From assembly GCA_963769025.1 (NCBI GenBank), contig CAVYKI010000002.1, positions 352,001 to 416,000 on the forward strand: a DNA stretch of 64,000 bases, read 5' to 3'. Source of the stretch: an uncultured Verrucomicrobiae bacterium. Lineage in GTDB: Bacteria; Verrucomicrobiota; Verrucomicrobiia; Chthoniobacterales; Chthoniobacteraceae. The notes beneath the pieces were generated by a model. It was not told where the DNA came from and made no database searches. It saw only the letters and a program-made list of their open reading frames with translations. Numbering within the stretch: position 1 is the first letter of the stretch; each line of letters starts with the position of its first letter. Position numbers and translations under genes: made by a program. Positions 1 through 64,000 of the stretch are shown here, one piece after another.

Positions 1-1
1 G

Positions 2-385
2 GTCATCAAGGACGCGCACATCTACGGCATTTGCAGCTACGGGCAGTTCCGCTGCATCGCCGCCGCGGACGGCGCGCGCGTGTGGGAGACGCAGGAGGTC
101 ACGCGCGAAAAGGCGCGATGGGCCACGGGCTTCATCGTGCCAAATGGCGGGCGATACTTCATCAACAACGACCGCGGCGAACTGATCATCGCCGACCTGC
201 GTCCCGACGCGTACCGCGAGATCAGCCGCACGCAGCTCATCACGCCCGACAACAAGCGCGGCGGACGCCGCGAACTCGGCGCCGTAAACTGGGTCCATCC
301 CGCGTATGCGAACAAACACATCATCACGCGCAACGAGCAGGAAATCATCAGCGCCTCTCTCGACGCGGCAGATTACGCGAAGTAG
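2..385 (+). CDS. PQQ-like beta-propeller repeat protein, C-terminal part (5' truncated by window)
   Basis: Open frame from base 2 (VIKDAHIYG...GQFRCI..ADGARVWET) ending in NWVHPAYANKHIITRN, typical of PVC-group PQQ-binding-like propellers. Confidence 0.75.
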   Translation, partial: VIKDAHIYGICSYGQFRCIAAADGARVWETQEVTREKARWATGFIVPNGGRYFINNDRGELIIADLRPDAYREISRTQLITPDNKRGGRRELGAVNWVHPAYANKHIITRNEQEIISASLDAADYAK

Positions 386-399
386 CGACGCCCCGGACG

Positions 400-2119
400 T
401 CAGCGCGTCTCGGTGATCGCCTCGTCGGCCTGCGTGACGCGGACGATTTCCTCGACGGTCGTCTGGCCTCGGAGCACGCGGCGCCAGCCGTCGGTGCGCA
501 GGCGTTTCCATGCCGTCCTGCGATGGCCCGGGCTTTCAGCGCGCTGCCGGTTTCCTTGCGGATGATCATGCGGCGCAGCTCCTCGGTGACGATGCAGACC
601 TCGAAGATCGCGGAACGTCCGCGGTAGCCGGTCTGCCGGCAGGTGTCGCAGCCTGCGCCTCGGTAAAGCTTCGTGTCCGGGCGGCACGTGGAGCTCGATT
701 TCGCGGAGGTAATCCGCATCGTAGGTGGCCTCCTCGCGGCAGTCGGCGCAGATGGTGCGCACGAGGCGCTGGGCGAGGAAGCAGCGCACGACGCTGGCGA
801 GCAGGAAGGGCTCGATGCCCATGTCGAGCAGACGCGTGATGCCGCTCACGGCGTCATTCGTGTGCAGCGTGGAAAAGACAAGGTGGCCGGTCATCGCCGC
901 GCGGATGGCGATTTCGGCGGTCTCGAAATCGCGGATTTCGCCGACCATCACGATGTTCGGATCCTGACGAAGGATGGCGCGCAGGCCGTTGGCGAAGGTG
1001 AGGCCGATCTCGGATTTCACATCGATCTGCGAGACGCCGGGGAGGCGATATTCCACGGGCTCCTCGATGGTGATGATGCGGCGCGAGGGCTGGTTGATGG
1101 ACGAGAGGAAGGAGTAGAGCGTGGTGCTCTTGCCGCAGCCGGTGGGGCCGGTGACGAGGATGATGCCGTTGGGCTGCGGAGATCATCTTTTTCATCTCGG
1201 CCATCTGCCGTGCGCCCATGTCGAGCCGGTCGATGCCGAAGGTGAGCGTCTCGGTGCGGGAGAGGAGACGCAGCGAGATGCTCTCGCCGTTCACCGTCGG
1301 GATCGTGGAGACGCGGACGTCGATCGCGCCGGCGACGGTGGTGAGATTGATGCGGCCGTCCTGCGGCAGGCGGCGCTCGGCGATGTCCATGTGGGCCATC
1401 ACTTTCAGGCGCGAGATGATGGCGCTTTGGAGCACGCGGAGCTGCGGCGGGCACGGCGACTTCGTGGAGGATGCCGTCGACGCGGTAGCGGATGCGGAGA
1501 TCGTTTTCGAGCGGCTCGACGTGGATGTCCGTCGCGCGCTCGGTGATGGCTTCGCGGATGATCTGGTTGACGAACTTGACCACGCTGGCCTCGGGATCGT
1601 CGTTCGTGATGTCGAGCGCGGTGTCCTGCTCGATGCTCTCGAAGGCGCGGTTGTTCTTGAGGATTTCCTCGAAGACATCCGCGCCGACGCCGTACAGCCA
1701 TGCGGAGCGCGCGGAGGAGCTGGCTGCGCGGGGTGAGCTGCCACTGCGATCTTTTTCCCGGCGAGCTGCTGCTGCGCGAGGCGGCGCGCGGTCTGGTTGA
1801 AGACGTCGTAGGTCGCGAGGACGACGGTGTTCTCATCCGGTGCCGCGACGGGGAGGATGTGGTGCTTGAAGACGAAGCGGCCCGGCAGGAGCTGGAGCAC
1901 GCCGCGCTCGATTTTCCCCGCCTCGATCTGCGCAACCGGCGTGTGGAAAATCTTCCCGAGTTCCGCGGTGAGGCGGGCTTCGTCGGCCTTTCCGGAATTG
2001 AGAACCTCGACCGTCCATGTGCCGCCCGCGGGCGGCTTGATGGCGAGCAGCTCTGCGGCGTCGTGATCGTTGACGCCGCTGGCCAGCAGGGCGTCGAGGA
2101 GGGCGCGGAGCTGGCTCAT
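400..2119 (-). CDS. gspE: GspE/PilB-family secretion ATPase (several frameshifts)
   Basis: Fragments across frames: [21 protein letters not shown], Walker [54 protein letters not shown]. Confidence 0.9.
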
Positions 2120-4593
2120 CGCCTGCGCGGGGTGCCGGTATCCTCGCGGAGCTTCGGCGCGGGACCGCGCAGCGAGGAGGGCTTCTCGGGCGTGATTCGC
2201 TCGCGGATGTTCGTCGGCAGGATGGCGCTCTCGAGATCCGCCGGGACATTGAATGCCTCGAATGTCTTTTCGCGCAGTGCGGCGGTCTCCGTCGGCGCGA
2301 GGGTGACGACCGGGCGCATGATCATGATGAGCTCGTTGCGGATTTTGGACTTGGTGTGCTTGCCAAAGAGCGGGCCGATGATCGGGATGTTCACGAGCTT
2401 GTTCACTCCGCTCTTGGCGTAGTCCTGGCTTTCCTTGATCAGGCCGCCGAGGATGAGCGTGCCGTTGTTGGGCACGGTGACGTAGGTCTTGAGCGCCCGG
2501 TTCGAGATGTTGGGGATGGCGTTGTTATCCACCGTCGTGGTGCCGGCCTGGTCGGAGATATTCTGGACGATTTCGAGCGAGACATCCTTGTCGCTGTTGA
2601 TGAGCGGCAGCACCTCGAGCCGGAGCTGGATGTCCTTGTATTGGATCGAGCTGTTGGTGACCAGGCCGTTGCTCGTGGTGGTGGTGGAGCTGAGGGAGCT
2701 CTGGATGCTCGTGGGCACGGGAACCTGCGAGCCCGAGGTGATGACGGCGCGCTTGTTGTTGCTGGTCATGATGCTCGGGCGCTGGATGACGCGGAAGCGG
2801 TCGGAGTTTTCGAGCGCATTGAGGGCGACGTTGAAGGTATTGCCCGCAGTGACGAGCCCGCTGACGCCGCCGGACCCGACGGCGAACGCCTTGCTGATGG
2901 CGGTCTGGTTCAGCAGGCTGTTGAGCCCGAGGACCGCCTGATTGTTGCTGTTGAATCCGACGGATGAACTGCCGGTGGTGCCGGTCGTGGTAGTCCCGGC
3001 CGTGCCTGTGCCCGTGGTGCCAGTGGTCGCAGACGGCAGAATGCCACCATTCCGGAGGATGTATTCCAGGCCGAAGTTCTCGTTCTTGGTCAGCGTGAGT
3101 TCGCCGATGATGCAGTGGATCATCACCTGCGCCTGCGGCACGTCGAGCTTGTCGATGACCGAAAATGCCTTCGCCGTGACGTCCTTCGCACCGACGATGA
3201 TGATCGTGTTCGAGCGCTTGTCGGCAATGATGGTGCTCTTGCCGACCTGCTGCGTGACGGGCTGCGTGTCGCGCTCGGAGGTGGAGAGCGTCTCGCCGCC
3301 GGTCGCGGAACTGGAACTGCTGGCGTTGCTGGAAGACTGCGTGCCGAGCGTGTTCTGATTCGTATTGCGGGTGGTCGGCTGCTGCGTCTGCGTTCGCGCG
3401 CCGGCGGCTCCGGCCGCTCCGCCTGCGGCGCCCGCGTCCTTTTCACCGGGATCCTTGATGGCTGCGACGACAGCGTCGATGACCTCCTCGACTGGCCGGA
3501 ACCGCAGCGGGCGCACGGCGGGCGGGGCGAGGGGGACCTCGGAATCGTATTCCGAGATGAGCGCCTTGATCAGTCTCATGTTCACCGGGCGTGAAACGAC
3601 ATGCAGGCGGTTCGTGCGCTTGTCCGCAGTGATGCGCACTTTTCCGACGACGAAGTTATCCTCCGTCGGTCCGGACCCGGCCGTACTGCCGTTGATCTGG
3701 ATGGAGAGATTTCCCTCGGTCGCCGGAACGCCGGGAGGCAGGGGGGCGCCGGATCCATCCGTGGTTGCGCGGACGACCCGTTGTTGCGTGGGAACTCCCG
3801 GAACGCCGGGCGATGCCTGCTGCGCCTGCTGTTTCTCGAAAAGCTTCTCGAGGTAGCCCGCGATCTCCTCGGCCTGCGCGTGCTCGAGGTTGATGAATTC
3901 GCTCACGACCTCCGCGGGCTCGACGTCGATCGCGCGGACGATGCGGATGAGTGTGCGGATGATGTTCGTGTTTTCCGTGACGAGGAGCGACTGCGACTTC
4001 GGCAGGGGAGTCACGCTGGACGTGCCGGCCTGGTTCGGCACGAGGATGCCGTTCTGGATGGTCGCCGCGAGTTCGGTCGGGTCGGCCCACGTGAGCTTGA
4101 AAAGATACATCACGGTCTGCTCCCCGGCGGGCAGCAGCTCCTCGCGATCGACAAATGGCACACCGACCGACTTCGGATTCTGGCCGGCGCCGGTGACTTT
4201 CCAGATCTTCGGATCCTCGGTCGGGACGATGTTGAAGCCATTCATCATCAGCGTCATCTCGACGAGCTTGATGGCCTCGGTCTGCGGGACCTGGCCAGAG
4301 ATGAAGATTCGGATCGGTCCGGCTAGCTGGGTGCTGTAGATGAGACGCCGGCCGGTCCATTTTTCGTAAAGTGCGAGCACGTCCTTCACGTCGGTATCCA
4401 GCATTTGCAGGGGGACGGGCGATCCCCCGCCGGGGATCGGGAACTGGTTGCCATCCGGAGCCGGCGGGATGGGAGAGGGGATGGGCGGGACGCCCGGAAC
4501 TGCGATCGGGGAAGGGACGGGCGGAGGCACCTGCGCCGGAACGCGCGCGGTGAAGAACAGGATCGAGGAGAGGAGAAGGTAGCGGCGCAACAC
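2116..4593 (-). CDS. gspD: Type II secretion secretin GspD
   Basis: Signal peptide, N0-N3 domains (ADKRTNRL, ADKRSNTIII), LDVPQAQVMI and secretin C-domain (GTLILGGLI, IPIIGPLF); overlaps gspE start; GTG start inferred. Confidence 0.9.
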   Translation of the reverse strand: MLRRYLLLSSILFFTARVPAQVPPPVPSPIAVPGVPPIPSPIPPAPDGNQFPIPGGGSPVPLQMLDTDVKDVLALYEKWTGRRLIYSTQLAGPIRIFISGQVPQTEAIKLVEMTLMMNGFNIVPTEDPKIWKVTGAGQNPKSVGVPFVDREELLPAGEQTVMYLFKLTWADPTELAATIQNGILVPNQAGTSSVTPLPKSQSLLVTENTNIIRTLIRIVRAIDVEPAEVVSEFINLEHAQAEEIAGYLEKLFEKQQAQQASPGVPGVPTQQRVVRATTDGSGAPLPPGVPATEGNLSIQINGSTAGSGPTEDNFVVGKVRITADKRTNRLHVVSRPVNMRLIKALISEYDSEVPLAPPAVRPLRFRPVEEVIDAVVAAIKDPGEKDAGAAGGAAGAAGARTQTQQPTTRNTNQNTLGTQSSSNASSSSSATGGETLSTSERDTQPVTQQVGKSTIIADKRSNTIIIVGAKDVTAKAFSVIDKLDVPQAQVMIHCIIGELTLTKNENFGLEYILRNGGILPSATTGTTGTGTAGTTTTGTTGSSSVGFNSNNQAVLGLNSLLNQTAISKAFAVGSGGVSGLVTAGNTFNVALNALENSDRFRVIQRPSIMTSNNKRAVITSGSQVPVPTSIQSSLSSTTTTSNGLVTNSSIQYKDIQLRLEVLPLINSDKDVSLEIVQNISDQAGTTTVDNNAIPNISNRALKTYVTVPNNGTLILGGLIKESQDYAKSGVNKLVNIPIIGPLFGKHTKSKIRNELIMIMRPVVTLAPTETAALREKTFEAFNVPADLESAILPTNIRERITPEKPSSLRGPAPKLREDTGTPRRR

Positions 4594-4753
4594 GCGCGTT
4601 GTGTAGCCGCGCAGGGGACACGGGTCAACTGATGCCTGCCTTGCCTGGCGGCTCATTTTGTAAAGGGATCGTGAGCGCGCCAACGGACCCCGGCCGGCGC
4701 CATCCGGAGGCCATGGTTTCGCTCTGCGCGGTCCCTTTGCTATCCGCAGTTTG

Positions 4754-5275
4754 CTACGCAGCCTCTCCCGCGCCCTGCTGCAGCTTGCTCCACTTTTCCG
4801 TGAGGTCGCTCGCGAGCTGCTGGACCTCGGAAGGATCGAAGGGCTTGCGAAGAATCAGCAGCCGGTCGGGCTTCCCGAGGCGATCGAAAATCTGCTCCCG
4901 CGAGTAGTCGGAGTAGGCCGTGCAGATGACGGTCTGCAGATGTGGCGCCACCTGCCAGATATGGTCGATGGTTTCCACGCCGTCCCAGCCCGGAGGCATG
5001 CGCACATCGACAAATGCCAGTGCAAAGGGATGTCCGTCGGTCTCGGCGCGTTTCACGAGATCGAGCGCGTCCCGGCCCTGGTAGGCGGAGGAAAGTTCAA
5101 ACTGCTCGCGATCCGGAGCCGGCGACGTTTCGCCGAAAAGCGCATCCTCCAGCGATGCGAGCGCGGGGTCGTCCGCCGCGGCGTTGCCGAGAATCTTGCC
5201 GAAGTCCTCGTGGATCGCACGGTTGTCGTCGATGATCAGGATGCGGCGGTTGACCGGGGGCATGGCGCTGTTCAT
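4754..5275 (-). CDS. Stand-alone response regulator (receiver domain)
   Basis: ILIIDD...AFVDVRMPPGWDG...ICTAYSD...ILRKPF; overlaps kinase stop. Confidence 0.9.
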   Translation of the reverse strand: MNSAMPPVNRRILIIDDNRAIHEDFGKILGNAAADDPALASLEDALFGETSPAPDREQFELSSAYQGRDALDLVKRAETDGHPFALAFVDVRMPPGWDGVETIDHIWQVAPHLQTVICTAYSDYSREQIFDRLGKPDRLLILRKPFDPSEVQQLASDLTEKWSKLQQGAGEAA

Positions 5276-7449
5276 GCGGCTTTCTTTGCGGCGGCCGGCT
5301 GCGCGAGCGGCAGCGAAAGTGTGAACATCGCGCCGGTGCCGGGTCCGTCGCTGGTCCCGGTGAGGCTGCCGCCGATTTCCTTCGCAGCATTCGCCGCGCT
5401 GTGCAGGCCGAACCCATGCCCCGTCGCCTTCGTCGTGAAACCGTGGTTGAAGACGCGGGTGAGATTTTCCTGTGCGATGCCGCAGCCGGTGTCGCGGATC
5501 ACGATGCCCACGTGCTCCGCTCCGTTGCGATTTGCGGTGATGGAGAGCTTGCGTTTCGCGGCCGGAGTTTCCTCCATCGCCTGGCGCGCATTTGTGATCA
5601 GGTTGATGAGAATTTGCAGCACCTTGTGCCGATCGACGGACACCTGCGGGAGGGTGGGAGGGCAGTCCAATGCCAGGCTCACCGAGGCCCGTTCGAGTTC
5701 CGGGCCGGCCATGCGCAGCGCCTCGTCGAGCAGCGCGCGCGGCGCGAAGTCCTCCATGACGCCGGTGACCTTCGCATAGTCCTGCTGCATCGCGACGATG
5801 TCCTTGATGTGCGAGATGTTCTTCGTGAGCTGCTCGATTTCCGAAAGGCGGCCCTGCTGCTCCGCGTCGATCTGCTGCGCGAGCGTCGCGAGGTAGCCCG
5901 GCAGCATCTGGCCCTTGCCTCCCGGGCTGAAAAACGCGGGCAGGTCCGCCTTGTTCGCATCGAGGAGATCCGAGACTTTGCGGATACTGGCGGCCTTCGA
6001 TTTGCGGACGCTGTCGGAGAGGACGTTTGCGGAGACGTTCACGCTGTTGAGCACGTTGCCGACATTATGCAGCACGCCCGTGGCCACCTCCGCCATGCCG
6101 GCGGCGCGCGAAGCCTCCACGAGCTGCTTGTGCATTTCATCGAGCTGCCGCTGGGCGCGGTTGCGCTCGGTCACGTCGTTCGCGAGCACAATTTTCGTCA
6201 CCTTTCCCGCGAAGACAATCGCGTGCGCGGTGAGCTGCACCTCGATGATCTCGCCGTTGCGCTTCTTGTGCCTCCATTCGCCCGCGTCGAACGACTTCTG
6301 ACTCGTGCGGAACGCGCGCTCGACCGCGAGCGCCTCCGGACCTTCGGTGATGACCGGCAGCGAGAGCAGCAGGAATTCCGCCGGACCGTAGCCGTAGTGG
6401 CGGATGGCGGCGTTGTTCACGGCGACGAAATCGAGCGTCTCCAGATCCATCACCATCATCGGCATCGGATTGTTTTCAAAAAGGTTCCGGTAGGCGGTCT
6501 CGGAGTTCTTCAGCGCGGCCTCCGTCTGCTCCCGTTCGATGACCTCGCCGTGGAGCTGGCTCGTGCGTGCCGCGACGTTGGCTTCTAGATCGACCTGCGC
6601 CTGGCTCAGGGCTTCGTCCCGCTTCTGGACCTCGGCGAGCACGCTGTTGAACGTCTCAGCAATCCGCCCCACCTCGTCGTCACTGCGCTTCTCCGCTCGC
6701 AGCGCATAGTTGTTGTCCCTCGCGACCGAGTCGGCGAGTTGGGAAAGCTCGACGATTGGATCCGAAATCATCCCCTGCAGCCGCTTGAGCAGCAGCCGCG
6801 CGACGACGGCGGCGAGGATGCCGACGACGATGGTGATCACCGCATAAAGGCGCAGCCTCGCCCACAATTCGGAGAGGCTGATCTTCATCGCAATCGTGCC
6901 GAGCCTTTTTCCCCCATCCATCACCGGTTCGAAGTGGTTCAGGCCCGTGCCGCTGAGACGCGTGCCGGCAGGATGGCCTGGCTCGATGAGTCCGGGCAGC
7001 ACGGCGGGCACTCCTTTTGTCGGCCTGCCAAAGGCGCGCCCATCCGCCCCGTAAATCATCGCGCCCGTGACGTGCGGATAGTCCATCAGTGCGTTCAGCG
7101 TCGAAACCGTCGTGTGGGCGGTGCCTTGCTGGAGAGGTTCGCGGCTGTTCTCCGCGGCGACGCGGCTCAGCGATGCGAGCGAACTGCGCGTCGCCAGGAA
7201 CTGCGAGATGATGTCGAAGGTGAATAAGAGGATCCCGGAGAGCACGAGCGCCGCCGTGCAGGCGAGCATGGTGATGGCCGTCAGCTTCCGGCGGATCGGC
7301 TTTGGTCCGAGCCAGCACTTGGTCTTCCGCTCAAGGCGCGCGAGCAGTCCGGTGGATTCAACCGGTGTCGCGCCACGCGCCGCTGTCGCAGGCGGAACCG
7401 GCTTTGCCCCATCGGGGCCGATAGCCGGTCTCTGTTGAAGGTCGAACAT
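5272..7449 (-). CDS. Membrane sensor histidine kinase (CHASE8-like, HAMP, PAS, HisKA, HATPase)
   Basis: Two TM segments, HAMP (DDEVGRIAETFN), PAS (LFENNPMPM), H-box ATGVLHNVGN, NLITNA, DTGCGI, GHGFGL. Confidence 0.9.
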   Translation of the reverse strand: MFDLQQRPAIGPDGAKPVPPATAARGATPVESTGLLARLERKTKCWLGPKPIRRKLTAITMLACTAALVLSGILLFTFDIISQFLATRSSLASLSRVAAENSREPLQQGTAHTTVSTLNALMDYPHVTGAMIYGADGRAFGRPTKGVPAVLPGLIEPGHPAGTRLSGTGLNHFEPVMDGGKRLGTIAMKISLSELWARLRLYAVITIVVGILAAVVARLLLKRLQGMISDPIVELSQLADSVARDNNYALRAEKRSDDEVGRIAETFNSVLAEVQKRDEALSQAQVDLEANVAARTSQLHGEVIEREQTEAALKNSETAYRNLFENNPMPMMVMDLETLDFVAVNNAAIRHYGYGPAEFLLLSLPVITEGPEALAVERAFRTSQKSFDAGEWRHKKRNGEIIEVQLTAHAIVFAGKVTKIVLANDVTERNRAQRQLDEMHKQLVEASRAAGMAEVATGVLHNVGNVLNSVNVSANVLSDSVRKSKAASIRKVSDLLDANKADLPAFFSPGGKGQMLPGYLATLAQQIDAEQQGRLSEIEQLTKNISHIKDIVAMQQDYAKVTGVMEDFAPRALLDEALRMAGPELERASVSLALDCPPTLPQVSVDRHKVLQILINLITNARQAMEETPAAKRKLSITANRNGAEHVGIVIRDTGCGIAQENLTRVFNHGFTTKATGHGFGLHSAANAAKEIGGSLTGTSDGPGTGAMFTLSLPLAQPAAAKKAA

Positions 7450-7549
7450 TTGCAGGTGCTGAGGCGTAAAGGGTTCTGCCCCCTGAGACGCAGGATTTGC
7501 GCCAATTTGCCGCCGAATCTCACCCGGCCGCCCCCCCGCGGCAAAGCAC

Positions 7550-8242
7550 CTACACGCCGGGCTGTCCCGTCTGATCGCGCCCCGCCGTTTCCGTCTCGAT
7601 GCCGCCGGGCACCCAGAGGCCGGCGAGCGTGCGCGAGCCGTCGGTGTGGTGGTGAAGGGGCAGGATCGAGCAATTCGGCACCATGACGCCGTGCATGAAA
7701 TTGTAGAACCGGCGCATCGCCGTGGAGTCGATCACGGCGGGCCGTGACACCACAAGCCACGTGATCGTCTGCATGACCAGTCCGTGGCAGAAAACGAAAA
7801 TGCGGCGCTCCGGACGTTGGGCCGCCGTTTCGATCGCGTCGCTGACGCGCGTCGCAAATCCCGCGAACGACTCCGCGCCGGGCGCCGCGTAGTGCGGGTC
7901 GCAGCGCTTCCAGTATTCCTCGGATTGCGCGCGCCGCTCCTCCTGCGTCGTGTCCACGCAGAGCGCCGGGTCGAGGTACTGCACTTCCTGCACCGGCCAT
8001 TGCTCCACGCGCGCCCGCGGGAAGCGCCGGATCGCCGGCTCAGCCGTCTGCCGCGCGCGGACGTAGGGCGAAACGACGATCAATTCCGGCTCCACGTGCA
8101 GCGCCGTCGCGAGCTGTTCCGCCTGGCGGAATCCGAGCGGGCTCAGCGAATAGGTCGGCGCCTCGCGGGTCCGCGCGCCGGCGTTGGCGACACTCTCCGA
8201 ATGGCGGATGAACCAGACTTCGCGATGATTATTTCCCTGCAT
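7550..8242 (-). CDS. Histidine phosphatase family protein
   Basis: FIRHSES motif, SPYVRARQT, VFCHG. Confidence 0.85.
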   Translation of the reverse strand: MQGNNHREVWFIRHSESVANAGARTREAPTYSLSPLGFRQAEQLATALHVEPELIVVSPYVRARQTAEPAIRRFPRARVEQWPVQEVQYLDPALCVDTTQEERRAQSEEYWKRCDPHYAAPGAESFAGFATRVSDAIETAAQRPERRIFVFCHGLVMQTITWLVVSRPAVIDSTAMRRFYNFMHGVMVPNCSILPLHHHTDGSRTLAGLWVPGGIETETAGRDQTGQPGV

Positions 8243-8486
8243 CCGACTCCAGCTTTTCAAATCGTCCCGCGAATACCTGCATCACCACGCCCAGCGCGAG
8301 AAAGCCGCCGCAGTACAGCCAGCGCGCGAGGAGGTATCGCTGGTATTTCGACTGCGGCTCGTCGCGCACGTGCTCGACGCTGGAATCGCCCCCGAGCGCA
8401 CGGACGGCGCCGGTGCGCATCGCATCCACGGCGGTCCAGCCGTAGAACATCGCGACTGCAAAACAAACGATGCCGAAAATGCGCAC
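8229..8486 (-). CDS. Small two-TM hypothetical membrane protein
   Basis: 85 aa with two hydrophobic helices; packed between sufT and the phosphatase. Confidence 0.6.
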   Translation of the reverse strand: MRIFGIVCFAVAMFYGWTAVDAMRTGAVRALGGDSSVEHVRDEPQSKYQRYLLARWLYCGGFLALGVVMQVFAGRFEKLESDAGK

Positions 8487-8489
8487 GTG

Positions 8490-9038
8490 TCAGATCAGCC
8501 CGAGCTTCATCTTCCCCGCCTCGGAAATCATCGCCTGATTCCACGCCGGTTCCCACACGAGTTCCACTTCCGCCTCGGCGACGCCCGGAACGCTCTCGAT
8601 TTTCGCCTTCGCCTCCGCTGCGATCGTCGGCCCCATCCCGCAGCCCGGCGCGGTCAGCGTCATCTTCACGTTCACCTTCGCCGGCTGCGTGTCCTGTTGC
8701 GCGACGGTGCAGTCGTACACGAGCCCGAGGTCCACGATGTTCACGGGAATCTCCGGGTCGTAGCACGTGCGGAGCTTTTCCCACACGGCCTGCTCATCCA
8801 CTTTCACCGGCCCGGCTGCGTCCTCGGCCGCCTTGGCGATGACCGTGATGCCGAGCGCGTCCGCATTGCTGTCCGTGATGCGCGCGAGCCCTTCGTTGGT
8901 CGCGATGGTGAAGCTGCCGCCGAGCGCCTGCGTGACGACGACGCGCGTGCCTTTTGCGATGTTGAATGTCTCGCCGCTCGGGATGCGGATGGCTTCGCAG
9001 TCGCGCGTGAGGGTTTTCGTTCCTGTGTGGTCTTCCAT
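8490..9038 (-). CDS. sufT: Putative Fe-S cluster assembly protein SufT (DUF59)
   Basis: TQALGGSFT N-domain; YDPEIPVNIVDLGLVY, MTLTAPGCGMG, LVWEPAW. Confidence 0.9.
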   Translation of the reverse strand: MEDHTGTKTLTRDCEAIRIPSGETFNIAKGTRVVVTQALGGSFTIATNEGLARITDSNADALGITVIAKAAEDAAGPVKVDEQAVWEKLRTCYDPEIPVNIVDLGLVYDCTVAQQDTQPAKVNVKMTLTAPGCGMGPTIAAEAKAKIESVPGVAEAEVELVWEPAWNQAMISEAGKMKLGLI

Positions 9039-9045
9039 GAGATTG

Positions 9046-9562
9046 CTATTCGGCTTTGGGTTTCAAAATCACGCGCACGGGTTTCGGCGCGGTGTTCGGA
9101 GTCGGGGAAAAGCTGTCCATCAGCGTCGGCGCGTTCGCGGGCGCGGGTGCGGCCGGTTTCGGTGCGGATGCACCGGGCTTCGGTGCGGGCGCATCCGGAA
9201 AGCGCCTGGCGCAGCGCGCCCTCGACGAGTTGCGCGCAGTGGATGCGCATCGGCGGCAGCGGCCCCAGCGGCGCGCTCAGCGCCTCGCTGTCCATGGCCA
9301 TCGCCTCCTCGGGCGTCTTGCCCTGGATGAGCTGCGTGGCGAGGCTCGCGACGGCGATCGCCGTCTCGCAGCCGAAAGTCTGGAAAGTCGCCTTGTCGAT
9401 CACCTTCTTCCCGCCCTCCTCGCGGAACTTGATCCACATCCGCAGCATGTCGCCGCAGTCCGCGCTGCCTGCCGTGCCCACGGCGTCCGCATTTTCCATC
9501 TCGCCGAGATTCTTCGGCTCGCCGATGGCGTTGTCGATTTTCTGCTGAAGGTCGTCGCTCAT
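9046..9562 (-). CDS. NifU/IscU-like Fe-S scaffold protein (frameshift near 3' end)
   Basis: PKNLGEM, CGDMLRM, FQTFGC..AIA, HCAQL; the Pro/Ala-rich tail continues in another frame to TAG at 9046-9048. Confidence 0.85.
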
Positions 9563-9565
9563 CGG

Positions 9566-10102
9566 TTACTCCAATTCGTAACGCGGGATGTTCGCATCCA
9601 CCTCGCAGCTCCACGCGTCGATTCCGCCGCGGAGGCAGCGCACATTTTCCATCCCATGACCGGCGAAATACGCCGCCGCATCGATGCTCCGGACACCCTG
9701 GTGGCAGACGAAAATGAGCAGCTCGTCCTTCGGCAGCCCGCCGAGCGAGTGCATGAGTTCCTGCGTGAAAAACGTGCTGCCCTCGATGTGCGCCGCGTCC
9801 CACTCCTCGCGCGAGCGAACGTCGATCAGCCGCGCCTTGCCGGCCCTCACCAGCTCCGCGGCCTCGGCCGGGGCGATCTGCATCCGCTGATCCTCGTCGT
9901 GCGCCGAGAGGATGGTCTGCACGGCCGTCTCCACCGGCAGATTTTCATTCCGCGAGCACACCTGCGCGAGCGTTTCGCCCGGCTGGAAGCCGCAGCTCGA
10001 GCATCCGCCGATGTGGTGCGCGCGAAACAGCGCCCGCTGCGCCCCCGGAAAGAGCGACACGAGTTCGCCCATGGTGATTTGTGGATCGATCGTTGCAGTC
10101 AT
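9566..10102 (-). CDS. Rhodanese-domain protein with N-terminal CxxC (DUF1858-like) domain
   Basis: HIGGCSSCGF N-domain; LIDVRSREEW, CHQGVRS, LRGGIDAW, IPRY. Confidence 0.85.
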   Translation of the reverse strand: MTATIDPQITMGELVSLFPGAQRALFRAHHIGGCSSCGFQPGETLAQVCSRNENLPVETAVQTILSAHDEDQRMQIAPAEAAELVRAGKARLIDVRSREEWDAAHIEGSTFFTQELMHSLGGLPKDELLIFVCHQGVRSIDAAAYFAGHGMENVRCLRGGIDAWSCEVDANIPRYELE

Positions 10103-10347
10103 GTCGCGCGAACTTAGAGCGTGCATCCCGCGATGGCAACAGCCGCCCTCACGGCTTCGGTCGCTCCGGTGCATTCGTGCTGAAAAGGATGCTTTGCGGG
10201 GAGACGGTCGCCAGTGGCGTTTAGTGTTGCGAGTGTTCGATTCGCAACAGCCGCAACAGGCCGGAACGCCCTCCATTTTCATCCGGGAAAGCGCCCGAAA
10301 ATTTTAACCCGCTTGCCGGTAGCCGGTTGAGCTCCGGGTGCAAATGC

Positions 10348-10363
10348 TGGCACGAGGGACGCT
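10348..10363 (+). promoter_or_regulatory. Candidate sigma54 (-24/-12) promoter
   Basis: TGGCACGAGGGACGCT has GG-N10-GC with a TGGCACG -24 box, just upstream of a nitrogen-scavenging hydrolase. Confidence 0.5.
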
Positions 10364-10376
10364 AAGTGCGGGCCGG

Positions 10377-11048
10377 ATGAGTACGATGTTCAGCGTCGGT
10401 GCCGAGCCCTACGAGTTCACTTTCGAACCCGCGAAGTGCGCCCTCGTGATCATCGACATGCAGCGCGACTTCCTGGAGCCCGGCGGCTTCGGCGAGATGC
10501 TCAGGAACGACGTGTCGCAGCTTCGCCGCACCATCGAGCCGAATCGCCGCCTGCTCGACGCCTGGCGGGACAGCGGCCTCCAGGTCATCCACACCCGCGA
10601 GGGGCACCGGCCCGATCTCACGGATTTGCCGCCTGCCAAAAAGGTGCGCGGGCGCAGCCCCACGACCATCGGCGACACCGGGCCGATGGGCCGCATCCTG
10701 ATCCGCGGCGAGGTGGGCTACGACATCATCCCGGAGCTTTACCCGCTCCCTCACGAACCGGTGATCGACAAGCCGGGCAAGGGCGCGTTTTTCGCCACGG
10801 ACCTCCACGCGATCCTGCAAAATCGCGGCATCACGCAGCTCGTCGTCACGGGCGTCACCACCGAGGTCTGCGTGAACACCACCGTGCGCGAGGCGAACGA
10901 CCGCGGCTACGAGTGCCTGATGCTCCCCGACTGCACCGGCGCGACTGATCACGGCAACCACCTTGCCGCGATCAAGATGATCAAGATGCAGGGCGGAGTC
11001 TTTGGCGCGGTGGCGGATTCCGCGGCGTTCATCAAAGCGATCTCCTGA
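10377..11048 (+). CDS. Cysteine hydrolase of the triuret/biuret hydrolase group (isochorismatase fold)
   Basis: IDMQRDF, HTREGHRPDL, DKPGKGAF, GVTTEVCV, REANDRGYE, KMQGGVFG. Confidence 0.9.
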   Translation: MSTMFSVGAEPYEFTFEPAKCALVIIDMQRDFLEPGGFGEMLRNDVSQLRRTIEPNRRLLDAWRDSGLQVIHTREGHRPDLTDLPPAKKVRGRSPTTIGDTGPMGRILIRGEVGYDIIPELYPLPHEPVIDKPGKGAFFATDLHAILQNRGITQLVVTGVTTEVCVNTTVREANDRGYECLMLPDCTGATDHGNHLAAIKMIKMQGGVFGAVADSAAFIKAIS

Positions 11049-11126
11049 ACCGTGCGCTGCGCCAGTGCGCGAAGGGAGCTTCCCCAAACAGGCATCCGCG
11101 CCCATGGTCTGTCCGAATTCATCTTT

Positions 11127-11525
11127 GTGGAACCCATTGCAGCCCCCCAATACCCGCGCATCGAAATCGCCGATATCTTTCGCGTCGCGACCCATCCTGA
11201 AGAAATCCCGTGGCGGCCGTTCCAGGACGGAGTGGAGATCCACCGGCTCTACGGCGATGGCATCATGGGCCCCACGGCCGCGCTCATCCGCTTTCGGAAG
11301 GATGGCGTGGTCCCTTTCCACGAACACACCGGCTATGAGCACATCATCGTCCTCGCCGGCACGCAGCGGGATCAAAATGGCACCGCAGCCGCAGGAAGGT
11401 TGATCGTCAATCCGCCCGGCACCCGGCACAGCGTGGTGAGCGAGGCCGGCTGCATCGTCCTCGCGATCTACGAAAAGCCCGTGAAGTTCCTGCAGCAGGG
11501 CGATCCGGATTTCCCGAAGGCGTGA
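11127..11525 (+). CDS. ChrR-like cupin domain protein
   Basis: PFHEHTGYEHIIVLAG...NPPGTRHSV; GTG start inferred. Confidence 0.8.
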   Translation: MEPIAAPQYPRIEIADIFRVATHPEEIPWRPFQDGVEIHRLYGDGIMGPTAALIRFRKDGVVPFHEHTGYEHIIVLAGTQRDQNGTAAAGRLIVNPPGTRHSVVSEAGCIVLAIYEKPVKFLQQGDPDFPKA

Positions 11526-11619
11526 CGCTCCGGGCGGCGATTGCCCGAGCCGCGAATCGGGACGCCGACTGAGGGCAATGCGCTTGACGCTCACGCCCGT
11601 GTGGCGACGATGAGGGGAC

Positions 11620-12321
11620 ATGCGATTTCAGACACTTTATGAAGGGCGGCATTTTCTCCTGCCCTCGCTGCTCGTGACGATTTTCGGCGGATGGCTCGCG
11701 GCGGACTGGCTCGGGTGGCTGTGGATCGCGATCCCCGCGGCGCTCATTTTCATCTTCTGCGTTAATTTTTTCCGCGACCCGGATCGCGCGGCGCCGGGAG
11801 GCACCGACCTCGTGGTCTCACCCGCCGACGGCGTCGTGGATGCCGTGGAAATCGCGGACGAAAAGGAAGTCCTCGGCCGTCCGTGCCGGCGCGTGAGCAT
11901 TTTCCTGAATGTCTTCGACGTGCACGTGAACCGCGCGCCCATCGCGGGCCGCATCACCTACACGAAGCACCACCCCGGCACGTATCTCGACGCGCGCGAC
12001 CCGTACTGCCACCAGAAAAACGAGGCGCTCACGTGGGCCTTCGCGGGAGAACGCGCGACGCTCGTCGTGAGGCAGATCACCGGGGCCATCGCGCGCCGCA
12101 TCGTGCCTTGGAGCAAGCTCGGCGCGACCGTGGAAAAAGGTCACCGTTTCGGGATGATCCGCTTCGGCTCGCGCACGGATGTCTATCTGCCGCTTGACGC
12201 GGAGATCCTCGTGAAAATCGGCGACCGCGTGGAAGGCTGCTCCAGCCCGCTCGCGCGCCTCACCGCGCCGGACCCGGGTTACGTCGCGAACGCGGCGCTG
12301 CCTGCTTCCATTTTGATCTGA
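11620..12321 (+). CDS. psd: Phosphatidylserine decarboxylase proenzyme
   Basis: FFRDPDR, SPADG, IFLNVFDVHVNRAP, GMIRFGSRTD cleavage motif. Confidence 0.95.
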   Translation: MRFQTLYEGRHFLLPSLLVTIFGGWLAADWLGWLWIAIPAALIFIFCVNFFRDPDRAAPGGTDLVVSPADGVVDAVEIADEKEVLGRPCRRVSIFLNVFDVHVNRAPIAGRITYTKHHPGTYLDARDPYCHQKNEALTWAFAGERATLVVRQITGAIARRIVPWSKLGATVEKGHRFGMIRFGSRTDVYLPLDAEILVKIGDRVEGCSSPLARLTAPDPGYVANAALPASILI

Positions 12322-12333
12322 CGCCCACCCTCG

Positions 12334-13233
12334 ATGCCCGAGACCCGACCATCCAGCGCGCCGAAGAAGGAGGCCGACGACGGCTCTCCGAAAATCTACC
12401 TCCTCCCGAACCTGATGACGGCGGGGAATCTTTTCTGCGGATTCCTCGCCACGCTGAAAATCCTCAGCGGCACGCTCGCCGTGACCACCGCGCAGCTCTC
12501 CGCGCAGGCCGCCGGACAGTCGATGGACGGGATGCGCGCGCTCGACGCCGGCACGCACGATTTCAAGTTCGCGATCTGGTGCATCCTCGCCGCCTGCATT
12601 TTCGATCTGCTCGACGGACGCCTTGCGCGCCTCGGCGGGACGGACAGCGCATTTGGCCGCGAGTTCGATTCGCTCGCCGACATCGTGAGCTTCGGCGTCG
12701 CGCCTGCGCTGATGGTCAGCCGCGTCGTGCTGCGTGATTTCGAAAAACTCGGCTGGCTCGTCGCGTCGCTTTACCTCATCTGCGGCGCGCTGCGACTGGC
12801 GCGGTTCAACTGCATCGCCGCATCCGGCGTGCCAGGCGCGAGCAAGGACTTCAAGGGCTTCCCCATTCCCGCCGCAGCGGGCCTCGTCGCGAGCATCACG
12901 CTTTTCATGCTGTGGCTGAACAACGACCGCTTCGAGCACGGCCTCACGAAATGGGTGCTCCCGCCGCTGCTCGTGTTCCTGTCGTGGATGATGTTCAGCG
13001 GGTTCCGGTATCCGAGCTTCAAGGCGATCAACTGGCGCACGACGCGCAGCGTGCCGAAGTTCATCGCCATCGTCGGCATCATCAGCCTCACGGTGATGTA
13101 CTACCAGTGGATGCCCGCGGTCATCTTCATCACGTACCTGCTCTACGGGTTTCTTCGCCCGTTCCTCTCGCGGAGGATCAAGGAGGAGATCGAGGATGAA
13201 ATCGAGGACGACGATGAGCCCGCGAGCCCGTGA
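12334..13233 (+). CDS. pssA: CDP-diacylglycerol--serine O-phosphatidyltransferase
   Basis: LLPNLMT, DLLDGRLAR...FGREFDSLADIVSFGVAPA, LRLARFN; adjacent to psd. Confidence 0.95.
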   Translation: MPETRPSSAPKKEADDGSPKIYLLPNLMTAGNLFCGFLATLKILSGTLAVTTAQLSAQAAGQSMDGMRALDAGTHDFKFAIWCILAACIFDLLDGRLARLGGTDSAFGREFDSLADIVSFGVAPALMVSRVVLRDFEKLGWLVASLYLICGALRLARFNCIAASGVPGASKDFKGFPIPAAAGLVASITLFMLWLNNDRFEHGLTKWVLPPLLVFLSWMMFSGFRYPSFKAINWRTTRSVPKFIAIVGIISLTVMYYQWMPAVIFITYLLYGFLRPFLSRRIKEEIEDEIEDDDEPASP

Positions 13234-13291
13234 TGGAGATGGCCGCGGAGTCCTGACCGACGCGGCCTTTTCGCCGGCCTGCTAAACGCGT

Positions 13292-13321
13292 GCGCCCCCG
13301 GCATTGGAATGCTGGGGGCGC
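13292..13321. terminator. Hairpin between convergent genes (possible bidirectional terminator)
   Basis: GCGCCCCCGGCATT-GG-AATGCTGGGGGCGC inverted repeat. Confidence 0.5.
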
Positions 13322-13365
13322 GTTCGGTTCGGCATTTCCGCCATGCGGCGGCAGTGAATCGTCGG

Positions 13366-13683
13366 CTACTTCTTGAACTCGAATTTCGAGATTTCGATCG
13401 TCTTCGTGCCGTCCAGCTTCTGGCCGGCGTCGCCCCAGACGGTCACCGCCTTGGTCTCCTTGCAGATGTTCGAGTGCAGGGCCTTGTCCTGATCCTTGTC
13501 GCTGCCGGCTTTCACCCAGTAAACGAGTTCCTTGCCGCTCGCATCCTTGGTGACGATTACGGTGTGGCAGTTTTCGCTCTTGCCGAGCGCGCACTTGCCG
13601 CATTTGGCGTCGCCTTCGATCTTCACATCCTCTGCGAAGGCAAAGGTCGAGAGGCTGAGCGCGATGATGGTGATGAGTTTCAT
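13366..13683 (-). CDS. Small exported Cys-containing protein (DUF6370-like)
   Basis: Signal peptide [17 protein letters not shown], then GDAKCGKC-x7-C...HSNIC; 105 aa. Confidence 0.7.
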
Positions 13684-13898
13684 GGTTGGTCGTGTTTGGT
13701 TTGAGTTGGGATGCCGGCGTCGGCATGTCGCCGACTCCGGAACATTGATCGAATCGTCCGTGCGTCCGCGGGTGGACTTGTCGCGCGCGATTTTTTTTGC
13801 CGGGCCTCGAATGCCCCGCAAGGGGACGTCCGATCGGACGAATCCCGTACGTGCAACTCTGTCAAAGGTAAGCCCGGCAGCCCGCCGGGCGGTCGGGC

Positions 13899-16821
<2,923 letters not shown>

Positions 16822-16944
16822 GGCGCGCGGAGGCTAGACGTGCGGTCTGCCGGTGCAAAAGGAAATTGCTCTCGCAATCACCGGCGGGTATCCGCCAATT
16901 TGGGTGGAGCGCACGGACCTGCTCCGGACGATTTTTCAAACGCC

Positions 16945-17757
16945 ATGAATCTACCAGCCATCCTTTCCACTGTGGTCCTGGCGGCCGCCGCCTCCGGCGC
17001 TCCGCTGTCGCCTCCGCTGCAACAGCTCGACATGGAAAAGCTGCCCTCGCAGGCCAAAATGATCGATCGCGTGGTGGTGCCGGTGCCGAACGAAGTCTTT
17101 GCCGTTCTCGACAAGCTGGGGAAACCGCGCTGGGCGGGGCTCATCCACCGGGACACGAGCAAGGCGAAGCCTTACGGCGAAGCACCGCAGGTCGCGATGA
17201 TGCTCGGGGTGATCATCGCGGAGGGCTTCATCGCAGTGGAGGCGGAGGACGCGGAGGAGGTGAAGGAACTCGGGCGTGCAATCCTGACCTTTTCGAACGC
17301 AATCGGCGTCCGGAAGGCCGTCGTGCGCAGGGCCAACAGCGTGATCGAATTTGCCGACAAAAAGCGCTGGAACCGCGTGCGCTCCGAACTTGATGGCGCG
17401 CTCGCAGACGTGCGGACGGCGATGATCGAACTCGACAGCGAACCCCTCGCGCACCTCGTGAGCCTCGGCGGCTGGCTGCGAGGCACGGAGGTCCTGGCGC
17501 AGGTGGTCGGCATGGATTTCAGCCAGAAAGGCGCCGAGCTGCTTTATCAGCCGGGTCTCGTCCAGCATTTCGAGGGGCAGATGGACGGCATGAAGTCGCG
17601 CATCCGCTCGAACCGTGTCGTCGCGAAGGCCCGCCAGGGTCTGACAAAAATCGGTCCGCTCATCGGCGACGGTGACGGCAGCAGGATTTCGGCAAAGACC
17701 GTGAAAGAGATCGCCGGGCTCACGGGCGGGCTCGTGGCACTCATCAGCAACAAATGA
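16945..17757 (+). CDS. Exported hypothetical helical protein
   Basis: Signal peptide; 270-aa ORF; ATGA overlap with the next gene. Confidence 0.7.
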   Translation: MNLPAILSTVVLAAAASGAPLSPPLQQLDMEKLPSQAKMIDRVVVPVPNEVFAVLDKLGKPRWAGLIHRDTSKAKPYGEAPQVAMMLGVIIAEGFIAVEAEDAEEVKELGRAILTFSNAIGVRKAVVRRANSVIEFADKKRWNRVRSELDGALADVRTAMIELDSEPLAHLVSLGGWLRGTEVLAQVVGMDFSQKGAELLYQPGLVQHFEGQMDGMKSRIRSNRVVAKARQGLTKIGPLIGDGDGSRISAKTVKEIAGLTGGLVALISNK

Positions 17758-18197
17758 AACTGACCGTGAAAACATTCTTCCGCTCCCTTTTGATCCTCGT
17801 CGCGGCAATCACGCTGCCGGTGGCATTTGCCTATGTGGACGACGCGCACTCCCGCGCGATGGAGGCCGCCGCCGCCGCGGTGAAGGACGGCTACCTGGTC
17901 CGCCAGGAATATTGGGCCGGCTCGATGGCCGTCCGGCAGCCGAGCGTCATCAAGCACCAGCTCTTCAAGGGCAACAGCTACTGGTTCTGGGTCGGCAGCG
18001 ATGAGGATTCCGCGCAGGTGACCGTTCACGTGTACGATTCGGCTGGAAAAATCGTCGATGCGGAATCGTGGCAGCGGGGAAACATGGCTGCGGTGCGCGT
18101 GGCGCCGAAGAAGACAGGCACCTATCTCATCGTGTTCAGCATCGAGCAGTCCAAGGCGAAGAAGACCCGCTGGGCGCTCGCTTATGGGTACAAGTGA
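17754..18197 (+). CDS. Exported hypothetical protein (PPC-like beta-sandwich)
   Basis: Signal peptide; pattern LFKGNSYWF...VHVYDSAG...APKKTGTY resembles pre-peptidase C-terminal domains. Confidence 0.65.
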   Translation: MKLTVKTFFRSLLILVAAITLPVAFAYVDDAHSRAMEAAAAAVKDGYLVRQEYWAGSMAVRQPSVIKHQLFKGNSYWFWVGSDEDSAQVTVHVYDSAGKIVDAESWQRGNMAAVRVAPKKTGTYLIVFSIEQSKAKKTRWALAYGYK

Positions 18198-20118
18198 GTC
18201 TGGGAAGAAGGCGCTCGCCGACGCCGCGGAATTCAACGGCTGGAAGCCGATGGCAATCCGGTCCGCGGTGTGCCTCGTGTGCACCGTCGTCGGGCTGCTG
18301 ATCCGGGCGCGGCACCCCGGCGCGTCGCATTTTTGGATTGCGGGCGCGTACCTCTTTGGAGGCTGGGACCTCACGGCGAAAGTCTGGAAGGGCGTGTGGC
18401 AGCGCGAATTCGGGACGGATTTCCTGATGTGGCTGGTTGCGTTCGGCGCGGTCTTCATCGGCGAGCAGGCCGAGGCAGCCGTGCTGCTGGTCCTTTTTTC
18501 CGCGTCCGGCGCGATGGAGCGGTTTGCCTACGGCAGGACGCAGCGCGAGATCAGCGGGCTGTTGAAAAACGCGCCGAAGCTCGCTCGCCTCGTCGAGAAT
18601 GGCGTCGGAGCGCGAGGTGCCGGTCGATCGGAACTCCGGCCGGAACAGACCGTGCGCGTGACCGCGAACGAACAGGTGCCCGTGGACATCCGCGTCGAGA
18701 AAGGCGAGAGCGCGTGCGACGAGGCGATGCTCACCGGCGAGGCCGAGCCGATTTCGAAGGGCGTCGGCGACACGTGCATCGCCGGCACGCTGAATCTCTG
18801 GGGCGTGATCGAGGGTCGCGTGCTCCGCGCCGCGGAAGACAGCGCGCTGCAGCGGATCATCCGTCTCATCGAGAGCGCGCAGGAGCTGAAGGCCCCGGTG
18901 CAGCGGTTCACGGATCGCTTCGGCACGCGCTACACGGCGTTCGTGCTCACTTTATGCGCCGCGGTCTTCTTCATGTGGTGGCTCGTGTTCCATCTGCCGC
19001 CGTTCATCCCGGATGCCGGGCACGCGAGCGCATTTTACCGCGCGATGACGCTGCTCGTGGTGATGTCCCCGTGCGCGCTCGTGCTCTCGGTGCCCTCGGC
19101 GATTCTTTCCGCCATCGCATTTGGCGCGCGGAACGGCGTGCTCTTCCGCGGCGGCGCGGCCATCGAAAATCTCGCCAGCGTCACCACCGTCGCGATGGAC
19201 AAGACGGGCACGCTCACGCGCGGAAAACTCGAACTCACCGGCATCGAGGTCCTCCGCGGCTCGGAGGAGGAAGGCTTCCTCGCCGCCGCAAATCTTGCGC
19301 GCCTTTCCAATCACCCGATGTCCCGCTCCATCGCGAGGGAGGCGGACCGGCGCCGGCTGGCCGTGGAGCATCCGACCGAGTCGGAGACCGTTTCGGGGCA
19401 GGGGATTCGCGGAATGTGGCGGGGCGAGATGGCGATCCTCGGCCACCGTGACTTGGTGGCATCGGTGCACCCCGGCGTCGAACTTCCGCCGCAGGCGGCG
19501 CAGGCGAGCGAGGTGTGGTTTGCATCGCCGACCCTGCTCGGGCGGCTGCTGCTCCGCGACCAATTGCGCCCGCAGGCCCCGGCGCTCGTCATGAAGCTTC
19601 ACGACGCGGGCCTCAGGACCGTGATGCTCACCGGCGACAAGTCCGGCGCTGCCGAGGAAATGGGGCGCATGGCCGGCGTGGGGACCATCCTCGGACAGCT
19701 CACTCCCTCGCAGAAAGTCGAGGCCATCGAACGGCTCAAGAAATCCGGCGAGACGGTCGCGATGATCGGCGACGGCGTGAACGACGCGCCGTGCCTCGCC
19801 GCCGCGGACGTCGGTGTCGCGATGGGCGCGCGCGGTTCCGATGCAGCGATCGAGCAGGCAGAAGTCGTGCTGATGAACGACCGGCTCGAGAATTTCCTGC
19901 TTGCGCTCGACCTGAGCATCCGCGCCCGCCGCATCATCCGGCAAAATCTCACCATCGCGCTGGGCGTCATCGTCGGGATGTCGCTCACCGCGCTTTTTGC
20001 CAAGGGACTGCCGCTCGCCGTCGGCGTGATGATGCACGAGGGCAGCACGGTGGTCGTCGTGCTCAACAGCCTCCGGCTGCTCTTCGCTCCGAGCGGTGTC
20101 CAGGCGCGGAAGGCCTGA
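18194..20118 (+). CDS. P1B-4 heavy-metal P-type ATPase (Co/Fe/Zn type)
   Basis: LTGEA, SPC in TM4, DKTGTLT, HP, MLTGD, GDGVNDAP, HEGST in TM6; start uncertain (possible 5' frameshift). Confidence 0.9.
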
Positions 20119-20124
20119 GCGGGC

Positions 20125-20823
20125 TCAGCCCTTTTTGCGCTCCGACTCCACCCAGCACACGGCGCGGTGCAGGAGTTCCGACGCGGTCTTCACGCCGAGC
20201 TTTTCCTTTATGTGCCCGCGATGGACCGCGACGGTCTTTGGGCTGATGTGCAGGCGATCCGCGATTTCCTTCGTCGCGAGACCTTCGCCGAGCAGGCGGA
20301 AGACCTCGAACTCACGGTCGCTCAACCCATGCAGATGCGCGTTGATCCCCGGCGTCTTCACGCCGGAAAAATTGTCGAGGATCTGCGCGTTCATCCGCTC
20401 GCTGACGTAAACGCCGCCGGCGAGCACCTGCCGGATCGCCAGGAGCATTTTCTCCGAGCCGGCTTCCTTCATCAGGAAACCTCGCGCGCCCGAGCGCAGC
20501 GCGCGCGCGGCGAAGAGCAGCTCGTCGTGCATCGAGACGACGAGCACGCGCTGCTCCGGCCGGATGGCGAGGATGTCGCGGATGAATTCGAGTCCGTCCC
20601 GTCCCGGCAGCGTGAGGTCGGTAATGACGAGATCCGGCTTTGCTCCCGGGACGTGCTCGATTGCAGCCTCCGCGGAGGTGGCTGAGCCGCAGACTTCGAG
20701 GTCGGGTTGTGCGTTCAGGAGAAGCTGAAATCCCGTGAGCACAATGGGGTGATCGTCCACGAGGAAGATGCGCTGCTTGTGCGCCGGCGCGCTCTTGGTG
20801 GCCTGGAGCTTCGCACTCTTCAT
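20125..20823 (-). CDS. NarL/LuxR-family response regulator
   Basis: LVDDHPIV receiver domain plus [13 protein letters not shown]...[16 protein letters not shown]. Confidence 0.93.
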
Positions 20824-21932
20824 GGCTGGTAAAAGAGCGTGCAGCGAAAGCGGACGCCGTCGCCGGGGATGGATTTCATGTCGAGGTTCGCGCCGATGAG
20901 CCGCGCGCGGTATTGCATCGTCGAAAGTCCGAGCCCGCGCTTTTCCGCCAAGTCCGGCGGCAGTCCCTTTCCGTTGTCCTCGACGATCAGCTCCATCCGC
21001 GCCCCCGAGCGGGCGAGGCCGATGCGGATGTGCGTCGCTCCCGAATGCCGGATGGCGTTGCCGACGGCTTCCTGCGCGATGCGGTAGAGCTGCGTGGCGA
21101 CGTTGAGGTCGGCGAGGTGCACCGGTTCCGGACACGCAAACTCGCAGGCCATCTTGCCGGATGTGCGCGTGAGTTCGGCGAGTTCCCTCAGCGCATTCAT
21201 CAGTCCGTCTGCGGTAAGGGAAACCGGGCAGAGGCCGTGCGAAAGCTGGCGGGTCTGCGTGATGATTTGGCGGATGTTCCTGGAGATTTCGTTCGCGAGG
21301 GGCTCGAGCCCGGGTGCCTGCTCGCGAAGCTGCCCGACGAGCGTGTGGTTCATCATCTCGAGCGCGGTGAGGTGCTGGCCAAGCCCGTCGTGAAGGTCGC
21401 GCCCGATGCGGCGCTGCTCGCGCTCGGTCGAATCGATGAGCTGCCTTTCGAGCCGCGCGCGGTCCGCCGCCTCGTGCATGCGGGCGGTGATGTCCGTGCG
21501 GATGGCGACATACTGCACCGGCTTTCCCTCGGTGTTCACAAATGGAAAAATCGTGGTGTCCACCCAGTAGTGCGTGCCGTCCTTCGCGCGGTTGCGGAGC
21601 TCCCCGCGCCAGACTTTCCCCTGCGTGATCGTGCCCCACATGCGGCGAAAAAACTCCTTCGGGTGGTGGCCGGAATTGATGATCCGGTGGTCCTTTCCCA
21701 GCAGCTCCTCGCGCGGGTATTTGGAGATCTCCACGAACTTGTCGTTCACGTAGGTGATTTTGCCCTTCGCGTCCGTGATCGCGACGATCGAGTGGGAATC
21801 CAGCGCCGCCTCCAGGTCGCGCACGTGCTGCTCGACGATGGCCATCTCCTCGCGGTGCCGCTGCCGCTCCGCGACGTCACCGGGCGTCGTGGTCGGCAGT
21901 TTCGATGGGGCGCTCGTCGGGCATCCCGCCAC
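20820..21932 (-). CDS. Cytoplasmic PAS sensor histidine kinase (HisKA_3)
   Basis: PAS/PAC ([27 protein letters not shown]), [27 protein letters not shown]; start uncertain. Confidence 0.9.
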
Positions 21933-22024
21933 CTTATAGGCGGAAACTTCCCGGCAGACAACCGTCTCCGCATGGCGAGCTGCGACTGGATGAGCATCGT
22001 TCGCGAACCTTCCTCCGGAGCGCC

Positions 22025-22915
22025 TCAGGCCGCGAGGGGCATGGCGATGGAATCCCGATACGCGGTCGGCGCCTGCCCGGCCATTTTCCGGAAGATACGG
22101 TTGAAATGCGTCAGCGACTGGAAGCCCACTTCGTATGCGATTTCGCTGATGCGCAGGTTGGGGTTCGCGAGCAGTTCCTTCGCGCGGTCCACGCGCAGGC
22201 GGGAGACGTATTCCGTGAAGTTCATCCCGGTGTGCCGCTTGAAGAGCTTGCAGATGTAGAAGGTGCTCGTGCAGGCCGCCTTTGCGACATCGGAGAGCGT
22301 CATGTCGTTCTGCAGGTTCTGCCGGATGTAGTCCTTTGCCCGGATAATCGCGATGGGTTCGGCATTGGCGCGGCGGACGGCGAGCTGGTTGACCTTCATC
22401 GAGAGATGATCCGCGAAAATCGAGAGCAGCCGGGTGGCCGAGTTCAGCTGCGAGCGCGGCATCACGCGCGTGGCCATGAAGGCCTTGTGCGCCTCCGAGC
22501 GGTTCACCTTCACCCCCATCCGCTTGATCGTGCGCATGACCTTTTTAAACTGCCCCTCGCTGGGTGTCTGCGTGAAGACCTGTCCGGTCGCGAGCACGCC
22601 GAGTGTGGATTCCCCGAGCTTCACCGGCACCGCGGCCTCGGTGAGGCCGAAGTGGCACTTCGCCACCGCCGATCCTTCCGTCGCCGCCTCATTCATGCGC
22701 TCCTGCATGCGGAGGCATGCGGCGCATGTGGCGTTCTGCCCGGCCATCAGCGCGCAAAAGCTGTTTTCGCGCGGCTTGCCGCGAAACGTGGGCTGCCATG
22801 TCTCCGTGGCGCGCAGCGCGAGCGGCAGCCCGGTGGCTTCGCTGAAGGCGCGTTCGTAATCGCGGTAGATGTCCGATTCGGTCAGGGCGTCGAGGAGTGC
22901 GGTTTGGTCGTTCAT
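22025..22915 (-). CDS. AraC-family regulator with PocR sensory domain
   Basis: FSEATGLP...FC...C..C...CHFGL PocR domain; C-terminal [20 protein letters not shown]. Confidence 0.9.
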
Positions 22916-23064
22916 GGTGTGCTTGGTTTTCGCGCACCATGGTGGCCGCACGCCGCCGCCGTGCCTATTGGGCTTGGGTTCCACACGTCCGCGGCCCCAC
23001 GGTCCTACCCGCATAGGACGAATGCCTATGCCTCCCGCTTTGCCCTGCAGCGGTGCATCCCGGC

Positions 23065-23622
23065 CTACAGAAAGTCCCGCTCCTCGGGCCGCACGCTCAG
23101 CACGGGGCAGGGGGCATGGCGCACGATTTTCTCCGCCACGCTGCCGAGCAGCACGTGCTTCAGGCCCGTGTAGCCGTGCGTCGCGAGGATGATCATGTCC
23201 GTCTGCTGCTCGCGTGCAATTTCGATCACCTCCTGCCAGGCGCGTCCGAGGCGGACGACATGATGCGTCTTCACTCCCGAGCCCGCGTCCAGCGAGCGCA
23301 GCCGGTCGATCATCTGCTCGCGCTTCTCCGCGGCAAAGTCCGTCACGGCCAGCGGCGGATACATCCAGTCACCGGGATACACCATCTGCTCGACGATGTG
23401 CACGAGCGTCACCTCCGCCTCGAATTGCAAGGCGAACGCCAGCGCGTACCGCAGCGCCTTCTGCGAATGCTCGGAAAAATCAACAGGCACGAGGATCTTG
23501 TTGATATGGAACTGCAGCGGCGACATGGCCGCAGCCGGGGCCGAGGCGGTCTTGCGGCCCGACTTGTCGGTCACGACGAGTTTCGCCGCGATCGTGGGAG
23601 AGCTGGATTTGGTAGGTTTCAT
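23065..23622 (-). CDS. Universal stress protein
   Basis: ILVPVDFSEHS...ATHGYTGLKHVLLGSVAEKIVRHAPCPVL. Confidence 0.93.
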   Translation of the reverse strand: MKPTKSSSPTIAAKLVVTDKSGRKTASAPAAAMSPLQFHINKILVPVDFSEHSQKALRYALAFALQFEAEVTLVHIVEQMVYPGDWMYPPLAVTDFAAEKREQMIDRLRSLDAGSGVKTHHVVRLGRAWQEVIEIAREQQTDMIILATHGYTGLKHVLLGSVAEKIVRHAPCPVLSVRPEERDFL

Positions 23623-23804
23623 GGCTTGGGGTTTTGGAGATTGGGGTGCCCTGGGCGGTTGTCCTGTCATGAATAAACCATCACTGCTCCGTCTTGGCGA
23701 GTCTCCGCAACGATTGGCTGGAACACGCCGTTTCTTGCCATCCGGTCGCGCCCAGCATCTCCGTGACTTCCGGCGTTCCCCGTGCGAAATCACCGCCCGT
23801 CTCC

Positions 23805-24677
23805 ATGAAAAACCTCCGCCTCCGCACGTTCACCGTTTTCGCCGTCCTGTTCACGTTCGTCGTCGCCGGGAAAGCCGAGCAGCCCGCGCCCGTGCGCGTC
23901 TTCGTCTGCGCGCACAGCTTCATGATCTTCACGTCCAAGCTGCTCCCCAACATGGCGCAGGCCGCGGGCTTTCCCTACACCGCCGCGGGCCAGCAGATGC
24001 TCGGCGGTTCGCGCGTCATCCAGCACTGGAATCTCCCCGACAACCGGAACCTCGCCAAGGCCGCCCTCCGCGAGGGGAAGGTGGACATCCTCACACTCTC
24101 GCCGCACCGCCAGCTGCCCGATGAAGGCATCGACAACTTCACGAAACTCGGCCTCGAGAAAAACAAGCGCCTCCGCGTCTTCGTGCAGGCCTCATGGCCC
24201 GGCTTTGACGGCGTCTGGACCGGCTTCAAGAATGAGCAGCGCAACGCCGCCACCCTCGACAGCCTCCGCGAAATGCGCCGCGGCTTCCACGAGCTGTGGC
24301 TCACCGGGCTAGAGGCTCAGGTCCGCACATTGAACCAATCCGTCGGCCAGGACACCGTCCACATCGTCCCTGTGTGCGACGCCGTCTTCGCCCTCCGCGA
24401 GCACATCGCGAAAGGCACCGCCCCCGGCCTCACCAAGCAGACCGACCTCTTCTACGACGACATCGGCCACGCCAAGCCCGCTCTCGCCGGCCTCGTCGGC
24501 TACTGCCACTTCGCCGCCATCTCCGGCCGCACCCCCGTCGGCCTCCCCGTCCCCGCGGAGCTGCAAAATCTCCCCCAAGCCGCGGAGCTGAACACCCTGC
24601 TCCAGCACCTTGCCTGGGAAGCCGTCTCCACCTACCCCCTTAGTGGCGTGCAAGCCGCGCCCGCCGCCGCAAAATAG
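23805..24677 (+). CDS. Exported hypothetical protein (SGNH-like)
   Basis: Signal peptide, AHSF block-I-like motif, DDIGH (DxxH). Confidence 0.65.
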   Translation: MKNLRLRTFTVFAVLFTFVVAGKAEQPAPVRVFVCAHSFMIFTSKLLPNMAQAAGFPYTAAGQQMLGGSRVIQHWNLPDNRNLAKAALREGKVDILTLSPHRQLPDEGIDNFTKLGLEKNKRLRVFVQASWPGFDGVWTGFKNEQRNAATLDSLREMRRGFHELWLTGLEAQVRTLNQSVGQDTVHIVPVCDAVFALREHIAKGTAPGLTKQTDLFYDDIGHAKPALAGLVGYCHFAAISGRTPVGLPVPAELQNLPQAAELNTLLQHLAWEAVSTYPLSGVQAAPAAAK

Positions 24678-24736
24678 CCCTGCACAATCGGCGGCGGGGA
24701 TCGGCTTCTTTCAAAACACCCCGACGCTGGGCTAAC

Positions 24737-25108
24737 TCATAATAGAAACTCTTGGACGAAAGTGACCACGAAAGCGGCGAGTCCGGCAAAGAGCCCGATG
24801 ACTGCGGCCCAAAGCAAGGTGAGGAAGGCGCGCGCGCCCCTCGTTTGGAAAAGATAGACTGGCACAACGACGGGCCATGCGAAGAAAACGAAGGAGTCGT
24901 AGTCGTAGCAGAGCTGCCGGCCGCGATTGCGGGCGTCGGACATGACCCACGCCGCTACGATAAAGGGAAAGGCATAGCTCGCCGCGAGGTCCGCCAGCTT
25001 CGGCAGTTCGGCATCATCGGGAACAAGGGCCGATGCAACGCCGACCGCGGCTGCGTAACGCCAGAGCATCAGCGTCGGCGCGTTCATCAGGTGGGACCGT
25101 TTCGCCAT
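24737..25108 (-). CDS. Hypothetical membrane protein
   Basis: About 4 hydrophobic segments; WPVVVPVYLFQTRG pattern; lower GC than neighbours. Confidence 0.55.
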   Translation of the reverse strand: MAKRSHLMNAPTLMLWRYAAAVGVASALVPDDAELPKLADLAASYAFPFIVAAWVMSDARNRGRQLCYDYDSFVFFAWPVVVPVYLFQTRGARAFLTLLWAAVIGLFAGLAAFVVTFVQEFLL

Positions 25109-25312
25109 CCGCGGGATCATGGCGGATCGGCGGGTGAAAAGACGATTGGAAAAATCGCGGCGCTGCGTGATCGGGGCGGATACGGAGCGGGTGCGATTTT
25201 TCCCGAAAGAATGGGAGAAAGTTTCTTGCCGCGGGGAGGCGGGGCGCTAGGGTCCGGCGCTTGTTCCCCTTCCCAGAGAACGTCCCGAATTTAGAAAAAA
25301 CGAAAGGGTAAC

Positions 25313-27885
25313 ATGCAATCGATCCACACCTATAACGTAGTCCCGAAACTGCCGGCCCAGCTCGAACCGCTCCGGCGGCTGGCACTGAACCTCTGGTGGA
25401 CGTGGGAGCCGACGGCGCGGTCGCTGTTCCGGCAGGTGGACCCGGAGATCTGGCATTCGACGAATCACAACCCGGTGCGGCTGCTGCAGCGCTGCCGGCA
25501 GGCGACGCTGGAGGAGATTGCCGGCGAATGATGATTTTCTGAGGGCGATGAAGTCGGTCGTGGCGAAGTTCGACGCATACATGGCGCGGAAGGACACGTG
25601 GGGAAAGACGCGCAAGGAGGCGGTGATGGCGGGGCCGGTGGCGTATTTTTCGGCGGAGTTCGGGTTTCATGAGTCGTTCCCGAATTACTCGGGCGGCCTG
25701 GGCATCCTGTCGGGGGACCATTGCAAGTCGGCGAGCGATCTGGACCTGCCGTTCGTGGCGGTGTCGCTGCTCTACCGGCACGGGTATTTCAAGCAGCAGA
25801 TCAACAAGGAGGGCTGGCAGGAGAATCTGGCGCTGAACCAGAATTTCTCGCATCTCGCGGTGCAGCCGGTGCTGGATGCTGAGAAGAACCACCTGACGAT
25901 CGGGGTGAAGATCCTGGACCGGTGGGTGCGGGTGCGGGTGTGGCAGCTCGCGGTGGGGCGCATCACGCTGTATCTGATGGATACGAATGTGCCGGAGAAT
26001 GCGCCGGAGGATCGGGAGATCACGTCGCAGCTTTACGGCGGGGACCATGAGATGCGGATCAAGCAGGAGATCATCCTGGGCATCGGCGGCGTGCATGCGC
26101 TGAACGCGATCGGCATCAAGCCGTCGGTGTATCATCTCAATGAAGGCCACGCGGCGTTCCTTTCGCTGGAGCGGGTCCGACGGCGGGTGGCGGAGGAGGG
26201 GCTGGATTTTTACGCGGCGCTGCAGAGCACGGCGTCGGGGAATGTGTTCACCACGCACACGCCGGTGCCGGCGGGGAACGATGCGTTCCCGCTGGATCTG
26301 ATGCGGAAGTATTTCGGCGGACTACCCGGCGTCGGTGAAGATCGATTTCGAGACCTTCATGAGCTTCGGCCAGAGCCGGGTGGATCCCTCGGAGCCGTTC
26401 AGCATGACGATTCTGGCGCTGCGCACGAGCCGGCACGCGAATGGCGTCTCGGCGCTGCACGGGCGGGTGTCGCAGGGGCTGTGGCGGGATGTGTGGAGCG
26501 GGGTGCCGCAGGAGGAGGTGCCCATCACGAGCGTGACGAATGGCATCCACACGAAGACGTGGATGGCGCCGGATTTCATCAAGCTGTACGACAAGTATCT
26601 GCCGGGCTGGGAAGAGCATCTCACGGACAAGGATTTCTGGCGCAAGGTGCAGGACATCCCGGACGAGGAACTGTGGGAACTGCACCAGCGGCAGAAGAGG
26701 CGGACGCTGGAGTTCATCCGCGAGCGCACGCGCCAGCAGTGGAAGCGGACCGGGGACACGCCGGACAAGATCCGGTCGATTTCGCGGATGCTGAACCCGG
26801 AAATCCTGACGATCGGCTTTGCGCGGCGCTTTGCGACCTACAAGCGCGCGACGCTGCTTTTCAATGACCGCGAGCGGCTGGCGAAGCTCATGAACAACGT
26901 GGAGCAGCCGGTGCAGTTTGTCTTCGCGGGCAAGGCGCATCCGAAGGACGAGCCGGGGAAGAAGTTCATCCAGGATGTGTACAAGTTCAGCCGGATGCCG
27001 GAGTTTGAAGGACGCATCGTTTTCGTGGAAGACTACGACCACTATGTCGGCCGCCGGCTTTACCAGGGCGTGGATCTTTGGCTGAACAATCCGCGCCGCC
27101 CGCTGGAGGCGAGCGGCACGAGCGGCATGAAGCTGCCGCCGAGCGGTGGCCTGAACCTGAGCGTGCTCGACGGGTGGTGGTGCGAGGCATGCACCGGCAA
27201 GAACGGCTGGGCCATCGGTCCGGAAATCCCCGAGAGCACGATCCCGCCCGACCCGGGTTCGAGGACGATGTGGACGTTCACAGCCTCTTCCACGTGCTGG
27301 AGACGCAGATCCTGCCGCTCTATTACGCGAAGCCGGACGGCCGTCTGCCGCTGGCGTGGATCAACCTGATGCGCGAGTCCATCCGCACGATCGTGCCTGT
27401 CTTCAACACGCACCGCATGGTGAAGGAATACACCGAGCGCCTCTACGATCCCGCCGCTGCGGCGCACGAGACGCTGACCGCGAACGCGTGCAAGAAGGCC
27501 GTGGAGGTCGCGCGCTGGAAGGACAACATCCGGCGCGACTGGCGTCATGTGAAGCTGACGGAAGTCACCATCCACACGGGCAACGGGCCAAACGTCACCG
27601 TCGGCGACGCCGTGGAGGTGAGCGTCCGCGCATCCCTCGGGCCGATCGCACCGGAATTCGTCCGCGTGCAGGCGCTGGTCGGCGAGGCCACCGACGGGGC
27701 GGTCCTGCAGCCGGCGACCATCGACCTCAGGCAGACGGAGAAGCTCGGCAACGGCGCCTTCCGCTTCGTCGGCGCGATTCCGGCGCCGCGAGAGCGGCAG
27801 CTACGGGCTGAATGTGCGCGTCATCCCCACGCACCCGAACCTGATCCAGGAACACGAACTGCGCCTGATCACCTGGGCGCAGTGA
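25313..27885 (+). CDS. glgP: Alpha-glucan (glycogen) phosphorylase; frameshifted
   Basis: LALNLWWTW, YFSAEFG, YSGGLGILSGDH, HLNEGH, FARRFATYKR, AGKAHPKD, EASGTSGMK. Confidence 0.95.
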
Positions 27886-28063
27886 GCGCGCGCCAGGCGC
27901 CGTCCTGTTTGCGGGTTGCGATACGGCGGGATTCCCGCTTCCCTCCGCGTCCCCTGTAAAAGGGAGCCACGGTCCACCCGGCGACCGCGAGCGCGACCGC
28001 GCGTTTGCATCGCACGGCTGGCGTGCTTCCCTTGCACATCAAGCACCCACTCCTTTCCCACGC

Positions 28064-28975
28064 ATGCTGAGCTGCTCCACCTGCTGGAATTCCGGCCGCC
28101 ACACCGATGGCGCCGCGATGCTCCAGGAAATTCTCGAACTCGGTTTCCAGAACGTGGAACTCGGCCATGGCATCCGGCTGACGCTCGTGGAGGGCATCCT
28201 GAAGATGGTCGAGGCGGGCAGCGTCAAAATCACGTCGCTCCACAATTTCTGCCCGCTGCCGCCGGAAATCCCCCGGGCGTCGCCGGACTGCTACCAGATC
28301 AGCTCGCACCTCGAAGGCGAGCGCGACCGCGCGGTGCGCCACAGCTTCAAGACGATTGATTTTGCGAAGCGCGTCGGCGCGAAATTCGTGGTCATGCACC
28401 TCGGCTCGGTGCCCATCGGCGACTACACGCGCGAACTCGTGAAGCTCGCCGAGGAAGGCAAGCACCTCTCGAAGGAATACGTCGCGCTCAAGCTCGAGGC
28501 TGTGCAGCAGCGCGAGGCGAAGCAGGAGAAGCCGTTTTTCCGGATGCTCGAATCCCTGCGCCGCATCGTGGACTACGCGGGGGAGCGCGGCATCAGGCTC
28601 GGCGTCGAGAGCCGCCACAGCTTCGAGGAAATCCCGAGCGAGCGCGAAATGCTCGATGTCCTCGCGCGGATGGATCCTGCCACCGTCGGCTACTGGCACG
28701 ACTTTGGCCACGTGCAGGTGAAGCACAACATCGGCTTCCTCGATCACGTTGAATGGCTCTCGCACGTCGCGCCGCGGCTGCTCGGCTGCCACCTGCACGA
28801 CACGAAATGGCCGGGCCGCGACCATCTCGCGCCGTTCATGGGCGACGTGGAATACGACCGGCTCATCCCGCTTCTGCCAAAGGACACGCTGTACGTTTTC
28901 GAAATGAGCCCGCGCCGGACGAAGGAGGAGATCACCACGTCGCTCGCGCAGTGGAAGGAACGTTTCGGGGAATGA
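28064..28975 (+). CDS. Sugar phosphate isomerase/epimerase (TIM barrel)
   Basis: VELGH, SLHNFCP, VMHLG, GVESR, WHDFGH, HLHD, FEM metal ligands. Confidence 0.85.
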   Translation: MLSCSTCWNSGRHTDGAAMLQEILELGFQNVELGHGIRLTLVEGILKMVEAGSVKITSLHNFCPLPPEIPRASPDCYQISSHLEGERDRAVRHSFKTIDFAKRVGAKFVVMHLGSVPIGDYTRELVKLAEEGKHLSKEYVALKLEAVQQREAKQEKPFFRMLESLRRIVDYAGERGIRLGVESRHSFEEIPSEREMLDVLARMDPATVGYWHDFGHVQVKHNIGFLDHVEWLSHVAPRLLGCHLHDTKWPGRDHLAPFMGDVEYDRLIPLLPKDTLYVFEMSPRRTKEEITTSLAQWKERFGE

Positions 28976-29002
28976 ACGCCCGCGATTGAGCGCCCTGCGG
29001 CC

Positions 29003-29997
29003 ATGAAAAAATTCCTCCTCGCGTTCTTTCAGCTCGGCGTGACCGTGCTGCTGCTGTGGTGGGTTTTCCATGATCCGGAAAAGCGCCAGGCGCTGAATGA
29101 CGCGCTCCTGCCTGGCCAACTGGTGGTGGCTCGCCGCAGGCGTGGCGGCGTACGGGCTCTTCGAGATTCTCGCCGGCATCCGCTGGCAGATCCTGCTGCG
29201 CGTGCAGGGCATCCATCTTTCATGGTGGCGGCTCTACGGGCTGCTGATGGTCGGCCTTTTCTTCAGCCTTTTCATCCCCGGCGGCACCGGCGGCGACATC
29301 ATCAAAGGCTACTACCTGCTGAAGGAGGCGCCGGTCGGCCAGAAGACATCGGCGGCGCTGAGCGTGGTGATGGACCGCCTGCTCGGTCTCATCGGCGTCG
29401 GCGTGCTCACCGTCGTGGTCACCTCGCTGCGATGGGACTGGCTCACCAGCGAGCCCATCACGAGGAATTGCGTGTACACCGTCCTCGCCGTGCTTGCCGT
29501 GAGCGTGTCCGGCATCCTGCTCGCCGGCCTCGTGTCGAGCCTCCGCCTCGTGCATGCGCTGCCGGAGAAAATGCCGGGCCGGAATTTCCTCGCGAGCGTC
29601 TCGGGCGCCTACGCGCTCTACGCCCGTGCCTGGTTCCCGACGCTGTGCGCCATCATCATTTCCATCCTCGCCCACACCGCGCATTACGCGACCTTCTGGT
29701 GTGCGACGCAAGTCCATCGACCATTCCGGCCCGCGCAAGCCGTCCGCAGTCGAACTCTTCTCCGCACTCCCCGTGATCGAGGGCGTCGCCGCGCTGCCGC
29801 TCACGCCCGGCGGACTCGGCACCCGCGAAAAGCTGTTCGATAACATGCTCACTCCGCTCGCCGATTTGGACAAAGGCGTCGCCCCGGCCATCTCCGTGCT
29901 CGGTTATCTCTGCATCGCGTTTTGGGGGCTGGTCGGCGGAATGTTCTACCTCTTCTACCGACCGAGCGCGCAGCGAGCGGCAGGCGATCCGCGCTGA
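29003..29997 (+). CDS. Lysylphosphatidylglycerol synthase TM / flippase-like membrane protein (frameshifted)
   Basis: RWQILL, FFSLFIPGGTGGDIIK, SVVMDRLLG, LPLTPGGLGTRE. Confidence 0.85.
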
Positions 29998-30033
29998 GGC
30001 CGAGGCGCAGCTCACGGGCACCCATTTCGGCTC

Positions 30034-30726
30034 ATGAGCGGCGGAAACCCGAAGCTGCCGCGTCCGTTCGTCACGGCGAATTTCGCCGTCACCGCGGATG
30101 GCCGCATCAGCACGCGCAACTTCACGCCGAGCGATTTCTCCTCAAAGCGCGACAAGCGCCGTCTCGTGAAAATCCGCGCCGGCTGCGACGCGGTCCTCGT
30201 CGGTGCGCGCACGCTCGCCTCCGACACGATGACGCTTGGCATTCCCGGGATCCGCGGCAAGGCGCCGCTGCGCGTCATCGTCAGCAACAGCGGGCGCATC
30301 GCGCCAGCGCTGCGCGTCTTTCAGAGCGCGGGCGCGCCCATCGTCATCTTCACGACGAAAAAAATGCCCGCCGCCGCGCGCGACGCACTCGAAGGCGTCG
30401 CGGACATATTCTTCCATCCCACGCCGACCGTGGATCTCGCGCTCGCCCTCGCGATTCTCCGAGCGGACTACGGCGTGAAGCGGCTCGTGTGCGAGGGCGG
30501 CGGAACGCTCCTTCGCTCCTTTGCCGCAGCCGATCTGCTCGACGAGCTGCACCTCACGCTCTGCCCGTTCATCTTCGGTGGTCGCGGCGCGCCGACGCTC
30601 ACGGGCCTGCCGGGAACATTCCTGCCCATGAGCACCCAATTGCGTCTCGTGGAGATGCGCAGCGCAGGCGGTGAGTGCTTCACCCGCTGGCGTGTCATCC
30701 GCGGCAGGAAGCCCGCTGCAAAATGA
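30034..30726 (+). CDS. RibD C-terminal-type reductase (dihydrofolate reductase-like)
   Basis: PFVTANFAVTADGRI, DAVLVGART, LVCEGGGTL, DELHLTLCP. Confidence 0.85.
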   Translation: MSGGNPKLPRPFVTANFAVTADGRISTRNFTPSDFSSKRDKRRLVKIRAGCDAVLVGARTLASDTMTLGIPGIRGKAPLRVIVSNSGRIAPALRVFQSAGAPIVIFTTKKMPAAARDALEGVADIFFHPTPTVDLALALAILRADYGVKRLVCEGGGTLLRSFAAADLLDELHLTLCPFIFGGRGAPTLTGLPGTFLPMSTQLRLVEMRSAGGECFTRWRVIRGRKPAAK

Positions 30727-32009
30727 CCGCCGCCCGAATCACGATGCCCGCTTCCGACAACCTCCAGCCACGCCGTCGCGCCGTCATCACCGGCATCGGC
30801 CCCATTGCCGCGTGCGGCATCGGTCTCGAGGCGTTCTGGAATTCCATCCGCGAGGGTCGCAGCGGCATCGCACCCGTCACGGCGTTCGACGCGTCCGTCT
30901 TCCGCGCCCGGAACGCCGGCGAAGTCCGCGACTGGGATCCCGCGCCATTCTTCCCGCCGCACCGGCTGAAGCGGCTCGACCGTTACGCGCAATTCGCCGT
31001 CGCCTCCGCGCTGCTCGCGCTCGAGGACGCGCGGCTGCCGTGGAGCCGCGAGAAACCCGACCCGCGGCGCGGCGTGAGCTTTGGCACCGCGCTCGGCGGC
31101 ATCTCAAATGCCGAGGCGGAGCACGCGCGCTTTTTGAAAAAGGGCCCGCGCGGCGTGAGCCAGACTCTCGCGCTCCAAGTCTTCGGCGGCAGCGCGCACA
31201 GCAACATCGCGATCGAGTGCGGCTTCCGCGGTCCCGGCAACACGTACTCGAATTCCTGCGCGAGCGGATCCGTGGCGGTCGGCGAGGCGCTGCGTTACAT
31301 CCGCGACGGCATGGCGGACGTGATCATCGCCGGCGGCGCGGAGGCGCCGCTGTGTCCGCTCACGTTCGTGGCGTTCGATTTCATCAAGACCATGAGCCGC
31401 TGGCAGGGCGAACCGGCTGCGTTCGCCTGCCGGCCGTTCGACAAGGATCGCGACGGATTCGTGATGGGCGAGGGGGCCTGTTCGCTCGTGATCGAGGAAT
31501 ACGGACACGCCGTGCGCCGCGGCGCGCGCATCTACGCCGAGGTGCTCGGCTACGCGCTGAACAACGACGCCTTTCACATGACCAGCCCGCTGCCGAGCGG
31601 CGAATGCGTCATCGCCTGCATGAGGGCCGCGCTCGCCGACGCCCGGGTGGAACCGTGTGACATCGGCTACATCAACGCACACGCGAGCAGCACGCAGCTC
31701 AACGACGCGAACGAAGTGATGTGCATCCGCACCGTCTTCGGCGAAACCCCGCCGCCCGTCAGCGGGACAAAGCCTTTCACCGCGCACCCGCTCGGCGCGA
31801 CCTCGGCGATGGAGACTGCGATCTGCGCCCTCGCGCTCAGGGACCAGTGGCTGCCGCCGACGTTGCATCACCGCACGCCCGACCCGGCCTGCGACGCGGA
31901 CATCGTGCCGAATGCCGGACGCGCCCACGCCCTCCGCCACGCGATGAACAACGCGTTCGGCTTTGGCGGCGTGAATTCGTCGCTCGTGCTCGGTCTCGTC
32001 GAGAGCTGA
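30723..32009 (+). CDS. fabF: Beta-ketoacyl-ACP synthase II family protein
   Basis: VITGIG, NSCASG (Cys), RPFDKDRDGFVMGEG, NAHASST, TAHPLGA, NNAFGFGG. Confidence 0.85.
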   Translation: MTAARITMPASDNLQPRRRAVITGIGPIAACGIGLEAFWNSIREGRSGIAPVTAFDASVFRARNAGEVRDWDPAPFFPPHRLKRLDRYAQFAVASALLALEDARLPWSREKPDPRRGVSFGTALGGISNAEAEHARFLKKGPRGVSQTLALQVFGGSAHSNIAIECGFRGPGNTYSNSCASGSVAVGEALRYIRDGMADVIIAGGAEAPLCPLTFVAFDFIKTMSRWQGEPAAFACRPFDKDRDGFVMGEGACSLVIEEYGHAVRRGARIYAEVLGYALNNDAFHMTSPLPSGECVIACMRAALADARVEPCDIGYINAHASSTQLNDANEVMCIRTVFGETPPPVSGTKPFTAHPLGATSAMETAICALALRDQWLPPTLHHRTPDPACDADIVPNAGRAHALRHAMNNAFGFGGVNSSLVLGLVES

Positions 32010-32080
32010 GGCGGGCGGAAACTTTCTCGCCCTGCGCGCGGGAATGGGTTGTCCTCGCGTGCCCAGCCCCGCATTCCCCC

Positions 32081-32992
32081 ATGAATCCGAACATGTCCGT
32101 CTCCCGTCGTGAATTTGCGAAGCAGTCCGCGCTTGCCGCTGCCGCGCTCGCTGCCAGCGTAACGCCCCTCGCCGCCGCACCCGTGAATCCTTGGAAAATC
32201 ATCGCATTCAGCAAGCCGTTTGACCGTTCGAGCCCGGACGAAACCGCCGACATCGTCGCGGAGGTCGGATGGGACGGCATCGAGTGCGCCGTGCGCGCGA
32301 AGTCCGGTCACATCGCGCCCGAACGCGTGGAGGAGGATCTGCCGAAGATGGTCGAGGCGCTGAAGAAGCGCGGGAAGACCGTGGAGATCGTCACGACGGA
32401 AATCACGAAGCTCGATCCCCTCGCCGAGAAGATCCTGCGCACCTGCGCGAAGCTCGGCATCAAGAAATACCGCTTCGGATTTACGAAATACGCGAAGGAC
32501 AAACCGATCGAGGAAACGGTGCGCGAGCAGGGTGCGGCGCTGAAGGATCTCGCGGCATTGAACCGTGAGATCGGCGTGCAGGGCGGCTGGCAGAATCACT
32601 CGGGCGTGGATTACGTCGGCGCGCCGATCTGGGATCTGTGGACGATGCTGCGCGACCTCGATCCAAAGCACATCGGCGTGTGCTTTGACATCGGCCACGC
32701 GACGCTGGAAGGCGGCCTGTCCTGGCCGATCCAGGCACGGCTCATGGAGCCGTGGTACGTCGCCGTGTTCCTGAAGGATTTCGAATGGCAGAAGATCGAG
32801 AGCGGCTGGAAGCCGGCGTGGTGCCACTTCGGCGAGGGTGCCGTGCAGCGGAGTTTCCTGACGAACCTCAAGGCCGGCAAGTTTGCCGGCCCGCTCTGCC
32901 AGCATCACGAATACAAGACCCTCGGCACCGGCGCGGAAATGATCGCCAACATGAAGAAGGATCTCGCGAAGCTGCGCGAGTGGCTGGCGTAG
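32081..32992 (+). CDS. Tat-exported sugar phosphate isomerase/epimerase
   Basis: SRREF twin-arginine signal; FSKPF, QNHSG, FDIGHAT, KDF, HHEY. Confidence 0.85.
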   Translation: MNPNMSVSRREFAKQSALAAAALAASVTPLAAAPVNPWKIIAFSKPFDRSSPDETADIVAEVGWDGIECAVRAKSGHIAPERVEEDLPKMVEALKKRGKTVEIVTTEITKLDPLAEKILRTCAKLGIKKYRFGFTKYAKDKPIEETVREQGAALKDLAALNREIGVQGGWQNHSGVDYVGAPIWDLWTMLRDLDPKHIGVCFDIGHATLEGGLSWPIQARLMEPWYVAVFLKDFEWQKIESGWKPAWCHFGEGAVQRSFLTNLKAGKFAGPLCQHHEYKTLGTGAEMIANMKKDLAKLREWLA

Positions 32993-33072
32993 GTTTTTGG
33001 GTGTGCCGTCCGGCCGTGCCGTTTTTCCGCATTCGCAATTGCTCCGCGTAAGACGCGGACACTCCGCTCTCC

Positions 33073-34360
33073 ATGGAACCAACCATCAAAATCGCCCTCG
33101 TCGGCGCCGGCATGTTCGGCGGCGACGTCCACCTCCGCGCCTACGCAGACCTCCAGCGCTTCGGCATCGCCGGACAGCTCGCGCGCGTCGGGCTCGACAA
33201 GTTCAACCGCGACCTCGCACCGGTAAAGTTCGACCTCGTCGCCGTTGCCACACGCTCGCAGAAATCCGCGGAGAAATCCGCTGCGGCGTTTGCAAGGAAT
33301 GGACCGGCCATTCGCCCAAGTGCTACTCCGGCGACGAGCCATGGAATGACATCCTGCGCGACTTTCCCGATCTCGACGTGCTCGCCGTGGCCACGCCGGA
33401 TCATCTGCACACGCAGCCGATCCTCGCCGCGCTCGCGAAGGGCGTGCATGTGCTCACTGAAAAGCCGATGTGCCTCACGACCAGCGAGGCGGATCAGATC
33501 ATCGAGGCGGCGCGGGCGAAGAACTGCATCGTCGCCGTGGACATGCACAAGCGGTATGACCCCGATCACCTGCGCATCCGCGACGACATCCAGAACCGCA
33601 TCGGCGCGCCGCTCTACGGCACGGCTTATCTCGAGGAGCCGCTGGAGGTGAGCACGAGCACGTTCAAGTGGGTCGAGTCGTCCGACCCATTCAGCTACGT
33701 CGGCCCGCACTGGACGGATCTGATTTTCTCCTACTACAAGTCGCAAGCCCGTCTCGCTCACCGCCGTCGGCCAGAAGAAGCGCCTCGTGCGCGACGGCAT
33801 CAATGCCTACGACGCCGTGCAGGTGCGCGTGGATTTCGACAACGGAATGAGCATCAACTTCCACAACAACTGGATCACGCCGCCCGACTTCGAGGGGCCG
33901 GTGAACCAGGGCCACGAGATCGTCGGCGCCGATGGAAAGGTGGAGAGCGACCAGCAATACCGCGGCTTCCGCTGGTGGAACAATGGCGGCGGCTCGCGCA
34001 CGAGCAACAACCACTTCACCCGCGACGTGCTCCGCGCCGACGGCACGAAGGCCTACGTCGGCTACGGCGTGGACAGCCTCACCGTCGGCCTCGTGGCGAT
34101 CTGCCGCGTGAAATTTGCCGGCGAAACGCGCGACGCCGTGGCGAGCCTGTATCCGACCGCCGAGGAAGCGCGCATCACCTGCGCCATCGTGGATGCGGCG
34201 GCGAAGGTGCGCGACTTGAACTTCAAATACATGGCTGAGGGCAAAGGCGCGACGGTCACGGCGCGCTTCGGCAAGGACGGAATCACGATCGTGCGATCCG
34301 AACCGCGCAGGCGAAGGCGCGGCGAAGGTGTTCCAGAACATTTACGCCGAGCCGATCTGA
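33073..34360 (+). CDS. Gfo/Idh/MocA-family oxidoreductase (frameshifted)
   Basis: LVGAGMFG, VATPDHLH, VLTEKPM, DMHKRYDP. Confidence 0.85.
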
Positions 34361-34367
34361 AACCGGC

Positions 34368-35666
34368 TCACTTCACGATCTCGCCGACGAGCAGGATGGC
34401 GCCGGGGTAGAATGCGGTGCCCTCAAAGCGCTCGGGCTTGTCCATCGTGTTGTTCCGCTGTGCGAGGATCTTCGCCTTGTCGGGCTGCTCGGGATGAATT
34501 TCGATCTTCACCGTGTGGATTTCGTCCGCGAGTCCGTCGCCGATGAGCATCGTGGAGAGGCGATGGGAGGTGCAGTACGAGTCAAAGCGCGGGACGATCT
34601 TTGCGGGCCGCTCGTCGAGCGTGACGATGACCTGGCCGCAGTCGGGCCCGACGATGTCGTAGATGCCCGCGCGGGTGCCCTTGAATTTGAAGGTGATCGT
34701 TTCGCCGGGCTGCGAGCCCTTGTGCAGCGAAGTCATGCGATTCGCCCAGCGCTTGCCGAAGACATCCTTCCGCGGGTCGAGATGCGTGAAGCCCTTGGAA
34801 AGCGTCGCCGCGGAGATCGGCACGAGTTTCGCAGCCTCGTAGTTCGTCGCGATGAATGGCGCGGGGAGCGTGTGAGCTCCGGGCGATTTCGAGGCTTTGG
34901 TGATCGACTCCATCGAGCGCACGATGGCCTGCAGGTAAAGTTCGTGGCCGGTTTCCACGTGCGGATGCACGGTGTCGGGCGCGAAGACGAACTTGTCGCC
35001 GAGCGCCTTCTTCTCGTCGTCGGTCTTCGGCAGCGGTGCCTTCCACACGAGCCGGCCTTCCTTGGCGAGCTTCGCGACTTCCATCGCCATGTGGATCGTC
35101 GGGATGCCGTAGTGGTCCGCGATCTTCTCCATCGCGCTCGCGGAGCGCTGGAACTTTCCGTCCAGCATCGCTGGCGAGTGCGCCTCGGTGAGCGTGTAGA
35201 CAAAGCAGATGTCGCATTCCGGCAGCGCGCGCCACGTCTGCCGCACGATGCCCTCCATGCAGCGGAAAATCTGTTCGGGCGAAGCGCCGCCGTCATTCGT
35301 CGCGAACTCCACGAACATCAGGTCCGGCTTCTTATCGAGCACGTCCTGCCGCAGTCGGAAGACGCCGAGGTCCGAGCCCGTCCCGCCGATGGCCGCGTTG
35401 ATCTCGCTGAACTTCGCCTTTGGAAACGCCTTCTGAAAATGCGCGAGCGACTTCGGCCGCCAGCCCGGCTGCGCGGTGATCGATCCGCCGAAGTACGCGA
35501 TGTGGACCTCCGCGCCCGGCGTGTTCGCCTTCGCGAGGAAATTCGGGAGCCCCGCGCGCGGGCTGCATTCCTGCGCGGGCGAAAGCGGGAAGTCGGCATC
35601 CGCGCCACGGGCGGCGCAAAGTGCGAGGATGAGGGAGACGAACGTGGAGCGGAGCAGGGAGTTCAT
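34368..35666 (-). CDS. Exported SGNH/GDSL hydrolase
   Basis: Signal peptide, YFGGSIT, AIGGTGS, EFATND, DTVHP. Confidence 0.85.
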   Translation of the reverse strand: MNSLLRSTFVSLILALCAARGADADFPLSPAQECSPRAGLPNFLAKANTPGAEVHIAYFGGSITAQPGWRPKSLAHFQKAFPKAKFSEINAAIGGTGSDLGVFRLRQDVLDKKPDLMFVEFATNDGGASPEQIFRCMEGIVRQTWRALPECDICFVYTLTEAHSPAMLDGKFQRSASAMEKIADHYGIPTIHMAMEVAKLAKEGRLVWKAPLPKTDDEKKALGDKFVFAPDTVHPHVETGHELYLQAIVRSMESITKASKSPGAHTLPAPFIATNYEAAKLVPISAATLSKGFTHLDPRKDVFGKRWANRMTSLHKGSQPGETITFKFKGTRAGIYDIVGPDCGQVIVTLDERPAKIVPRFDSYCTSHRLSTMLIGDGLADEIHTVKIEIHPEQPDKAKILAQRNNTMDKPERFEGTAFYPGAILLVGEIVK

Positions 35667-35774
35667 GGATGCGTTTGGACGAACCGGCCTGTATCGAATC
35701 CTCCCCGCAAACGCCAGCAGCTTGCCGTCCACGTCGCACGCCGGGACGATGCGGAATTCGCGGCGCGGAGTGTT

Positions 35775-35802
35775 TTGACCGCCGACTGCTTTCCATTATG
35801 TT
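35775..35802 (+). promoter_or_regulatory. Putative sigma70 promoter of the tRNA
   Basis: TTGACC-16 nt-TATGTT followed by a GC-rich discriminator directly before the tRNA. Confidence 0.45.
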
Positions 35803-35816
35803 CGCGCCGCGAAAGC

Positions 35817-35893
35817 GCACTCGTAGCTCAACCGGATAGAGCATCGGTCTTCGAAACCGAGGGTTGGGGGTTCGAATCCCTCCGGGTGCACCA
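35817..35893 (+). tRNA. tRNA-Arg (anticodon TCG)
   Basis: Acceptor GCACTCG/CGGGTGC-A-CCA, D-arm GCTC/GAGC, anticodon arm TCGGT-CTTCGAA-ACCGA, T-loop GTTCGAATC. Confidence 0.97.
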
Positions 35894-35923
35894 TCCCTTT
35901 TGCGCTGGGAGCCGCATGAATGG

Positions 35924-36205
35924 CTAGAGCACGCCTGATTCGAGATGCTCGAGGTAGATGAATTCCGGTGACTTGACTCCCGCCTCTGCCCGAATTTTCA
36001 CGAGCCTGGGTGACTCAAAAAAGCTTCTGGCTTCATCAATCGAAGTCCATGCCGAGAGGTGGACGACTCGGTTGGGGTCCTCCTGAAACTTGAGAACCTG
36101 ATATGAGCGTTCGCCGGCTGCTTTGCGGATGGTCGCGGCGGCATCGAAAACCTTCTTCCAGGCAGGGTAGTCGGCGACCTCGTGAATGATGAGAACGTGT
36201 TGCAT
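35924..36205 (-). CDS. ABM/dimeric alpha-beta barrel protein
   Basis: MQHVLIIHEVADYPAWKKVFD...DPNRVV...W...A..FF...AGV pattern; 93 aa. Confidence 0.8.
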   Translation of the reverse strand: MQHVLIIHEVADYPAWKKVFDAAATIRKAAGERSYQVLKFQEDPNRVVHLSAWTSIDEARSFFESPRLVKIRAEAGVKSPEFIYLEHLESGVL

Positions 36206-36216
36206 GATGAAGCGGT

Positions 36217-36393
36217 TCACGCGCAAAGCAGTTCTTCCCCGAACAGCGCGATGTCGGCAGCGGCAGACTGAATCGCCAGGTCGAGCGGCAATCCTGCTTC
36301 CAGATAGATGTGGCTGAGAGCCGTCAGTCCATGCCTTGAATTGGCAGGATGATCCGGCGCGTCGGGTTCGAGTGTTTCGGTTTCGTGGTGCAT
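36217..36393 (-). CDS. Small hypothetical protein (58 aa)
   Basis: MHHETETLEPD...LEAGLPLDLAIQSAAADIALFGEELLCA; directly upstream of the ABM gene. Confidence 0.55.
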   Translation of the reverse strand: MHHETETLEPDAPDHPANSRHGLTALSHIYLEAGLPLDLAIQSAAADIALFGEELLCA

Positions 36394-36433
36394 GGGGTTC
36401 GGCTTGGTGGAACCGCAGGCCAACGACGGGGAC

Positions 36434-36466
36434 AAAAAGCCCACCGTCGTTGCCGAGCGGTGGGTT
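36434..36466 (-). terminator. Intrinsic terminator in a leader (attenuator)
   Basis: Minus strand CCCACCG-CTCG-GCAA-CGA-CGGTGGG-C-TTTTT, about 40 nt before the next start codon. Confidence 0.65.
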
Positions 36467-36491
36467 GTTGAAGAAAGACTGTTTGAGGAAA

Positions 36492-36602
36492 TCAGAATCT
36501 CGTCCCACCGCGCAGGGCTTTCGCCCATACGGCAACGCGAACCGGCATCGAGCAAATGCTCTGCGCCTGGCGTTTGGCGGTGGTGGAAATGAGATGATTC
36601 AC
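36492..36602 (-). CDS. Putative 36-aa leader peptide
   Basis: GTG-start ORF MNHLISTTAKRQAQSICSMPVRVAVWAKALRGGTRF ending about 25 nt before the terminator. Confidence 0.4.
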   Translation of the reverse strand: MNHLISTTAKRQAQSICSMPVRVAVWAKALRGGTRF

Positions 36603-36662
36603 GGGTGAGTTTTCCTCGTAGCCGCGATCCGGGTCTCCGTCAATTCCGAGGACGCACCGACG

Positions 36663-36684
36663 GATTGTGAAATATTTCACAATC
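36663..36684. promoter_or_regulatory. Perfect 22-bp palindrome (Rex/CRP-like operator)
   Basis: GATTGTGAAATATTTCACAATC = TTGTGAA-N4-TTCACAA = TGTGA-N6-TCACA. Confidence 0.65.
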
Positions 36685-36828
36685 TCGTCTTGCAATCGGC
36701 GGGAGATCGGCGAATGTGAAAGCGTTCTGGGGGGAACAGCCCGGTCATTGGCCAATCGGTCGGTGATCGGGCACTTTTTTGTACCTGCGAGCCGATGCGC
36801 AGTTCAGCGGTCCCAAAAAGGGTACTCG

Positions 36829-36928
36829 GCGATACATCCGCCTCCCGTCCAGCCGCGATTCAGGAGGTGCTCCATTGGTCGAAGGAATACTCATCATGAG
36901 TCATCTGAGGTCGATGGAGCACTTTTTT
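36829..36928 (+). ncRNA. Candidate structured RNA, copy 1
   Basis: GCGATACATCCGC...CCGCGATTCAG, then stem 36867-36880/36909-36922, apical ACTCA-TCA-TGAGT, T6 tract; repeated at 37539. Confidence 0.55.
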
Positions 36929-37056
36929 GGATTCGCGCCGCCTTGGGAATGCCCTCGGACCTTCACGCCGAGCGGACGGATTTTCCGCGATACGGGTTGT
37001 ATAAAAGAAAAACTCAACACGGTGAACAAATGCGGCGCCGCATCCGTCGATCGGTC

Positions 37057-37248
37057 ATGAAGCAGACATTCCCCATTGAACTGGTGGGCGGCAGCCAGGA
37101 TGGCGCCGTGGTGGACATCGAGGAAGCGCCGGAGGTTTTCCTCATCCGAGCCAGCGAGGGCCTGAGGGAGGTTTACAAGCGCCAAAACTTCGAGCCGCCT
37201 TTCATCTACCTGCAGGTGGGCTACGCGGTGAACGAGACTTCGCAATGA
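37057..37248 (+). CDS. Small hypothetical protein (63 aa)
   Basis: MKQTFPIELVGGSQDGAVV... (GGxxDG motif); ATGA overlap with the next ORF. Confidence 0.6.
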   Translation: MKQTFPIELVGGSQDGAVVDIEEAPEVFLIRASEGLREVYKRQNFEPPFIYLQVGYAVNETSQ

Positions 37249-37487
37249 ACACGCTTCGTCGAGATCCACGGGTCCACTTTCATGGTGAATCCACCCGTTC
37301 ATTCAAAGTCGGGATGTTTCTGGGTGCCGTCATCGTCGCTTTTGTGGCGATGGGTGCCTACGCCCTTGCGGCGGGAGGAAGTGTGGCGATCACGGCCGGA
37401 GTCTCGAAACTGATTCTATTTCTGTGCGGAGTCGTCATCGCGATTTTGCTGACCCTTGCCGTCATCGTCGGGAAGCAACCGCGGTAA
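37245..37487 (+). CDS. Small two-TM membrane protein (DUF1328/YtjA-like)
   Basis: ALAAGGSVAITAGVSKLILFL resembles the DUF1328 helical hairpin LGFGGIAGAAAGIAKILFF. Confidence 0.55.
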   Translation: MNTLRRDPRVHFHGESTRSFKVGMFLGAVIVAFVAMGAYALAAGGSVAITAGVSKLILFLCGVVIAILLTLAVIVGKQPR

Positions 37488-37538
37488 GGCCGCACCGGCG
37501 CCGGACGAGCGCAAAGTCCCTAGCGAACAATCTTCGCA

Positions 37539-37627
37539 GCGATACATCCGCACCGCGATTCAGCAATTGCTCCATTGGCCGAAGAAAACTCGTCACGGGT
37601 AATTCTGGAGTCGATGGAGTACCTTTT
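37539..37627 (+). ncRNA. Candidate structured RNA, copy 2
   Basis: Same blocks as copy 1, stem 37568-37579/37610-37621, apical ACTCG-TCA-CGGGT, CCTTTT tail. Confidence 0.55.
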
Positions 37628-37806
37628 GTCCGGGATGCCGCTGGCCTGCGGTGCTGAAACTCCGTCCATCTCCGGGAAAAGCGAGCGCTGGCAGGAAGGG
37701 GAGAGCCTCCAAAGAGCCGCGCGGCGCGCGAAGGGATTTGAATTTCGATATCCTACATCCGCCGCCGGGGGACTGCGCGATGCATCACTCCCAGGAGGAA
37801 AATCCG

Positions 37807-38085
37807 ATGAATGCTTCGCCTCTCATGATCCCCATCAGCGTCGGCATCTTGTATTTTGGCGGCACCGCAAAAAGCGCGGTGAATGTCGCCAATGTTCTCT
37901 TTTCGATTTCGGCGTTGCTGCTTCTGGCCGCCGCCTTGGCGGACCGGAGCAGAGAAGTGATACCTCGCAGAGGCCACCCCAGCCAGGTTCCCCCGGAGCC
38001 CATCGTTCATCACCACTCGTTCCTTCCCAAGTTCGCCTTCGTCATCGCCCTGCTGACCCTTGGCTCGTGCATTCATGAAAATTAA
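37807..38085 (+). CDS. Small membrane protein (DUF1328-like N-terminus plus extra TM)
   Basis: GILYFGGTAKSAVNVANVLFSISALLLLAAAL; AGGAGG RBS upstream. Confidence 0.55.
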   Translation: MNASPLMIPISVGILYFGGTAKSAVNVANVLFSISALLLLAAALADRSREVIPRRGHPSQVPPEPIVHHHSFLPKFAFVIALLTLGSCIHEN

Positions 38086-38249
38086 TGGCAGTGCGGATGC
38101 GCTCGCCCTCGCCCCCACCTCCAAGGCACCGGATTGCAACTGATCGCCCTCGGCGACCGGCGGTTAAAACCTTCGCCGATACATCCGCCATCGATGTCCA
38201 CCCCGATACATCAGCGGCCCCTGCGGGCAAACAACACCTTGATCCCACT

Positions 38250-38717
38250 ATGACACCACGCTTGCAAAAATCGGACATCCCGCACCTGTTGCTCATCCTC
38301 GGCCTCGCGATTGCACCTGTGATTTTCACCGGGTGTGACCGCACCACCCGAACGTCCGATTCGTTAACAACGCCCGACTCCATGGTCACATTCGGGAAGG
38401 TCGTCACCGCTGCAAACGTGGACTCCAACAACGCCCCCACTGCGCTTGCCGACACATTTTCACCCAGCCAGAAAACCATCTACGTCGTCGCCGAGGCAAA
38501 ACAGATCGCGCCCGGCACACGCATCGCCGCGAGCTGGACGCGCGATGGCACGCCGGTCGAAGTCTCCAAGGAAATCATTGCCAGCAAGGGCTACCACGAC
38601 ACGAACATCGAATTTCACCTGAATTCCGGCCCCGAGGGTTTCACGCCCGGGAGGTACAAGGTGGAGCTCATCGTCAATGGCACCGCTGGTCCCACCGCGC
38701 ACTATACGGTCAAGTAG
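38250..38717 (+). CDS. Hypothetical lipoprotein
   Basis: Hydrophobic signal with FTGC lipobox; beta-rich domain ending PGRYKVELIVNG. Confidence 0.7.
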   Translation: MTPRLQKSDIPHLLLILGLAIAPVIFTGCDRTTRTSDSLTTPDSMVTFGKVVTAANVDSNNAPTALADTFSPSQKTIYVVAEAKQIAPGTRIAASWTRDGTPVEVSKEIIASKGYHDTNIEFHLNSGPEGFTPGRYKVELIVNGTAGPTAHYTVK

Positions 38718-38740
38718 TCCACCGAAAATTCCCACCATTT

Positions 38741-38881
38741 ATGAACCGATACTTCCTCTTCATACTCTGCGCCGCGCTGCTCCTCGCTTTCAACGGCTGC
38801 GCCACCACCGAACAGCGCACCTCTGGCGGATCCATCGCCCCCAGCGGGAGCGCCAGTGGATCCATTGCCACCCACCGCTAG
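38741..38881 (+). CDS. 46-aa small lipoprotein (absent from ORF track)
   Basis: MNRYFLFILCAALLLAFNGC lipobox, then ATTEQRTSGGSIAPSGSASGSIATHR*. Confidence 0.6.
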   Translation: MNRYFLFILCAALLLAFNGCATTEQRTSGGSIAPSGSASGSIATHR

Positions 38882-39014
38882 CTTCCCTTTCGCGGGCCAG
38901 GCACCCGCACGCCGGGACGCAGCCGCAGTTCCCGTTGTTTTCAAAATCATATGCCCCGCCCATCCGCGGCGTCGGCCCTGCAGTCTGACTAATGGCGCCG
39001 AGCCTGCTGCAGCC

Positions 39015-39872
39015 TCACTTCCTTTTCGAACCAGGCTTCGCGATTTTGGCAGGCACCGCGGGCTTGGTGGTCCGGCCTGACTTCGACGACTTCGTCGTCC
39101 GGGCTGCCTTGGAAGTCCGGGCCATCGTGGACGACTTTGCTGCCTTTAGGACTGTCGCCGCCTTCGCCGGGGAATCCGAGCCCCGCGCATGGCGCTCCTT
39201 GTCCTGCAGCCGCTTCGCGTACATCTCGCATTTCGCGATCTGCACCTCCGGCGGGTCCGTGATGTTCACCGGCTTCGCGCGGATGACCCCCAACGCCAGG
39301 GCCTCCGCGAGCCACTGCTGGCCTGCCGCTGAGGCGTAATGCCCCGCCTCCGCCCGGTTGCTCAAGAAACCGCACTCCACCAGCACGGCGCATCCGACTG
39401 TCCGCACCAGCACCGCAAAGTCCTGCGACGCGATCCCGCGGTTCGGCGATTCGTGCGACTCATCCAGCGCCTCCAGGATCGTCCGTGCCACGAATTTCCC
39501 CGCGATGCTTTCCGGAAAATAGAACGTCGAAAAACCCGCCGCGCTCGTCCTCGACGACGCATTGAAGTGAATGCTCAGCAGCAGTGACTGCGGATACCGG
39601 TTCGCGATCTTCACCCGCTCATCCAGCGAAAGGTAAACATCCGTCCTGCGCGTCAGGATGCACTTGATGCCGCTCTTCAGCAGCAGCTTCTCCAAGCGCA
39701 ACGACACCGCCAGCGTCGTGTCCTTTTCCTTCACCTTATACCAGGCCGTCCCTTCGTCGATGCCCCCATGGCCGGCATCAATCACCACCGTATCAAATGC
39801 ATGCACCAGCGGAACCGCCAGCAGCAACAGAACCACCGCGACGAGGACGGCGTTTGTTCGCGGAACATTCAT
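39015..39872 (-). CDS. N-acetylmuramoyl-L-alanine amidase (Amidase_3) with basic tail
   Basis: VIDAGHGG, EKD, LTRRTD, LSIHFNA, VLVECGFLSN. Confidence 0.92.
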   Translation of the reverse strand: MNVPRTNAVLVAVVLLLLAVPLVHAFDTVVIDAGHGGIDEGTAWYKVKEKDTTLAVSLRLEKLLLKSGIKCILTRRTDVYLSLDERVKIANRYPQSLLLSIHFNASSRTSAAGFSTFYFPESIAGKFVARTILEALDESHESPNRGIASQDFAVLVRTVGCAVLVECGFLSNRAEAGHYASAAGQQWLAEALALGVIRAKPVNITDPPEVQIAKCEMYAKRLQDKERHARGSDSPAKAATVLKAAKSSTMARTSKAARTTKSSKSGRTTKPAVPAKIAKPGSKRK

Positions 39873-40077
39873 AACCGTGCCTCATCCTAGCGTTTCCATG
39901 CACTCCCATGCAAGCGATTCCGTGCCCCCGGTAGTGGCCCGATGCTGCCGAGTTCCGGAAAAGTGAACCGCGGCGGGCGCGGCGGATGCGGGGAAAATCG
40001 ATGCGCGGGATCTTCCATCCGCCGCGGCGGGGATCGAAGGGTTGGCAGGAGCGCGGCTTCGCGGGTAGGATGGATCC

Positions 40078-40440
40078 ATGAAATCCGTCGTCGTCCTCGG
40101 TGCCAGTCCCAAGCCGGATCGCCATGCATTCATGGCAATGCAGCGACTGGCGGAGCACGGGCACAAGGCCATCCCGGTGAACCCGGCTTTTGCGGAGGTG
40201 CTGGGTGAACGCTGTTACGCTTCCATCTCCGAGGTGCCGCAGCCGATTCACACGGTGACGATGTATCTCAGCGGGGAGCGCTCGGCGCCGCTCGCCGGGG
40301 ACATCCTCAAGGCGAGGCCGAAGCGCATCATTTTCAACCCTGGTGCGGAGAACGAGGAACTGGCGGACGCTGCCGCTGCCGCGGGGATCGAGACGGTGAA
40401 TGGATGCACGCTGGTGATGTTGGGCGCGGGGAGCTTTTGA
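40078..40440 (+). CDS. CoA-binding domain protein
   Basis: VVLGASPKPDR...IPVNP...IFNPGAEN...CTLVML. Confidence 0.9.
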   Translation: MKSVVVLGASPKPDRHAFMAMQRLAEHGHKAIPVNPAFAEVLGERCYASISEVPQPIHTVTMYLSGERSAPLAGDILKARPKRIIFNPGAENEELADAAAAAGIETVNGCTLVMLGAGSF

Positions 40441-40477
40441 CTTGCAGGCGTTTCCCGGAGCGGCTTCAAGCGGCATC

Positions 40478-40852
40478 ATGCCTGAACACATTGAGAACGA
40501 GATCCGTGCAAACACTCCCGAGCCCCAGTGCCGGACCGAGATTGCTGAAAACCAGACTGCCAGTGTGACGGCAACCGGCGAGTGGTTTTGCGAAGGCAAT
40601 CCGCGCGGCCCCGGCGGCAACACCGGGGAGCCAAAGGCGGGCGGCGAATGTCCTGTGCCAGGAGCCAATGAGAACTGCCTGGTGGTCATCGTCACCCGTG
40701 CCGATGGCGAGGAGAAGGTGCCATTCACCCGCGATGATGACGCGCTGAAGATTCAGGGCCCGTGCGCGCTCACGTTCGTGCCGAACGGACCGAGCGACAT
40801 GCTGGATGAAAACTTTGGCCTGATCACGGTTTCGGTGGACATCGCACCATAG
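40478..40852 (+). CDS. Hypothetical protein, possible LecA/PA-IL-like lectin fold
   Basis: 124 aa; motif order IRAN..Q / VTATGEW / GPGG / LVVIV / QG..LTFVPN / NFGLITVSV parallels LecA. Confidence 0.5.
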   Translation: MPEHIENEIRANTPEPQCRTEIAENQTASVTATGEWFCEGNPRGPGGNTGEPKAGGECPVPGANENCLVVIVTRADGEEKVPFTRDDDALKIQGPCALTFVPNGPSDMLDENFGLITVSVDIAP

Positions 40853-40925
40853 CCCTGATCAGGGCGAAGACGGGGAGCGGACTTTGCGTTCGGGCCCCGG
40901 GTATCGGCCGCGCTTCAAACGCGGA

Positions 40926-43218
40926 TCAGAACTTTAAACGCATGCCAAACACCCCGGTGAACGTTTCCTGCGGCGTCGCGGTCTGATAAGAAAAGCCGGC
41001 GGTGGCATTGTGGTTGTCAGTGATGTTCCTGAGGTCGGCGTAGATCTCCATGTAGTCGGTCGGCTTGTAGAGCAGATGCACGTTCAGTTCCCACGGATTG
41101 CGCGTTTCGCTGGTCAGCGCGCTGGCGCTGAGGTTCTTCGGCGTGGACATCGCGACGAGGCTAGGGGTCAGGAAAAGCTTCGGGGTAATGGCCCACGTGG
41201 CGCCGAGCCGGAAGTTATGCTGGGAGAGCCCTTTCAGACCGAGCGTGATTCCTCCGACCGATTCATCGAACGAAGTCAGTGAATAGGAAAACCAAGTGCT
41301 GAGATTGCGATCCAGCTTGGCCTTTCCGTAGAAATCCATGCCCACATTCTTGCTGGTTCCGCCGTTCACGGAGTGAACGATCGTGCGATTTTGCGCCGCC
41401 GTGCCTTCCAGTCCGACGTAGGCGTCTTTCATCACGATATTTTGGTCCAATCCGCCATCCGAGACGAGGATGAGGTCGCTTTGCTCCCCGTAGTAGAAGC
41501 TCAGCCCGAGATTGTAGTTCGGTTTGGCGTAGGAGAAATTCAGTTCATGCGTCTTGGAGGTCTCCGGTTGCAAATTGGGATTTGAAATGGCGAGGATGTC
41601 GCCGCGATCGTAGGTCGCGTTGAAATACGGGGACGGGGAAATATAGGCCCATGAATAGGTGTACTTCGCAGTCAGGGCGTCGGTCAGGTTGTACACGATG
41701 GCGGCACGCGGGGTGTAAGAAGGGTCCTCGATGCGGCTGTCCTTATCCACGCGGGTGCCGGCGATCACCTTCAGCTTGGGATTGATCTGCCAGGTAGTTT
41801 CGAAATAGGCGCCGATCCGGTCGAATTCCGCATCGATGACGCGCGGAACGGTCTTCATGGAAGTGGGATCTCCGGCCCTCGTGTAATAAACGAAGTCTCC
41901 GGCTTCCATGATGGTCTGGTTGTGGCTCCCGCCGCTCGCCCCGCCAGGGACGGTGGATTTTGCGATGATGTCGTAGTTGGTGTAGGCGACGCCGAAGAGC
42001 GCCGACCACGACTTGGTGATGTCAAACTTCAGCGTGTGCTCGGTGGCGATGCTGTGTTCGTTGGCGTACTTGTAGTCGTTGTAGAACCAGGAGGTGGAGG
42101 TCAGCGTATCCGGGAACACGTAACGCGATGTGGGATCGACCTCGTAAAAATTATAGGTGATGGAGGAATCGAGCGTGGCTTTCTCGGAAATCTTCCACTG
42201 GTACTTCAACTCCGTGACCCATGAACTGTCCTGCCAGACAGCCTCGGAGACGTATGCGAGGATCGGGAAGCCGTAGCCTTCGGCGCTGCTGCGCTTGGAG
42301 TTCCGATACCAGCTCTGAAGGACCAGGTCTCCAATCTGGAGTTTGGCGAAGGCGTTCAGGCCGAAATCCTGGCGTTCCGGGACCGTGCCACTTCCCCGGT
42401 TCGCCGCCCCCGTGAGGTTCAGGGCGCTCTGCCACCAGCGGGGATACTCCTTGTCGATCCGCGTCAGGTTGGAGTCGTGGTATTGGACATAGCCGCTGAA
42501 GCTGATGTTCCTCGCGCGATCGAATATCTTGCCAAACGAGCCGTAAATCTCGCGTTCGGAGACGGAGCCCGCATGGCCGCCGAGTTCAAGCGACATCTTT
42601 CCGGACGCCGGCGGTTCCTTGGTTTTTACATTAATCACCGCGCTGATGGCGTCCTGGCCGTAGAGCGTGGAGCCGGGGCCGTAGATGATCTCGATCTGCT
42701 CGGCATTCCGCACGCTGAAGTCGTTGCGGAAGGGAAAATACTCACCTCCGGGGGGATTGACGCGCATCCCATTGACTAGCACGACGACCTTGTTGTTGCT
42801 GGCAATCCCGCGGACGGAAACCTGGGTTCCGATTTCGGAGAAAAAATACGAGGACAAATCCATTCCCGGGACGTCCCTGAGCACGTCCTTGAGCGACGAG
42901 TAGCCGCGCAGGGAGATGTCGTTCTTGTCGATGACGTAAACCGTGCCGGGCGCTGCGATTGCCTTTTCGGCTTTCTTCGAGGCGGTGGTGACGGTCGCGA
43001 CATCGAGTGTCAGCAGTTCTTCGATGCTCATCCTTTTCAGCGCATCCAGGCCCTCGGCGGCCGCGCCCGGGGGAGGCATCCGTCGCTTCTGCTGCCCGGA
43101 CGTGCGTGGGCGTGAACAGGGAGAATCCGGTAATCGCAGCCACCGAGGTGGCAAGGGCGCGAACACGGCGCTGATGGGAACGGCGGGACTTGGCGGATTT
43201 GCGAATGGGGGGATTCAT
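40926..43218 (-). CDS. TonB-dependent receptor (frameshift near N-terminus)
   Basis: MSIEELL..VTTASKK, plug LRDVPG...IEIIYGPGSTLYG, NPNLQPE, C-terminal F; signal peptide in frame of 42742..43218. Confidence 0.9.
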
Positions 43219-43290
43219 GGGATTGCGATTTTGGGGAATGCAATAGGGCGAGTGGGAGGGGAATGTCGGCGGAACGGGGTGCGAGCCAGT

Positions 43291-43828
43291 TTAGAGGGGA
43301 GTCGAAAGTGTCAGAATCCTGGAACTGAAGTTCAGCCGGGCCCGCTGAGCTTCGCTGACGTTGATATGGAAACGAAGTTTGGACGCGCCCGTGGACAGGC
43401 CAACCATGCCGCCCAGCTTGGTGAATTGATCGATATCGCTAATGACGATAGTTCCGTCGCGTCGCGTGGCCTTGATGATGTCAGCGATACGCGGTGTTTC
43501 CGAGCGGCTGATGAACAGAATCCGGCAACCGTCCAGCGCCTCTGGCTTTGATGAGCGTTTGATTGCGACCTTGCGGCCGGAGACGGTCTGCCCGCGCATG
43601 ATTGAATCCAGGGCGCCTCCAAATGGGTCGTCGCCGAGTACGCCGATGGTGAACGGGGTCTGCGTGTCGGTGCCGGCCTTGTCCGGCCAGGTGGTAAATT
43701 TCGTGATGGTCAGCAGGAACGTGGCTTTTACCTCGGTACTCCGAGTACTGTGCGCGGCCAACGGGGGCGAAGGCGAACGCCAGGCAGAGGCAGACCAAGC
43801 GGAGAAGGAGCTTACGCAAAGGTCCCAT
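43291..43828 (-). CDS. YfiR-family periplasmic protein (DUF4154); one frameshift near 43737
   Basis: EVKATFL..ITKFTTWP, IGVLGDDPFG, CRILFIS, GGMVGL, FHINVSEAQRARLNFSSRIL; signal peptide in the adjacent frame. Confidence 0.88.
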
Positions 43829-44182
43829 TTCTCTGTGTGCTATCGCGTTGAAAGTGCGCCGGGAAACAAATCCGCAGGCGGGCTGCCTTCGTCTGGTGAA
43901 TAGGCGGAAAAGGCCGTGACCATGCATCGGGAGGAACAGTCAGTGTTTAGGGGCGGTGGCAACCTGCGGCCTGAGATCATCCGTGGGGACTGTCTGCGGA
44001 CCGCGGGAAATGAAGCAGGCCGTTTAACGGGGGCAAAACATCAGGGGAAGGATAATCTTGAGATTTATGGAGCGCCCAATGGCTGACGGGTGCTGCCGGC
44101 GGCAATTTTTTGGAGGAACGGGAGTGGGAACGCCGCGAGTTCACCATTTACCTCGCGATCGGGTTGTGCGATTTGCGGAGCC

Positions 44183-45328
44183 ATGCCGACGCTCCTCCCG
44201 CCCAGCCGCCAAGCATCATGGTTCCAGGCCCGCCGCGCCGCGCTCGTTGCCTTGTGTGTCCACGTTTGCCTGAGCCTGTGCGCGGCGGGCGCGAACGGTG
44301 CCGAGAGCGGGACGGATCGTGTGCGTGTGGTCCGGGCGTCCGCGGCGGGGCAGGTGGTGAAGGCGCAGGCGGGCGCGGATGGGACGATTCATGTGCTCGG
44401 CGACTCGGCGGAGGGGCCGCGGTATGTGAGATCGACCGACGGCGGACTCACTTTCAGCGCGCCCATCGCCGTCGTGGACGGGGCCGCGCGGAAACCCGGG
44501 CTCAAGTTCATCGTCTGGGATATCGCCCTGGGCAAGGATGGCCGCGTGCATGTGGCGCTCGGGACCAATGCGTGGCAGTTGAAGCTGCCGAAGGACGAGT
44601 GGGGATTCTTTTACACGAGCCTCGCGCCGGGCGCGAAGTCGTTCGCGCCGGTGCGGAATCTCAACCGCATCCCCAGCGAAGGATTTTCCCTCGCCGCCGA
44701 TGCGCGCGGCACGGTGACCGCGTGTTTCCTCGCGGGGAAAATCTTCACGATGGTGTCGCACGATGGCGGCGCGACTTTCTCGGCGGCCACGGAACTCAAC
44801 CCCGCGTGGAACCCGTGCCGCTGCTGCACGACGAGCGTGGCCTTCGGGCGCGACGGCACCCAGGCGCTGCTCTATCGCGAGGAGACCAACAACGACCGCG
44901 ACATCCACCTCGCGCTTTGGAAACCGAATCCCGGCAGCGAGCCGGCGCGCACGCGCATCAGCGACACGCCGTGGAAAATCGCGGCGTGTCCGATGACCTA
45001 TTTCACAGTCGTCCCCACCGAGGCCGGCTACCTGGCGGCGTGGCCGACGAAGGGGGAGGTGTTCTTTGCACGGATGGACAAGGATGGCGCCGTCCTGCCT
45101 CCGGGGGAAATCAAGACGCCTGCCACGAGCGGGATGCGCACCGGCGTGCTGGCACTGGGCGCGCCTGACGGCGCGACGCTCATTGCGGCGAAGAACAAGG
45201 ACGTGCTGACATGGCAGCTCTACGACGCGAAAGGCCAGCCGCTGGGTGTCGCCGGGACCGACGCCAGTCCGGGTGCCGGAGCCGCGGGCGTCGTGCTTCG
45301 GGGTGGAAAGTTCGTGCTGTTCCTATGA
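44183..45328 (+). CDS. Exported BNR/Asp-box repeat (sialidase-like) protein
   Basis: STDGGLTF and SHDGGATF Asp-boxes; CRCC and CPM motifs. Confidence 0.65.
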   Translation: MPTLLPPSRQASWFQARRAALVALCVHVCLSLCAAGANGAESGTDRVRVVRASAAGQVVKAQAGADGTIHVLGDSAEGPRYVRSTDGGLTFSAPIAVVDGAARKPGLKFIVWDIALGKDGRVHVALGTNAWQLKLPKDEWGFFYTSLAPGAKSFAPVRNLNRIPSEGFSLAADARGTVTACFLAGKIFTMVSHDGGATFSAATELNPAWNPCRCCTTSVAFGRDGTQALLYREETNNDRDIHLALWKPNPGSEPARTRISDTPWKIAACPMTYFTVVPTEAGYLAAWPTKGEVFFARMDKDGAVLPPGEIKTPATSGMRTGVLALGAPDGATLIAAKNKDVLTWQLYDAKGQPLGVAGTDASPGAGAAGVVLRGGKFVLFL

Positions 45329-45425
45329 CGGCCACATCGGCAGACAGCCCGCGCCCCATTCCCGTCGTGGTCGCACATTCCCCGCGGGACCCCCGGCGGA
45401 GCTGAAGCGAGCCTGACCAAAAGCC

Positions 45426-46646
45426 ATGCCTCCTTCACCCGAGATCGCAGCACCTCCCGCCGAGCGCCTGCGGTCGGTGGATGCGCTCCGCGGATTCGAC
45501 ATGTTTTGGATCCTCGGCGCGGGGATCTTCGTGAAGGCGCTCGACAAGATGAGCGACAACTCGCCCACGCGCCTGCTCGCCGAGCAGCTCCAGCATGTGC
45601 AGTGGGAAGGCGTCCGGTTCTACGATCTGATCTTCCCGCTCTTCCTTTTCATCGTCGGAGTGTCGCTCGTCTTTTCGCTCGACCGCACGCTGGCCCGCGC
45701 CGGGCGGGCAAAGGCGGTCGTCCAGATCGTGCGGCGCAGCGTGCTGCTCTTTTTGCTCGGCGTGCTGTACAGCGGCGGGCTGTCGGACCGTTGGCCGGAT
45801 GTCACCCTCGGCGGCGTGCTCCAGCGCATCGCGGCGTGCTACCTTTTCGCCGCGCTCATCTACGTCTGGTACGCCAGTCGGCTGAAGGTGATCGCCGGCA
45901 TCGCCGCCGCGCTGCTCGTCGGATACTGGGCGCTGCTGTCGTTTGTGCCGTTCCCCGATTTGCGGCTGGAAAAGGGGAGCGTGGAGGAAGTCGCGCAGCG
46001 CATCGGCTCGCACGATCCGGCGGTGATCGCCGCGGCCGTGCCGGGGCGCGTGCAGGGCCTTTACGAGGAGCACCGCAACCTCGCCAACTACCTCGACTTC
46101 CGTTTCCTGCCCGGAAAAAAGATGTCGCTGTACTACATCAACGAAGGCCTGCTGAGCACGCTGCCTTCGATTGCGCTCTGCCTGTTCGGCATCTTCGCCG
46201 GGCGGCTTTTGAAAGGAGGCACGGACCCACGGCGGAAGGTCGCACTGCTGTTTGCGGCCGGAGCAGCGGGCATCGTGCTCGGCTGTCTGTGGTCGCTGCA
46301 ATTTCCGCTCATCAAGCGCATCTGGACCTCGTCATTCGTCCTCGTGTCGGGCGGCTACAGTGCGGCGATGCTCGGGCTTTTTTACTACGTCGTGGATGTG
46401 CGGAAATGGAACCGCTGGTGCGAGCCGTTCGTGTGGATCGGCATGAACTCGATCACGCTCTATCTCTCGGCGCGCTTCATCAACTACACCGGGAGCGCCG
46501 AGAAATTCGTGGGCGGCGACGTGAAGGCGTTCCTCGACTCGCAGGTGCAGGGGCTCGGCAGCCTCGGCATCGCGGTATCCGGCCTCGGCCTGGTCTTCCT
46601 GCTCGCGTGGTTCCTGCATCGCCGGCGGATTTTTCTGCGCGTGTAG
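45426..46646 (+). CDS. DUF5009 / heparan-alpha-glucosaminide N-acetyltransferase-like membrane protein
   Basis: RLRSVDALRGFDMFWI, DLIFPLFLFIVG, GVLQRIA, EGLLSTLP, IKRIWTSSF, IGMNSI. Confidence 0.9.
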   Translation: MPPSPEIAAPPAERLRSVDALRGFDMFWILGAGIFVKALDKMSDNSPTRLLAEQLQHVQWEGVRFYDLIFPLFLFIVGVSLVFSLDRTLARAGRAKAVVQIVRRSVLLFLLGVLYSGGLSDRWPDVTLGGVLQRIAACYLFAALIYVWYASRLKVIAGIAAALLVGYWALLSFVPFPDLRLEKGSVEEVAQRIGSHDPAVIAAAVPGRVQGLYEEHRNLANYLDFRFLPGKKMSLYYINEGLLSTLPSIALCLFGIFAGRLLKGGTDPRRKVALLFAAGAAGIVLGCLWSLQFPLIKRIWTSSFVLVSGGYSAAMLGLFYYVVDVRKWNRWCEPFVWIGMNSITLYLSARFINYTGSAEKFVGGDVKAFLDSQVQGLGSLGIAVSGLGLVFLLAWFLHRRRIFLRV

Positions 46647-46970
46647 CGGGGCGGGATGCGGTGCTTGTGGTCGGCACCCGGAAGCTTCGTTGGTGCGGCG
46701 CGGAAGTTGATAATTTAATTCCTTAACCGAAGAGTCTCAAGAATTTGCGCGAATGAGGAATTATTCGTTGACGGCAACGCGAAACTCGAAAGAAGCGCAG
46801 TCGGCATGGCAATATTCATCCGATATCGCTCGAGGGAACGGCACCGCGCCATGCTTCCCGGGCAGGTTTGCCCGGCAAGATAGGGATCCCCTCGGCACCT
46901 CCGGAAACAGACCTCAGTCCATCCATTTCGACCACTCGCCGCCAACCCAACCACCCGCTCACCCAACTCC

Positions 46971-49900
46971 ATGAAGACCACCAAAGCCACCACCGTCGTC
47001 TCCCTCCGCACCAGCCGCAAGAATCGCATTGGCCGCAAGTCCGGGCTGCGCCCATCCATCCTCGCCACCTCGATCGCTGCGTTGTTGGCGTGGGGGAACC
47101 GCGCACGCCCAGCTCACCATTAACCCGAATTTCGACGCCTCGATCGACGCCTTGGGCGTTGTCCAGGCCGCGCAAGTGAAAAGCGCAATCAATGCCGCCA
47201 TCACTCAAGTCACGAGCCTGTTCACGACCTTCAACCCGACGACCATTGCCATTGATTTCCACTCAGTGAATTTCGGGCTCGGCGGCAGCGGCACGGCGCA
47301 ATACACAATGCCGTATTCCACATACAAAACCGCCCTCCTCTCCAACCCGGGCCAGAATGCGGTCCAGACTGCGGCCTACGCCACTCTGCCCGTGGGACCG
47401 GTGGGCGTTGGCGGTCTCAGCAACACGCGGGTCATGGCTGCTGCCGGGTTGGCTCTGGGCGACCCGACGGGCGGTGCAGCTACGGCTATCGCCAGCAGCC
47501 AAGTCTTCGGCTTCAATGGTGGTGCGAATCCGATGACCCGGCAGGCGGGTTATGCGGGCATCGTCGTGTTGAATACAGGGCTGATGTTTGCTGACAGGAA
47601 CAATCCGGTGAACAACCTGTATGACGTCCAGTCGGTGACCATCCACGAGATCAATGAAGTCCTTGGCGGCGCGGGTGGCTTCACCAGTCAGGGCGGGAGT
47701 CCCAGTAATTTCGGAACGATGGATCTTTTCCGCTACAGTGCCCCCAACACAAGGAGCTACACGAGCAATCTCGCCACGTCCGCTTACATGTCCATTGATA
47801 ACGGTGTCACCAACATCGTGAGGTTTAACCAGGAAAACTTGGACAGCGGCGACGCCGGTGACTATGGAAACCCGGTTGCGGTGAATGGATCCGGCATGGT
47901 TGGCAACGTTCCCCCGCGGGTGAACGATGCTTTCAACACGCCGTTTACGACTGGCACGCCGGGAGGCTGGACCAATATTGGGTTCGCAGAGTTCACGAGC
48001 TTTCAGATGACCGGCTTCAACCTCACCGCGCTGGCGATGGCTCCGGGGCGGGTTTGGACAGGCAGCTCGAGCGGCTTTTGGAACCAGGCCAACTGGGCCA
48101 GCGATGCCGCTGGCACGCCCACGGTTTCGCTGCCGACGGCCGCAGACGACATCTCCTTCTCCGCGGCGGGTGCGCACAGCCAGTCCACCACGCTCGGCCA
48201 GAATATCACGATCCGCAGCCTGACCATCAACGACGTCTTCCCGATCAGCATCGCTCCCGGCGGAGCCTTCGCGCTGACCATCTCGGGCCTTGCGGGCACG
48301 GGCATTGATGTGAAGGCGGGCGCCGGGGCGGTGACGATATCCTCGGGCCTCGCGCTCACTGGCAATTCGGACACGATCAATGTGAGCAACGTGGGTGGCC
48401 TCTCGCTCACGGGCGGGCTCGGGGGCACCACCAGTTTCACCAAGACGGGGACCGGCAAGCTCACGTTTGGCAGTTCGCTGAATGTCACCCACACGGGCGG
48501 CATGACCTTGCAAGGGGGCACGCTCAGCCTGCAGCTTGGCCTCGCGGCGGGCTTCGGCACCATCATGACCACGGGCTCGGTGATTGACTATGCCGCGGGC
48601 ATCAACAACGCCGCGCCGATCCAGATCGCCAGCAACACGACGCAGTTCCAGGTGCTCATGGGAACCGCGACGCAGTCGGGTATCATTTCGCAGGACGCCC
48701 CCGGGCGGCCGATGGAGAAGATCGGCGTGGGCACGCTCGTGCTCACGGCAGCGAACAGCTACACGGGCGGCACCAAAGTCAGCGCGGGCACGCTGCAGAT
48801 CGGTAATGGGATGATCGGGAGCATCCATGCCGGGAGCGACGTGGAGGTGCTGCCGGGTGCGACGCTGGACGTGAACTTGGCCGACCTCTCGACCTTTGCC
48901 AATGCCATCAACAACAAGGGGACGGTGCGCGGGATCAACGGGCCTGGCACCACGCAGACATTGAGCGGGAACATCCACGGCATCGGCAGCCTCGTGCAGA
49001 ATGGGAATGGGAAAACCATCCTTACCGGGGTGAACAGCTATTCGGGCGGGACGCAGGTGAGGGTCTCAGGCACGCTGCAGGTCGGCGCGGGCGCGCTGGC
49101 CAGCAGTGTGGGCAGCGGGAACGTGAGTCTGGGCGGCTCTCTGGCGATTCATAATGCGACGGGCGGGCTCATTGCCAATAACATCGACGCCGACGTGGTG
49201 GGCGTGAACGGCTTTTTGGCCACCGCCCAGACGGGGACACTTGAGCTGTCGGGCACGATCACCAACTCGGGCGGTGGCGGCGGAACCCTGAAACTCACGC
49301 AGTTCGGCAGCGGCACGACGATTCTGAGCAATACGGGGAACACCTATTCGGGCGGTACGCTCGTGTCGGGCGGGACGCTGCAGGTGGGCAAGGCCATTGC
49401 TGCGGGGTCGGTCGGGACGGCTGACATCAGCGTTATCAGCGCTGGGACGCTGTCGCTGGTGAACCTCATTGGGAACGCGCTGACGAACAACATCACCAAC
49501 GGAATCGTGGGCACGGGCACGGTGGAGGTGAACTCCGCGAACACGAACACGCTCTCCGGCGCGCTGACGAATGGTGCCGCCGGCACGCTCGCGCTGGTGC
49601 AGAAGGGCGCGGGGACGACAATCCTGACCAGTGCGCTCGGCAACACCTACACGGGCGGGACGACGGTGAGCGCCGGCCCCCTGCAGGTAGGCAATGCGGG
49701 CAACACGGGATCCATCGGCGCCCCTGACGGCACCGGTCAGAGCACCACGATCAATGTCGGGACGGGGGCACGTTCTCGATTGTAAACATGGGCGGCGGCA
49801 GCACCTTTTTGTCCGGTCCCTACAGTGGGAAACTATTTGGAGGGAATATCATCAACAACCTGGGCGGCTCGGGAACCGTGCTGGTTGATTCGACGAACAA

Positions 49901-52900
49901 CGTCGGCCTTTTGTCGAGAATTCAGGACGGGACGGGCAGCCTTGCCGTCACCAAGAACGGCACGGGTGTGGCGTTCTTCACGGATTCGTCCAGTGGCGGG
50001 CCGAACAGCTACTCAGGAGTGACCAACGTGAATGCCGGCACCCTTGCACGGCGGTGACGGTGCAGACGGGTGCGACCCTTTCGGGCACCGGCACGCTGGG
50101 CGGAGCGGTGACGATCAACGACGGCGGCTTCCTCAATCCCGGGACGAGCCCGGGGACGATCACGGTGGCGAGCCGGGGCTGTGGGCGAACGGGACCGGGA
50201 CGCTGTTCCTCAACAACGTGACCAACAGCTTCTTCAACGCGGCGACTCCGGCCGCCGGCCTGAAGGTGACCAACGGCGGGACGGTGAGCGTGACGAATGA
50301 CGCACCGCTGGGTGCCCTCACAGCCGGGATCACCCTGAACAACGGCACGCTGCAGGCGAACGGGACATTCACGCTGACCGCCACGTGGCCAACAGCTACG
50401 CGGGCCCGACCTGGATCACCAACGGCGGCACGTTCAACGCGAATGTGCTCGGCGCGCTGCCCTCGACGGCGGCGGACGGCTTCGGCGGCATCGCCACCGT
50501 GCGCACGACGGTGATCATGGATCCGGTCGGCGCGATTCCCGCATCGAGCGCGCCTGCCCCGAGCACGGGCAGCTCGGTCCTGAATCTGGTCACAAATCAG
50601 GCCATCCAGGCATTGATCAGCCCGGATACCACGTCAGTCGTGAACCTGAACGCCAACACGCTCCTGATGGGCTTTGCGGGTGCCCCGATGGCTCCCACGA
50701 CGGACCCCGCGGATTTCATGGGCTCCATCACCGGCGTCGGCGGCAAGCTGACCAAGGACGGCACGAACTTCCAGACACTTTCCGGGACGGTGGCGAACAC
50801 CTATGACGGCGTCACCACCATCCTCGGCGGCACGCTGGACCTGAACAAGACCCCGGGGGTGAACGCCATTGCCGGGCACATCACGATCGGCGACGGCGCG
50901 ACGACGCCCGGCCTGGATGTGCTGCGGCTGAGCGCGAGCAACCAGATCATCAACACCTCGATCCTCACGTTCTTCGGGACCGCCGGAAATGCCGGCACGT
51001 TCCGGATGTTCGGCAACAGTGAAACCGTGGGCGGCTTGGTGAGCACCGCCGACGCGGGCGTCGTGGGGAACGGCAATGTCGGCATCTCCATCCTCACGCT
51101 CGACGTGAACACGACCGACCGCGACTTCAGCGGCATCCTCGTGGACGGGGTCGGGATGGGCGGCACGCTGGAACTCGTCAAGAAAGGCACGGCGCAGCAG
51201 ACCCTCTCGGGGACGTTGGCCAACACCTTCACCGGGAACACCACGATCACCGGCGGCACGCTCAACCTGAACAAGGCGGGTGCGATTGCGATCGGCGGGA
51301 ACATCACCATCGGCGACGGCGCGACCACGCCGGGCGTGGATCTGCTGTTGCTGAATGGCACCGGCGGCAACCAGATCATCGACACCTCGATCCTCACGTT
51401 CTTCGGCACGGGCGGCAATGCCGGCACGTTCCGGATGAACAGCAGGAGCGAAGCCGTGGGCGGTCTGGTGAGCACCGGCAACGCGGGCATCGTGGAAAAC
51501 GGCACCGCCGGCACCTCCACGCTCACGCTCGACGTGAACACGACCAACCGCGACTTCAGCGGCATCCTCCAGAACGGCGCCGCTGGCACATTGGTCCTGA
51601 CGAGGACCGGCACCGCCGAGCAGACGCTCTCCGGGACGGTGGCGAACACCTTCACCGGCCTGACCACGGTGAATGCCGGCGTGCTCAACCTGAACAAGAC
51701 GCCCGGAGTGAACGCGATCGCCGCAAACGTGACCATCGGCGACGGCGCCGGCGGCGCGAGCAGCGACATCCTGCGGCTCCTCGCCGCCAACCAGATTGCC
51801 GACGCCTCGGTGATGCTCATCAATGGAAGCAGCGGCAGGTTCGATCTGAACAACAACAACGAGACCGTCGGCTCCATCGCGGACACCGGCGTCGTGACGC
51901 CGAGCGGCAGCAGCGTGACCCTCGGCAGCGCAACGCTCACCACGGGCGACAACAACAACACTACGACCTTCAGCGGCGTCGTCAGCGGAATGGGTGGCAA
52001 CCTGATCAAGGAAGGCACCGGCACCTTCACCCTCGCCGGACCGAACACCTACACGGGGACGACCAACGTCAACAACGGCATCCTCCGCGCGGCCAACGCC
52101 ACGGCGCTGGGCACCGCGGCGGGCAACACGGTCGTGGCCACCGGCACGTCGCTTCAAGTCGCCAATGGCACTGCGCTCGGCGCGGAACCGGTGGTCCTCA
52201 ACGGCTTCGGCTTCGGCGGCATCGGCGCGCTGACGCAGGATGTGAACGGCACCTCCAGCTTCGCCGGGCCCATCACCGTGGCGACGAATTCGAGCATCAG
52301 CACCAACGGCACCGGCACCTTCACGCTCACCGGGGCCATTGAAAAGGATGCGACCACGCTGACCCTCCGGGGCGGCGGCACGATCGTCATCTCGGGAGGA
52401 ATCAACGGCGCGACCGCCTTCAGCTCGGACCTCGTGGTGGACGGCACGGGCGCCGGCGGGGTTACGGTCGTCACGATCGACACGCTTCCCAGCTCCTATG
52501 CCGGGCCGACGTGGATCACGAATGGCGGAACGCTCAATGCCAATGTCGTCGGCGCACTGCCCTCGACGGTGGCGGACGGCGGCATCGCGGCAATCCGCAC
52601 GACGGTCATCATGGATCCCACCGCGGCCATCTCCGGTTCACCGGCGCCTTCCCCGAGCACGGGCAGTTCGAAATTGAACCTCGGTGCCAGCCAGGCGATC
52701 CAATCGCTCACCGGTGCGAACGCAACCTCGCAGGTGAACCTGAACGCGAACCTGCTGACCATCGGCACGGCCGCGGGCACGACGACCTTCGCCGGCAGCA
52801 TCGTGGGCGCAGGCGGCAGCATCACCAAGGACGGCGCCAGCACTCAGGTGCTCTCCGGAAACAGCAGCTACTCCGGCACCACCACGCTGAATGCAGGCGT

Positions 52901-53656
52901 ATTGGGAGCCGGATCCTCCAAGGCGCTCGGCAATGCCAATCTCACGGTCAACGCGGGCACGTTGATGACGGTGGGCGGGCCGTTCGCGGTGAACATCGGC
53001 GCCGGCAACATTGCGTTCCCCGGCGGCACGATCGTGACGGCGGACGCCTCGGGATCTACGGCACCTACTTCACCGAGAATTTCCATCTCGATGCAGCGGT
53101 GAATGGCGGCCTCAACAGCTACAAGACCCGCCGCACCACGCCGAACAACACCAGCGCCGCCGGCAGCACCGATGGTTCGGAAATCAACGTCCTCGTCGCC
53201 GCGGGCTACGACTGGAAATTGGGCGGCCTGACCGTCGGCCCGACGGCCAGTTACCAGTACACGAATGTGAACCTGGACGGCTTCACCGAGACGGGGGCCT
53301 TTGCCCCGCTGCGCGTCGCCGGCCAGACTGCGGAATCCTCCCGCACCGCCCTGGGCATCCGCGCGTTCTTCGACACGCAGGTCATGGGTGTGGCAGTCCG
53401 GCCCGAGGCGAAGCTCGCCTGGCAGCATGAGTTCGGCGACAACGGGTTCTCGATCACGTCCAACTTCGCGACGCTGGGCGGGAATGCGTTCACCGTCAAC
53501 GGACCGGTCATCGGGCGCGACAGCCTGCTCATGAGCGCGGGCTTCACGATCCTGTGGAACGAGCGCTTCGCGACCTACTTCTTCTATGATGGCGAGGTGG
53601 GCCGCTCGAACTACGACTCGCACAACATCTCCGGCGGCTGCCGCCTCCGCTTCTAG
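46971..53656 (+). CDS. Large autotransporter: N-terminal metalloprotease-like domain, autotransporter-associated beta-strand repeats, partial beta-barrel; broken by frameshifts and junctions
   Basis: Extended signal peptide MKTTK...AHAQ, HEINEVLG...DLFRYSAP, many K-x-G-x-GT-x-x-L-x-x-x-N-x-Y-x-G-x-T repeats, barrel end ...YDGEVGRSNYDSHNISGGCRLRF. Confidence 0.85.
50385..52860 (+). repeat. Internal coding repeats of the autotransporter passenger
   Basis: About 420-nt units beginning near 50770, 51200 and 51620 (QTLSGT.ANT...LNK...IGDGA); second unit type at 50385-50780 and 52490-52860 (SYAGPTWITNGGT...ALPST...RTTVIMDP...PSTGSS). Confidence 0.85.
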
Positions 53657-53930
53657 CGCGGAACGCGCTCCTTCGTCCGTCGCAGCGCGAACACAGACAC
53701 GGGAAGTGCGGCGATCCCGGCGCGATGGCGCTGGGCAGGCGGGCCGCACGGGTTCGCGACCCTTTGGCGTGTGCGTATGCCCGGTCAAATAGCGAACGTC
53801 GGCAATTCAGACTACGCGCTGCAGAGCCCGGAACAGGGGGCTGCAGCGCGTGTCCGAAGCGATTTGCAAAGGATGTGATGTGGGCCATTTCCAAACGGGG
53901 GGAATGCGCTACGTTCCCGGTTCCGAATCC

Positions 53931-54540
53931 ATGAACGTAACCAACGTCAGATTTCAAATCAGCGCGCCGGATCTTGCTTCGTGCCCGGATTCGGAGCTGC
54001 GGGAGTTCGCGTTCATCGGGCGTTCGAATGTCGGAAAGTCATCGCTGCTCAACATGCTCGCCGGTGCGAAGACGCTGGCGAAAGTCTCCGCGACGCCGGG
54101 GCACACGCAGCTGATCAATTTTTTCCCGGTGAACAGTGCGTGGACGCTCGTCGATCTGCCGGGCTACGGCTACGCGCGGACGGCGGGGGGGGATCGCGAT
54201 CGATTCCAGCAGATGATCGCCGGCTACCTCACCGGGCGGGAGAATCTGGCGGGCGTGTTTGTGCTGATCGACTCGCGGCATCCGCCCCAGCAGATCGATT
54301 TGGAATTTGTGCAGTGGCTGATCACGGAGTCGGTGCCATTCGCACTCGTCTTCAGCAAGGCGGACACGGTGAAGGCGGGGCTCCTGCAAAAGAACATCGA
54401 GCTTTTCCAGGCGAAGATCGCGCCGTGGTGCGGTGACGTTGCCGAGGGTTTTCATCACGTCGGCGGAGACGCGGATTGGGCGGCGCGAGCTGCTCGCTTT
54501 CATCGGGGAGGCGTTGGAGGGTGTGGGATCGTTTGCCTGA
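53931..54540 (+). CDS. engB: Ribosome biogenesis GTPase YsxC/YihA (frameshift near 54440)
   Basis: GRSNVGKSSL, TPGHTQ, DLPGYGY, SKAD. Confidence 0.93.
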
Positions 54541-54552
54541 GTGCGGATGCCG

Positions 54553-55665
54553 ATGACTCTCGAGGATCTCGGTTGGAACGCGGCGTTTGAGGCGGAGTTT
54601 GCCCCGTATCTCCGCGAGGGCTGGAAACCGGCGCGGCTGATCCGCGACAACAAGATCACCTACGGCGCGCTGCTCGCGGACGGGGAGGAACTGGAGGTGA
54701 CGATGAGCGGCAAGATCTACCACGATGCGAAAACCGATGCTGAATTGCCGGCGGTGGGCGACTGGGTGGCATTGGAAATCGGCGGCGAAGACGACGAGAC
54801 GATGATCCGCGCGCGGCTCACGCGGCAGACATGCCTCTCGCGCAAGATGTCGGGCCGGAGCACGGAGGAGCAGGTCATCGCGGCGAATGTCAACGTGGTG
54901 GTCGTGGTCACGGATGCGGGATCGGATTTCAGCCAGCGGCGGATGGAGCGCTACTTCGCCATCATCGGGAAGAGCCGCGCGAAGGCCGTGGTGCTGGTGA
55001 ACAAGGCGGATCTTTTTTCCGACACGCAGAATCGCGAGGCCGCGGACGCCATCCGTGCGCTCAATCCGGAGGCGGACGTGCACATCACCAGCGCGGAAAA
55101 GGGGACGAGCCTGAAGGTGCTGAAGCAGTACCTGAAGCGCGGCGTCTCGATGACGCTGGTCGGATCGAGCGGCGTGGGGAAATCATCGATCGTGAACCAC
55201 CTCCTCGGGGACGATTACCAGTGGACCGACGAGGTGAACGAGACCACTGGCAAAGGCCGCCACAGCACGACGGCGCGCGAGCTGTTCGTCCTGCCGGCCG
55301 GCGGAATCCTGATCGATAATCCGGGCATTCGGGAAATCCACATGTGGACCGACGAGACGACGCTGCGCGAGCGCTTCGCCGACATCGAGGAACTGGCCGC
55401 CCAGTGCAAATTTTACGACTGCAAACACGGCACGGATGCGGGCTGCGCGATTCGCGCGGCGATGGCTGCGGGCAAGCTGAGCAAGGAGCGCTTCGAGGGT
55501 TTTCAGAAACTGGAGGAAGAGCTCGAAAAGCTCCGTCTCAGCCGGAAGAAACGGCAGATGACCGGCGACCGCCACATCCGGCGGCAGCAGCAGGGGAAGG
55601 CGCGGCGGTATGCGGAGCGCAGCGAGCGCGAGCACGAGCACGAGCCGCGGCGGAAGCGGGATTAG
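54553..55665 (+). CDS. rsgA: Small ribosomal subunit biogenesis GTPase RsgA
   Basis: AVGDWV, NKAD, GSSGVGKSS, GKGRHSTT, DNPG, CKFYDCKH...GC zinc knuckle. Confidence 0.93.
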   Translation: MTLEDLGWNAAFEAEFAPYLREGWKPARLIRDNKITYGALLADGEELEVTMSGKIYHDAKTDAELPAVGDWVALEIGGEDDETMIRARLTRQTCLSRKMSGRSTEEQVIAANVNVVVVVTDAGSDFSQRRMERYFAIIGKSRAKAVVLVNKADLFSDTQNREAADAIRALNPEADVHITSAEKGTSLKVLKQYLKRGVSMTLVGSSGVGKSSIVNHLLGDDYQWTDEVNETTGKGRHSTTARELFVLPAGGILIDNPGIREIHMWTDETTLRERFADIEELAAQCKFYDCKHGTDAGCAIRAAMAAGKLSKERFEGFQKLEEELEKLRLSRKKRQMTGDRHIRRQQQGKARRYAERSEREHEHEPRRKRD

Positions 55666-55935
55666 TCACCGCTGTTTCGTGCCGGGCGGCGTGCGGCCCG
55701 GGCCGAAATATTTCTCGCTGCGGTAGCGGAGCCAGACGCGGAGGACTTGCGGGATTTTCTCCCGCTCGGCCTTGGTGAGCGTTTCATAAAGGGCGAGCGC
55801 CTTCTCGCGTTCGCCGCGGCAGGCGCGGTTGTTGTGCGCGTCCCATGCGCTGCGCGCGGCGCGGATGCGGCGGCAGGTTTCCTTGATGAGGGCTTCGCCA
55901 ACGAGCGGTTGGGTGTTGTTCGTTTTCGCGGGCAT
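55666..55935 (-). CDS. Conserved hypothetical basic protein (89 aa)
   Basis: AWDAHNN...IPQVLRVWLRYRSEKYFG; downstream of the methyltransferase. Confidence 0.6.
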   Translation of the reverse strand: MPAKTNNTQPLVGEALIKETCRRIRAARSAWDAHNNRACRGEREKALALYETLTKAEREKIPQVLRVWLRYRSEKYFGPGRTPPGTKQR

Positions 55936-55953
55936 CGCGGAAGGACGGTGCCG

Positions 55954-57486
55954 CTAGCGCGCGAGCTTGCGGTACAATTCCATCCGGCACTCGAAACCGC
56001 CGAGGTCCACGGCCTGGCGTGACTCGAGCTTGAGCGAGGGCTGGGGGCTTTCCATGTGGAAGGGATTTGTGAAGACGAGCCGGCCGCCGGGAGCGAGGAC
56101 TTTGGCGGCGACGGCGAAGAGATCCTCGAAGAGACCGCGGAGGTTGCGGATCGGAATTCGCCGGCCGAGGGGCGGATTGCTGATGATGAGCGTGAGGCCG
56201 GCGAGATTCTCCTCGCGCGCAAAATCGCGGAAATCGCCGCAGGTGAAACGTGCCCCGGCGAAGCCTGGCTGCGCAGCGGCGAAGTTCCGCCTCGCGATGT
56301 CGATGGCCTGATCGCTGAGGTCGGTGCCGCGGACGCTGCGCACGCCGCCGAGCAGGGCGCGCTCGATGAGTTCGAGGCCCGATCCGCAAAACGGATCCCA
56401 GATGCTTTCATTTTCCTGCCGACCGGCGAGCCGCGCCATGCATGCGGCGAGCGGCGGGTGGGAGGCGGCTGGGACATCGTCGAGGCGATACGCGTGACGC
56501 GGATCCGGCGAAATGCGCGGCCGCAATTCGACCGAATCGCCCTGACCCGCGGGATGAATGTCGATCGCCCACGGCGCCTCGCGCGCGTCGTTGAGGATTT
56601 GCGGACAAAGCGCATAGGCGCGGTTCGCCACGTCGCGCACAGCCGCGCGCTGGTGCCCCTTCGCGACAAACTCGAGCCGGTAGCGGATGGCGCCGGCAGT
56701 GAGTGCGGTGAGCAGGCGCTGCGACAGGGGGGACGCAATGGCGGACGCGAGCGACTCGATGGACGCAGCCTCGCTCGCGGAATTTACGATACCGAGGACG
56801 AAGCCCATGGTTCCAAAGCAGCGGAGCGCAAAAATGTCGTCGAGCGTGAACGGCGCGGACGCGCTGATCGCCACGAGCCCCGGCTGCACCTCGAGGACGC
56901 GGAATTTTCCCTGCGCCTCCACTTCCTCGCGGACGATGCGCTCCAATCCCTCACGTCCGCGAAGGTGGATGCGCAACCCGGTGAAATCGGGGATCGCGCT
57001 GTCCAAGCGGATCGTGCTCGGACTCTGGCTGCGCGCGACTTTGGCCCGCACCTTCTGTTCGGTCTGCGCGGGCAAAGCGCCGGTTTCCGCGAGGATTTCC
57101 AGCGTGGCCTCGCCGCCGATTTTGTCGAGCGTCCGTCCGAGATACTTCGCCTCCCGCTCGCTCGTGCCGGTGCGCAGGATGCCGAGCAGGTCCGCCTCCT
57201 CGCTGGCGCCGGCGCCGATCTTTGGCAGAGCGGCCATGGCGTAGCGGCGGACTTTTTCCTCGGGATCCTGCAGCAGGCTCCGCAGCCATCGTCTCACCTC
57301 GTCCTTTTGCTCCTTGGGGCCGGATTCGGGAAAGACCACGCCGACCGCGCGGATGACGGATACGGTGTCGAAACGCTCCCGCGCCGTCGCGCGATTGAAT
57401 CGCGCGACATCCTGCGTCCAGAGTTGTTCCCACGGGACGGCGCGCAACTGCCTGTAGAGTTCCTTGCCGGTATTGCCGCTTTTCAT
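55954..57486 (-). CDS. HEAT-repeat + THUMP-like + SAM-dependent (TRM11/RlmL-like) methyltransferase
   Basis: LLQDPEEKVRRYAMAALPKIG HEAT repeat; GLERIVREE; PAASHPPLAA; WDPFCGSG; IISNPP. Confidence 0.75.
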   Translation of the reverse strand: MKSGNTGKELYRQLRAVPWEQLWTQDVARFNRATARERFDTVSVIRAVGVVFPESGPKEQKDEVRRWLRSLLQDPEEKVRRYAMAALPKIGAGASEEADLLGILRTGTSEREAKYLGRTLDKIGGEATLEILAETGALPAQTEQKVRAKVARSQSPSTIRLDSAIPDFTGLRIHLRGREGLERIVREEVEAQGKFRVLEVQPGLVAISASAPFTLDDIFALRCFGTMGFVLGIVNSASEAASIESLASAIASPLSQRLLTALTAGAIRYRLEFVAKGHQRAAVRDVANRAYALCPQILNDAREAPWAIDIHPAGQGDSVELRPRISPDPRHAYRLDDVPAASHPPLAACMARLAGRQENESIWDPFCGSGLELIERALLGGVRSVRGTDLSDQAIDIARRNFAAAQPGFAGARFTCGDFRDFAREENLAGLTLIISNPPLGRRIPIRNLRGLFEDLFAVAAKVLAPGGRLVFTNPFHMESPQPSLKLESRQAVDLGGFECRMELYRKLAR

Positions 57487-57700
57487 TCGGGAATAGGGAT
57501 GCGCGTGGTCATTTGATCAATGAGGGAAAATCGAAGCGCCGCGCCCGGACTGCGGGGTCCGAAAACTCCATGCGGCAAAAGACCCGGAGGCCGTGCGCCT
57601 CGCTCTCCCAGTCGTTTGGAACGCTGTTCCTTCGGATCGGCTGGGCCGGAAAACCGTGCTCCGCGCGCGGCGCCTGACCAATCCTTGCGCCCGGCTGCGT

Positions 57701-57973
57701 TCAGTTTTTCCTGATGTGCTTTGTCACCGTGTTGCTCGCCGCCTTCGTGACGCCGGTGTACAGGCTCTTCAGGATTCCGATTGGCAGGCCGAGAATGCTT
57801 CTTTCCAACTGCGTCGTACCGCTCGAGCTGGTCGTGGATGTGGAACTGGTGGTGAGGGCGTCCGCAGCCGTGGCGGTTTGGAGGGGCGCGCCGATGCAAA
57901 TGAGAGCGGTGATGAGCGCCGTCGCGATGCGAAATGACGTGGCTGTCTGCGGAAGCGATGGGAGGGTTTGCAT
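57701..57973 (-). CDS. Small exported hypothetical protein
   Basis: Signal-like N-terminus, Thr/Ser linker, amphipathic tail. Confidence 0.55.
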   Translation of the reverse strand: MQTLPSLPQTATSFRIATALITALICIGAPLQTATAADALTTSSTSTTSSSGTTQLERSILGLPIGILKSLYTGVTKAASNTVTKHIRKN

Positions 57974-58099
57974 GGGTTGGCGATGGTTTGGGTGCCTGTG
58001 TGTTGCCGGCGGCGGCGATGGTTGGGGCGTGTCTAGCCGCAGGTGATGGGCGCGGCAAGGGCGATTCCGCCCTTAAAGCCGTGAGGCATGCGGCAAGGC

Positions 58100-58981
58100 T
58101 CAGTGCTTGGGCGCGCGGACGGTGTTCTCATCCACGTCGCGCTGGCGACGGGTGAGGATCTTGTCGGCGGTCTCGCCGACCATCTGCTCGATGAGCAGGC
58201 GGAGGTGGCTGCCAGGCCGATAGTCGGCGGGCGCGATGTGGCGGACGCGGTCGGCGGTGCCGACGAGCTGGTAGCACTTGCGGAAGCTGTTCCGCGAGGC
58301 GTCGTCGGGATTGTAAACGGCGATGGCGTGGCCGCCGTGCTGGCGGACGACGGTGAAGCACGGCACATCGGTCGGGCCGTCGCCGATGTAGATCATGTGG
58401 TCGAACGGAATCGGGCGCAGGTCGGGCGGCATGTGGTCGTTCACATCCTGCGAGTGGTCGAGCATGCCCTTGTTGATGCGGAAGAGGAATTGCGTCTTCT
58501 GCGTGTGGCTGATGACGCGCTTTGGGAATGCGATGCGGCCCGTGGAGTCCTCGGCAAATTCGCAGGCGAAGATCGAGCGGATGTAGGGGGCGAGCCGCGA
58601 GCCGTCGAGCAGGGCCTTGATGCCGCTGCTGATGATGTAGTGCTCGATCTTGATGCCGAGCGTCTCGTGTTCCGACCGGAGCAGGCCGGTCTTGAACTGC
58701 TCGAACATCTCCGGGAGGCCGGGGTAAAATTTGAGGCCCGCGCCGAGTTCGCGCAGGTGCTTGTTCGTCGGGCGGTCCATGCCGAGGTAGTCGAGCAGCG
58801 CCTTGAGGTAGGCGAGTTCGTTGTCGTAGCCCTCGTCGCGGACGAGCGCGTGGCAGCGCTGCCAGAATTTCGGCGGATCGATGCCGAACGACGGAAAGAG
58901 GACCTCGTCCTGCATGTAGTTCGGCGAGAGCGTCTGGTCGTAGTCGAAGACGATCGCGATGGTGTTCTGGGGGACGGCCAT
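58100..58981 (-). CDS. HAD-family hydrolase
   Basis: [34 protein letters not shown]. Confidence 0.88.
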
Positions 58982-59044
58982 GCGGGGAGAATCAGCGGAA
59001 GGGGAGTGGAGTGCGAAGCATTTTCTCCCGCGCGTGGCGGTCGC

Positions 59045-59929
59045 TCACGCCACGATGTGGGTGAGCGCCGGGGCGATCTGGGGGAACTGGAAGCCGAAAC
59101 CTTCCGCCGTGGCTGCTGCGGGAAGCACGCGCTTGCTGTCGAGCAGCTCGTGGGAAAAATCGCGGAGCAGCAGCCGGAGCACGAATGCGGGCACGGCGAG
59201 AAATGCGGGGCGATGCAGGCTGCGGGCGAGCGCGGCGGTGAAGTCGGCGTTGCGCACGGGCCACGGCGCCGTGGCGTTCAGCGGGCCGCGCGCGTCGAGA
59301 TTCTCGATGGCAAAAAGGAGCACGCGCGCGAGATCCTCGACGTGGATCCACGAGAGCCACTGGCGTCCGCTGCCGAGCCGTCCGCCGAGGCCGAGGCGGA
59401 AAAGCGGGAGCATCATGCGAAGCGCGCCGCCGCCTTTGCCCAGCACGAGGCCGATGCGCGTGCGGACCACGCGGCAGACCGGTTCCGCGGCGCGCGCCTC
59501 CGACTCCCACTCGCGGCACGTGTCCGCGAGAAAGCCCGTGCCGGGCGGCGATTCCTCGGTGATTTCGGCTTCGCCGCTGTCGCCGTAAAAGCCGATGGCG
59601 CTCGCGGACACGAGGACATCCGGCGGATGCGACGCGGCGCGGATGGCCTCCGCGATCCGGCGTGTGCCGAGGACGCGGCTGTCGCGGATGCGCTTCATTT
59701 TTTCACGGGTCCAGAGGCCCGCGACATTTTCCCCGGCGAGATGGATCACCGCGTTGCAGCCGGTGAGATCGGGCGGCTCGTCCGTCGTGAATTTTCGCGT
59801 CTCGATGCAGTCGTGCACCGGTCGCGAGGGATCGCGCGTGAAGGCGACGACTTCGTAGCCGCGGCGCACCGCGAGGCGGATGACGTGCCGGCCGACGAAT
59901 CCGGTCGCGCCGGTGAGGGCGAGTTGCAT
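59045..59929 (-). CDS. TIGR01777/YfcH-family NAD-dependent epimerase
   Basis: TGATGFVG, IHLAGENV, DSRV, SASAIGFYG, GSGRQWLSWIH. Confidence 0.9.
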   Translation of the reverse strand: MQLALTGATGFVGRHVIRLAVRRGYEVVAFTRDPSRPVHDCIETRKFTTDEPPDLTGCNAVIHLAGENVAGLWTREKMKRIRDSRVLGTRRIAEAIRAASHPPDVLVSASAIGFYGDSGEAEITEESPPGTGFLADTCREWESEARAAEPVCRVVRTRIGLVLGKGGGALRMMLPLFRLGLGGRLGSGRQWLSWIHVEDLARVLLFAIENLDARGPLNATAPWPVRNADFTAALARSLHRPAFLAVPAFVLRLLLRDFSHELLDSKRVLPAAATAEGFGFQFPQIAPALTHIVA

Positions 59930-59947
59930 GGGTGCTTCAGCGCTGCG

Positions 59948-60864
59948 CTAAAATTTGCGGTGCAGCCAGCCGTAGGGGAACTGGTCGCCGGGGCAGTCAG
60001 TGGGCCATTGCGGCGGGTTGATTTCCTTGTGGGCGCGGACGACGGCGGACTGGCCCTGGATTTTGCCGACCTTGCGGCGGAGGTAATCGATGAGCTCGGC
60101 GAGCGCGTCGAGCTGGCCCTTGCGGGGCGTGCTCCGGTTGAAATCGCCGACGAGGCAGATGCCGATGGCGATGTTGTTCAGGTAGTCGCTGTGGACGTGG
60201 CCGCCCTGCAATCTGCCGGTGCCAGCGGTTGCCGATCTCGATGGCGCCGTCCTTCGTCGAGGTGCCGTTGCCGATGACGAAGTGATAGGCGAGGCCGTTC
60301 GGCATTTTCCGGACAAAGCGATGGTAGTGCTCAAAGGCGGAGGCTCTGCCCTGCTTGGTGCCGCTGTTGTGCACGACGATGTAGCGCCAGCGGCCGCGCG
60401 TGACCGATGCGCGATCGATCGCCCGGCGGACGGTGCTGGTGAGATATTTGTAGTTCGCCCCGCCGCTGCCGAAGAGCCGCGACCAGACGCTCTCCGCCTT
60501 GGGCGGCGGCTCGTGATCCTCGTCGGGCAGCGGACCGATGGCGCTCTCGCGGACGACGATGTTCGGCTGGGACGGGGAGGGGGTGAAATTCGGGGCGGGC
60601 TTCGGCGTGGTGACGGGCAGCGGCGTGGGGCGCGCCACCGGTTGCGGGGTCGGACGTGCGACGGGCGGGCTGCCGATGGGTGTCGTGCGCGGCTTGGGCT
60701 TCGGGTCCCGGTTCGGGCGGCGGCGTGTAGGGGATGGTGGTCATCTCCTCGCGGGCCTTCAGGAAAAGGCGACGCTTTTCCTCGTCCGAGATCGGCTGCT
60801 GGGCGGGCAGGCGGAAGACGACGATGCAAAGCAGGACGAGAAACAGGACTGAACGGTGGCGCAC
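59948..60864 (-). CDS. Amidase_2/PGRP-type N-acetylmuramoyl-L-alanine amidase with Pro/Thr linker (frameshifted)
   Basis: WRYIVVHNSGT, LAYHFVIGNG, IGICLVGDF, HKEI, TDCPG. Confidence 0.88.
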
Positions 60865-60964
60865 GGAAACGCACGCTAGGAACTCCGCGCCGCTGCCGCA
60901 AGCCCGGCGACGAAATGCGAGGGATGTTTTGCCGCGATGCGCGCGGCGCCATTATGCTGCCGCC

Positions 60965-61619
60965 GTGAAGCTCGAACTGCCCGCTGACCGGATCGCCGTG
61001 AAAATATGCGGCATCACCAACCGCGACGACGCGCTCGCCGCGGTGGATGCGGGCGCGGATCTGCTCGGCTTCAATACGTGGCCGGGGACGAAGCGCTTTG
61101 TGGACATCGCGCGGAATGCGGATTGGATCGCGGCGCTCCCGCGGCCGGTGGTGCGCGTCGCGCTGCTGGTGAATGCGACGCCGGAGGAAACGGAGCGCAT
61201 CGCGGCGTTCCCGTTTGTCGATGCGCTGCAGTTCCACGGCGACGAGGATGCGGATTTCTGCCGCTGGGTCGCGAGGCTCGGCAAGCCGATCATCAAGGCC
61301 CTCCGCGCGCGGGATCGCGGCGTCCTCGCGCAGGCCGGGAGTTTTTCCACGCCGCACATCCTGCTCGATGCGCACGTGCCGGGCGAATTCGGCGGGACCG
61401 GCGCGCGAGTGGATCTGGAGCTCGTGCGCGAGTTCAAGGCAGCAGCATCCGGCGCTCACGCTGTGGCTGGCCGGCGGGCTCGTGCCTGCGAATGTGGCCG
61501 AAGCCGTGCGCGCGGTGTGGCCTGCGGTGGTGGATGTTTCGAGCGGCGTGGAAATGGAGCCGGGCAGGAAGGACGCCGCGAAAATGCGCGCGTTTGCAGA
61601 GGCTGCGAAGCGGGCCTGA
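60965..61619 (+). CDS. trpF: Phosphoribosylanthranilate isomerase (frameshift near 61440)
   Basis: VKICGIT, QFHGDE, LLDA...GGTG, LAGGL...VDVSSGVE. Confidence 0.93.
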
Positions 61620-61707
61620 GTGTGATTGGAATGACGGCGTCCGGGCGTTAAAAGCCGCGCCTTTGGCAAGTTGGCCCGCCATTTGCTCCCGTAGGGCTCA
61701 CGAATCC

Positions 61708-63534
61708 ATGAAACTATCAGCCTCCGCCCTTGCCAAACTCCATCGCACACTCGGTGCGCTCATCGTCTCCGTGAGCGCCTCGCTTGCCCAGAACGCCGTG
61801 CCTCCCGCGCCGCTCGCGCCGCCGGTCGTTCCGCCGGCAGCGGCGCCGATTGATCCGCCCACGGCTCCGCTTCCGCCGCTCGCCGCCGCCGGCTGCGGTC
61901 CCGCCGCCGGTGGCACGCTCGCTCCTGCGCCGATTGAGCCTCCGATCCAGACTCCCGGTGGCGCTCCGCTGCCCGCGCCTGGCGATCCTGCGGCTGTCGC
62001 GCCCGGCACGCCTTGGCGTGCTCGAGATGAACAATTCCCGCGTGAGTGAATTTCAGGGTGACGACGTTTCGCTCGTGCTCCGCACGCTCGCACGGCAGGC
62101 GAAGATGAACGTCGTCGTGAGCCCCGCAGTCACGGGCCCCATCACGCTGCGCGTGGAAAACAAGACGCCCGCGGAGGTGATGCGCATCATCTGCCAGGCG
62201 AATGGTCTCATCATCGACGAGATGGAAGGCGTCATGTACGTGAAGACCACGGCCGAAAAGCAGAAGGAGCCCACCGAATCGCACCAGTACACCTTCAGCT
62301 ACGCCAAGGCCTCGGACATCTCGCCGCTCCTCCAGTCGCAGCTCACCAGCGGCGTGGCGCCGCAGTTTGACGTCCGCACGAACACGATCTTTTTCCGCGA
62401 GGGAAAATCGAATGCGGAGAAGGTCATGAAATTCCTCGAAGATGTCGATTCGCCGACCAAGCAGGTGATGATCGAAGCGCGCCTCGTGGAAGTGACCGCG
62501 AATCCGAAGCAGAGCTACGGCATCAACTGGGGCGGCGTGGTCGGCAGTTCCTCGACGCCGATGTCGATCAAGTACGGCGGCTCCCAGCTCAACCCGGGGA
62601 CCACGCCCGTCACCTCCTCGACGAGCGGCGGCTCCTTCCAGCTGAACGATGTCCTGCGCAACGCGACGAACGTGTCGAGCCTCTCGAACAGCGTCGCCGG
62701 ACAGTTCTCGATCCTCTCCGTCCAGCAGATGTCGCTGACGATGCGCCTGCTCAACGAGGACAGCGATGCGGAATTCCTCGCGAACCCGCGCATCGTCGCC
62801 GCGAACAACCAGAAGGCGACCATCAAGATCACGCGCAACCAGCCGGTGCCGCAGTTGAACTTCAACGAGCAGACCGCGCAGGCCGTGTTCGGCGGGTTCC
62901 AGGACAAGGAATTCGGCAACACGCTCACCGTCACGCCCTCGATCAACAAGGACCAGTTACGTCTCGATGATGGTCCAGCCCGAGATCAGCAACAAGGTGG
63001 GCGACGCCACGTTCACCTTCAGCGGTGCCACGGTCGCCAGCCCGATCATCGACAAGCGCACGTTCGACTCGAACGTGCTCATCAGGAGCGGCGAGACGCT
63101 CGCCATCGGCGGCCTGCTGCAGGATGAAATCACCAAGGGCAGCAACAAGGTGCCGGTGCTCGGGCGACATCCCGCTCTTCGGCAAAATCTTCCAGGAAAA
63201 GAACAACACGCGCACCAAGCGGAACCTCCTGGTGTTCGTCACGCCGAACATCATCAACCAAGGCTACGGCACGGGCCTCGAAAGTCAGATCACCGGCCTG
63301 AAGAACACCGGCAATGAATTCGCCGACCCGAACGGGTGGAGGAACAACGCCAAGGGCGCGATTCGCCTCAAGAAATCGTCCGACAAGCCGCTCGCCGCGG
63401 AATACGCGCCGCCGGTGAGTGCAAGAGGTCGGACTGTCGTCATCCAGCATGGTGCGGGTGCCACCGGTGACTACAAAGGCGACGCCGCTGCGATCCGGGG
63501 CAGATACAAGGTGAACGCCGCCGCCCTCGAGTAG
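61708..63534 (+). CDS. Secretin (PilQ/GspD family) with Pro-rich N-terminus (frameshifted)
   Basis: VLRTLARQAKMNVV, DVRTNTI, DSPTKQVMIEARLVEV, GETLAIGGLL, NLLVFVTP. Confidence 0.88.
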
Positions 63535-63544
63535 GCGCGAGGTC

Positions 63545-64000
63545 TCAACTCAGATTCCACAGGACGCCGGCCAGCGATGGCCGGCGTCTTTCGTTTCCAG
63601 GCGGAGCCGCGAATGGCGGCGGCCGTGTCTCCGCGAGATTAGCGGCGCCGCGGGCTTCGCCGGCTAGCTTCTCGAAGTCGCCGGGGCTCACCCAGCCGGC
63701 GTTCAGCTTTTCGCCGCGCATGAAGCGCTCGTAGAAGCCGACGTGGCCTTGGTTCGCGTGCGGGTATTCGTCGAAGATGGCGCCCTTGCCGTCCATGCGC
63801 GGATCGCCCTGCTCGCGGAGTTCGGCGTACATCTGCGAGCGCAGCGCGGACTGGATGGCGACTGGGGCTCGGCTTGCCGGCGAGGTTGTGGATGGCGTCG
63901 GGATCGTCGGTGAGATCGTAGAATTCCTCGCCGGGGCGCAGGCCGAAGCAGAGCGCCCAGAACTGGTCGGCGGGATCCACGCGATGCGCGTCGAGGATGA
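63545..64000 (-). CDS. Sulfatase C-terminal part (truncated by window, frameshifted)
   Basis: [20 protein letters not shown]...LREQGDPRM; exact stop uncertain (63639 or 63545). Confidence 0.75.
63563..63596 (+). terminator. Intrinsic terminator after the secretin gene
   Basis: GACGCCGGCCA-GCGA-TGGCCGGCGTC followed by TTTCGTTT. Confidence 0.65.

Follow-up and report, generated by a model that had tools for sequence, protein, structure and literature searches.

Twin hairpin elements behind promoter-like boxes as candidate stress-regulon sRNAs in two related soil Verrucomicrobia genomes

The locus and its twin elements

The window, a 64,000-nt stretch of contig CAVYKI010000002.1 from an uncultured Verrucomicrobiae bacterium, belongs to an assembly of 5.34 Mb in 13 contigs that is 83% complete. 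The locus comprises, in order, a tRNA gene (35817-35890; the sole Rfam match at gathering score in the whole window), an ABM-domain gene and a small conserved gene (both on the - strand), an sRNA-like unit that we call H0, the element c1, genes A and B, the element c2, genes C and D, and an amidase gene on the - strand (Table 1). Homologs of gene B at E < 1e-4 were found in one of the 29 same-genus genomes. Boxes like those ahead of gene A also precede its homologs in the 7 relatives' + strand loci examined, and since this promoter separates gene A from c1, the element is not just a leader for that gene.

Table 1 Coordinates of the features at the locus, numbered from the first letter of the window.
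Feature	Position	Strand	Remarks
H0	36718-36782		sRNA-like unit; adjoins c1
c1, whole element	36829-36928	+	
c1 block 1 (GCGATACATCCGC)	36829-36841	+	contains -35-like box ACATCC at 36834-36839; same box in c2, sC, s3, the two C6 promoters and the G013 copies
c1 -10-like box CGATTC	36856-36861	+	16 nt after ACATCC; putative promoter element
c1 hairpin	36868-36921	+	13-bp basal stem, internal loops, apical 5-bp hairpin; first base 6 nt past the -10-like hexamer
c1 tail CUUUUUU	36922-36928	+	intrinsic-terminator-like
Gene A promoter	37023-37051	+	a different ECF-type (TGAACAA, 16 nt, GTCGAT); between c1 and gene A
Gene A	37057-37248	+	63 aa; no Pfam family; homologs in 13/29 same-genus genomes
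Gene B	37245-37487	+	80 aa; two predicted membrane helices (by eye); distant DUF1328 relative
c2, whole element	37539-37629	+	
c2 boxes	37539-37561	+	ACATCC 37544-37549, CGATTC 37556-37561; 6 nt apart
c2 hairpin	37568-37621	+	starts 81 nt past the gene B stop
c2 tail CCUUUUGU	37622-37629	+	
sC, box pair without hairpin	37755-37783	+	ACATCC, 17 nt, CGATGC; then AGGAGG 37793-37798 and gene C ATG 37807
Gene C	37807-38085	+	92 aa, hydrophobic; weak DUF1328 match, E 0.052
s3, box pair without hairpin	38181-38209	+	ACATCC, 17 nt, CGATAC; ends 40 nt before gene D ATG (38250)
Gene D	38250-38717	+	155 aa; lipoprotein-like N-terminus (by eye); homologs in 5/60 relatives

The initial annotation had described c1 and c2 as two diverged copies with common blocks, and alignment bore this out: the 102 aligned columns average 87% identity and include a single 10-nt gap, in c2. 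A BLAST-type search with c1 as the query recovered c2 at E 4.2e-11 (80% over 75 nt). The flanks of the two copies are unrelated to each other, as had also been claimed. In the predicted folds of both copies, a basal stem of 12-13 bp leads through an internal loop and a 3-4-bp helix to an apical hairpin of 5 bp, with a U tract behind the structure, and the region 5' of the hairpin is largely unstructured. Folding energies are lower on the + strand (c1 -35.5, c2 -29.0 kcal/mol) than on the - strand (-30.9 and -20.0), with modest + strand z-scores against shuffles (c1 -1.9, c2 -2.2). The earlier observation that sequence differences preserve pairing likewise held, with one compensatory change (A-U to G-C), four one-sided changes that leave the bases paired and no broken pair among the 23 consensus pairs. 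The spacing of the boxes in c2 is only 6 nt because of its 10-nt deletion relative to c1, and both boxes are kept letter for letter despite the broken spacing.

Several familiar classes of element were considered for the pair. Rfam 15 holds no family that matches c1 or c2 at gathering score, in line with the initial view that this is not a known riboswitch; when 36600-38400 was searched at E ≤ 10, c2 had no match and c1 matched only Clostridiales-2 (13.8 bits, E 7.7, against a gathering score of 58.6). Overlapping reading frames are not conserved, as stated at the outset: frames differ between c1/c3 and c2, and c3 lacks a start codon (by eye), which speaks against a small conserved peptide. 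Integron attC sites have an imperfect palindrome ending in the core sites RYYYAAC and GTTRRRY; neither c1 nor c2 contains such cores (by eye), and no integrase domain was found in the 12 large ORFs scanned at 27.9-46.6 kb. A MITE or REP element, the possibility raised as a potential refutation, was rejected with only two full copies in the 5.34-Mb assembly, five in a related genome, and ends that by eye show neither terminal inverted repeats nor target duplications. K-turns carry tandem G.A/A.G pairs beside a 3-nt bulge; the one suggested for c1 was not sustained, its GAA/GA internal loop having no counterpart in any of the five copies of that related genome. Descent of the element from the 5' end of gene A was also discarded, the two showing no significant similarity.

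The adjoining H0 is a separate, order-wide, strongly covarying sRNA-like family. Its homologs occur in 25 of 61 relatives, compensatory changes affect 11 of 20 pairs (23 sequences), and its invariant 17-mer is found in same-order genomes only (5/9 sampled, versus 0/391 others). As proposed for the twin elements, H0 is a unit of promoter, short RNA and terminator, and its GCAC-U6 tail and a portion of its 3' arm recur in c1 (local alignment z ~4); unlike the twin elements, it has a sigma-70-like promoter with a CRP/FNR-like palindrome. Homology of the elements to H0 was rejected, as the H0 model misses c1 (7.6 bits, E 3.6), c2 and c3, and the alignment with c2 is at chance level. No RNA run was found to contain the locus; a 220-nt contig of soil DNA spans 36665-36871 and differs from the window only at 36698-36723 among the listed sites.

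Seven copies in two genomes

A BLAST-type search of 61 genomes found no copies besides c1 and c2, its remaining matches being at most 36 nt long with E of at least 0.0015. A covariance model built from c1 and c2 (R1) gave one weak match in 151 family genomes, in the same-genus MAG G013 (26.2 bits, E 0.011 per genome), which taken alone across 151 genomes is not significant. A pattern drawn from shared features and then a second model (R3, built from the G013 copies c3-c5) led to five copies in G013 in total, named c3-c7. The two models find each other's members: R1 scores 26.2 bits for c3 and 17.5 bits for c5, and R3, in a 15.8-kb search space, scores 19.4 bits for c1 (E 0.0046) and 13.4 bits for c2 (E 0.079). 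The family was found in 2 of 151 family genomes, with two copies here and five in G013, and the covariance search proposed in the initial annotation reached only G013, with model and pattern searches returning no copies from the other 149 genomes.

Wider searches gave the same distribution. The exact pattern, run against 185,579 species genomes, returned the G013 record alone; metagenome contigs gave no pattern matches, a further scan gave one, inside a 433-aa ORF, and viral contigs gave none. These family searches depend on the motif, and diverged members may be missed. A first pattern search (up to one mismatch, 151 genomes) had matched 43 genomes, but about 17 of the listed matches were one recurring 34-nt string and all six loci inspected lacked the closing arm. 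A zero-mismatch match in G141 sits in an ORF, a match in G002 lies within a 313-aa ORF, and four weak R1 matches in the genus (E 0.15-0.77) have neither boxes nor stem. None of the titles and abstracts retrieved from the literature on Verrucomicrobia sRNAs and terminators describes such an element.

Comparison of the seven copies shows that the hairpin is conserved as a structure, its basal stem containing two covarying pairs. Over basal stem positions 2-12, 72 of the 77 cells are paired and 5 mismatched; position 4 is U-A, A-U or G-C, and position 11 is G-U, A-U or G-C, plus one A.G mismatch. At five stem positions, G-U pairs are possible solely in the + strand RNA, which, together with the stronger + strand folds, agrees with the strand first assigned. 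The stem is ~54-62 nt long with variable apical inserts, and the apical 25-45 nt are wholly different between copies, yet still fold. U-rich tails follow six of the seven hairpins (U6 in c1, U7 in c6, U6 in c7, interrupted in c2, c3 and c5, poor in c4), giving the stable hairpin and U-rich tract of an intrinsic terminator, weakly in c4. Exactly 6 nt separate the -10-like hexamer from the hairpin in every one of the seven full copies.

The copies occupy diverse sites, and the flanks of the G013 copies have no homologs in this genome. Two of them, c3 and c6, lie 2.5 kb apart on one contig. The copies c2, c3 and c5 lie 7-52 nt past upstream stop codons; c3 also has a same-strand 134-aa gene downstream, and c4 lies 30 nt ahead of the ATG of a secreted protein and has no convincing U tract. 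The copy c6 sits in a divergent intergenic region 100 nt ahead of a lipoprotein gene, and c7 stands alone between two - strand genes with no same-strand gene downstream; both would therefore need a promoter of their own. A second hairpin just 3' of c3 was considered as an antiterminator and rejected, as it overlaps no terminator and c1 and c2 have nothing comparable.

The conserved blocks as putative promoter boxes

The blocks that precede the hairpin form a box pair, ACATCC and CGAT(A/T/G)C separated by 16-17 nt, of which there are four sites in 1.4 kb of the window (c1, c2, sC and s3, c2 having the 6-nt spacer). Among full copies the spacer is 16-17 nt in six of seven, with c2 the exception, and it is 16-17 nt in all four hairpin-less copies of this genome; two of these lie elsewhere, at C6:570743 before a DUF1328 gene and at C6:571708 before a DUF3309 gene. 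The pair at the DUF3309 gene is kept at the same place in G012 and G005 (the latter with one -35 box change), and all three species have CGATTC, 6 nt, ATG at this gene, a geometry that fits a -10 box ahead of a leaderless start. G013 has further box copies whose ends lie 8 and 10 nt ahead of an ATG, in one case that of a lipoprotein-like gene; at these two genes and the DUF3309 gene, only 6-10 nt separate the boxes from the ATG and no ribosome-binding motif intervenes. Because the boxes occur without hairpins, directly upstream of protein genes and with a fixed 16-17-nt spacing, we read GCGATACATCCGC and CCGCGATTCAG as sequences that appear to behave as DNA promoter boxes (-35/-10). Judged by geometry and context, they most likely form an alternative-sigma promoter of the ECF type.

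Counts of the pair across the genome are less distinctive. We found 14 matches at 16-17 nt (two spacings) versus 3-9 at each other spacing tested, which is no enrichment; outside long ORFs, there were 5, 4 and 5 matches at spacers 16, 17 and 18 versus 0-3 at 16 other spacers, a modest excess. The G013 box pattern gave 21 forward matches versus 3 for the reversed pattern, against a high coding background. The regions upstream of gene D homologs in G002, G023 and G018 are unrelated, and conservation of the boxes there was rejected. A sigma-28 or sigma-54 reading of block 1 was dismissed because its spacing does not fit those consensus sequences (by eye).

ECF promoters consist of two short boxes ~16-17 nt apart with a CG-containing -10 and often precede the operon of the sigma factor itself. 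The module resembles them in preceding the DUF3309 gene, which is followed at ~140 nt by an ECF sigma gene. It differs from the typical ECF operon in that the candidate sigma has no anti-sigma gene next to it, and the promoter is a predicted one. This candidate gene reads as frameshifted in the present assembly, an intact frame being available from the G012 or G005 orthologue, and 21 sigma genes that bear Sigma70_r2 were found; the other four sigma-homolog loci aligned lack the box/DUF3309 arrangement, and the closest G013 sigma homologs have no module upstream. Mycobacterial SigK-type promoters approximate CCATCC, 16 nt, CCGAAT, and ACATCC, 16-17 nt, CGATAC resembles this type. The part of PMC7509140 consulted contained no promoter consensus for an ECF comparison.

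Alternative readings and a proposed model

We consider it about an even call that each element is a compact sRNA gene, in which an ECF-type promoter would fire directly into a hairpin and U tract. Sibling sRNAs ending in a terminator, one of the two roles initially suggested, remain the leading reading, in which transcription and where it begins, the sigma factor involved and a trans-acting role are all inferred. Since the hairpin starts 6 nt after the -10-like hexamer in all seven copies, the RNA part is likely only the ~55-65-nt hairpin with its U tail. The ~95-nt structured RNA of the initial annotation is accordingly upheld as a constrained + strand hairpin ending in a U tract and revised in length, its 5' blocks being likely promoter boxes.

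The other suggested role was a cis attenuator for the downstream small membrane-protein genes. More broadly, the promoter might drive the gene downstream, with the hairpin serving as a promoter-proximal terminator, an attenuator or a 5' stabilising stem-loop and a factor controlling read-through. A same-strand ORF does lie 30-180 nt downstream in five of seven copies (gene A for c1, gene C for c2, and those at c3, c4 and c6), and a cis role as attenuator or 5' stabiliser is possible, especially for c4 and c6. However, a conserved promoter of gene A separates c1 from the start codon of that gene, the box pair sC stands likewise between c2 and the start codon of gene C, and c7 has no same-strand gene to lead. 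Moreover, prefix folding of c1, c2 and c3 revealed no shared alternative pairing with the terminator arms, of the kind expected of a riboswitch or attenuator, and the U6-U7 tails of c1, c6 and c7 are typical of efficient terminators. We regard a cis-acting leader as unlikely, although still deserving of weight, and for c1 in particular the attenuator proposal is unlikely. An RNA of ~95 nt, whose 5' blocks would be single-stranded seed or protein sites, presupposes a promoter not yet recognised upstream or processing out of upstream transcripts, and the 5' UTRs of genes C and D, carrying the same motifs, would bind the same factor, as in a sponge. In its favour, conservation starts sharply at GCGATAC, and c1, c2, c3 and s3 all have an A-rich patch 6-10 nt ahead of block 1 (by eye); the 10-nt linker deletion of c2 is easier to accommodate in an RNA than in a promoter, and the position of c2, c3 and c5 shortly past stop codons makes a 3'-UTR origin possible. 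Against this, no sigma-70-like promoter was found for the elements and none is conserved upstream, boxes 6-10 nt before an ATG fit a promoter and not a UTR motif, and the element 5' region pairs with six neighbouring start regions no better than shuffles do. A 17-nt match of c2 to C9:1037811 proved to be a coincidence in glycosyltransferase coding sequence (VRMYRS), with no co-variation in G013. We hold the longer RNA to be improbable.

The elements might also lack a dedicated function, as a duplicated intrinsic terminator or a promoter-terminator fragment spread by local duplication and recombination within a quickly changing islet of small orphan genes. The very narrow distribution and the scarcity of homologs of the neighbouring genes B and D would suit such an origin, as would the place of c2 directly behind the A-B operon. 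Ordinary intrinsic terminators have the same GC-containing hairpin and U tract, and c2, c3 and c5 follow stop codons; unrelated terminators, however, have no stem sequence in common from one locus or species to another, and no promoter-like module set at a constant distance upstream. Between the two species, stem sequence and pairing persist at sites that are not syntenic, whereas the apical part and flanks diverge; the fixed box-to-stem distance in 7/7 copies is not expected under neutral decay, and terminal inverted repeats or target duplications were not seen by eye. We find the absence of a dedicated function quite improbable.

Under the sibling-sRNA reading, an alternative sigma factor, most likely of the ECF type, would use the -35 box ACATCC and the -10 box CGAT(A/T)C placed 16-17 nt apart. 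Transcription would start 5-9 nt after CGATTC, not upstream of GCGATACATCC, and the RNA, with its 5' end at the stem base, would consist of the hairpin and U tail, ~61 nt for c1. The same promoter type may drive genes C and D, the C6 DUF1328 gene and the C6 DUF3309 gene with the ECF sigma gene behind it, in which case the hairpin RNAs would be the non-coding part of a small regulon concerned with stress or the envelope. Given a conserved basal stem and a variable apical region, target recognition, if any, would be likeliest in the apical loops; in 12 tests of the apical regions against six start regions, the best result was 6 of 300 shuffles, for gene B, and no target emerged. Antisense or toxin-antitoxin pairing with the neighbours was rejected, being no better than shuffles. 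Two copies fit this account less well. The c2 promoter is probably dead, since its boxes are only 6 nt apart, and the c2 hairpin probably serves mainly to terminate the A-B operon or is made by read-through. The copy c4, with a weak U tract and an ATG at 30 nt, looks more like a 5' leader.

Sigma-E sRNAs have a single-stranded 5' seed and need Hfq. In the present elements the predicted 5' end is instead paired in the stem, and a 5' end locked in this way is unusual for a seed-pairing sRNA. PMC4102768 and PMC6694218 describe sigma-E-dependent sRNAs as ~70-80 nt long, with an ECF-sigma promoter and an intrinsic terminator, and as acting within an envelope-protein regulon. The enterobacterial MicA, RybB and MicL and the Vibrio MicV thereby resemble what we propose for the elements, namely short RNAs with an ECF-sigma promoter at one end and an intrinsic terminator at the other, with no sequence or Rfam relationship between the two groups. 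By analogy, these RNAs offer an established precedent for the co-regulation proposed here (PMC4102768).

A bolder version of the model, which we think rather unlikely, is a diversifying family of sigma-controlled hairpin RNAs, in which the fixed promoter and basal stem would be a scaffold for stability, termination or protein binding and an exchangeable apical module would set the targets. If this were true, one stress signal would fire several differently addressed regulators (two here, five in G013), and the locus, taken together with H0, would represent the first sRNA cluster to be described in Verrucomicrobiales.

The family itself is real, is not in Rfam 15 and is narrowly distributed, and its function we infer; its members are candidate stress-regulon sRNAs, so far from two related soil Verrucomicrobia genomes. 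Narrow distribution, together with expression that is so far predicted, limits the weight of the finding for now. A methodological lesson is that conserved blocks before a conserved hairpin can be promoter boxes, and covariance models that include them therefore mix DNA and RNA signals. Annotated regulatory RNAs are very scarce in the PVC group, with Table 1 of a 2022 review (PMC9029176) giving 8 distinct sRNAs in all. If confirmed, the elements would provide Verrucomicrobia with a promoter motif for an alternative sigma factor and with a small regulon that groups DUF1328, DUF3309 and lipoprotein genes, and this regulon would gain a non-coding arm, in parallel to the enterobacterial sigma-E sRNAs.

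The sRNA-like gene H0

Judging from its sequence, H0, which adjoins c1, the first of the twin hairpin elements c1 and c2, is an sRNA-like gene separate from the family of those elements. Its predicted RNA begins with an invariant 5' hairpin (GUUCUGGGGGGAAC), followed by a 15-bp terminator hairpin and U6. We found homologs of H0 in 25 of 61 relatives, including 20 of the 29 same-genus genomes, with a maximum of 7 matches per genome, and compensatory changes were observed at 11 of its 20 pairs in an alignment of 23 sequences. Across a sample of the phylum, a 17-mer of H0 occurred in 5 of 9 same-order genomes but in 0 of 391 others, and a search of Rfam returned no family matched by H0. The source genome carries a second H0 copy at C3:1077961. 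The palindrome region also has an exact 23-nt duplicate there, at contig C9:1069261-1069283, which may be a further site of the putative CRP/FNR-like regulator of H0.

Coordinates of H0, of neighboring features and of the box pair at a sigma factor locus (window positions unless a contig is named; G000, source genome; G001, a relative)
Feature	Position	Strand	Remark
H0 sRNA-like gene unit, promoter and RNA	36666-36782	+	
H0 CRP/FNR-like palindrome TGTGAAATATTTCACA	36666-36681	+	
H0 -35-like TTGCAA and -10-like GAATGT	within 36666-36782	+	
H0 RNA (predicted)	36718-36782	+	
ECF-type promoter boxes TGAACAA, 16 nt, GTCGAT	37023-37051	+	immediately 5' of gene A
Small 58-aa gene, MHHETETLEPD...	36217-36393	-	kept in G001
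Terminator-like hairpin and U tract	36430-36500	-	upstream leader of the 58-aa gene; kept in G001
Box pair ahead of DUF1328 gene and of DUF3309 gene	G000 contig C6:570743-572681 (locus L132)		

Small genes around the twin elements

Boxes similar to those of gene A were present upstream of its homologs in the seven relatives' loci compared in + orientation: a first box, (G/A)TGAA(C/G)A(A/G), is separated by about 16-17 nt from a second that reads GTCGAA, GTCAAA or GTCCAA. Upstream of the gene D homologs of G002, G023 and G018 (loci L102-L104) lies an apparent truncated A-family 5' end (MTDIYPIEF...), and the gene that precedes these homologs (ending ...GKLSTQLACG) also precedes genes A and B in G025. 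The A/B/D cluster has thus been rearranged between species. On the opposite strand, the hairpin ahead of the 58-aa gene may represent either a leader or attenuator element or a further sRNA.

Box pairs at other loci

At locus L132, where the promoter-like box pair (ACATCC, 16-17 nt, CGAT(A/T/G)C) recurs, an ECF sigma gene 3' of the DUF3309 gene is divided between two reading frames in the source assembly (N-terminal part 1314-1493, rest 1501-1947 in locus coordinates); either the assembly is in error here or the gene is a pseudogene. Next comes a gene for an NtrC-type regulator in convergent orientation, and an anti-sigma gene is absent at this locus.

In G013, the relative that carries copies c3-c7, the minus strand of contig C295 (locus L159) holds a box pair, GCATCC, 17 nt, CGATAC, and, about 30 nt further on, a different GC-rich hairpin, GCCGCGGCGGTTG...AACCGCCGCGGTC; the two may form a further unit of promoter plus hairpin belonging to the same regulon. 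On G013 contigs C74 and C480 (loci L022 and L124), a 134-aa coiled-coil-like gene lies downstream of c3, and a paralog of this gene sits upstream of c5. Domain names assigned by eye suggest a LexA/CI-like S24 peptidase repressor gene downstream of c5 and a retropepsin-like ORF upstream of c3. Together, the paralogous genes, the S24 repressor and the retropepsin-like ORF hint that the surroundings of c3 and c5 are mobile or prophage-like.
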